Source: a virus (taxonomy: Duplodnaviria > Caudoviricetes). From it: 37,433 bases of DNA. This document shows positions 1 to 37,433 of the stretch, piece by piece. The stretch spans positions 1-37,433 of the IMG/VR virus record IMGVR_UViG_3300011338_000534; one strand, given 5' to 3'. A program made the translations under genes and the position numbers. The notes under the pieces were generated by a model. That model ran no database searches and was not told where the DNA came from. It worked only from the letters and a program-made list of their open reading frames with translations. Each line of letters opens with the position of its first letter. The first letter of the stretch is position 1.

Positions 1-127
1 ATGACGGCACGGTCAGACACGGCCTAGAACGGAATATCGTCGTCAAACCGAGCGCCGCGCTGTGGCGGCACCTCTCGCGCCGGGCCAGCGTCACGCTGCG
101 TCGGAAACTTGACCGATCCTGCCAGCA
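1..127 (+). repeat. Terminal direct repeat, copy 1 (probable assembly circular overlap)
   Basis: Identical to 37307-37433; it spans the end of the SSB-like gene and the start of NinB, and 127 is a common assembler k-mer size. Confidence 0.95.
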
Positions 128-290
128 TCGTCCCGTTGTCGCCTTTGGCCCAGAACGCCACTTCCAGCTTGTCGCCCGGCTTTGCGCCTTCGGGGACGAT
201 CAGATTACCGCGCCAATCCGGCGCACGGTCGTTGCGCTTTTCCTTCTCCTTGAAAACGGCAATGTCGCCCGGTTTTTGCTCATACGCCAT
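24..290 (-). CDS. Small SSB-like ssDNA-binding protein
   Basis: 88 aa ending in DDDIPF, the bacterial SSB C-terminal tip; lies between Erf and NinB; start overlaps the Erf stop. Confidence 0.7.
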   Translation of the reverse strand: MAYEQKPGDIAVFKEKEKRNDRAPDWRGNLIVPEGAKPGDKLEVAFWAKGDNGTMLAGSVKFPTQRDAGPAREVPPQRGARFDDDIPF

Positions 291-970
291 TACATCGCTC
301 CCAGTTCACGTCCGCGCCGGTCGAATGCCTCGCGGACTTCAATGCGCCAGCCCTTCGGCATGGTGCGGATAGTGTCGCCGTTCTGGTCTGCCCAACCTCT
401 CAGCGCGGCAAGGGTCGGGATCGTCTCAAGGTCGCCAAGCCACTGGTTGACCTTCTCGCCCAGCCCTTCGGCTTTGGCCTTGGCTGCGCTCATTCCAGCT
501 CCTTCGGTTTTATACCAGTCGGGGCCTTCAGGGTGAACGCTTACGTTCGGGTTTTTAGGCTCGCCGGGTTTAGTGCTACGGGGCATAGACGCTTCCCCGT
601 CATCATCCACGGCAGGCATATTGAGCATGGCCATGAGCGAGTATCGACGGGCGTAGGTGATTGCCGAGCCTGCCGCTTGCGGGTCCATCTTGCCAGCGGG
701 CAGGGAAAAGTCAGTCTCAATCCACTCGCCGCTTTCGTGAACAAGGCGCGTCGTGAGGGTAATGCAGTTGCCATCCATCGGACCTGGTCCCTGCATAACC
801 GCCAGCCCGTTAGCCTCTAGCGCACCGTGCGCGGCCTCGATGACGCTTTCGAGGTTGGCATACTTGGATTTGAAGAACGGGTTATCCGCGCCCTTCTTCA
901 CGCCCTCGATTGCATTGATAGCCCTCACTAGCGCGGGGCTGATTTTGGTTAGTGTGTCGCTGCTTCGCAT
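290..970 (-). CDS. erf: ERF-family ssDNA annealing protein
   Basis: NPFFKSKYANL, LVHESGEWI and GSAITYARRYSL motifs; GGAGG SD upstream. Confidence 0.92.
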   Translation of the reverse strand: MRSSDTLTKISPALVRAINAIEGVKKGADNPFFKSKYANLESVIEAAHGALEANGLAVMQGPGPMDGNCITLTTRLVHESGEWIETDFSLPAGKMDPQAAGSAITYARRYSLMAMLNMPAVDDDGEASMPRSTKPGEPKNPNVSVHPEGPDWYKTEGAGMSAAKAKAEGLGEKVNQWLGDLETIPTLAALRGWADQNGDTIRTMPKGWRIEVREAFDRRGRELGAM

Positions 971-1170
971 TTGGCTTCCTCCATTGCCTGTTCATATTGT
1001 GTCAGGGCCTTACGACAATCGCGGACGTAACGCGTCGCGTTATGGTCGGTTCGGGCCTGAAACATTCGCGCCGTCATCCTAACGGCAAACCCTGACGCTG
1101 GCCGGTAGATGCCGCCGTCGTCCAGCCACAAGCGGCCATCCTCAAACTTGGCAAGCGGGCGGTCAGTCAT
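949..1170 (-). CDS. Hypothetical protein (early left arm)
   Basis: 73 aa ORF overlapping both neighbours in a co-directional operon. Confidence 0.6.
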   Translation of the reverse strand: MTDRPLAKFEDGRLWLDDGGIYRPASGFAVRMTARMFQARTDHNATRYVRDCRKALTQYEQAMEEAKCEAATH

Positions 1171-1354
1171 CGGACTTCACCGCTACGGCATTGCCCAGAC
1201 GGGCCGTGGCTTTCCATAGCCGCTCAAGCTGGTCAGGTTGCAGATCGGTCAGACGCTCCACGTTGCCGATTGCCACGGTAAGGCTCGACATTGTGGCTTC
1301 AAACGTAATCGTCTGATTGCGAAGGCCGCGCATGGTTTCGATAATATCGGTCAT
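1163..1354 (-). CDS. Hypothetical protein
   Basis: 63 aa; GGAGG SD; ATGA overlap with the upstream gene. Confidence 0.65.
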   Translation of the reverse strand: MTDIIETMRGLRNQTITFEATMSSLTVAIGNVERLTDLQPDQLERLWKATARLGNAVAVKSDD

Positions 1355-1545
1355 TGCATCGCCTCCAGAATGTGCGACCTGCCGTCGTCCTCAAAAAGCT
1401 GGACCGCGCAATCTTCGCACATGACTTCGCCGTAAACCTCAAACGCCTCAACAGACGGGGACACTTCCGGCTCGCCGCATTCAGGGCAGAAACTGGCGTC
1501 GGTGTCATGGTCGCGCGGAAAGCGCAGGGAATGTTCCTCGCTCAT
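1351..1545 (-). CDS. Small putative zinc-binding protein
   Basis: 64 aa with CPEC...CEDC; GGAG SD; ATGA overlap. Confidence 0.65.
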   Translation of the reverse strand: MSEEHSLRFPRDHDTDASFCPECGEPEVSPSVEAFEVYGEVMCEDCAVQLFEDDGRSHILEAMQ

Positions 1546-1868
1546 TTTGCGGCTCCCGTAATGTCAGCGGCAATGGCGAGCCAGCCGGTCGGGGCCGACA
1601 CCTTGGCTTCCTCAGCCAGTTCAGCAAGGCGGTAGTCAGTGGCCACCGCGATCAAATAGCGGGCCGATTCCGGGAACGCCTCGCGTTGTTCCTCAAGCCA
1701 ATCCTCGCGGTCTTCCTCGCTAATGGCGAGAGCAACAGCCCGCTCTGCCATCGCAAAGCCTTCGTCTTGATACTCGTATGCGCCGGACCAGTCGCGGCAA
1801 TAAAAGCCGTCGCCGTTCTCGCTGGCGTATTCGGTCAGTGCGTTGTCGAGTTGCGTTTGAATGGTCAT
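1542..1868 (-). CDS. Hypothetical acidic protein
   Basis: 108 aa from the ATG at 1868, which overlaps the upstream TGA (TGATG). Confidence 0.65.
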   Translation of the reverse strand: MTIQTQLDNALTEYASENGDGFYCRDWSGAYEYQDEGFAMAERAVALAISEEDREDWLEEQREAFPESARYLIAVATDYRLAELAEEAKVSAPTGWLAIAADITGAAK

Positions 1869-2035
1869 CACATTGCCCTCATGCGACGCGCCATTTCGGC
1901 GGTCATTGGCATAATAAAGCGCAGATATTTTTGCGCCGTGTCGATGTCGTTAGCGGCGCGAGCCACCCACGCCTTAGCCATCAGTTCGCTGTGCGCGGTG
2001 GCCAGGTCGGTGTTGGTCATTTCTTCAATCGGCAT
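1868..2035 (-). CDS. First gene of the leftward operon, 55 aa (not in ORF track)
   Basis: MPIEEMTNTDLATAHSELMAKAWVARAANDIDTAQKYLRFIMPMTAEMARRMRAM; GGGAGAG SD before the ATG; stop coupled to the next start. Confidence 0.7.
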   Translation of the reverse strand: MPIEEMTNTDLATAHSELMAKAWVARAANDIDTAQKYLRFIMPMTAEMARRMRAM

Positions 2036-2058
2036 AACGTCTCTCCCTTGTTGCCACC

Positions 2059-2087
2059 ATAAAACACGGCACCCGGCAGACCGTCAA
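2059..2087 (-). promoter_or_regulatory. Leftward early promoter (pL-like)
   Basis: TTGACG (2087-2082)-N17-TTTTAT (2064-2059) with an A-tract upstream. Confidence 0.6.
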
Positions 2088-2100
2088 GCAATCTTTTTAC

Positions 2101-2129
2101 TCGACAGCACGATTTTGTTCGCTTAACGT
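2101..2129 (+). promoter_or_regulatory. Rightward early promoter (pR-like)
   Basis: TCGACA-N17-TAACGT, followed by an AGGAGG SD and the Cro-like gene. Confidence 0.55.
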
Positions 2130-2151
2130 TGCGACACTATCAGGAGGACAC

Positions 2152-2346
2152 ATGACGAAAGAACAGGTCATTAAGGCCATCAAGCGGCTTGTCGGAGACG
2201 GTAAGCGCAAGGAGTGGTGCCAGGCACATGGCGTCAATCAGACCGTCCTTAGCGACGTTCTGCGAGGCCACCGCGCACCGACAGAACAGCTTTGCAACAT
2301 GGTTGGCGTCGAGCGCGTCACCGTCATTCACTATCGGAGCAAGTAA
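2152..2346 (+). CDS. Cro-like helix-turn-helix regulator
   Basis: 64 aa; HTH-like segment KEWCQAHGVNQTVLSDVLRGHRAP; strong SD; first gene after the divergent promoters. Confidence 0.8.
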   Translation: MTKEQVIKAIKRLVGDGKRKEWCQAHGVNQTVLSDVLRGHRAPTEQLCNMVGVERVTVIHYRSK

Positions 2347-2347
2347 A

Positions 2348-2635
2348 ATGTTAAACGCCATCAAACGCATCCTCGCCCGCCTCGATTTCAAATACCAGCG
2401 CCAGCAAAAGGAATGGCACGACTATCTGGACCGGCGAGACGCCAACTTGGCTGAGTGGCTACAGGATCAAACCGCCACGTCAAAAGCCCGCCAGCTTGCC
2501 GCCATTGCGCGGGAACGGAATGCACTGAAGGACGAACTGGCGAAAGTCATTAAAGCCAAGAAAGCCCGCGCACCGATTTACGCAGCCCTCCGCGCTTTGT
2601 CGATTGAGGAACTTAAGGTCGAGGGACGGCGGTGA
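2348..2635 (+). CDS. Hypothetical coiled-coil protein
   Basis: Start reassigned to the ATG at 2348, just after the Cro stop; GTGA overlap with the next gene. Confidence 0.65.
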   Translation: MLNAIKRILARLDFKYQRQQKEWHDYLDRRDANLAEWLQDQTATSKARQLAAIARERNALKDELAKVIKAKKARAPIYAALRALSIEELKVEGRR

Positions 2636-2958
2636 AGGCTCTAAAATACCGCAACGTCAAAACCGTCGTTGACGGCATTACGTTTGACAGCATCAAGGAA
2701 AGCCGCCGCTATAGCGAATTGAAGCTGCTGGAACGGTCTGGGCGCATCACTGGGCTTGAGGTCCAGCCATCGTTTCGCATTGTCGTGAACAACTGCCTGA
2801 TTTGCACCTATAAAGCCGACTTTCGTTACACGACGGACACGCCACACGTTCGCGGGCTGGTCGTCATTGAGGACGTTAAAGGCATGAAGACGCCGGTTTA
2901 TCGTCTCAAGAAAAAGCTAATGCTGGCGGTTCACGGGATCAGCGTGGTGGAGATATGA
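2632..2958 (+). CDS. DUF1064-like PD-(D/E)xK endonuclease
   Basis: KYRN.KT.VDGITFDS.KE, Y.ADF.Y and IEDVKG motifs. Confidence 0.85.
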   Translation: MKALKYRNVKTVVDGITFDSIKESRRYSELKLLERSGRITGLEVQPSFRIVVNNCLICTYKADFRYTTDTPHVRGLVVIEDVKGMKTPVYRLKKKLMLAVHGISVVEI

Positions 2959-3710
2959 CCGAAAAACTTAAGGTTCTGGACCTGTTTTCAGGCATCGGCG
3001 GTTTTTCGCTTGGCCTTGAGCGCACAGGCGGCTTTGACACGGTTGCCTTTTGCGAGATTGACCCTTTTTGCCAGCGGGTGTTGGCGAAACATTGGCCGGA
3101 GGTGCCGATTTATGACGACATTCAAACCCTCGACGCAGATACCCTTGCTTCCGATGGGATCGACGTTGACATCATTTGCGGGGGCTTCCCATGCCAAGAC
3201 GTTAGCACGGCAGGACGCAAAACCGGCATATCAGGAACCCGAAGCGGATTGTGGGACGATTACGCCCGCCTTATTGGCGAGTTACAGCCTAAGTTCTGCA
3301 TCGTGGAAAATGTCACAGGGCTGCTTGATGCCGGAATGGGTGTCGTCCTCGGAGACCTGGCCGCGCTGGGGTATGACGCGGATTGGGGATGCCTACCGGC
3401 TTCCGCCGTTGGCCTTCCACACTCCCGCGAGCGAGTTTGGATTGTTGCCTACCCCGCAGGCCTCGGACAATCGAAACCGGGGCACCTATGGCAAAACGCC
3501 TGCCGTAACCCGCCGCAAGCAAGCTGGGAAGCAACTGATGCTGTCAATGCTCTTCGAAGGGGCACCGTGCCCGCACTGTGTAGAGAACATGATGGGCGTT
3601 CCAAACGATTGGACAAATCCCGATTGACCGCTCTTGGAAACGCTGTCGTGCCGCAAATCCCGGAATTGATTGGCCGGGCGATCCTCGCTGACTACGCGGC
3701 GCAACAATGA
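2955..3710 (+). CDS. DNA (cytosine-5) methyltransferase, large polypeptide
   Basis: Motif I DLFSGIGG, IV GGFPCQD, VI ENV, VIII R.RVWIVA and X LGNAV are present; motif IX is not evident in this frame. Confidence 0.92.
   Translation: MTEKLKVLDLFSGIGGFSLGLERTGGFDTVAFCEIDPFCQRVLAKHWPEVPIYDDIQTLDADTLASDGIDVDIICGGFPCQDVSTAGRKTGISGTRSGLWDDYARLIGELQPKFCIVENVTGLLDAGMGVVLGDLAALGYDADWGCLPASAVGLPHSRERVWIVAYPAGLGQSKPGHLWQNACRNPPQASWEATDAVNALRRGTVPALCREHDGRSKRLDKSRLTALGNAVVPQIPELIGRAILADYAAQQ
3112..3627 (+). CDS. Nested +1-frame gene: putative small (beta) subunit of the C5 methyltransferase
   Basis: GGAGGT SD at 3098-3103, ATG at 3112; 171 aa with LLPTPQASD and motif-IX-like VENMMGVPNDWT. Confidence 0.7.
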   Translation: MTTFKPSTQIPLLPMGSTLTSFAGASHAKTLARQDAKPAYQEPEADCGTITPALLASYSLSSASWKMSQGCLMPEWVSSSETWPRWGMTRIGDAYRLPPLAFHTPASEFGLLPTPQASDNRNRGTYGKTPAVTRRKQAGKQLMLSMLFEGAPCPHCVENMMGVPNDWTNPD

Positions 3711-4078
3711 CCGCCGCCCCACCTCGCCCGTCGATGTCCAAGGCTCGCCGATTGCGACTGTTCGCCCGTGACAACGGCGTCTGCGACATCTGCAAGCAAA
3801 AGGTTCACGCCAATGAGGCGTATGAGTTAGACCATATCATCCCGTGGGCTTTAGGGTTTGACGACAGCGACGAAAACTTAAGGCTGGTTCACAAGACGTG
3901 CCACCGGACAGACAAAACCGGCGGGGACGTGACTAGGATTGCCAAGGCCAAGCGCCAAGGCCGGGAGACAGGCCAACAGGCCAGGCGGCAAGTCAAAGGC
4001 GGCTCGATACCATCCCGACCGTTTCCAAAGACCAAAACCACATGGCCCAAGCGGCCTTTCAAAAGGGGAGACACATGA
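3707..4078 (+). CDS. HNH endonuclease
   Basis: CDIC...ELDHIIP...ENLRLVHKTCH. Confidence 0.88.
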   Translation: MTAAPPRPSMSKARRLRLFARDNGVCDICKQKVHANEAYELDHIIPWALGFDDSDENLRLVHKTCHRTDKTGGDVTRIAKAKRQGRETGQQARRQVKGGSIPSRPFPKTKTTWPKRPFKRGDT

Positions 4079-4422
4079 GAACCACCGTTGCCGATGTGAT
4101 CCGCGAGACGGCTGCAAAGCACCGTATCAGCGTGGCAGACCTGATCGGCCAAAGCCGGGAGCGCAAATACGTCCGTCCGCGTCAGGAGGCCATGTATCGC
4201 GTGTTCACAGAATGCCCGCACATCTCTTATCCTGACGCTGGACGCCGAATGGGGGGCCGTGACCACACCACCGTTTTGCATGGCGTGAAGACCCACGCAA
4301 AGCGCCTTGGCATTGACTACGCCGACGCCATGCAAATCCGCAAAGGCGGGATTAACAAGCCTGTGTTTGCCATCATGGCCAGCGCATACGCCAAAGCCTT
4401 GGAGGCACACCGTGTCCAGTAG
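4075..4422 (+). CDS. DnaA domain IV-like HTH protein
   Basis: VRPRQEAMY...SYPDAGRRMGGRDHTTVLHGV matches the DnaA C-terminal signature; GGGGAG SD; ATGA overlap. Confidence 0.85.
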   Translation: MRTTVADVIRETAAKHRISVADLIGQSRERKYVRPRQEAMYRVFTECPHISYPDAGRRMGGRDHTTVLHGVKTHAKRLGIDYADAMQIRKGGINKPVFAIMASAYAKALEAHRVQ

Positions 4423-4669
4423 CGGCCATTATTTCCGCCCCTATGCCAAGGCCATGATGGAGCGGTCTAATCCCGATATGTCCAAGGATCGGGAGATAGA
4501 GGCAAAGCAGCGAGACGCAGACAGACGCTTCGTTATTGCGCTTGCAGAGGCTTTCCAGCGTGGGGATCATCTGCCAGCGGCCAAACCTGAGCCAAGACGC
4601 ACCAGGCCCGTCCCTACTCCCACCACTCGCCCTTCACTCTTTGCCGTATGGGAGGATGACAATGCGTAA
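4412..4669 (+). CDS. Hypothetical protein
   Basis: GGAGG at 4401-4405 before an in-frame GTG at 4412; fills the operon gap. Confidence 0.6.
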   Translation: MSSSGHYFRPYAKAMMERSNPDMSKDREIEAKQRDADRRFVIALAEAFQRGDHLPAAKPEPRRTRPVPTPTTRPSLFAVWEDDNA

Positions 4670-4826
4670 GCCGCCGGGGCATTGGACACCAGATGAGGAC
4701 CGTATGGTCAAATCAGGCTCGCTTGCCAAGCGTCCTGTTGCAGACGTGGCAAAGACGCTCAACCGGCTGGAAAAGAGCGTTATCATTCGGGCTATTGTTA
4801 TCGGCTTTCCGTTCTCAACATCATGA
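4662..4826 (+). CDS. Small GcrA-N-terminal/Myb-like HTH protein
   Basis: 54 aa, WTPDEDRMVK...VADVAKTLNRLEKSVIIRA..IG; GGAGG SD at 4651-4655. Confidence 0.6.
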   Translation: MRKPPGHWTPDEDRMVKSGSLAKRPVADVAKTLNRLEKSVIIRAIVIGFPFSTS

Positions 4827-6241
4827 CAAACACACAAGGGGAAAAAGTGACTAACTATGAGGCATTCCTAGCGGCCAAGGCCGTTACGGACCCGTTCACG
4901 GGTATATCAGAATTTCCACCGCTGCCTGACTGCTTGTTCCCGCATCAGCGAGACATTGTGTCATGGGCGCTCCGTCGTGGCCGGTCTGCACTGTTTGCAG
5001 GGACCGGGCTGGGCAAGTCGCTCATGGAACTGGCATGGGGTCAGGTGGTGGCTGAAACGACGGGCAAGCCGGTGTTGCATCTTGCTCCGCTCGCCGTGTC
5101 GTCGCAGCTTGTCCGAGAGGCTGACAAGTTCGTCATACCGGCCAGGCTTGTGACGAAACAATCCGACTGCGAAGGCGGCGGCATCTGCGTGACCAACTAT
5201 CAGAAGATTGAGCATTTCGACGTTGCGTCGTTTGGCGGTGTCATTCTGGATGAAAGCAGCATCCTCAAATCGACAGACGGCCATTATCGGAATAAGCTGA
5301 TTGAGGATTGTCAGTTGGTGCCGTTCCGCCTCGCTGCGACCGCCACGCCAGCGCCTAACGACTTCATGGAACTGGGCAACCACGCCGAGTTTCTAGGCGT
5401 CATGTCCTATACAGATATGCTGGCGACGTTCTTCGTCCATGACGGTGGTTCAACGCAAAACTGGCGTCTGAAAGGCCACGCTGAAAACGAGTTCTGGAAG
5501 TGGATGGCGTCATGGGCCGTGATGCTCCGCAAGCCCTCCGACCTTGGCTATCCGAATGAGGGTTATGACCTTCCTCCGCTGCACTATCATCAACACACGG
5601 TCGGGGTCGAATATCGGCCCAGCATTGAGACGGGAATGCTCTTCCCAATCCAAGCCGCCACGCTTTCAGAGCGCATTTCGGCACGGCGCGACACGGTAGA
5701 TGATCGGGTCAAGATGGCCGTTGACATCACCCCGACCGACCGCCCGTTCGTTTGGTGGTGCAATCTCAACAGCGAGAGCGAGGCTTTGGCCAAGGCCATA
5801 CCTGGCGCGGTCGAGGTTCGCGGGTCCGACAGTGACGCGGCGAAAGAGCGTAAGCTTATCGACTTCACCGAAGGCCGCATCCGCGTTCTGGTCACTAAGC
5901 CGTCAATCTGCGGGTTCGGCATGAACTGGCAACATTGCGCGGATACGGGCTTTGTTGGCTTGTCGGATAGCTTCGAGCAGTTCTATCAGGCCATTCGCCG
6001 GTTCTGGCGCTTTGGCCAGACGCAACACGTCAACTGCCACATCATCGCCGCCGAAACCGAAGGCGCGACCGTGGCTAACATCAAGCGCAAAGAGAGCGAC
6101 GCCGAACGCATGGCCGCAAGTATGGTCCTGCACATGGCTGACCTTTCCAGCCTTGCCGTTCGCGGTTCCGTCCGCGACCGTGCCGACTATAACCCGCAAC
6201 AGACTATCATTCTGCCGGATTTCATAAGGGGAAACCAATGA
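4823..6241 (+). CDS. SF2 (SNF2-like) helicase/ATPase
   Basis: Q-motif LFPHQ, Walker A GTGLGKS, Walker B ILDESS, motif III TAT, motif VI QAIRRFWRFGQ. Confidence 0.9.
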   Translation: MTNTQGEKVTNYEAFLAAKAVTDPFTGISEFPPLPDCLFPHQRDIVSWALRRGRSALFAGTGLGKSLMELAWGQVVAETTGKPVLHLAPLAVSSQLVREADKFVIPARLVTKQSDCEGGGICVTNYQKIEHFDVASFGGVILDESSILKSTDGHYRNKLIEDCQLVPFRLAATATPAPNDFMELGNHAEFLGVMSYTDMLATFFVHDGGSTQNWRLKGHAENEFWKWMASWAVMLRKPSDLGYPNEGYDLPPLHYHQHTVGVEYRPSIETGMLFPIQAATLSERISARRDTVDDRVKMAVDITPTDRPFVWWCNLNSESEALAKAIPGAVEVRGSDSDAAKERKLIDFTEGRIRVLVTKPSICGFGMNWQHCADTGFVGLSDSFEQFYQAIRRFWRFGQTQHVNCHIIAAETEGATVANIKRKESDAERMAASMVLHMADLSSLAVRGSVRDRADYNPQQTIILPDFIRGNQ

Positions 6242-7182
6242 CCTACAAGTGCATCGATCAAGTCATCACTGACGACTACGCCGTCTATCTGGGCGATAGC
6301 TGCGAGGTTATCCGCGAGATACCGTCCGACAGCATCCATTTTGGCATCCATTCGCCGCCGTTCGAGGGGCTTTACAAGTTCTCCAACAGCGACCGCGACA
6401 TCTCCAACAATGACGGCCCGGCGTTCTGGGAGCATTACGCTTTCCTTATTCAGGAACTGCACCGCGTGACCATGCCAGGGCGCCTGCATAGCGTTCACGT
6501 CATGCAACTGCCAACCAGCAAGATTCGGCATGGGCACATCGGGATGCGGGACTTCCGAGGCGAGGTTATCCGCGCCTATGAGGATGCGGGCTGGATTTTC
6601 CATAGTGAGGTTTGCATCTGGAAAGACCCGGTAGTCGCGCAACAGCGGACGAAAAGCATCCGGCTCCTGCATAAGCAAATCGTCAAAGACAGCACGATTA
6701 GCGGGCAGGGCCTGGCGGATTACATCGTGACGTTCCGCAAGCGTGGGGAAAATCCCGAGCCGGTTAGCGGATGCTTTGACGCCTATTATGGCGACAGCGA
6801 CGGCCCCGACTTCACGAAATACACCACGAACGCAGACGGGCGTAACTGGTATTCCATCGAGGTCTGGCAACGCTACGCCTCGCCGGTATGGCTGGACATC
6901 AACCAGACGCGGACGCTGCAATATCGTGGCGGGCGCGACCAGAAAGACGAACAGCACATCTCGCCGCTCCAGCTTGACGTGATCGAACGGTGTATCGACC
7001 TTTGGAGCAATGAAGGCGATACGGTTCTGACCCCGTTCCTTGGCATCGGGAGCGAGGTCTATTGCGCCGCTCGTATGGGGCGCAAAGGCATCGGGATTGA
7101 ACTGAAACCGTCCTATTTCGCGCAAGCCGTCAAAAACCTGGCTGAGATCGAGAAAATCGGTCGGGGCCTGTTTAAGGCTTAA
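6238..7182 (+). CDS. Beta-class N4-cytosine/N6-adenine DNA methyltransferase
   Basis: Catalytic SPPF precedes the SAM-binding VLTPFLGIGS...GIGIEL; ATGA overlap with the helicase. Confidence 0.88.
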   Translation: MTYKCIDQVITDDYAVYLGDSCEVIREIPSDSIHFGIHSPPFEGLYKFSNSDRDISNNDGPAFWEHYAFLIQELHRVTMPGRLHSVHVMQLPTSKIRHGHIGMRDFRGEVIRAYEDAGWIFHSEVCIWKDPVVAQQRTKSIRLLHKQIVKDSTISGQGLADYIVTFRKRGENPEPVSGCFDAYYGDSDGPDFTKYTTNADGRNWYSIEVWQRYASPVWLDINQTRTLQYRGGRDQKDEQHISPLQLDVIERCIDLWSNEGDTVLTPFLGIGSEVYCAARMGRKGIGIELKPSYFAQAVKNLAEIEKIGRGLFKA

Positions 7183-7185
7183 GAC

Positions 7186-7220
7186 AAAAGGCCCGGCGCG
7201 GATTGTTAACGCGCCGGGCC
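7186..7220 (-). terminator. Intrinsic terminator oriented for the minus strand
   Basis: 11-bp perfect stem GGCCCGGCGCG/CGCGCCGGGCC (7190-7200/7210-7220); the T-tract follows it only on the minus strand. Confidence 0.7.
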
Positions 7221-7258
7221 AGTCTAGCCGCCATGACAAGGGGAGGAGAGCATGGCGA
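7186..7258 (-). ncRNA. Candidate antisense sRNA 1 (about 75 nt) with an anti-SD loop
   Basis: Minus-strand promoter TTGCAG (7293-7288)-N17-TACGGT (7270-7265); hairpin CGCCAUG-CUCUCCUCCCCUUGU-CAUGGCG; then the terminator. Confidence 0.55.
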
Positions 7259-7296
7259 CGGGCTACCGTAGCGCCTTGCAATCGTCTCTGCAATGA
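7252..7296 (+). CDS. Micro-ORF a, 14 aa (MATGYRSALQSSLQ)
   Basis: GGGGAGGAG SD; its stop overlaps the next ATG (ATGA). Confidence 0.35.
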   Translation: MATGYRSALQSSLQ

Positions 7297-7370
7297 CTGA
7301 TAAAGGGCGGGCGGGTGAGCCGGAAACTCAACCCGCCCTAATCACCGGCTGTTCAAGGAGCCAGACGTGA
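7293..7370 (+). CDS. Micro-ORF b, 25 aa (MTDKGRAGEPETQPALITGCSRSQT)
   Basis: ATGA overlap at its start and GTGA overlap at its end. Confidence 0.3.
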   Translation: MTDKGRAGEPETQPALITGCSRSQT

Positions 7371-7371
7371 C
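7301..7371 (-). ncRNA. Candidate antisense sRNA 2 (about 70 nt) with anti-SD CUCCUU
   Basis: Minus-strand promoter TTGCAC (7406-7401)-N17-TATATC (7383-7378); hairpin GGCU-CCUUGAAC-AGCC; GC-rich hairpin GGGCGGGU/ACCCGCCC with a short U run. Confidence 0.5.
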
Positions 7372-7426
7372 CATGCGGATATACCGCGACCAGTTTAATC
7401 GTGCAAGCCTTCGGGTGGTTCCGTGA
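7367..7426 (+). CDS. Micro-ORF c, putative 19-aa leader peptide of the initiator
   Basis: AAGGAG SD at 7355-7360; GTG 7367 (in-frame ATG 7373); TGA 7424-7426 overlaps the initiator GTG at 7423. Confidence 0.5.
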   Translation: MTMRIYRDQFNRASLRVVP

Positions 7427-8181
7427 GCATTTCGCTTATGACTACCGTTTGGCGGCTCGACCTCCCGTCTTCCGACAAAATGGTTCTGCTTGCCCTTGCC
7501 GACGCAGCAAATGACGACGGCGTAACATGGATGGCCTTGCAGTCAAAAGAGGGCGTGAAGCTAGACCTCTTGAAGAAAACCAGCCTTTCACGGCGGGCGG
7601 TTCAGGGTGCGTTAAAGCGTCTCTGCGATGCGGGGTATTTGTCTCGGATCGACCGGCCCGGCAAAGGTGTCATCTGGACTGTAAGGGGGTGCAGCACGTG
7701 CGCCCCTACCGACGAGAGGGGTGCAGCACGTGCGCCCGGGGGTGCAGCAGATGCACCCAAACCGTCTATTAACCGTCAATCTAAATCAATCTCTAGGGCG
7801 TTCCCGCTTTCATGGCAGCCGAATGAGGAAGATTTGTCTTACGCAGCCAGCAAGGGGCTAACCCCTCAGGAGACCGAACGTGCCAGAGAAGATTTCAGAG
7901 GCCATTTCATCGCTAATGGAAAAAAGACAAGCACCGATTGGAGCCTTAACTGGCAACGGTGGTGCCGCGTTGCAGCCGACGACAAACACCGCCGCAGTCC
8001 TAGCCAAACTGGAAAGCCAATCGCCAGAGGACACCGACCGCAACCTGCTTCAATGGTTGACATCATCCTTGGGAATCGTGCCGGAGCCGCAAATCAGCCT
8101 GACGTATCCGGTGACGGGTGGCTACCAACGGAGCGTGACGGGGTTTTCATTCGAGGGTCTGACCCAGACCAACCTTTCTAG
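7423..8181 (+). CDS. Lambda-O-like replication initiator
   Basis: N-terminal wHTH (DKMVLLALADAAND...SLSRRAVQGALKRL..AGYL), central iterons, and a C-terminal WQP...F..HF...DW...WQRW segment. Confidence 0.85.
   Translation: MSISLMTTVWRLDLPSSDKMVLLALADAANDDGVTWMALQSKEGVKLDLLKKTSLSRRAVQGALKRLCDAGYLSRIDRPGKGVIWTVRGCSTCAPTDERGAARAPGGAADAPKPSINRQSKSISRAFPLSWQPNEEDLSYAASKGLTPQETERAREDFRGHFIANGKKTSTDWSLNWQRWCRVAADDKHRRSPSQTGKPIARGHRPQPASMVDIILGNRAGAANQPDVSGDGWLPTERDGVFIRGSDPDQPF
7686..7794. other. Putative replication origin: three iterons plus an AT-rich tract
   Basis: GGGGTGCAGCACGTGCGCCC at 7686-7705 and 7718-7737; GGGGTGCAGCAGATGCACCC at 7739-7758; AT-rich tract at 7759-7794. Confidence 0.75.
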
Positions 8182-8509
8182 GGCCTTGGAGGCCACCTAC
8201 AGCGCCATGACGCCCGCAACGGTCCAGCGATGCGAAGAACACGTTTCGACGCTCCACGCGGTCACAGCGCACCGGAATGACAGCGAGAACAGTTTGCGGC
8301 TGATCCTGCGGCTTTATGCGGACTGTCTAGCCAGGTATCCGGCTGACGTTTCCAAGGCCGTTGTCCAGCGGTTTATCTATCGATCTGACAAGCCAAACTT
8401 CTTCCCGACGCTGTCAGAACTGAAGGACGCTTGCGACAAGGCAGCGGCACAACGCCAGCAGCTTATGGCGGCGATGGAAAATAAATCCGCTAGGGGGATT
8501 GACGCCTAG
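7916..8509 (+). CDS. Putative helicase loader (lambda P position); start uncertain (7880, 7916 or later)
   Basis: Follows and overlaps the initiator; C-terminal Y..CL..YP....FFPTLSEL pattern seen in phage loader-type proteins. Confidence 0.6.
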   Translation: MEKRQAPIGALTGNGGAALQPTTNTAAVLAKLESQSPEDTDRNLLQWLTSSLGIVPEPQISLTYPVTGGYQRSVTGFSFEGLTQTNLSRALEATYSAMTPATVQRCEEHVSTLHAVTAHRNDSENSLRLILRLYADCLARYPADVSKAVVQRFIYRSDKPNFFPTLSELKDACDKAAAQRQQLMAAMENKSARGIDA

Positions 8510-8553
8510 GGCGCGACAGTCCTATTGTCTGTGTGTCGAGGGCAATCACGCCC
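8499..8553 (+). promoter_or_regulatory. Promoter with a palindromic spacer and a GGGCAATCACGCCC leader hairpin
   Basis: TTGACG-N18-TATTGT (8499-8528); inverted repeat TAGGGC-N6-GTCCTA; hairpin at 8540-8553; GGAG SD. Confidence 0.65.
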
Positions 8554-8568
8554 AGATGGAGAAGACAG

Positions 8569-8775
8569 ATGAACAATGCTTACAAGCGGATTTTGACCGT
8601 AGCGTCGGAGCAATCGTCCGAGTTTTTGGCCCACGCTTTTGATCAGTTTCACGGTTCAATGGCGCGGCCCGGTCGCGGCGGCGCGGTTGGCGAATACGTT
8701 ATCGAGGTTCCCGACAGCCCCTACTGGCGTCAGTTTGCTGACCGACTGGTTGAGCAATACGACACTCCCGCATGA
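8569..8775 (+). CDS. Hypothetical protein (cassette cargo)
   Basis: 68 aa from the ATG at 8569 with a GGAG SD. Confidence 0.65.
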   Translation: MNNAYKRILTVASEQSSEFLAHAFDQFHGSMARPGRGGAVGEYVIEVPDSPYWRQFADRLVEQYDTPA

Positions 8776-9008
8776 CACCTGACACCTACCGCGCCGCCAT
8801 CGCCGCCCTCAATCTAAGCCAGAGGGCGGCGGCTAAGGTCATCGGCGTAAACGAGCGCACTAGCCGCACCTATGCCGCTCACGGCGTTCCTGAGAAGCAT
8901 TCAGCATGGGTCCGCGACAAGCTGGCGAACTACCAAAACACAACATGGGCGAACCAGTTTGCCGAAATGGCAGCGGCTTCCGAACAAGGGGAGAAGACCA
9001 ATGATTGA
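8772..9008 (+). CDS. XRE-like HTH regulator
   Basis: YRAAIAALNLSQRAAAKVIGVNERTSRTYA. Confidence 0.8.
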   Translation: MTPDTYRAAIAALNLSQRAAAKVIGVNERTSRTYAAHGVPEKHSAWVRDKLANYQNTTWANQFAEMAAASEQGEKTND

Positions 9009-9201
9009 CCGTTCCGACTACACAGACCATCGCCGCCATGCCGCTATGATGACGGACCAGGCTTCGCACCGTGGCTGGGACTTCCGTGCTGCTGACGAGC
9101 CGCCGATGTGGCTCCGAGCCATAGCCGAGGTGTTCCGCCCTCGCTCTATCATCCTGCTGGCCGTGGTGGCTGGTGTTCTCTCGCTCTTTTGGATTGCTTG
9201 A
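9001..9201 (+). CDS. Small membrane protein
   Basis: C-terminal hydrophobic helix IILLAVVAGVLSLFWIA; GGGGAG SD. Confidence 0.6.
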   Translation: MIDRSDYTDHRRHAAMMTDQASHRGWDFRAADEPPMWLRAIAEVFRPRSIILLAVVAGVLSLFWIA

Positions 9202-9202
9202 T

Positions 9203-9958
9203 ATGACCGACCTGATCCTTTCCGACCGCCTGACGCGCGTCACGACGCTCAAGAGCGGATCGCATGAACCGAACGATGACGCAGCGTTCTGCGTCATGGA
9301 GGCCGTGGCGTATGTCGCTGGCGAGCCGTGGTCCGATCATCCGGCTTGCACTTGCCCGGTTATCACGGCCTTCATGGTTGCGTGGAATGATGGGTTGCCG
9401 TCCGATGCTGACCGCGCCCGTCTGCTGTTGCCCCTGATCCCGGTGCTAGTCGGGACGCGCGGGTCAAAGGCGCTGGAAACCCGCCGCACGAACATGGCCG
9501 CTGACTGGTATATCCGCGTCCAGACGCCCGCATGGTTGCGGCTCGCCGGGCTGACTACGCAAGCCGAGACGCTTGAGGCGTTTCCCGAGATCACCGACTT
9601 CACCGCCGTGCCGTCGCTCAAGCCGACGCTAGACGCCATCCGAAAAGACGCGGCTGCGGCGAGGGCTGCGGCGAGGGATGCGGCGAGGGCTGCGGCGAGG
9701 GCTGCGGCGAGGGATGCGGCGTGGGCTGCGGCGAGGGATGCGGCGAGGGATGCGGCGTTCGATGCGGCGTGGGCTGCGGCGAGGGATGCGGCGTTCGATG
9801 CGGCGTTCGGTGCGGCGAGGGCTGCGGCGAGGGCTGCGGCGAGGGCTGCGGCGAGGGCTGCGCTCGCTCCGACAGTTGCCTCCTTACAAGAAAGCGCCGT
9901 CGATCTGGTCAAGCGTATGTGCGCGCTGACTGACGAAGCCACGGGAGAAGCAGCATGA
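9203..9958 (+). CDS. Protein with AA(R/W/F)(A/D/G) tetrapeptide repeats
   Basis: N-terminal GSH...CVMEAVAYVAGEPWSDHP.C.CPVI domain followed by 17 repeats. Confidence 0.8.
   Translation: MTDLILSDRLTRVTTLKSGSHEPNDDAAFCVMEAVAYVAGEPWSDHPACTCPVITAFMVAWNDGLPSDADRARLLLPLIPVLVGTRGSKALETRRTNMAADWYIRVQTPAWLRLAGLTTQAETLEAFPEITDFTAVPSLKPTLDAIRKDAAAARAAARDAARAAARAAARDAAWAAARDAARDAAFDAAWAAARDAAFDAAFGAARAAARAAARAAARAALAPTVASLQESAVDLVKRMCALTDEATGEAA
9656..9859 (+). repeat. 12-bp tandem repeat, 17 copies, GCGGCG(AGG/TGG/TTC)(GCT/GAT/GGT)
   Basis: Read directly from the sequence; 204 bp, in frame. Confidence 0.95.
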
Positions 9959-10248
9959 CGCCCGACGATATGGAGGCGCATCTGGAAGCGGTTGCTCGCT
10001 CACTGGGCGACGGCGACTTTACCCGCGTTACGTTTCCAGAAGGTGTGGCCAAGAAGACCGCCACGGCTATCCGCGCCCTCCTGCTCGACTACCAGGAGCG
10101 TGGACGGGCGTTGGAGCCGTTCGCGGCGGTTGCCGACCTCTACCGCGAAACCAAGCCTGACTACGCGTTTATTAATGCAGCGGCTGGGGTGACGGTTGGA
10201 GAATGCCGACGCGCCCGCGCCACCCTGAAAGGAAAGAGCCATGAGTGA
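9955..10248 (+). CDS. Hypothetical protein
   Basis: 97 aa; GGGAG SD; ATGA overlap. Confidence 0.65.
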   Translation: MTPDDMEAHLEAVARSLGDGDFTRVTFPEGVAKKTATAIRALLLDYQERGRALEPFAAVADLYRETKPDYAFINAAAGVTVGECRRARATLKGKSHE

Positions 10249-10807
10249 CTGGAACAAAACCATTCAATCCGACGAGTTCAAAGCCCTGTCCCGCACCCCT
10301 GCACCAGAGGGGGAGGTGGTGTCTTGGCGGTGGGTGCCAACCATTAAAGGGCGGAAAGAGCCGTGGATGACGGGAGACGCTACGCCTTGGGTTTATCATA
10401 CCGGCGCACAAAAACCGGAATTCCCGCATTGCCGATCAGGAGAAATTCAGGACTTGCAGCCCCTCTACGCATCCCCTGTCGTTCCGGTAGGGGAGAACCA
10501 TTCGCAACTGATCGCCGACCTTCGCCGGGCCTACAACGATATGACGCCGCGCCAGATTGAGCGGTCGTCCTGTGACCTCGACGGCCACGCCTTTGCGATC
10601 AACAAGGCGATCGCCATCATCGCAGCCCTCGGCCAGCCTGTCGTTGCGGTGTCGAGGGAGGAGATTGCGCGTCAGCTTGCCGAAGCGATTTACCAACAGG
10701 TCGCACCGCTGCTGGCGGAATGTTCGGAACCGAACCCGGAGGACTACATCAACGCCATCCTCGCAGCCCTTGGCACGAAAGCCACCGATACAGGGAGGGA
10801 AGGGTGA
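10241..10807 (+). CDS. Hypothetical protein
   Basis: 188 aa, overlapping both neighbours; QPLYASP segment typical of phage accessory genes. Confidence 0.65.
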   Translation: MSDWNKTIQSDEFKALSRTPAPEGEVVSWRWVPTIKGRKEPWMTGDATPWVYHTGAQKPEFPHCRSGEIQDLQPLYASPVVPVGENHSQLIADLRRAYNDMTPRQIERSSCDLDGHAFAINKAIAIIAALGQPVVAVSREEIARQLAEAIYQQVAPLLAECSEPNPEDYINAILAALGTKATDTGREG

Positions 10808-11379
10808 GCTTTGCTGAACTTGGCTGCGTCGATTGCGCGAACAGTATTTGCCGCGACTGCGACCCCGACGCCCAACCCGCAGATGGATTTTGGAAAGAAC
10901 AAATGACCACCCCTGACATAGCCGGTCTGTGCGAGAGGCTGCGGGCGGCGCTGGAACGCGCCACGCCGGGGCCTTGGTTCGCGGGGCCGCTCCAGCCAGA
11001 GGATGAATACGGCGCACCGGGCGGCGTCTCCATCGGGCCGTTTGACTTGGCCGAGCGGTATGGCTCTCGGCCTGACTACACCCCCGACACGTTCAACAGC
11101 CACTACGAAAGCACCATCGTTGAGGCATGGGGTGGCGAATGTGACGCAGAAGCCAACGCCGCCTTCATCGCCCTGTCCCGCGAGGCCGTCCCGGCGCTTC
11201 TGGACACCCTTGAACGCCAAGCCGCTGAGATAGAGAGGCTGCGGCGGGCTTTGGAAAACGTATTGGCCAGCACGGTAGGACCGGAAGTCGGAGCCGGTGA
11301 CGGCGGGACGTTTATCCTCCGGTCGCCCTCCCCTGATGCGCTCCGCCGCGCCCGAGCCGCCCTTACAGGGGAAGACTAG
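10804..11379 (+). CDS. Ead/Ea22-like protein with an N-terminal CxxC-CxxC
   Basis: ATPGPW...DAEANAAFIA....VPALLD.LE pattern; GTG at 10804 overlaps the upstream TGA and has a GGGAGG SD (alternative ATG at 10903). Confidence 0.7.
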   Translation: MSFAELGCVDCANSICRDCDPDAQPADGFWKEQMTTPDIAGLCERLRAALERATPGPWFAGPLQPEDEYGAPGGVSIGPFDLAERYGSRPDYTPDTFNSHYESTIVEAWGGECDAEANAAFIALSREAVPALLDTLERQAAEIERLRRALENVLASTVGPEVGAGDGGTFILRSPSPDALRRARAALTGED

Positions 11380-11381
11380 GC

Positions 11382-11573
11382 CTAGCCTAACTCGTCGTCG
11401 GCGTCGTCAAGTGTGCCAGGATCAGGCCGCAAGTCCGTAGCAGAGCGCGGAAAGGGTCTGCCGGTATAGGTGGCCCACCTTGCCCGCTTGGCGCTGGCTT
11501 TGCGGTTCAAGGCCTTAGCGGCTTCCATAAACAGGACGCTGGCAAAGGGATCAAGTGTCACGGCCTGACCCAT
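11382..11573 (-). CDS. Hypothetical protein, last gene of the late arm
   Basis: 63 aa; GGAG SD; overlaps the end of the phosphoesterase. Confidence 0.5.
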   Translation of the reverse strand: MGQAVTLDPFASVLFMEAAKALNRKASAKRARWATYTGRPFPRSATDLRPDPGTLDDADDELG

Positions 11574-12612
11574 ATTTATGCTCCAGCAGGCTCATTTCCT
11601 CAAAGCACCAGGATCGGACGTGGCCACCCCATATTTTTGCCAAACACACGCCAGAGCGCCACGTTCCGCCGCCCTTGTTTGCAAAGCCCTCAATGAAACC
11701 GTTAGGCAGGGCTGTAGCGGCTGAATAGACAGTCGGAGTGCGGAACGGCCCAGACTTGTGTTCCGTTATCTGCGTGGCCCTGTGGTCATCGCCGTGGATC
11801 GTGTCGCACATGGCCTTATTGGCGTGTTGCCCCTGAGCAAGAGGCTTGCCGCGACCGTTGAACGGAATGTGCGTGAAACCCACCCCGTCAATAAACCGAT
11901 ACTCGCCATACATGGACGTTCGCCAGCCCCATTGCAGGAACGCTTCCTCGACCATGTGCGCGTGAGAAATGCCGTCAGGGTGAAAATTGTCGTATTTCCA
12001 TGCGCGGTGTTCGTGGTTGCCGAGCGTGATTAGCTTGCGAGGCTTGAGCGTCCCCAAACCCCGCTGAAACTCTTTCTGCGAGGCGTGAAAGCTGGCCAAC
12101 TCTTGTTCAAACGTCGGCTTGGAAAAGCCCTCGAACGTCGCCCGGTCATTGAACGACGAAAAGCAATCCATCGTCATCCAGTCGCCAACGGAAACCACCC
12201 AATCGACGTTGTGTTCCGCCGCAAACCGGCCAAGCCAATAGAAGCGTTCCTTGTTAGGCAAGTGCGGGCTATCGTGAGCGTCCCCGATTACGCAAACCAC
12301 AATCGGCTTGCCGTCCGGCATCGGCTCTTTGATGTGGTCTTGGGACACCATCGCCGGAGCGCCAGGTGTGTGGTGCTGATACTGGCGAGGCCGATACAGC
12401 GTCTCATCCGGCTCTAGGCCATAGTTCACCTTAGCCGCCGCAAGCCTGCCGTTGACGGTGCCGCGCGAGATGCCCCATTCATCAGCAGCGGCAGATGCTG
12501 CGCCAGCCCCCGACCCTCCCATTCCAGAGGGCCGAAAACCCTCCCTTAGCTTTGCCTCAACGCGCTCAACCGTCTCAACGGCTAGTTCACGGGAAAGCAG
12601 GGGCTGGGCCAT
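11551..12612 (-). CDS. Calcineurin-like metallophosphoesterase with an N-terminal HTH-like region
   Basis: Metal-binding motifs GDAH, VGDW, LGNHE, FTH and HGDDH. Confidence 0.85.
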   Translation of the reverse strand: MAQPLLSRELAVETVERVEAKLREGFRPSGMGGSGAGAASAAADEWGISRGTVNGRLAAAKVNYGLEPDETLYRPRQYQHHTPGAPAMVSQDHIKEPMPDGKPIVVCVIGDAHDSPHLPNKERFYWLGRFAAEHNVDWVVSVGDWMTMDCFSSFNDRATFEGFSKPTFEQELASFHASQKEFQRGLGTLKPRKLITLGNHEHRAWKYDNFHPDGISHAHMVEEAFLQWGWRTSMYGEYRFIDGVGFTHIPFNGRGKPLAQGQHANKAMCDTIHGDDHRATQITEHKSGPFRTPTVYSAATALPNGFIEGFANKGGGTWRSGVCLAKIWGGHVRSWCFEEMSLLEHKYGSGRDT

Positions 12613-12618
12613 CTCACG

Positions 12619-12918
12619 TCACCAAAAGCGCCAGAACGGGCGGGAAGGGGGTGTCAGCGCCTTTTGTTGAGCATCAAAGGCTTGGACGGCCAAATCCCTC
12701 CGACCGTCGCACACGGCCAGCATAAGGCCCCTAGCGTCGTGCGTGACTTCGAGGTCAGCAATCGTCGGGCTATCCGGCAGCATCGGCAACTGGCACGGCG
12801 TCCGCGCGGCCTCCGGCAGCGTCAGGAGCGGGGCAGATGGCCGGGGTGACGATGCACAGCCGGTTATCAGCAGCCCGTATGCGAGCCACACGATCAGGGT
12901 CAAGGGGCGTCTCAGCAT
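12619..12918 (-). CDS. o-spanin (Rz1-like lipoprotein)
   Basis: Signal peptide with lipobox LITGC; Pro-rich; overlaps the 3' half of the i-spanin. Confidence 0.8.
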   Translation of the reverse strand: MLRRPLTLIVWLAYGLLITGCASSPRPSAPLLTLPEAARTPCQLPMLPDSPTIADLEVTHDARGLMLAVCDGRRDLAVQAFDAQQKALTPPSRPFWRFW

Positions 12919-13210
12919 CGTGTGCTTTCCTCGCGTCGATTTCAGCGTTACGCGAAAGTTCGCGGATTACAACCTCTCGCGTGTGAAAGGTTTGTGTCGC
13001 CGTTGCGATTTCCGCGTTTCCCGCTGCCTCGCGCTCAAGCACGGACACTTCGCTTTCCAGCCGGTCGATCTTGCGAGCGTCGATCCCGAACGGGTCAAAC
13101 TTGAGGCCGAGAAAGCTAGGTCGGGCCAGACCAGCTAGGCCAAACACCACCACCGCAACCGCAGCAATGATAAGCCAGCCGGTCGGGGTGATGATGCGAA
13201 GATACTTCAC
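12770..13210 (-). CDS. i-spanin (Rz-like)
   Basis: N-terminal TM helix plus coiled coil; directly after the endolysin. Confidence 0.8.
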   Translation of the reverse strand: MKYLRIITPTGWLIIAAVAVVVFGLAGLARPSFLGLKFDPFGIDARKIDRLESEVSVLEREAAGNAEIATATQTFHTREVVIRELSRNAEIDARKAHDAETPLDPDRVARIRAADNRLCIVTPAICPAPDAAGGRADAVPVADAAG

Positions 13211-13590
13211 GGGTAACGCTTCCGGTCTAGTTCAACGTGCGGGCCGTCCCTAAGCGACTTCCAGTCGCCGCCCCAGATGATCGGCACGTTCAGTTCTTTG
13301 GCCGCGCGTTTGAACGCCTCAGCAACCTGACCATACAGCGGCCAATCCCACCGGACCTTGCCGCCCACCAGGACCGCAAAGTCTATGGCATGGCCGGTAA
13401 TGTGGCGGCTGTTCATCGTCTGCGATGCGCCCGCAGCCTTCAGTTCCCGCTGGCGAGCGACCGACCGCAAGCCTTCCGTAATGGTGAAATCGTGCGGGCT
13501 ATAGGTCAGGGCAAGTTCAACTACCTTGACCAGATCGGGGTAAACGCCCTTAAGCCGAGCGCGGGAACGAGAGCCGAGAACGAACGCCAT
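13207..13590 (-). CDS. Endolysin, peptidase M15 family
   Basis: EGLRS..RQ, SRHITGHAID, WGGDW....DGPHVEL; the ATG at 13590 overlaps the holin stop. Confidence 0.92.
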   Translation of the reverse strand: MAFVLGSRSRARLKGVYPDLVKVVELALTYSPHDFTITEGLRSVARQRELKAAGASQTMNSRHITGHAIDFAVLVGGKVRWDWPLYGQVAEAFKRAAKELNVPIIWGGDWKSLRDGPHVELDRKRYP

Positions 13591-13826
13591 CACGCAACTC
13601 CCTTCAGTTTTTCCCACGACTTAAGGCCAAGCACCGCAGCCGCGAAGGTCAGCCAAACAGCAAGATAGCCCTCATTCATGGGCTTGCCGATGGCGTGGCC
13701 GATAAACCCGGCATAGGCCGTGCCTCCGACTACTACCCAACCAGCCGTAGGGCGCCACAGACGGTCGAACGCCTGCCAAGCCCAGTGCTTGCGAATCGGG
13801 TGATCGGGCAGAGGAATGTCGGTCAT
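13590..13826 (-). CDS. Holin
   Basis: WRPTAGWV, two TM helices and a LGLKSWEKLKGVA tail; adjacent to the endolysin. Confidence 0.8.
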   Translation of the reverse strand: MTDIPLPDHPIRKHWAWQAFDRLWRPTAGWVVVGGTAYAGFIGHAIGKPMNEGYLAVWLTFAAAVLGLKSWEKLKGVA

Positions 13827-14056
13827 GCTCCGTCCCTCTTTTCGATACGGTCCAGCTGCTCTTTCATGGCCCTGGTGCGTTCGTCTAGACGCGCCAGCGT
13901 TCCGTCAGCAAGGGGGCCGACGATGCGCTCAAGGCTGGCCACGCGCTGATTGATGCCGCCGCCCCAGAAAACGAGGATTGCGGTGTTAATGCCGAGCGTC
14001 ACGATCACGCCAATCATGGCCCAGTTCAGCTTACGAGCGTCAGAATGCAGGGTCAT
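13823..14056 (-). CDS. Single-TM coiled-coil lysis-cassette protein (holin/antiholin-like)
   Basis: TM helix at about residues 11-31 followed by a charged coiled coil. Confidence 0.6.
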   Translation of the reverse strand: MTLHSDARKLNWAMIGVIVTLGINTAILVFWGGGINQRVASLERIVGPLADGTLARLDERTRAMKEQLDRIEKRDGA

Positions 14057-14065
14057 GGCTACCTT

Positions 14066-17000
14066 CTATCGCCGGATCACAAAAGCACGATAGGTTGCAT
14101 TAGCAGGGTCGATTGCCCCCGCTGTGGGATTGAACGCGGTGACAGTCACGGTGCCAGCCGATGACACCCGCCCAGTCAGCATCAGGCTATTATTAGCCGA
14201 TGAAGACACCGCGACAACCGCATCCTGCGTCGCCACGTCCGTGGCCGTAATGGTGAATTCGGTGCTTGCGCCCGCTGCGATGCTGCCAAGGTCCGTCGTC
14301 GTGTTGAACTCCAAAGCCGGACGCAGGGCCACGGTCCCGCCGCTAGTCGTGGTAGGCAACGTGCCGGACTTTTGCCAATAACGACCGCCGTTGGTTGGGT
14401 CCCACCAGAAATGCTCGCCCACCCCCAACTGGCTGCCGGAAAGCGTAAGCGGGACCAGAAACTGGGTGCTGGTCTGGATGAAATCCGTCGAGGCACTTTC
14501 CGTTTTGATCCGCCCAATCCACCGCTTTGAGGAGTTGGTGGTCTTCACCATGTAGCCGTGCGTGGTGTCGATGGTTTCAGCCACGGTAGAAGCGACAATC
14601 TTGGGAGTTCCGTCGTCGTCGTAGAGGTAGATGTTATAGAGCGTGTTTGCCGTGATGGCCGCGCCTTCATCATCTAGCGACGAGTTCAGTAGGGTAACGC
14701 CCGTGTTAGGGATGCGCCATTCCACCCACTCGCCCGTGCGTGATGCGACGCCACCAGCCACGGAGTTATCAGGCCCGCGCATCCGCAAAACGGTCTTGTT
14801 GCCGGTCGCAAAACCAGACGGAGGACCGAAAGTTACAGCCGTGGCTCCGGCATTGCGGAGGAGGCAATCGTCTTCGACCTGGTCGAACTGCCAACCGATA
14901 AACCGACGCTGTCCGGTGTAATCAAAATCATCCCAAAGCGTCGTGCGGACCCGGCAGCTATTGCCAGCCGCGTTCGTGCCCGCCAGCCGGAATGCAAAGC
15001 CCTCGCCAAGCCTTGCGCGGACCTTCGTATTGACCCACTGAACGCCGCGAATGGTGTAGTCCTGCGCGTCGAAATCGACACCGGCCCACGTCTTGTAGGA
15101 CTGGTTGCCGTGGAACTGGCAGACCTCAGAGCGCCAGTTGGTAATGCCCGTGCAAAAGACGTGGCGGCGATAGTTGTTTTCCCACGTCACAGCATGGGTC
15201 AAAACGCCGATGCCAAGGCCGGATTGCCCCTTAACAAAGAAGGCGCAGTTCTGGTTGACGGTGAAGCCGCACTGGTCTTGATGAACCAGTTGGCCTTTCC
15301 AGCGCATCCCACCGGACTGCGGTTCGTAATAACCGACCTCCGGGACGCTCACGCCGTTCTGTTTGTAATACGTCGCCTGAACCACGGCACCACCGCCCGC
15401 AGGGTCTGTCGACGTAGCCGCCGTCGAATGCGTGATGGTGTAGGTGTCGTCAGTCAGTTTGGTGACGCGGTATTCACCGGAAATGGTGATGCCACCCACC
15501 GCCGTAGCGCCGGAGAACGTCACCGTGTCCGTGCTGTCCGCACCAAACGCCGTGTCAGTCACCGTGACCAGTGTTGAACCGCTCGTAACCGAGAACGGGT
15601 TGTTATTGATCGTGACCGGAGACAGCGGGTTATAGAGCGCCCCGTATGACGTGCTATCGACCGCCACAACCAGCTGCATCCGAATATTGGAACCGCCGCC
15701 CGTGGCCGTGCTGGTCGCGTTGCTCGCCGCCGTAATGGTGAAGGTATTGACGGTCGGGGTGGCAACCACCGCATACATTTTGTCAATGGTCAGCCCGCCA
15801 ACCGCAGTGGCATCGCTAAACACTACAAGATTGCCAACGCTCAGGCCGTGTGATGCTGCCGTTACCGTGACCGTTGCAGAGCCACTAGTGGTGGCAAACG
15901 GATCAGTGCCAAGCGAGACGACAGAGCCAGACGCTTGATACAGCGAGAAGGTCGTCGCGGTCGGAGACGGGCCGACATATCGATCAAGCTCATTCAGGCC
16001 GGTCATCGGAGCGCGGAGCGTGACAGCCGCACCGCCACCCGTGGCAGAACCTGACGCGGCAGAGCTATGCAGGATCATGAAAGTGTTAGTAGTCGGGACT
16101 GCCGCGACCTGGTATGCCCCTGCAACCGTAATCCCACCCACCGCCGTAGCACCTGCGAAGAAGATATTATCCCCCTCAACAAACCCGTGCGCCGTGTCTG
16201 CAATCGTCACCGCCGCCGAACCGGCCACCGTCGTAATCGGGTCAGCCCCAAGCGTCACGGTAGAGTTAATGCCCCACAGCTTCACGCGGTCGCCCGGCAC
16301 GAAGATATGAGCGGAACGCTCAGGCGTCACAGTCGGGATTTGCAGGGGCGAAACCGTCACCACAGCCGGACTAGCGTTGCTAATCCCCGTGATGTGAAAA
16401 TACTCGTTCTTGCCGCAGCCCTGAATGAAGACGTGCTTCATGTGGGTGAAACTGCCCTCGTTGCGCGAGGCCGAGCCAGTGGCATCAATGCCCCACCCTT
16501 GGCAGCTTTCAATCCAAAGGCTTTCAAAAGCCATCATGTTCCAGCCGTCATCGGGGAAATCCCCGTTGACCATGACGATGGCCGATCCCGTCATGCCGCG
16601 AATGTGGCATTGCGAAATCTTGGACTGATAGACGTTGCGGAACTTGAACACGGACGAGTTAGCCACCGAACCGGAGCCAACAAACGCAATGTTCTCAACC
16701 AAAAGACCCTGCTGCGCCCGATAGGCGTAGGGGTCGGGATTGGTCACATCCACATCAAACGCAAAGCCATTCGGAACCATTGGGCGAATGACGGAAAGCG
16801 CCATGCCGTCACCGACAAGCCAGAGGCCGGGAGCAAACGCACCAGGGACTGCCGGAGGCTGCGGAACCTCGTCAATCAGCGGCACATCGTCAACGTGAAC
16901 CGTCGTCTTGATTGCGAAGGTGTAGCCGGACGGGACGATGATGGGGCGACCGTTGCCGAAGTCCACGGCTTTCTGAAACGCAGGGCCGTCATCGGTCACG

Positions 17001-17239
17001 CCGTCACCGACAGCGCCAAAGTCTAGGCGGATGTCCAGCGGAACGTCGGCTTGCATTTTGGCGTCAAGCGTAGTCGCTACAGCGTCTAAACTGTTTTGCT
17101 CAAACAACTGCATATAATCGCGGACATTTTCCCCATCGACCACTTCCAGCGGGTCCGACCCCCTCGCCGTGGCAAACAGGTCCGTGCCGAGCGTAGCGCC
17201 AGACCGAAGCGGAAGCTGCTGATAGGTTTTTCCAGCCAT
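14066..17239 (-). CDS. Tailspike/receptor-binding protein with a pectate-lyase-like beta-helix and inserted repeats
   Basis: DFGAVGDGVTDDGPAFQKA beta-helix cap; 1057 aa; three internal repeats of about 80 aa. Confidence 0.85.
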   Translation of the reverse strand: MAGKTYQQLPLRSGATLGTDLFATARGSDPLEVVDGENVRDYMQLFEQNSLDAVATTLDAKMQADVPLDIRLDFGAVGDGVTDDGPAFQKAVDFGNGRPIIVPSGYTFAIKTTVHVDDVPLIDEVPQPPAVPGAFAPGLWLVGDGMALSVIRPMVPNGFAFDVDVTNPDPYAYRAQQGLLVENIAFVGSGSVANSSVFKFRNVYQSKISQCHIRGMTGSAIVMVNGDFPDDGWNMMAFESLWIESCQGWGIDATGSASRNEGSFTHMKHVFIQGCGKNEYFHITGISNASPAVVTVSPLQIPTVTPERSAHIFVPGDRVKLWGINSTVTLGADPITTVAGSAAVTIADTAHGFVEGDNIFFAGATAVGGITVAGAYQVAAVPTTNTFMILHSSAASGSATGGGAAVTLRAPMTGLNELDRYVGPSPTATTFSLYQASGSVVSLGTDPFATTSGSATVTVTAASHGLSVGNLVVFSDATAVGGLTIDKMYAVVATPTVNTFTITAASNATSTATGGGSNIRMQLVVAVDSTSYGALYNPLSPVTINNNPFSVTSGSTLVTVTDTAFGADSTDTVTFSGATAVGGITISGEYRVTKLTDDTYTITHSTAATSTDPAGGGAVVQATYYKQNGVSVPEVGYYEPQSGGMRWKGQLVHQDQCGFTVNQNCAFFVKGQSGLGIGVLTHAVTWENNYRRHVFCTGITNWRSEVCQFHGNQSYKTWAGVDFDAQDYTIRGVQWVNTKVRARLGEGFAFRLAGTNAAGNSCRVRTTLWDDFDYTGQRRFIGWQFDQVEDDCLLRNAGATAVTFGPPSGFATGNKTVLRMRGPDNSVAGGVASRTGEWVEWRIPNTGVTLLNSSLDDEGAAITANTLYNIYLYDDDGTPKIVASTVAETIDTTHGYMVKTTNSSKRWIGRIKTESASTDFIQTSTQFLVPLTLSGSQLGVGEHFWWDPTNGGRYWQKSGTLPTTTSGGTVALRPALEFNTTTDLGSIAAGASTEFTITATDVATQDAVVAVSSSANNSLMLTGRVSSAGTVTVTAFNPTAGAIDPANATYRAFVIRR

Positions 17240-17919
17240 TACCTAACCTGCGGTGCGAGGGTCATAGAGAAGAAATCGACATCGAGCGACCGCGCGGCAA
17301 GCGATTTCGGAACGACGTGAAACCCTGGCAGAAGCGCGGTGGTATCAATGGGCATGTTGCCCGCCACTTGGATTTCCGCCCCGTTATTGACGGAGAACCC
17401 AAGCACCGTTGCGCTCACGCGGCGCAGTCGGAAGTTGACCCAAGCGTCAGCCGCCCCAGCAACGGTGGTGTCCGTCCGCGTCTCGACGCTGGAAACCCGC
17501 CCGACGCCGAACCAGTTTGTATCCGTCGCCAGCTTCTCAAAATACGCGCCGTTGGCCGCAGCCGCAGCCGTAAAATCGCTGGACAGCCCAATGCGGATGT
17601 CCATGTTGGCAATCGTCGTCGGGACGCGAACGACCCAGTTCATCTCGCGCAACTGGTCAAAGTTCATGTTTGGCGTCGCGCCGCCCCCGCCCGGATAGGC
17701 CGACGCAATAGCGTCAATTACAGCCGTTGAGGTCCGACGACAGATGCCGGGGTGATTGGTCACGGCGTTAATGAGGTTCCACGTTCCGCTGGTGAAGCCC
17801 CACCCAAGCTCACCAATCTCGCCCGCTTCCGTCGAGGCGAACATGAACTCATCAACCAGGATCGTAGATGCGCGGGAGTTAGCCGGGTCGCGAAACGGGG
17901 GAGTGAAAACAGGCAGCAT
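17239..17919 (-). CDS. Putative virion/tail-associated beta-rich protein
   Basis: 226 aa, TAATG-coupled to the tailspike. Confidence 0.65.
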   Translation of the reverse strand: MLPVFTPPFRDPANSRASTILVDEFMFASTEAGEIGELGWGFTSGTWNLINAVTNHPGICRRTSTAVIDAIASAYPGGGGATPNMNFDQLREMNWVVRVPTTIANMDIRIGLSSDFTAAAAANGAYFEKLATDTNWFGVGRVSSVETRTDTTVAGAADAWVNFRLRRVSATVLGFSVNNGAEIQVAGNMPIDTTALLPGFHVVPKSLAARSLDVDFFSMTLAPQVR

Positions 17920-17920
17920 C

Positions 17921-18292
17921 CTAGTTCCCCGTCACATAGACGATGTCACCCGCCGTGCCGATGATGTAGGCGGCGCTGGCGTTGCTGACCGGCAGGCTGA
18001 TGGTCGCTCCGGGCGGCACGGCAAAGCCGTTGCCCGAGCCGTCATCTGTCGCCGTGACGGTCGAACCGCCGACGAATACAGAGCCGACATTGGTGCTTTT
18101 CGCTCTGATGCAAAGCCCGTTCGCCAGCGCCTGCGCCGTCAGCGCGACCGCCGAAGCCGTCACGACTTGCTGATCAGAATAGACCGACGCGACCACGCCG
18201 CCGACGTTGGCCACCGACCCGTCAGCGTTAAGCACAACAACCGTTTCATCCACTTGCGTGTTTGTCGCGGGGAGAGGGAGAAGTCGAGACAT
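17921..18292 (-). CDS. Putative virion-associated protein
   Basis: 123 aa, A/V/T/S/G-rich; AAGGG SD. Confidence 0.65.
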   Translation of the reverse strand: MSRLLPLPATNTQVDETVVVLNADGSVANVGGVVASVYSDQQVVTASAVALTAQALANGLCIRAKSTNVGSVFVGGSTVTATDDGSGNGFAVPPGATISLPVSNASAAYIIGTAGDIVYVTGN

Positions 18293-18326
18293 GGTTTTTA
18301 TCCCTTCAATGGGCTATTGTTAGCAC

Positions 18327-18461
18327 ATGAAAGTGCTGAAAAACATCGTTTGGCTGGCGGTTTTTGCCACGATACTGGCAGCCGTGCATTTTTCGTCCAA
18401 AGCGTTTGCGACATGGCTTATCCCCCCTGTCCAGCCAGAATGGGCGCGATTCGACCACTGA
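18327..18461 (+). CDS. Antisense-oriented 44-aa membrane micro-protein (not in ORF track)
   Basis: MKVLKNIVWLAVFATILAAVHFSSKAFATWLIPPVQPEWARFDH; TATTGT at 18315-18320 lies 6 nt before the ATG; sits in an AT-richer gap. Confidence 0.55.
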   Translation: MKVLKNIVWLAVFATILAAVHFSSKAFATWLIPPVQPEWARFDH

Positions 18462-20613
18462 CCGGCACACCGCGAGTGGCTGGCGTCGGAGGCGTAGCTC
18501 CGAACGTCGTGCCAAGACGGACGATGGCTTCCCGGTCTGCATCGGTAAGGGTCGCCCCCCGACGAATCTTGCCGATCAGGCTCAGAACCACGCCGGAGAT
18601 GGAACGGGGCTGGTTTTCAATGGCATCCACCGCGCTAAGGCGTCCTGCCGTAGGAGAGCCGCGCGAGCTGTCCATGAAGTTGGCAATCCGCATCCGCTCG
18701 TTGAGCATCCCCAGCGCACCTTGGAAATCATCAACGACGGGCGCATCAAATGTTGCCCCCATGACGCGGCGAACATTGGCGGAATCGTTCGTGTTGAAAT
18801 ACCGGCTAGGCACCCCGCCACCCTCGACCATACCACCCAAGTCCTGCACGATTTGGTCGCGCATCCCGACTTGAGCGCCTTGGCGAGGCGTAGGCATGGC
18901 CCGGTTGGCAATAGCCGCCGCTTCCGCCGCCTGCTGCTCAAGGACGCCCATCTGATCGATGTAATCCGCAGGGCGAACACTGCCCGCGCTTTGACGGATG
19001 CCAGCCTGCCCCAGATCGACGCCTTCACCGGCCACGTTATAGCCTCGGAACGTCGCGCGAGCGGGAGCAAGGCTGGGCACCGCCTCAAGCGCCTGATTGA
19101 TAGCGCCTTGGCGAGCATACAGGTCTGCGCCTAGTTCGTCGTCAGGATTCTCAAGGCTCCGACGCGCATTGCGTGCAGCCGTGCCAAGGCGGCGCTGGAT
19201 ACGATCAAGCGCACCACCCGACACATCCACGGTGCCGGTGTTAGGGTCCACCAGATCGGCAATCTCTGCCGCCCTTTCAGGGAAGCGATACGCCGAAGCC
19301 CGACGCGCTGCCTCGACCTCACCCGGAACGCCTTGCAAGGCCCGTTCAATCTCATTCGTGATCGGAACCCGCTCCGCATACGGTCCCGCGTAATCCGTTG
19401 AGGCTAGGCCCTCCGACGTATCATCAAGGCCCTGCCGATATTGGACAGCCGAGCGCGTCTCGCCGGGGGTCAGGCGGTAGGCTTGATCGACGGCTTGGTC
19501 CTGCACGGAACCGGCGACCTCATCACGGTAGCGAGTGCCTGCCGTCATACCAGGTCCGGGGGCTTGTGCCGCACCGACAACCAGCATCCGCGTCCGCGTC
19601 GCGTTCGGCCCCACAATGTCCAGCAAGTTTGGGCTGATACCATACCGCATCGCATCGTTCATGGCGGTGCGGATTTGGTCAGGCGAGATGTTGTCAGCCC
19701 GCATGGCCTCGCTGAGACGCTGCAAGTTCCGCCGGTCAACGTCGCCGTTGAGTGCCGAAATGCGCCCGCCCGTCGCGCGATTGATAACGGCAGGGAGTTG
19801 GTCGAGGCCAACCGCCCTTGCCGTCGCCGTTGCAGCACCGGATGCAAGAGGAACACCGCCCCCTAATGCGCCGCCAATGACGCCGCCGCGCACGGTTCCG
19901 CCGACTTCATCGCCGGGGTTAGAGTTGAGAAGACCAGACACCGCACCGACCGGAGCGCCAGCAACCACGCCACGCCCTACGGCTGGCAGCAGCGTTTCCG
20001 ACGCCAGCAGGCCAGAACCCGCGCCGCGCGTCACAAAGTTACCAAGCTGGCTCATCCCCGGCGTTGCCATGCCGCCGAGCAAGCCTGAGCCAAGCGATGA
20101 AACAGGGCGTTCCGCCGCGTATTCCGATTGGGATTCGTTCTGGGCAATGCGGTCTGCCATGAAGGCATCGCTCATGCCGTATCCGGGACCATCGCCGAAA
20201 AGGTTTTGCAGCCCCGTCACGCCTGCGGCGATGCCAGCACCGGCCACCTTGTCCAACCCAAGCGTCATCGCATTGGTGGCATTGTCTGCAAAATCATAGT
20301 TGAGGCCGTCGCCTTCCGTTCCCGGAAGCGTCCGCATTTCGCCAACCGCCTCTTGCCGCGCCCGCGCGTCCTCAAGCGCCCTCTGTTGCGGACCCCACGC
20401 TTGCGTGAACTCAATAGCCGCCGCTTCCGAGACAGCCGGAACCCTTACCGTCCGGTCCCCGACCGTGACTTCATAGATACCGATTTCGCCACCATCGGGC
20501 GGGTTGAGCCTAGCCCATCGGCGAGCGGCTTCACGCGCAAGCGTTTCGTTCTGCTCTTCCAGCAGAATCGTGCGCCCGTCCTCAAGCGTGATTTCATAGA
20601 CCGGATCGCTCAT
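18418..20613 (-). CDS. Large DNA ejection/internal virion protein
   Basis: 731 aa, A/G-rich with GGxxG hydrophobic stretches; typical podovirus position. Confidence 0.7.
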   Translation of the reverse strand: MSDPVYEITLEDGRTILLEEQNETLAREAARRWARLNPPDGGEIGIYEVTVGDRTVRVPAVSEAAAIEFTQAWGPQQRALEDARARQEAVGEMRTLPGTEGDGLNYDFADNATNAMTLGLDKVAGAGIAAGVTGLQNLFGDGPGYGMSDAFMADRIAQNESQSEYAAERPVSSLGSGLLGGMATPGMSQLGNFVTRGAGSGLLASETLLPAVGRGVVAGAPVGAVSGLLNSNPGDEVGGTVRGGVIGGALGGGVPLASGAATATARAVGLDQLPAVINRATGGRISALNGDVDRRNLQRLSEAMRADNISPDQIRTAMNDAMRYGISPNLLDIVGPNATRTRMLVVGAAQAPGPGMTAGTRYRDEVAGSVQDQAVDQAYRLTPGETRSAVQYRQGLDDTSEGLASTDYAGPYAERVPITNEIERALQGVPGEVEAARRASAYRFPERAAEIADLVDPNTGTVDVSGGALDRIQRRLGTAARNARRSLENPDDELGADLYARQGAINQALEAVPSLAPARATFRGYNVAGEGVDLGQAGIRQSAGSVRPADYIDQMGVLEQQAAEAAAIANRAMPTPRQGAQVGMRDQIVQDLGGMVEGGGVPSRYFNTNDSANVRRVMGATFDAPVVDDFQGALGMLNERMRIANFMDSSRGSPTAGRLSAVDAIENQPRSISGVVLSLIGKIRRGATLTDADREAIVRLGTTFGATPPTPATRGVPVSGRIAPILAGQGG

Positions 20614-21551
20614 TGGACGCGCCTTACAGTGACATTGCTGCGACCAGATTGATTGCGGAGCCGCGCATTACCGCGTTCGCGCGTTCCCGCTTGAGAAAGG
20701 CGACCATCCGGGGTCACATACCAGTCGCCATCGGGAAGGCGCGTAACGTCGTAACCACGAGGCGGAACGCGCGGATTGTTCGGGCTTCCAAGGGGAGCCG
20801 TGCGGTTGCGACCCCTCATGCCTTCAATAAACGTGCGCTGCGCTTCCGTAGGCCGCACATTCGCGCGAGGCTCAGGCGAGCCAGCCTCAACGGGCGGCGG
20901 CTGATAGATATTGTTCCAGGCTTGTTCAGCCCCTTGCAAAGTGCCTCTTTGTGAAGCCCATGAATCCATGAACTCCGCTCGCAGTTGCGCTTCGCCCGCG
21001 CGAGAACGCCCGCGATTGATAACGGCCTCATTGGCTTGCGGGGTCCGACGAACGGACGGGACGGATTGGCCATAAAGCCGCTGTTCAAAGTCCGACGTTG
21101 CCCCAGAACCGGCAGGACGTTGAGCCGGGGTCAAGCGAGCGGTAATCTCCCGCATTTCGTCAATCTGCGGGTCATACGCAGCCACCGTGTCGGCAATCAG
21201 GCCACCGACCAACGGAAGAGACATCATGCCCCCGGTTTGTTGCTGGTCAGCCAGACGCGCAAACCGTTCCGTATCAGCAAGGTCCGTGCGGAGAGCGGCA
21301 CCCGTCCGGCGCATTTCGGCCAAGGCTTTTTGCTCTTGCACCGACAGTCCCGACACACGGCTAGGCGCACCACCGCGCGGCCCCATGCCGGTAATCAGCG
21401 AACCATCAGGCAAGCGGGTCAAGCCGCTAGGCGCTGATGCGGGCGCGGCAGACGGAGCCGGAGCGTCCATAAGATCAATGCGACCGTTGCGAACAATCAC
21501 TCGCCGCCCTTGATCGTCGGTTCCGGTACGGCCTTCAACAAGCTGCGGCAT
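20610..21551 (-). CDS. Putative DNA ejection protein
   Basis: Coupled start (TGATG at 21551); GATSDFE motif; position among the ejection genes. Confidence 0.65.
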   Translation of the reverse strand: MPQLVEGRTGTDDQGRRVIVRNGRIDLMDAPAPSAAPASAPSGLTRLPDGSLITGMGPRGGAPSRVSGLSVQEQKALAEMRRTGAALRTDLADTERFARLADQQQTGGMMSLPLVGGLIADTVAAYDPQIDEMREITARLTPAQRPAGSGATSDFEQRLYGQSVPSVRRTPQANEAVINRGRSRAGEAQLRAEFMDSWASQRGTLQGAEQAWNNIYQPPPVEAGSPEPRANVRPTEAQRTFIEGMRGRNRTAPLGSPNNPRVPPRGYDVTRLPDGDWYVTPDGRLSQAGTRERGNARLRNQSGRSNVTVRRVQ

Positions 21552-22252
21552 CAGTCCCACCTAACGGTTCCGGGGTTAACGGGCGCGGGGCTATTGCCGC
21601 GTGAACTTGGACGGGCAGGAGCGCGAGGGCGCGGAGGCGCACGGGTAGCGCCAGCAACACGCGAGCGGCCTTCGACATAGCCAGGAATAAGCTCTAGCCC
21701 GCCGTCCTCAGTCCAGCGCATACCTTCCGGCGCACGAGGCGGCTCCGGCTCAAACTGTTCCGCCCATCCAGCATTCGGCCCCGTCCGATAAATGCCTCGC
21801 GGGGTTTCAATGTAGGTTTCTTCGTTTCGGCCCGCCTCAGCTTCCGCCGCCGCATCCTGACGACGCCCGTAAGCCGTCATGAAACCTTCCGGGTTGACGT
21901 TAAAGAACAACTGATCCTGCGGCGACAGTTTCAGCGACTTGGCCAGCATATTGACCTGCTCACGCTGCCGCGCGGCCTCTTGCTCTTCCGCCGTTCCGTT
22001 TCGCGCTTCCTCGCGCTGCGCCAGCCGGTCTCCGCCGTTATCAATGTCCTGCAAGTTAGCGCCGAAATCGCCAAGCCGCTCAACAAAGCCGCCCGGCTGT
22101 TGCGCTTGGCGCATAAAGCCCATCAGACCGCCTTGCTCAACCGGCTCAGGTTTGGGCATGAGGGCGCTACCAGCATCAACCGGCACAGGAAATCCCGTCC
22201 CGCCTGCGCGGCCTTTTTGAAGCTTGGCAATGGCGTCAGAAAACAAGCCCAT
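21551..22252 (-). CDS. Putative DNA ejection protein
   Basis: MGLF start, Q/E/A-rich helical composition; coupled to both neighbours. Confidence 0.6.
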   Translation of the reverse strand: MGLFSDAIAKLQKGRAGGTGFPVPVDAGSALMPKPEPVEQGGLMGFMRQAQQPGGFVERLGDFGANLQDIDNGGDRLAQREEARNGTAEEQEAARQREQVNMLAKSLKLSPQDQLFFNVNPEGFMTAYGRRQDAAAEAEAGRNEETYIETPRGIYRTGPNAGWAEQFEPEPPRAPEGMRWTEDGGLELIPGYVEGRSRVAGATRAPPRPRAPARPSSRGNSPAPVNPGTVRWD

Positions 22253-23220
22253 CACAGTGCCCCATAATCGACGACGAGGAACCCGCCCGGACCGACCGAA
22301 GCGGCTTGCGGTTGTTCATCAGCCATGACGCCCACCTCAACATCGTCGCTCCAAAGGTAGTTATATGCATACCACCCATGACCCAGCGGAACAATGTTGC
22401 GCTTAAGGCGGCGGTCGGAGAACAGTTGTGCAAGAGCCGAAGCAATCTGGATTGCCTGACCCGCTTGCTCGGTCTTGGACGGTTCTGCCTTGTTGACCGT
22501 CATGCCCTTGGTATTGGACCCTTGGAACAAGCCAAACTGGTTCTGCGAGTTCAAAGCGCCGAGCGCCTGCAACATGGACAGATCAGCCGTGCGATAGTCC
22601 GCGTCGATGCCTCGCTGCGTCTCGCCAAGCCCCGCCATCAAGCCGACGTTAGAGCGCGTGTTTGCATCCTCAGCCGTGCCGATATTCGACAGCATCCCGC
22701 CCGCTTGCAGATTACGGCCTTGCGCGTCGCCGTAGTAGCCCATGCCGGTGTTATAAGCTTGGTCCCTAAGCTGAGCCTCCGCCCCGGCACGGCCTTGTGC
22801 TAGTTGCCCGCCAAGCATCCCCTCAGCCACGCCAAAGCGCGAGCCGCTGAAACCCTTGTTAGCCGCACCGCGAGCCGCTAGGGCCGCGCGTTGACGCCCT
22901 GCATCCTGGTCGTAGCCTTGCAGCGTCGTATCGACGACTTGTTGCGTGTAGGGCGACATGAAATCTTGCGGAGAGCCGTTATTGACCACCCCCCGCGCAA
23001 TACCAGCCGCCTCACCGAACAACGGAGAACCGGACATACCGCCCGCTTCCGCAAACGCCCGCTTTTGAAGATCAGACGACGGTGCAACCAGCGTCGTCGG
23101 GTCTTTCTGACCAAACTGCTGCACTCGCTGGCTGTAGCCTTGCAGGGCATCCGTCACCCATTGCGGGTTAGTCGGAGTGACGGTCTGGTTAGTCGTTTGT
23201 TTCGTGGATTTGCTGGCCAT
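22252..23220 (-). CDS. Ejection/pilot-like protein with a C-terminal peptidase S74-like chaperone domain
   Basis: Q/G/A-rich body, then FSDRRLKRNI...YAYNY...GVMADE...VDYG. Confidence 0.75.
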   Translation of the reverse strand: MASKSTKQTTNQTVTPTNPQWVTDALQGYSQRVQQFGQKDPTTLVAPSSDLQKRAFAEAGGMSGSPLFGEAAGIARGVVNNGSPQDFMSPYTQQVVDTTLQGYDQDAGRQRAALAARGAANKGFSGSRFGVAEGMLGGQLAQGRAGAEAQLRDQAYNTGMGYYGDAQGRNLQAGGMLSNIGTAEDANTRSNVGLMAGLGETQRGIDADYRTADLSMLQALGALNSQNQFGLFQGSNTKGMTVNKAEPSKTEQAGQAIQIASALAQLFSDRRLKRNIVPLGHGWYAYNYLWSDDVEVGVMADEQPQAASVGPGGFLVVDYGAL

Positions 23221-23221
23221 C

Positions 23222-23650
23222 TCACAAGTCCTTTACGAGCGTGACGGATTGGAACTTGTAACCGTCGTCTTTCATGGCCCGTTCCCACCCCTTGCGGCCC
23301 TCGATCAAAGCGCAAGAGCAACCATTTAGCCGCCCGAACGCCTCGACACCAAGCGCCATCTGGCGAAGCTCTGCCATGTCGCCGCCAGCTGTCAGCACGG
23401 AAATAGCCTTACCCTCTCCGAACGGAGCAATCTCAGTCACCATCGCGCACGTCTTGCCGGGCCAGAACATCGCACCCCGTTGAACCGCGCGAAGCACGTC
23501 AACCATCGTCAGCGGGCTATGCTCCAAGCCAGCCTCAAGCCATGCCTTGCACCGCTCAAACTGCGCCATCTCAGGCGAAGGCGCGTCAGGAACAAGCGTC
23601 AAGATTGCCTCAACGCCCATTGCCTCAAGCTCTTCGTTCAAACCGCTCAT
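23222..23650 (-). CDS. Conserved podovirus tail-region protein (GNAT-like fold suspected)
   Basis: AGGD..EL...EAFGR.NGC....EGRKGWER pattern; follows the tail nozzle gene. Confidence 0.65.
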   Translation of the reverse strand: MSGLNEELEAMGVEAILTLVPDAPSPEMAQFERCKAWLEAGLEHSPLTMVDVLRAVQRGAMFWPGKTCAMVTEIAPFGEGKAISVLTAGGDMAELRQMALGVEAFGRLNGCSCALIEGRKGWERAMKDDGYKFQSVTLVKDL

Positions 23651-25257
23651 TGGAAACTCGTTCCCTCTGCCTCAAACTCAGGCTTGCCGACACGAACAAA
23701 CGACGGACTGCTGCTTGCGGACAGTTTAATGCGAGCAACCCGCCCTGTCGCGCGAAAATCTTTCTTTGAGCGGCCCGGCGTTAGAACATATGGCCCGTGT
23801 TCAACCTCGTTAGCCTGCGGATATTTCCGCGTCACTACGGTCAGATTGACCGGCCCGACCTGACCTTCAAAGTCCGGCCACACCCCTTTCAGCATCAGCA
23901 TCTGAGAGGCGTCGCCGATGTATTGGTCTGCCGTCTCCATGCTCCACGACAACACGTTGCCGTCCGCAGACTGCCCGCGCTCATGGAGATAAATGCGCCC
24001 GTTGGAATCGGTGCCGATAGGATAAGCCCCTGGTCCCGCGTCAATCATGGCCGTGCGCGAGAGATTACCACGCGACCACGAACCGTCCAAAGTGCAGGCC
24101 GCAACGTAGCGGTTGTTTTCCGAGCCGTTCACCACATCCGCCGTCACCAGCAGGGTCGAGCCGGTTCCGTCATCGACGGTTTCGACGCTATCAGCCAAAA
24201 GGTCGATGCCAGGCACATCATCGCCCGTCGTGTCGGGATAATCCCAACGCACCTCGCCAAACTCCGCGCAGCTTGACGCATAAACCTTGTCCTGCTGCAC
24301 CGACGAAAGCGACGCCTTCACATCCGCTTGGATAGGGCTAGGAATCAGTTGCGGCGCACCGCCCAAGGCGCATTGGTAGAACTGGGCTTCCGTACTCATC
24401 CAATAGGCCACTTGCGAAACGACAACCGCCGCATTCGGCCCGATCAGTCCGCAATGCTCTCCGACCCGGTCAAAACGCCACGTCTGGTCTGGGCTTCCGA
24501 TAAACTGGCCACGGAAAAGGTTGGAATCCGTCCAGACATAGACCAGATCACCAATCAGGCGAGCGCCAACAATTCGGCCACCACCTTCAAGAATGACCTC
24601 GCCAGCGTTGTTCGTTGCCGTGGTTGTCCAGACGGTCGGAGCCTCAATGTCGGAGAACCGGATGCACAGCGGGTTAAAATCGCCGGACGATTCCTCATTG
24701 CAGCCGAACGCCATCACCTGCCGTTGAGGCACAACGAGCGTGTAAGTCACCTCATCCGGCGCATTGGCAAGTTCGATTGCCGCCGTTCCCGTATCCAGCG
24801 GCCAAATGTAAATCGTTTGGCCTCGCGGGTTGGCAATCATGTCCGCGCCGTAACTGGATAGGCTCCACGTCATCGGGAAATAATCGACCGTTGACGGCTC
24901 CGAATATTGGCCCGTTGAATAGGTGCCGGTGCCATAGCCTTGGCCACCCGTTCCATCGACGGCCCCCGCCACGAACGATGTAGGCGTGATGTCGTAAAGA
25001 CCGCCGCCATACGACACCTCTAGCCCCAAGGCCGAGCCGTAGCCGACGACAAGGTTTCCGGTGTTGTCCGTGTAGGAATAGATGCCACGGCAGGGCGCGA
25101 GAAGGGTGTCGCCGCTAAACCGCTCCCACCCGCCGATAACCTGGGGCTTGCCGCGCCAAAACCGCACCTTGTCAACGTCTGCCCACGCGCCAGAACCGAC
25201 ACTGAAAACCGTGTCGTCTCGATTAAGGCCCGCGCCAATGACAAGGGGAACGCGCAT
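23647..25257 (-). CDS. Tail nozzle/head-closure protein (P22 gp10 or tubular-B-like)
   Basis: 536 aa, beta-rich, with IRFSD.E and CGLIGPNA motifs. Confidence 0.75.
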   Translation of the reverse strand: MRVPLVIGAGLNRDDTVFSVGSGAWADVDKVRFWRGKPQVIGGWERFSGDTLLAPCRGIYSYTDNTGNLVVGYGSALGLEVSYGGGLYDITPTSFVAGAVDGTGGQGYGTGTYSTGQYSEPSTVDYFPMTWSLSSYGADMIANPRGQTIYIWPLDTGTAAIELANAPDEVTYTLVVPQRQVMAFGCNEESSGDFNPLCIRFSDIEAPTVWTTTATNNAGEVILEGGGRIVGARLIGDLVYVWTDSNLFRGQFIGSPDQTWRFDRVGEHCGLIGPNAAVVVSQVAYWMSTEAQFYQCALGGAPQLIPSPIQADVKASLSSVQQDKVYASSCAEFGEVRWDYPDTTGDDVPGIDLLADSVETVDDGTGSTLLVTADVVNGSENNRYVAACTLDGSWSRGNLSRTAMIDAGPGAYPIGTDSNGRIYLHERGQSADGNVLSWSMETADQYIGDASQMLMLKGVWPDFEGQVGPVNLTVVTRKYPQANEVEHGPYVLTPGRSKKDFRATGRVARIKLSASSSPSFVRVGKPEFEAEGTSFQ

Positions 25258-26675
25258 CAGGTTTTGATCAGGAACACGACGGCGACGTTACGGGGCCGCG
25301 TCTCAGTGCCTCCGGTAAGTCCCGTGTCATAAGCCGTGATGGTTTCCGACCCGGTCGATCCCGAAACCGTCAAGCCGGAACCGCCATCCGACGAACATGA
25401 CGGAGGGCTAACCGAGTGAACGTGGGCCTCCAGTTCATCCGCTTGAGAACTCGCAAAGGCGCGAGCGGGGTCAATGCCTCGCCCGTTATCCCAGCCACGG
25501 ATAAACTCGCCGCGAAGGTCCGGAAGGTTAAAGGTCGTCGAACCGTCACCGACGCCCCAGACGGTCCCAACCGCCGCAAACAGCGCCGCATAAGTCACCC
25601 GCGAAACCGCCGAACCATTGCAAACCAGATAGCCGGATGGTGGCGAAGATGCCGCAAACTGAATGATGGAACCGGCAGGCAAGGCCACCAGACGAACGGC
25701 AGCAGCCGAAAGCGTCATAGCCCCCGACACGTTGGACGTTCCATTAAAGCCGCTCAGGGTGCCCGTTACGTCTCCAGTAAGGCTCAAGTCCCTAGCCGTG
25801 GCCAATGCGGTTGCCGTCGAGGCATTGCCCGTCAGCGCACCGGACAGAGCCGTAAAGACGCCAGACGGGCCAGACACAGCACCCGTAAACACCGCGCCCG
25901 ACGTTTGAGCCGCCCCGACGATGCGCGAATCATTGCCCGCAGCGACCGTTCCCGCAGTCGTGCCGACATTCAGCAGCGCCGCACCGCCAAGGGACAGTTT
26001 AGTCCGCATCGTGGCCGGTGAAGACCATGCAGCCGCAGAACCATCACTGGTCAGCGTGTAGTCCGTTGTCCCTGAAAACGACGGGAATACCGTAGCCCAG
26101 AGCGTTGACGTTCCGTTGGTTTGCAGGAACTTGCCCGCCTCGCCCGCCTGACCTGGCAGCGAAGCCGACGCAAATGCCGTCGCGTCCGTATAGGCTTGTG
26201 CCGCTGCTAGAACCGCGTCGATTTGCTGCTTATTGACCGCATCCAGCGCATTGGAGCCATTGGCGACGTTCTTAAGCACACTGTTCTGAAAGTCCGTCCG
26301 AGCCGCAATCCGGCAATCCGTGCCGTCGCAGATCACCGGCACCGTATCGCCAGCGGCCACCGTTGCGCCCGTAGCGCCTGCCGTGATGACGACGTTTCCG
26401 CTCGATGCGTTGCGGACGATGTAAAGCTTGGACTGCCCCGGCACCGTCACCGTCCCGCCAGCACCCGAACATGACAGCATCATGCTCCGCGCTTGGTTGG
26501 CGACGTAGTTGGTAGAGGTCAGCGTGATCGGATACGACGAAATAGCCGTGGTCGCGGCAATAGCCTCCGTCAGCCGTTGCAGCGCGGAGTTCAAGTTCGG
26601 ATCGCCCCAGACGTTGAGGTTTTCACCCGCCGCCTGTTGCTCAATGTTCAAGAGTGGCGTTGGACTAGAGGGCAT
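25257..26675 (-). CDS. Tail fibre with a collar domain
   Basis: PAGSII.FA....PSGYL.CNGSAVSR.TYAALFA.VGT.WG.GDGSTTFNLPDLRGEFIRGWD and ETRPRNVA. Confidence 0.88.
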   Translation of the reverse strand: MPSSPTPLLNIEQQAAGENLNVWGDPNLNSALQRLTEAIAATTAISSYPITLTSTNYVANQARSMMLSCSGAGGTVTVPGQSKLYIVRNASSGNVVITAGATGATVAAGDTVPVICDGTDCRIAARTDFQNSVLKNVANGSNALDAVNKQQIDAVLAAAQAYTDATAFASASLPGQAGEAGKFLQTNGTSTLWATVFPSFSGTTDYTLTSDGSAAAWSSPATMRTKLSLGGAALLNVGTTAGTVAAGNDSRIVGAAQTSGAVFTGAVSGPSGVFTALSGALTGNASTATALATARDLSLTGDVTGTLSGFNGTSNVSGAMTLSAAAVRLVALPAGSIIQFAASSPPSGYLVCNGSAVSRVTYAALFAAVGTVWGVGDGSTTFNLPDLRGEFIRGWDNGRGIDPARAFASSQADELEAHVHSVSPPSCSSDGGSGLTVSGSTGSETITAYDTGLTGGTETRPRNVAVVFLIKT

Positions 26676-26892
26676 TCCACGTCGCTCCGTTGGAAACCTT
26701 CACACCGTTCGTGGTCAGGTCATAAACAAGGCACGACTTCCATTGTGCCGGGTCTGGCAGATTGGCAGTCGTGTATCCGGTGAGCTGCAAGGGGCGACGC
26801 GACAGCACGAACAGTTGCTGAATCTGCAACGCGGCCCGCTTCCACCACAAAGGCGATTCCGGCTCAATCAGGATGGCGTTAGGCGCTACCAT
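26665..26892 (-). CDS. Small tail-associated protein
   Basis: 75 aa with YTTANLP...LVYD...VSNGATW; overlaps both neighbours. Confidence 0.6.
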   Translation of the reverse strand: MVAPNAILIEPESPLWWKRAALQIQQLFVLSRRPLQLTGYTTANLPDPAQWKSCLVYDLTTNGVKVSNGATWNAL

Positions 26893-27515
26893 GAGCCGCG
26901 CATCCTTCCCGTGCCAAGGAGTTGCGCCACGCTATTGCGGAGGTCTGCCAATGCCTCTTGCTCCGCACCGAGCGCAATATTAGCGCCTTCCGCATCACGG
27001 AAATAATCCCGATACAGCAGATAGCGAACGCGAGCGGCAAGGAGGTCATAACCGTCCGTCAGCCATGCGTTCGTTGACGTGCCGTCGCTATAGTCAAGCG
27101 CGGGCGTCACGTCTGCAACACCGAGGAAGGTCAGCGGATAGGCGGTGTTTGGCACGGGGTAGAGACGAACCTGGCCCGTCTGCACCGAATAGTCCGTAGG
27201 CTGGCCGCTCGTGGTCGCGTAGCCGTTCCATTCCTCAATCACCTGCCATGCCTGCGGGCGAAGCGGATAGGCATTAGAGCCGACCGTGACTGACAGATAG
27301 TCAATCATCCGAATGCCGGTCGGAAGCGTCACATATTCATTGTTGGCCACCGTCGTCGCGGTCTGGCGATATTCATTGAACGTGAACCGCTGGACCGCAT
27401 AAAACTCAATCGCGCGAGAGATTACCTCATCAAGCGCGGATGCTAGGTCATCTGCCAGATCATCGCGGTTCGTCTCAGCAATGATGCGGGCTTTGAGGTC
27501 AGCGAGGGTTGCCAT
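26886..27515 (-). CDS. Head-tail adaptor (tubular-A-like)
   Basis: T.ADLKA.I....NR.DL start and GQP..Y...VRLYPVP motif; follows the head genes. Confidence 0.75.
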   Translation of the reverse strand: MATLADLKARIIAETNRDDLADDLASALDEVISRAIEFYAVQRFTFNEYRQTATTVANNEYVTLPTGIRMIDYLSVTVGSNAYPLRPQAWQVIEEWNGYATTSGQPTDYSVQTGQVRLYPVPNTAYPLTFLGVADVTPALDYSDGTSTNAWLTDGYDLLAARVRYLLYRDYFRDAEGANIALGAEQEALADLRNSVAQLLGTGRMRGSW

Positions 27516-27525
27516 TCAAGGGGTC

Positions 27526-27553
27526 GGAGCGGGCTTTTACACCCGCTCCTTTT
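27526..27553. terminator. Hairpin after the head genes
   Basis: GGAGCGGG-CTTTTACA-CCCGCTCC; the T run follows on the plus strand, so termination on the coding (minus) strand is uncertain. Confidence 0.5.
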
Positions 27554-27555
27554 CC

Positions 27556-27954
27556 TTAGGCGTTCGGGACGTAAGCCACGACAATCGTGGCGGCACCCGT
27601 GGTCGCAGCCGTGCCGCTCTGGGTGTATTTCCAGAACAGTTCGGTGTCAGCCGAAGCCGACATGATGCCGCCGAGCGTGGCCGGAACCACGTTGGTAACA
27701 CCGACAGCGGTTTCATCTGCACCACCGGCAGCAACCAGCGCGTCATCATCGGAACCAGTGCCGACAATGAGAACGTTGGTGGTGCCAGCGTTGAAGACGG
27801 TTTGAATGCCGACCGAGGTGAAAAGCACCACGGCACCGGCAGGAAGCGCAGCGCCCAGCGACACCGACGTTCCAGATGCCACCGAGTTAAAGGCGACATT
27901 GGCGCGGATGTAGTGGATTTCCTGCGTAGCGTTTTGACGTGCGGTAACAGCCAT
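27556..27954 (-). CDS. Putative capsid decoration/cement protein
   Basis: 132 aa, A/T/G/V-rich with LPAGAVV; directly after the capsid gene; TAAGGAG SD. Confidence 0.7.
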   Translation of the reverse strand: MAVTARQNATQEIHYIRANVAFNSVASGTSVSLGAALPAGAVVLFTSVGIQTVFNAGTTNVLIVGTGSDDDALVAAGGADETAVGVTNVVPATLGGIMSASADTELFWKYTQSGTAATTGAATIVVAYVPNA

Positions 27955-27965
27955 TATCCCACTCC

Positions 27966-29015
27966 TTAAGCGGTATAGGTGTGAACGCCGATTTTCGAGA
28001 AATCAGCAGAGTTGTAGCGAACCGCTTTCAGGCCGAAGATGCAGCCCGCCTCGACACCCAGTTGGTTGCCGTAGTCGAACAGTTCTTCGTTCCAGTCCCA
28101 CGAACCGTAGTCCTGACCACCGCCAAAGCCGAGAACAACGGCCTGAGCGCCAGCGAGAACGGCACGGCGAGTGTTGGCGACCGTTGCACCCGTAGACGAG
28201 TTGACCCCCGGAGTGATGCGGGTCGATTCATGCAGGATGACGCCGTTATACATCCCCAGAGCGCCCGTGAAGATCGGGTTGCTGCGCGAACCGTCGCCGG
28301 TCGTTGCGGCCTTCTGGATGTCAAGCCACTGACCAGCCGAGGTGTTGGTCCGCAGTTGCGTCACCTGGTTGGTGTGCAGGAACATCACATACCGATCCTC
28401 GCCGTTCATTTTGAGCGGACGAATGACCGGAGTTGCGAGTTTGGCTGCGGCAACGGCAGAGTCGATCAGTTGCAGGGTGAATTCATCGCCAGTGGTCAGC
28501 GATTGGTCGTTAGCCCGCGAGTTCGGGCGGATAACCGTGGTCGGAGCCAGAACGGCGTTGTTGCCGGTATAGCGAAGGTCGGTCTGCACGGTGTAGCCGC
28601 ACAGTTGGTTGAAGAAGGCGGTGTCCATGCGACCGGCCCACCAATCGACCAGGCCATCCTTGGCTTCCTCGCGGATGCTCCACGGGATGCGCTGCTCAGT
28701 CATCTTGCCAGCGGAACGAACCGCGTGGCGAAGCTGATCAATCAGCAGGTTGTCGGTGTAGGTGGTCAGACGCTCTTCGTTGCCTTCCAGAGTGCCGTCG
28801 CCCAGCACACCATCGCCGGTCAACTGCATCCGCAGGGTCATGGTCAGACGGTCGCCCGCCGACTTTTTGAAGTCGTCTTTTTGCTGGATCAGGCTGTCAG
28901 AGCTGTCACCAATGAACTTGCCAATCCACGTTGCCTTGAGGGCTTCGCGCATCAGCGCCTTGGACCAAAGCTTTACAGCTTCGGGAGCGTTCACGCCGTA
29001 TGAAGTCAGGGCCAT
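27966..29015 (-). CDS. Major capsid protein (N4-gp56/DUF4043-like)
   Basis: VKLWS, K.AGD.....L...L.G.GV.GD..LEGNEE.L and IDQLRHAV motifs; GGAGG SD before the ATG at 29015. Confidence 0.9.
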   Translation of the reverse strand: MALTSYGVNAPEAVKLWSKALMREALKATWIGKFIGDSSDSLIQQKDDFKKSAGDRLTMTLRMQLTGDGVLGDGTLEGNEERLTTYTDNLLIDQLRHAVRSAGKMTEQRIPWSIREEAKDGLVDWWAGRMDTAFFNQLCGYTVQTDLRYTGNNAVLAPTTVIRPNSRANDQSLTTGDEFTLQLIDSAVAAAKLATPVIRPLKMNGEDRYVMFLHTNQVTQLRTNTSAGQWLDIQKAATTGDGSRSNPIFTGALGMYNGVILHESTRITPGVNSSTGATVANTRRAVLAGAQAVVLGFGGGQDYGSWDWNEELFDYGNQLGVEAGCIFGLKAVRYNSADFSKIGVHTYTA

Positions 29016-29124
29016 TTGGGCCTCCACAGTGAATGAGGGGTCGTTCTCGCGTTGGGCTACCGTGCCAACATCCGAACGGCATCCTCACCCGCCGTGGGTT
29101 TGGTTCGTCCCGTGAACCGCCCGA

Positions 29125-30024
29125 CTACCCTGCCCGACGCTGTTGCGAGCGCAACTTGGCGAACGCCGCATCGAACGCCGCACCATCAAGCCTCGTGACC
29201 GACTCCGCAGACAACTCACCGTCGCCCATCTTGCCGCTCATTCCGCTGAGGGAGCGTGAAGCCTTTTGGCCTCGATCAATCGTTTCCAACCTTTTGCCCA
29301 GTTTGTCAACCTGCGCGGGGTTAGACTTTCCCCCAACACCACCGAACCCGCGATTTTTTGCCAGTTTGTAAACGACTTCCGCAGGGTCTTTGCCGGATTG
29401 CAGCGACCTCGCCACAAGCCCGACCAGTTCGGTCGTCAGCGCCGCAGTCAGTTCGTCGCCGTCATAACCCTGCTCTTGAAGCTCCAAAATGCGGGCCTCA
29501 CGGAAATGCTTGGCTGCATCGTTGTAGTCGGGGTTCGTCTCGATGAAATCCGCCTCATACTCCTGCATCCGCGCATTGATCTGCTGGAACTGGCGCTGTT
29601 GTGCGGTCTGGGCTTGCGTCGCCCGTTGCGTCTCTTGCTCGCGCTGCGTCAGTTTGAGCGCAATCTTCCGCAGGGCCTCGATGTTGCCGATAGGGTCCGT
29701 GTCCACATCAGGGATGGCCGACAGGTCAACGTCATCATTGCCACGGCCACGGCCTTCAAGAGCCGCAAGCCGCGCCTCAAGTGCTTCTGCCCGAGCCTCC
29801 GCAGCCTGGCGTTGGCGACGCTCCGCATGGGCCATGCGAGACTTGTCAGCGGCTACGCGCTCAAGCTTCTCCACATCCTTTGAGACGGCAGGCTTTTCAG
29901 CAGGCGCATCATCCGCCCCGCCTTCATCGCCTCCGGCATCGTCTTGCTCTTGAGCCTGACGGGCTTCGTCCATCTCCGCTTCAAAACCGTCGTCGCTTTG
30001 GTCGTCATAAGAAACGTCAGACAT
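29125..30024 (-). CDS. Scaffolding protein
   Basis: Acidic N-terminus, coiled coils and DPAE.VY.LAK..G; lies between portal and capsid. Confidence 0.8.
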   Translation of the reverse strand: MSDVSYDDQSDDGFEAEMDEARQAQEQDDAGGDEGGADDAPAEKPAVSKDVEKLERVAADKSRMAHAERRQRQAAEARAEALEARLAALEGRGRGNDDVDLSAIPDVDTDPIGNIEALRKIALKLTQREQETQRATQAQTAQQRQFQQINARMQEYEADFIETNPDYNDAAKHFREARILELQEQGYDGDELTAALTTELVGLVARSLQSGKDPAEVVYKLAKNRGFGGVGGKSNPAQVDKLGKRLETIDRGQKASRSLSGMSGKMGDGELSAESVTRLDGAAFDAAFAKLRSQQRRAG

Positions 30025-31924
30025 TGGGGTTCATCCCTCCTGAAAGATTGGTCACGGTTTGCATCAAGGAAGCTTCCGCATCGTTCCGCATGGCCTCCGT
30101 CAAGTCTCTCGCCGCCTCAGCGTCGCTCTGTTGAGCCTGAGCCTCGTTCTTCGCCGCCTCGCTCGCCGTCTTGCGGACGGATTGTTCCATTTGAGACATT
30201 CCGAGCGCAGCAGCCTTTTCCGCCGCAGGGTCAGGCGGTGGCGGGGTCATCAAGCTCTTCACAATCTTCTCGCTCAGAGCGGCAGGCAGCGGGCTATATC
30301 GGACAATCTCCGCAATAATCTCCGGCGACGCCTCTCCGAACATCCCTTGGAACTGCGTCAGCATAGCGAACACGCGCTCCTTTTGGTTCGGAGACGACGG
30401 AGCCTCATCAACCACCACGTCATACTCTTGCGCCTCTTGCGACAGCGCCAGCGGGACGTATTTGGCCTCGCCATCATCCCCGACAACCCGCACAAGCTGG
30501 TCAGGCGGGAGATACAGTTGCATCATCTTGAGCATCAAGCGGCCCTGTATCTTCCGATACCGCCGGAACGCATTGAAGAAGGCGGACAGGATGCCGTAAG
30601 CCGCTTGTTTGCGCTGATGCTCTAGCACTCCTGGCTGCTGCCGGTCGGCCATGCCTAGAAGCTCAAGGTTCACCCCCGTAACGTCGCGGATCGACGCCAC
30701 CGAAAACTCCAGCATCGGCGGCAACGCCGGGCTAATCGGCTGGTTAGGCTTCTCTTGAATCCGGTTCTGACTAAGCGAGCCGTTCGGAACCCATGTAATC
30801 GCGTCCGTCTGTGCCCAACTGTTCTCGAACTGGCGCTGGTCCGCAACCGCGCCTTCCTCAGCCATCACGCCGCCTTTAGCGCCCTTGATGAACTGTTCAA
30901 GCATGGACGAAAAGAACTTGTTAGCGAACCGTTGCGGGTCTTTCATCGGCCTGACCAGGCCGTAATACGTCCCCTTGTTCCGGTCCCGCTTGCCGGTGAT
31001 GAAGGTATAGGTGAACTTACCCGCCTCAATCTCCGTCTTGTCGTGAACCTCACCGGCCACCACAAACGCTTTCCAATACCGACGCCGCCTCTGCCGGACA
31101 GGGTTAAGCTCAACGCCGGGCATTTCCGCCATCGCGGCTTCTAGCGTTCCATCGTCAACCTCAGCCTCTTCACCCGTCATCGGGTTCTGAATGCGGTTCA
31201 CATAATAGGTGTCAAACCACTGATACTCGCAGACTTGGACCTCGTTCGGGTTGCCTTGGTCGCTCTCGCCGTTCTTGTAACGGACTTGCGGGTCAACGAC
31301 GGTCGGCTGGCGCTGCGTGGTCGAATCCACAAGGTCAAAGTCCAGATCGCCGAACTCCTCCTCCGCTTGCTCCCTCGACATGGGGATTTCACGAATGACA
31401 TACCGCGCATCGGCAAAGTTGGCCTTGCGTGACGACGGATCAACCGAGAACTGTAGTGGGTCGCAACGCTCAATGATGATTTGCCCGTCCGGCTCTTCAT
31501 CGTAGCTAACGCGGGTTTCGGTCGCGCCAATGCCACAGATGAGCGTATCCCGGCACGATTCCGATTCTTCATCCTCAGCGTCGCACGATTGGCGCAGCCA
31601 TTGAGCGCCTTGCGACAGCACGTCCGTAACGCCGGTGTCATTCACCGTCCGAGGCAGATAAGTCACCTCCTGACGGCCCATGATTTCAGCGCCAGACACG
31701 GCGTCAATCGTCGGCTCAACGCGGTTGAACGTCACCGGAATGCGGTTCTGTTCTTCCATCTCCGCAATGGCTTCCTGCGCCCATTGGCGACCGGCCACAA
31801 AGTCATAGTCTTCCCGCGCCTCAGCCTTCCACGTTGACCAATGCGCGTCCGCGTCCTTTTTCCAGCCAGTCAGCTTGGCCAGCAGGTCGTCCGGACCTTC
31901 AAAGTTCGGGCCTTCGTCAGCCAT
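30017..31924 (-). CDS. Portal protein (P22-like)
   Basis: 635 aa; EDYDF..G.QW, FNR..P.ID.V.G, YGLVR.MKDPQ..AN and YDVVVDEAPSS motifs. Confidence 0.92.
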   Translation of the reverse strand: MADEGPNFEGPDDLLAKLTGWKKDADAHWSTWKAEAREDYDFVAGRQWAQEAIAEMEEQNRIPVTFNRVEPTIDAVSGAEIMGRQEVTYLPRTVNDTGVTDVLSQGAQWLRQSCDAEDEESESCRDTLICGIGATETRVSYDEEPDGQIIIERCDPLQFSVDPSSRKANFADARYVIREIPMSREQAEEEFGDLDFDLVDSTTQRQPTVVDPQVRYKNGESDQGNPNEVQVCEYQWFDTYYVNRIQNPMTGEEAEVDDGTLEAAMAEMPGVELNPVRQRRRRYWKAFVVAGEVHDKTEIEAGKFTYTFITGKRDRNKGTYYGLVRPMKDPQRFANKFFSSMLEQFIKGAKGGVMAEEGAVADQRQFENSWAQTDAITWVPNGSLSQNRIQEKPNQPISPALPPMLEFSVASIRDVTGVNLELLGMADRQQPGVLEHQRKQAAYGILSAFFNAFRRYRKIQGRLMLKMMQLYLPPDQLVRVVGDDGEAKYVPLALSQEAQEYDVVVDEAPSSPNQKERVFAMLTQFQGMFGEASPEIIAEIVRYSPLPAALSEKIVKSLMTPPPPDPAAEKAAALGMSQMEQSVRKTASEAAKNEAQAQQSDAEAARDLTEAMRNDAEASLMQTVTNLSGGMNPNV

Positions 31925-32234
31925 GATCCACCGCCTTTATGGCCTGTTTGGTCCGCTTGATGCCGTAATGGGCAATGACCTGCTGCACGACGGGCGAGGC
32001 GACGCCAAAGGACAGATGCTTCCGCACATCCTCTTTCCAAGCCTCAATCTCAGCCACGAACGTCCCCACGTCACACCCCGCCGCGTCCAGATGAAACGCG
32101 CGGAGCCACGGCAGTTCCGGGTTCTGGATGAAATCAATCGACACAACGATTTGATCGGGCGTCTCTTGCGCCCATTGGACCGCATAGCCCTTGGCTTTCA
32201 GTCCGGCTGCAATCTGGCTGGCTTTGATGCTCAA
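31917..32234 (-). CDS. Hypothetical protein
   Basis: 105 aa, overlapping both neighbours. Confidence 0.6.
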   Translation of the reverse strand: MSIKASQIAAGLKAKGYAVQWAQETPDQIVVSIDFIQNPELPWLRAFHLDAAGCDVGTFVAEIEAWKEDVRKHLSFGVASPVVQQVIAHYGIKRTKQAIKAVDHG

Positions 32235-32848
32235 CGGGAAGTCTCCGCATCCGCACTCTCAATCGCCACCATCGCCTGACCCTTGGTGAACAGCGCAGAC
32301 GAAATCAGCCGTTGAGCCACGGTCGGGCCACGACGGCACTCGACCAGCATATGATCCTGGCTCTTCACAATCTCATGGCGGAACGTCCAGACGCGGTTAA
32401 ACCCGTCAACGCGCTTGACCTCGATTTGTCCTTCGTATGCATCCGCCGCATCATGGGAGAATGCATCACGCTGCAGCTCGCTCAGACTGGCGACCGGACG
32501 CGAACCGCCAGCCTCGCCGTCAAAGTCATGATCCAGCGCCACCACTTGTTTAGGTGTCAGCACCACCGCAGGCTCAGGCTTTTGCAATGACGCGCCGTTG
32601 TCCGGAAAAACCGTTAGGTTCTTCGCTTCCTCTATTTCTCGCGAGGAAAGGGGTTCAGCCTCAGCCACCCCTTCGCTATCAGGTCCGACAGCATCCCCGA
32701 AGACGACGGCCAAACCCTCCGCGTCACCATCGTCCGCATCGCCGCTCGCACCGCTCTGGACTTCATTGACGGGGTCAACATGAGCCTCCACAGATTCAAC
32801 GGGACGCAGCTTGGCCGGTCGCCCCGGCTTGCGCTTTGCTTCGGTCAT
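32231..32848 (-). CDS. Hypothetical acidic protein with a basic KRKPGRP N-terminus
   Basis: 205 aa; ATGA overlap. Confidence 0.65.
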   Translation of the reverse strand: MTEAKRKPGRPAKLRPVESVEAHVDPVNEVQSGASGDADDGDAEGLAVVFGDAVGPDSEGVAEAEPLSSREIEEAKNLTVFPDNGASLQKPEPAVVLTPKQVVALDHDFDGEAGGSRPVASLSELQRDAFSHDAADAYEGQIEVKRVDGFNRVWTFRHEIVKSQDHMLVECRRGPTVAQRLISSALFTKGQAMVAIESADAETSR

Positions 32849-32991
32849 GCCTTAACCCTGCACTGAACGGGGATAAACAGTTCCTCTGCTTTCTCCGTCG
32901 CTTCGACGGCTTGCTCTGGCGTGATAACTCCGCGCCCTGCAAGAACCGCAATGGCTTGAATGCAGTCCTTAAAAATCACTATGTCCGTCAT
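32845..32991 (-). CDS. Hypothetical 48-aa protein
   Basis: Start reassigned to the ATG at 32991 (GAGAGG upstream; ATGA overlap). Confidence 0.5.
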   Translation of the reverse strand: MTDIVIFKDCIQAIAVLAGRGVITPEQAVEATEKAEELFIPVQCRVKA

Positions 32992-33080
32992 GTCAGCAGC
33001 CCTCTCAGCATCTTTGCAGCCAATACGTTCCCCGCAGCCTCTAGCCGGGCAATGGCAATGGCCAAAATCTCGCGGTTCAT
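32988..33080 (-). CDS. Hypothetical 30-aa amphipathic peptide (not in ORF track)
   Basis: MNREILAIAIARLEAAGNVLAAKMLRGLLT; GAGG SD; stop coupled to the next start. Confidence 0.45.
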   Translation of the reverse strand: MNREILAIAIARLEAAGNVLAAKMLRGLLT

Positions 33081-33129
33081 GCCGTCCTCGCGCACATTTC
33101 ATCTAGGGTAACGCAACATTCCGCCAAAG

Positions 33130-34401
33130 TCACGCCGCCCAACTCGCGCGGCTGGAACGCTTTTTGCTGTATCGATCCCGGTCCTGCTGCACCACCTCAC
33201 GATAGCTAACAGCGAGCATACGGCCCGCATCCGCCAAATGGCTTGACCAATCGTGGTAAGGCCGGTTTTCAAACACCTTGCGCTTATCGTCCCACTTTTT
33301 GCGGTAGTTCTTCAACGCCTCGACCAGGCCCGCGCATTTGGTCTGATCAAACCACAGCCGCGTGAACAGCGTCCGCAGCGCGTTGATGCCGTCCTCAATA
33401 TCCAGCATGGGCGCAGTCGACAGCCTGCCCAGAATGTTCCGCATGACCTCCTCACGGCTCCGGCCCGTGGTCATCTCCCTCACCCGCACATCATGGGGGA
33501 ACACATGATCGGCGTAGGTGTAGGGCCGACCGGCCACCTCGCTCGCAATCTGGGTTAGTGGCGTCTGCGTCCACTCTTGCGCCTCAATGACCCGGATTTC
33601 CTTGCCTAGCGTCTGGACGAACCAAACAGCCGTCGCGTCATCAAGCCCCAAGTCCCAAAACGTCGTAACGGGTAGGGCAGGATCATGAGGCACGTTGCCA
33701 ACGCGGCGCTCTTCATAAGCCTTCTCAATCTCGCCACCGTAGTAAGACCCGACCACCGCGCTATCAAAGCTGCACTCAAACTCCGTGGCATATTGTTCTT
33801 TGGTCATCGTAGCGCGAGCGTCTGCCAGCTCGTCCGCGTCAACGATGCCCGTCTCGCTTGCCCTCATCCGGTCATAGAACCAGTCTGGCGAGCCTTTGGC
33901 GTGTTCGCATATCTCATAGAATGCGTTGCGGCCTTTCGGCGTCCCGATGAAGACGCACTGACCTTTCCGGTCTGCCAAAGCAGGACGCAGCACCTCAGGC
34001 CACGCCGCCGGGTTCATGTCCGCGTATTCGTCCAGAACCAGATAATCCAGATACAGGCCGCGCATCCGGTCATAGTTTTCAGCGCCGTAAAGCCTCAGCC
34101 GCGCTCCGTTCGGATAATCAATCCGCAGTTCGCTCTCATTGAACGTCACGCCTGGAATCGCCGCAGAGAACCGCTTGGCGTATTCCCATGCAACGTCTTT
34201 GGCTTGGACGAACGTGGGAGCGACATAGGCTCCACGCGGGTTAGGCTTGTCGCACCTCAGCAGCGCGTCGATCAGGTCCGCAATCGTGGCAACCGTCTTT
34301 CCTGCGCGGCGATGGCAGACCAATGCGGCCCACCTCTCCTTGCGCTTATGGAAAGGAACAAACTGGCTTCGCGGCTCGTATCCGAGACTAACGGTCGGCA
34401 C
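33130..34401 (-). CDS. terL: Terminase large subunit
   Basis: HRRAGKT Walker A, VLDEYA Walker B, GTPKG, and nuclease motifs WDLG..D and HDWSSH.AD. Confidence 0.95.
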   Translation of the reverse strand: MPTVSLGYEPRSQFVPFHKRKERWAALVCHRRAGKTVATIADLIDALLRCDKPNPRGAYVAPTFVQAKDVAWEYAKRFSAAIPGVTFNESELRIDYPNGARLRLYGAENYDRMRGLYLDYLVLDEYADMNPAAWPEVLRPALADRKGQCVFIGTPKGRNAFYEICEHAKGSPDWFYDRMRASETGIVDADELADARATMTKEQYATEFECSFDSAVVGSYYGGEIEKAYEERRVGNVPHDPALPVTTFWDLGLDDATAVWFVQTLGKEIRVIEAQEWTQTPLTQIASEVAGRPYTYADHVFPHDVRVREMTTGRSREEVMRNILGRLSTAPMLDIEDGINALRTLFTRLWFDQTKCAGLVEALKNYRKKWDDKRKVFENRPYHDWSSHLADAGRMLAVSYREVVQQDRDRYSKKRSSRASWAA

Positions 34402-34783
34402 GGGGAACGCCGGTCAGGACGGTCAGCGCCAAGTCACCGGAATGCTCTTGCTGCACCTTGTCGCCGTATCGCTTGCTGTCCATGCGAGCCAGCGCCCACT
34501 TGCGTGTATCCACTCTCAGGCGGGCTTTTGCGATTGCAGCGGGGTCAGCCTCAACGTCATCGCCAATCTCGAATATCTCTTCAAACATCGCTGTTGCCCG
34601 TTCTCTTTGGGCATTCGCGTAGTTTTCCGAAAAGCGCGGGTATTTCCCAAGCCACAGATAGACGCTGGACAGGCAAGGCATTGACGCAGAAGAGCAAATA
34701 GACCGCAGGCTTTCACCGGCAGTCATTCTGCCGCAAATATCGGCAGCTAGTTCTTCGCTGTAGTCCGTTGGCCTTCCGACCAC
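34388..34783 (-). CDS. terS: Terminase small subunit (Sf6 gp1-like)
   Basis: GRPTDYS.E.A..IC.....GESLR.IC and RLRVDTRKW.....KRYGDK motifs. Confidence 0.92.
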   Translation of the reverse strand: MVGRPTDYSEELAADICGRMTAGESLRSICSSASMPCLSSVYLWLGKYPRFSENYANAQRERATAMFEEIFEIGDDVEADPAAIAKARLRVDTRKWALARMDSKRYGDKVQQEHSGDLALTVLTGVPRADR

Positions 34784-34787
34784 GCGC

Positions 34788-34916
34788 TTACTTCTGACGC
34801 GGCTTGGCGTTGTCGCCTGGCATGGACTGGCCGTAGGTCTTGAGCGGGTTTGCGGGCGGCTTGATCGACATAAGCCGACCTTTGCTCGCGTTCGACGGCT
34901 TGGACTTCGTTCCCAT
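34788..34916 (-). CDS. Basic 42-aa peptide, first late gene (not in ORF track)
   Basis: MGTKSKPSNASKGRLMSIKPPANPLKTYGQSMPGDNAKPRQK; GGAG SD; ends 4 nt before terS. Confidence 0.55.
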   Translation of the reverse strand: MGTKSKPSNASKGRLMSIKPPANPLKTYGQSMPGDNAKPRQK

Positions 34917-34994
34917 AATGGGCGGCTCCGGTGGAGGTTTGCAGTCTGGTTTGCGTCTAGGCTTAAGCCGTAGCGGGGCCGTAGAGCGGGATGG

Positions 34995-35023
34995 ATAATG
35001 CCTTAGAGGGCTTGGCGGGTCAA
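34995..35023 (-). promoter_or_regulatory. Putative late promoter
   Basis: TTGACC (35023-35018)-N17-CATTAT (35000-34995), upstream of the terminase operon. Confidence 0.6.
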
Positions 35024-35046
35024 GGTGCGGGTCAAGGTGCGGGTCA
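35015..35046. repeat. 12-bp tandem repeat GCGGGTCAAGGT, 2.7 copies
   Basis: Read directly from the sequence; overlaps the -35 hexamer. Confidence 0.9.
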
Positions 35047-35280
35047 TGCGTCCCACCCAGCGTTCAGCCCCATGTGCGGGGTAAATGTGTATTTCTTGCC
35101 GTTTACCGGGTTCCACAGGCGGTAATCCACACCGACCTTGGCAACCACTTCCAAGGTCAAAAAGCCAACTTTGACCGTTTCACCGTCCGACCAATCTTGC
35201 TTGCGCTTCGGAGTTGCATACCCATTGTGCAGCCCGCCAAGAGCGGATCGTGATGCGCGGTATCCAACAAATCCAGCCAT
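35044..35280 (-). CDS. Hypothetical protein (cassette cargo)
   Basis: 78 aa; AGGAG SD; KQDWS.G.TVKVGFLTL.V pattern. Confidence 0.7.
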   Translation of the reverse strand: MAGFVGYRASRSALGGLHNGYATPKRKQDWSDGETVKVGFLTLEVVAKVGVDYRLWNPVNGKKYTFTPHMGLNAGWDA

Positions 35281-35338
35281 TTTGTGGCTCCTACCGGGTG
35301 CTGCTTGATTGCCGCGCCCCGTTGATTTGTTATCCTAT

Positions 35339-35359
35339 ATGGGCAGATGTTACGCAATA
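35339..35359 (-). promoter_or_regulatory. 21-bp promoter/operator, copy 1 (ATGGGCAGATGTTACGCAATA on +)
   Basis: Identical to 35995-36015; contains a TTGCGT -35-like hexamer on the minus strand; the -10 is weak. Confidence 0.7.
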
Positions 35360-35396
35360 GGGAAAATGCAGGACGGACGAAAAAAGATTCCTGGCC

Positions 35397-35567
35397 CTAT
35401 TTCAAGCCGTGCTGCAATGCCATGCGGATAGCTACAGCAGCAGGACCGCTTGGGCCGAGTTTGGCATAGTTCTGGGCGGTCTTGGGGGATACGCCTAGCC
35501 ATCTGCCAGCGGCTTGTTGAGAGAGGCCGAGGGCGGAAAGGGCGGCGCGGTATTCAGCGGGAGGCAT
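35397..35567 (-). CDS. XRE-like HTH regulator, 56 aa (not in ORF track)
   Basis: MPPAEYRAALSALGLSQQAAGRWLGVSPKTAQNYAKLGPSGPAAVAIRMALQHGLK; paralogous to 8772-9008. Confidence 0.8.
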   Translation of the reverse strand: MPPAEYRAALSALGLSQQAAGRWLGVSPKTAQNYAKLGPSGPAAVAIRMALQHGLK

Positions 35568-35570
35568 TTT

Positions 35571-35732
35571 TTAATGCCTAAGCTTTTTTGTGTTTGCCCG
35601 AGACAGTTCAAACCCGACCCACAAAAACGACCACCAACCCTTAGCGTATCGTGACAAAGACGGGGCAAGGCTGCGCCTTACAGCGCCGCGATGCCAGTTG
35701 ACCAAAAAACTTCCGACCCGAATGGCGCTCAT
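35571..35732 (-). CDS. Hypothetical basic 53-aa protein
   Basis: Start reassigned to MSAIRVG (ATG 35732, GGAGGT SD, ATGA overlap). Confidence 0.5.
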   Translation of the reverse strand: MSAIRVGSFLVNWHRGAVRRSLAPSLSRYAKGWWSFLWVGFELSRANTKKLRH

Positions 35733-35935
35733 CGCACCACCTCCAACATGTCGCCCCAAACGGGACGGGCACGCGACTCGTCAAGGTAAACGTTGCCGGC
35801 CGCGTCAGCGCAAACGGGGGCGTAAAGGCCGCGACGGGCATCAACCAAGCCCAAAATCGACTCTGCAAAGTCGTGACCGTAAACCTCAACGGCTTCAGCA
35901 CGAGCGGCGGCGGCGATTGCAAAACGTTGGGCCAT
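35729..35935 (-). CDS. Hypothetical protein (cassette cargo)
   Basis: 68 aa; first ORF after promoter copy 2. Confidence 0.6.
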   Translation of the reverse strand: MAQRFAIAAAARAEAVEVYGHDFAESILGLVDARRGLYAPVCADAAGNVYLDESRARPVWGDMLEVVR

Positions 35936-35994
35936 TTGTCTGTTTCCGTTCGGCTAGTGCTTGATTGCCCTGCGCCGGTTCAACCTTGTCCCAC

Positions 35995-36015
35995 ATGGGC
36001 AGATGTTACGCAATA
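35995..36015 (-). promoter_or_regulatory. 21-bp promoter/operator, copy 2
   Basis: Exact repeat of 35339-35359. Confidence 0.7.
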
Positions 36016-36040
36016 CCCCTTGCGCATTTTGTGCGCTTTT

Positions 36041-36610
36041 TTATTCCGCCATCCATTCGCCAGACAGCGCCTTAAAATCAGGGCGGTCCTCGAACGGCTT
36101 TGCCCACATTGCAGGCTCAACCCAACATACTTTGTTGTTTGGGAACGCGCCTATCGACCCGTCCTCCAGCTCCATGATGTGCAGGTGCTTGTGTTGCTCG
36201 CTCATGTCAGCCAGTGACGAGCCGGTGAAATCAATTGAGAAGCGATACCTGGCACCGCGCCTATCTGGCAGAATCTGCGCCTTCATCCGCCGATGGAACT
36301 CAAACGCATGAACGCCAAACTCACTTGAGAAACAATCCCACGGCTGAACGTAGGTGTAGTCGATCTGGGCATTCGGTGCGCGAGGCTTATCGGGTATCTT
36401 CCAGCAAAACGCTTCAATGGGAGCCAGAAACCCTGCCCCGGCGCCATACTCAGTCAGGACGCATTGGAACTCTAGGCACTTGCCTTGCACCACTCTCAGG
36501 CCGTGGATGATGCACGGAAGATACTGCCCGTGCCCGTCCTCCAAATCGCGCGTGTATTCCTTACGGATGTAGCCGTGGAAAAAGCGGTCGCATGAGCCGA
36601 TTATGAACAT
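36041..36610 (-). CDS. Conserved phage hypothetical protein
   Basis: 189 aa with QPWDCFS, Y.F.ID, QHK..H..EL.DG...A.PNN; GAGG SD. Confidence 0.75.
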   Translation of the reverse strand: MFIIGSCDRFFHGYIRKEYTRDLEDGHGQYLPCIIHGLRVVQGKCLEFQCVLTEYGAGAGFLAPIEAFCWKIPDKPRAPNAQIDYTYVQPWDCFSSEFGVHAFEFHRRMKAQILPDRRGARYRFSIDFTGSSLADMSEQHKHLHIMELEDGSIGAFPNNKVCWVEPAMWAKPFEDRPDFKALSGEWMAE

Positions 36611-36768
36611 AATGCCTCTACTCGCTCAATGCGTTCCAGTTCACCCAATACGTCAGCCGCTATCTCTTTGGCTGTGCGGTGGGCTGTCTGGGCTTGGCGG
36701 GATGTTGTGCTAGGCAGCCTTCGGAATATCACCATTGCCAGCCTGTCTGCTTTTTCAAATCGGGTCAT
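36601..36768 (-). CDS. Hypothetical 55-aa protein
   Basis: Start reassigned to the ATG at 36768, coupled (ATGA) to the upstream ORF. Confidence 0.5.
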   Translation of the reverse strand: MTRFEKADRLAMVIFRRLPSTTSRQAQTAHRTAKEIAADVLGELERIERVEALCS

Positions 36769-36938
36769 TCCGCGTGTCGTTTGGCGTCGCGGTTTTCGAT
36801 CTCGCTTTGCAAAGCGCAAATGAAATCAGTCGCAGCATACATCAATCGCTCACCTAAAATGCCGGTCTTTTCGGGGTTTTTTCCGTCATCAAGCGACCAT
36901 GCTCGACAAGCTGAATCCCATGCTTTTTCTTCATTCAT
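36765..36938 (-). CDS. Hypothetical 57-aa protein (not in ORF track)
   Basis: MNEEKAWDSACRAWSLDDGKNPEKTGILGERLMYAATDFICALQSEIENRDAKRHAE; overlaps the NinB stop and fills the gap exactly. Confidence 0.55.
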   Translation of the reverse strand: MNEEKAWDSACRAWSLDDGKNPEKTGILGERLMYAATDFICALQSEIENRDAKRHAE

Positions 36939-37326
36939 TGGGCTGGTCGCTCCATTTTATGCCGTTCCGGTTGCCCCATTCAAACACTAACGAGAGCAAG
37001 CCGGTAAATTCCTCAACGCTTAGGCTGGACGATGACCGGCCTAATCCAACCATTCCGGTGCCGTCCAGGTTCGGGACCATGCGCGTTTCACGGTCCAAGG
37101 CGTCCATAAACAGCAGTTTGTAATCGTCCGGGGACAATTTGAGGCCGTGATAAGGTCGCTGCTTCGCAATGTCCCCGAGCGCGGCCCATAGGGCGCTGTT
37201 CTGGTCGATGGTTCGTGTCGGTCCATGAAAGACTACCTTAGAGCCTACGGTGACGCCCTGCGCCCACTTGCTGGCCTTGTCTCGGTCAGCTTGTGAACGC
37301 AGGGTAATGACGGCACGGTCAGACAC
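36931..37326 (-). CDS. ninB: NinB/Orf recombination protein
   Basis: RT.DQNS.LWA.L.DIA.Q, VP.LDG.G.V.LG.SSS.L and F..L...V..WG....I.WS motifs. Confidence 0.9.
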   Translation of the reverse strand: MSDRAVITLRSQADRDKASKWAQGVTVGSKVVFHGPTRTIDQNSALWAALGDIAKQRPYHGLKLSPDDYKLLFMDALDRETRMVPNLDGTGMVGLGRSSSSLSVEEFTGLLSLVFEWGNRNGIKWSDQPNE

Positions 37327-37433
37327 GGCCTAGAACGGAATATCGTCGTCAAACCGAGCGCCGCGCTGTGGCGGCACCTCTCGCGCCGGGCCAGCGTCAC
37401 GCTGCGTCGGAAACTTGACCGATCCTGCCAGCA
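37307..37433 (+). repeat. Terminal direct repeat, copy 2
   Basis: ATGACGGCAC...GCCAGCA matches 1-127 exactly. Confidence 0.95.

Follow-up and report, generated by a model that had tools for sequence, protein, structure and literature searches.

The question raised by this locus is what three minute reading frames on one strand, opposed on the other by two predicted small RNAs, might do in front of a phage replication initiator gene. The window (the whole stretch of DNA analyzed, 37,433 bases) is a complete virus record with direct terminal repeats; judged by its head, portal, and tail genes, the phage is of podovirus type. Its capsid has its closest named matches in Rhizobium and Paracoccus phages (about 50%), and its initiator in Brevundimonas diminuta; by these nearest named capsids and initiators, the host is probably a Caulobacterales bacterium. 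The O-like initiator gene (7423–8181, plus strand; phrog_1032/391, PF13730) combines an HTH_36 N-terminus with a weak DnaT-like C-terminus, and contains three 27-nt iteron-like repeats (7685–7764), after which an AT-rich tract adjoins. The product of a putative partner gene (7880–8509, plus strand) is probably a helicase loader, from its position and from the distribution of its homologs, which occur in initiator-bearing relatives and in none of the A-type genomes discussed below. Upstream of the region lies a methyltransferase gene, ending at 7182, to which the second small RNA does not extend. Elsewhere in the window, the 261-aa product of 9173–9958 contains an alanine-rich repeat tract and matches PHROG families without an assigned function, and two short related ORFs with similar HTH-like N-termini (8772–9008 and 35397–35567) lie on opposite sides of the genome.

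The elements at issue lie between 7184 and 7446. The three micro-ORFs of the initial annotation are present where it had placed them: ORF a (7252–7296, 14 aa), ORF b (7293–7370, 25 aa), and ORF c (7367–7426, 19 aa, or 17 aa from a second in-frame ATG at 7373), joined to each other and to the initiator GTG at 7423 by the overlaps ATGA, GTGA, and GTGA. SD sequences precede ORF a (GGGGAGGAG, 7240–7248) and ORF c (AAGGAG, 7355–7360), while ORF b shows no SD pairing. The initiator had been described as having no clear SD; what it has is weak, but an SD-like GGGTGG does exist at 7413–7418 (duplex energy −6.5, vs. −7.5 for the ORF c SD). A predicted plus-strand hairpin (7414–7446, z −2.2) would bury this weak SD together with the start codon.

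On the minus strand, the promoter boxes and hairpins of the same annotation are also found. RNA 1, a predicted small RNA of about 75 nt (7184–7258; fold z −4.65), would be transcribed from the predicted promoter P1 (7265–7293; TTGCAG at 7293–7288, 17 nt, TACGGT). It would comprise a 5′ hairpin (7227–7259) with a C/U-rich loop complementary to the SD at 7236–7248, a terminator hairpin (7190–7220) with a conserved stem, and a U-tract (7186–7189). RNA 2, a predicted 73-nt antisense RNA (7299–7371; fold z −3.38), would have an anti-SD hairpin (7342–7370) and a large GC hairpin/terminator (7305–7338); its predicted promoter P2 (7378–7406; TTGCAC at 7406–7401, 17 nt, TATATC) lies inside ORF c and has a −10 box ending in C, not T. 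No shuffle of 200 was equally stable for either RNA. A plus-strand promoter-like site between the two units (7276–7304; TTGCAA, 17 nt, GATAAA), absent from the initial annotation, is the predicted sense promoter of the replication operon, with a start near 7309–7312. It overlaps P1 divergently, and its −10 box coincides with the RNA 2 U-tract. Contigs from RNA run X1 are pieces of relatives only, none of them over 7178–7845. The 5′ arm of the large hairpin contains a short repeat (7305–7315 and 7332–7338) that varies among loci in step with the stem (GGGC, GGGA, and GTGG types), and that would permit different fold registers in the sense and antisense RNAs.

The reading we favor, at a probability of about 0.68, is that the region consists of two separate antisense cassettes, the second acting as a one-stage, plasmid-style brake on the initiator. 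The promoter geometry, the hairpin covariation, the ORF c overlap, and the occurrence of the layout before several unrelated initiators are established at the sequence level. As proposed, the sense promoter (7276–7304) would start a leader transcript whose first 65–70 bases would be covered by the 73-nt RNA 2 from the convergent promoter (7406–7378). RNA 2 would be made constitutively, in proportion to genome copy number, and its pairing with the leader would mask the ORF c SD, stopping ORF c translation. Ribosomes finishing ORF c would be needed to open the 7414–7446 hairpin and restart on the initiator. The variable loops of the large hairpin may define specificity groups.

Relatives were gathered by protein homology and by DNA patterns; the loci are related and recombining, and counts of conservation among them are not independent. 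In the alignment, the minus-strand TTG–17 nt–TA of P2 is invariant in 24 of 24 loci, with a variable spacer. Its letters fall in all three reading-frame registers of the overlying ORF among these 24 loci, which points to a promoter rather than a peptide constraint. For the sense promoter, a TTG at matching spacing is present in all 7 cassette-2 loci without cassette 1; the box reads TTGACG in L039 and in A-type loci. The RNA 2 stems show two-sided changes in 13 of 23 pairs (14 of 23 after realignment to the model, a set biased towards the modelled structure). In all, 89% of stem cells are paired, vs. 37–56% in slid controls, and the cell count was matched by none of 500 shuffles. The minus strand is the more stable in 20 of 24 cassette-2 loci, mainly via G-U pairs, and at initiator-bearing loci the 5′ loop of RNA 2 displays the anti-SD. 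RNAs of this type form self duplexes of −160 to −197 kcal/mol, vs. mostly −43 to −116 across subgroups; the loops of the large hairpin vary among loci, and cross-pairing drops.

Coupling is similarly widespread. Of 24 loci, 21 have a first cassette-2 cistron that overlaps the gene behind it, as do 26 of 28 tandem loci; no coupling was seen in the other 3 of the 24. The 21 overlapping cistrons are 17 leaders of 13–22 aa and 4 HNH genes; the leaders differ in sequence and frame, and the next start is met in all 17 of the overlapping short-leader loci (24 examined). The genes behind cassette 2 include HTH-type and DUF1376/primosomal-type initiators and, chained to an initiator, DnaB, PAPS-reductase-like, and HNH genes. 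Where a leader precedes it, the start region is less accessible than at other starts (unpaired 0.39, n = 26, vs. 0.53, n = 44), and within the same initiator family the start hairpin has a mean z of −1.9 behind leaders (n = 5) and −0.5 behind long genes (n = 16). In L033 and L034, the two nearest relatives, the 7414–7446 hairpin persists through matched changes. Roughly half of the leader loci have a weak start-site hairpin or none (11 of 26 show z below −1; L038 has +0.9); among controls with long upstream genes, z is below −2 in 2 of 16. As modelled, start-burying across the 26 leader-coupled starts is real on average and weak in about half. Cassette 2, the ORF c coupling, and both predicted antisense promoters exceed chance.

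Searched with the cassette-2 model, each genome has a single copy. A further scan, independent of sequence and tuned on these loci, looked for convergent promoters on either side of a folded 60–100-nt RNA. It gave a single match in this genome, at 7276, and matched the replication locus in 11 of 14 genomes. One match each was obtained in 3 of 25 Markov controls, and the scan missed the unit in two genomes that bear it (G018 and G180). The cassette unit is missing from Sphingopyxis phage VSN-002 and Microcystis phage Mvi-Yong1342-1, whose initiators are related. A divergent cassette 2 lies ahead of a different initiator family in L308, L334, and L351.

Other explanations of these features can be considered. 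The hairpins might serve only to end sense transcripts or as sites of their processing, the promoter matches on the minus strand being by-products of codons: in this genome the plus strands of both RNA regions fold almost equally well (z −4.96 and −2.58), and a generic sigma-70 scan of the region called no promoters, neither of the minus-strand ones included. This seems improbable in view of the 17-nt spacing, fixed across three reading frames and unrelated genes, the U-tracts and G-U pairs on the minus strand, and the near-consensus boxes in relatives' units, one of them TATAAT. Alternatively, RNA 2 may be real but act on transcription or RNA stability, by attenuation, promoter collision, or RNase III duplex cleavage, as for repABC ctRNA or lambda OOP, with the ORF c coupling representing the usual phage gene packing. 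Consistent with this, a 4-nt overlap with the upstream gene is ordinary in this initiator family, cassette or no cassette, and most homologs overlap any upstream gene; the start hairpin is weak in about half of loci; and A-type genomes have a convergent-promoter unit without SD or leader, so that SD masking cannot be the sole mode of cassette-2-like units. The anti-SD shown by the RNA 2 5′ loop at initiator-bearing loci and the 17 differing leaders that all end on the next start argue against it, and we consider it rather unlikely.

The initial annotation itself envisaged a two-stage relay, in which RNA 1 gates ORF a, ribosomes are handed along ORFs a, b, and c to the initiator, and a second entry is gated by RNA 2. 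The chain is intact in this genome, and transcripts of the upstream operon could plausibly read through cassette 1, since only on the minus strand is the first hairpin followed by a U-tract. Conservation speaks otherwise. There are 31 distinct tandem loci, 28 of them with the standard first promoter; among these 28, the full chain occurs once, in this genome, the a–b overlap likewise in 1, and the b–c overlap in 3, which leaves the relay unsupported. In relatives ORF a has 3–195 codons or lacks a start (the other 3 of the 31 tandem loci have no start codon behind the first SD), and in 25 of 28 loci the ORF b ATG is missing or ORF c is not met. The reading is weakened further because the predicted sense promoter lies downstream of the first SD and would start the leader transcript downstream of cassette 1. 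Nor is the cascade duplicated, as had been suggested: RNA 1 does not duplicate RNA 2 in sequence, nor do the two cross-pair. A relay is thus highly improbable. The three-peptide chain appears to be a coincidence of this one genome, the a–b and b–c overlaps do not exceed chance, and ORFs a and b are by-products, ORF b being an incidental frame over RNA hairpins.

If there are two separate cassettes, as we prefer, the first needs an explanation of its own. The P1 pattern TTGC..–17 nt–TA...T is found in 28 of 31 tandem loci, part of these letters having already been fixed by the search patterns; the other 3 have a different promoter region. The RNA 1 terminator stem has two-sided changes in 5 of 10 pairs, and the minus strand is the more stable in 13 of 17 loci. 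Search patterns with and without the loop return an identical 16 contigs, so loop conservation does not come from ascertainment. In 16 distinct A-type loci, by a lenient matching rule, the cassette-1 SD starts a gene for a 161-aa protein, and the same RNA is present; the first codons of this gene hold a minus-strand promoter, with variable −10 boxes, one of them TATAAT. The gene is absent from this genome, which has retained RNA 1 and a promoter, and a relative about 99% identical over 3926–7247 diverges precisely at the ORF a start. Cassette 1 would on this evidence be a separate antisense brake of another replication module, that of the 161-aa gene of the sister phages, and the SD and ORF a (7240–7296), whose peptide is not conserved, would be the orphaned remnant of a cistron start, a stump left by module exchange. 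In L285 (1271–1530), a truncated cassette 1, a second cassette-1-like unit, and a cassette 2 are stacked.

The 161-aa protein (e.g., L265:2538-3020) is conserved, with 89 homologs, and has no family match by sequence. Its structural model (pLDDT 82) has no Foldseek match at E 0.001 in PDB or BFVD; weak leads are an atlas score of 0.89 to Phg_2220_C and BFVD rows at E 0.06–1. It weakly resembles the C-terminal domain of phage initiators.

RNA 1 has most likely been kept for a separate job. Tentatively, our first choice would be trans pairing with ribosome sites of sister phages or early genes; a possible second is insulation of the operon from read-through together with competition with the overlapping sense promoter; and it is unlikely that RNA 1 has merely been carried along by recombination. 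Its duplexes with A-type leaders reach −146 and −110 kcal/mol, vs. −178 with itself. Action in trans on the cassette-2 leader was rejected (−46 vs. −178 kcal/mol). A candidate trans target is the ribosome-binding site (RBS; 2036–2053, minus strand) of the first leftward early gene (2035–1868), which shares ACAAGGG..AG with the complement of the loop and ranks 9 of 143 starts by duplex energy. Loop-matching RBSs precede early genes in 7 of 7 tandem genomes and in none of 4 without cassette 1, and they are scarce in host-family genomes (3 matches in five); this lineage may simply favor the motif as its RBS. We did not accept RNA 1 as a proven early-gene repressor: across 6 genomes the candidate sites rank only 2–11 among 117–143 starts, G008 lacks the left-type site, three-G and four-G variants fail to vary together, and a similar RBS occurs in G017, which has no RNA 1. 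The early region itself (1868–2346) has divergent promoters, serving on the right a Cro-like HTH gene and on the left a 55-aa unknown gene that is not a CI-like repressor; the left promoter and RBS are reused ahead of different genes in relatives.

RNA 1 invites comparison with the C-rich small RNAs of alphaproteobacteria. The accounts in PMC12559287 and PMC5869019 define the host anti-SD and C-rich small RNAs that resemble it, and RNA 1 shares with the Alpha-r8 (SuhB, MmgR, SisA-D) and ar14 groups its size, a C/U-rich single-stranded loop, and a terminator. Its Rfam scores are below threshold (suhB 14.7 of 41 bits, ar14 27.2 of 58.8), with neither found in 13 relatives. The alpha-r8 decamer is present here in 8 of 10 letters, and exactly in L218, sited in the 5′ hairpin loop; as described in PMC12559287, however, the decamer is single-stranded and downstream of a weak hairpin, an arrangement RNA 1 does not have. 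The RNA 1 loop, unlike those RNAs, is the complement of a real cis ribosome site in the A-type phages. Three host-family genomes contain an intergenic element (L391:1504-1620, L392:1439-1555, and L393:1439-1555) with a promoter-like site, a C-rich loop, and a linker and terminator nearly as in RNA 1, below threshold in Rfam; it is possibly an uncharacterised host small RNA.

The A-type sister phages (genomes G178, G179, and G180) have neighboring genes in common with this phage, and no match to any initiator tested or to the loader. Behind the gene for the 161-aa protein comes a cassette-2-like unit, whose sense promoter (TTGACG) and convergent promoter enclose an RNA of about 80 nt with two hairpins, no SD, and no leader; a script detected it in 8 of 15 A-type sequences, and it was found in G179 otherwise. 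There follow 350–450 bases without a convincing gene (z −0.7 to −5.4 in 9 sequences, unit hairpins included). In L263 this stretch ends in a remnant of the 3′ end of the loader gene, by which the non-coding stretch fills the same slot as the initiator. The slot is L377:12132-12650 in G178, with the same in G179, G180, L256, L263, L274, L281, L286, L291, and L344, and the structured stretches are of at least three unrelated types. They suggest a candidate RNA-based or RNA-primed origin under antisense control. The swap also suggests that the cassette is tied to replication and not to one protein.

Antisense control of initiators is textbook material for plasmids. For R1, one study reportedly names a structure that conceals the ribosome site of repA. 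Here such a structure over the initiator ribosome site is predicted in this genome and its closest relatives, and is weak in about half of the leader loci. In R1, as outlined in PMC4393325, translation of the initiator is coupled to that of a leader ORF, and this leader is controlled by an antisense RNA whose promoter is convergent. Cassette 2 holds all three R1-type parts in predicted form: a cis antisense RNA on the rep leader, from a predicted convergent promoter, and a leader overlapping the initiator start. By this analogy it most likely works like CopA/tap, and the likeness drawn in the initial annotation, with an antisense RNA covering the SD of a leader ORF to which an O-like initiator is coupled, is supported by conservation and covariation. 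Homology to CopA or IncFII RepA was not found: there is no Rfam match, the initiator is HTH_36/O-like, and no plasmid matches the region. The differences from R1 are that RNA 2 covers the leader SD itself and has its promoter inside the leader ORF, that the initiator is of the lambda O kind and has repeats within its gene, that the leader slot can hold full-size HNH or DnaB genes, and that the carrier is a tailed phage.

In the I-complex group, the ColIb-P9 genes are called Inc, repY, and repZ. The part of this literature covered by PMC10724649 (pMU720, IncK RNAI) describes a 60–70-nt antisense RNA, coupled rep genes, loop changes that define compatibility, and an activating pseudoknot. The hairpin loops here vary likewise, with a drop in cross-pairing, but RNA 2 has two hairpins, not one main stem-loop. 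The repABC ctRNA (RepE, inc-alpha) is, in the account of PMC6090056, a short antisense RNA upstream of an alphaproteobacterial initiator and a source of incompatibility. It is about 50 nt long and lies within the repABC operon with partition genes, whereas here there is no ParA and no Rfam ctRNA match.

Among phages, antisense control of the P1 lytic replicon is said to have been described by Heinrich et al. in 1995. That replicon (P53, kilA, repL) has its initiator behind the first cistron and its origin inside the gene, according to the descriptions in PMC9948254 and PMC8198154. The phage replication initiator gene behind a first cistron, the repeats inside the gene, and the predicted antisense control are points of likeness. 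In P1, by contrast, C1 represses P53, kilA is a complete gene, and there is a separate plasmid replicon; a C1/CI-like repressor or second replicon was not found in this phage. Lambda OOP, presented in PMC3349717 as a 77-nt self-terminating RNA transcribed backwards just upstream of O, resembles RNA 2 in position. OOP opposes the 3′ end of cII, however, whereas here there is no cII and RNA 2 faces the promoter-proximal leader and its SD. Lastly, integrase-free cluster A mycobacteriophages swap a protein initiator (RepA) and an RNA-based origin in one slot, as far as PMC7157519 sets this out, and the A-type relatives, with a non-coding region in the initiator slot, recall both these phages and ColE1 RNA I/RNA II. 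Cluster A has parABS and a demonstrated plasmid state; neither is seen here. The cassette belongs to none of the systems compared.

These comparisons bear on lifestyle. The absence of an integrase and of CI, proposed in the initial annotation, extends to relatives: a tyrosine integrase is present in none of 11 complete cassette-bearing genomes, and an S24-type repressor in none of 5. Neither the resolvase family (serine recombinase) nor ParA (CbiA/ParA) was found in 14 records, and the cassette is missing from G022, the one complete relative that does encode an integrase, together with a divergent HTH pair. The cassette was not found in 151 host-family genomes by a model search (a set without a positive control), nor in 401 host-family genomes by DNA search, nor in the plasmids searched. 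Four DNA matches in the 401 genomes are not prophage copies, and a Novosphingobium bin match to the cassette model was rejected as lying within a coding region. The region has no blastn match to named phages and two short chance matches to plasmids. The findings give no sign of the low-copy extrachromosomal maintenance that the initial annotation had thought possible, and fit either a lytic phage or an unpartitioned multicopy state.

A more speculative combination, which we think unlikely as a whole, is that these 36–45-kb, integrase-free and CI-free phages persist as multicopy, plasmid-like, RNA-run replicons. Cassette 2 would set copy number and incompatibility for a protein initiator or a sister RNA-primed origin, and the orphaned RNA 1 would serve as a trans repressor of the sister replication gene and of the phage's own first early gene, replacing a repressor protein. 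If the phage is simply lytic, the unit would serve to limit the dose of a replication protein that is toxic or critical in its timing, a more modest result.

No Rfam family scored above threshold in the window, 13 relatives, an A-type region, or the host look-alike, and we found no description in the literature searched of such antisense initiator control for alphaproteobacterial phages. By comparative evidence from the sequences, the cassettes are real, conserved, and uncatalogued. The same RNA unit precedes at least four initiator types and an initiator-free non-coding module, a natural series for testing the exchange of antisense specificity, leader coupling, and possibly RNA-primed replication in phages. 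Minireplicons, if they work, would provide new vectors for Caulobacterales.

The pattern searches differed greatly in yield. A loose SD-hairpin pattern returned 119 stretches, nearly all unrelated, the only true units being L152, L153, L169, L195, L209, and L212; L189 was doubtful and was dropped. With the leader pattern, 6 of 22 matches were true units, and with the cassette-1 pattern 12 distinct loci were judged unrelated and 2 more too short. Among the chance matches to the loose pattern, L101, L102, L109, and others contain an element that recurs ahead of one gene across many unrelated viral contigs and is itself a conserved leader of unknown kind.
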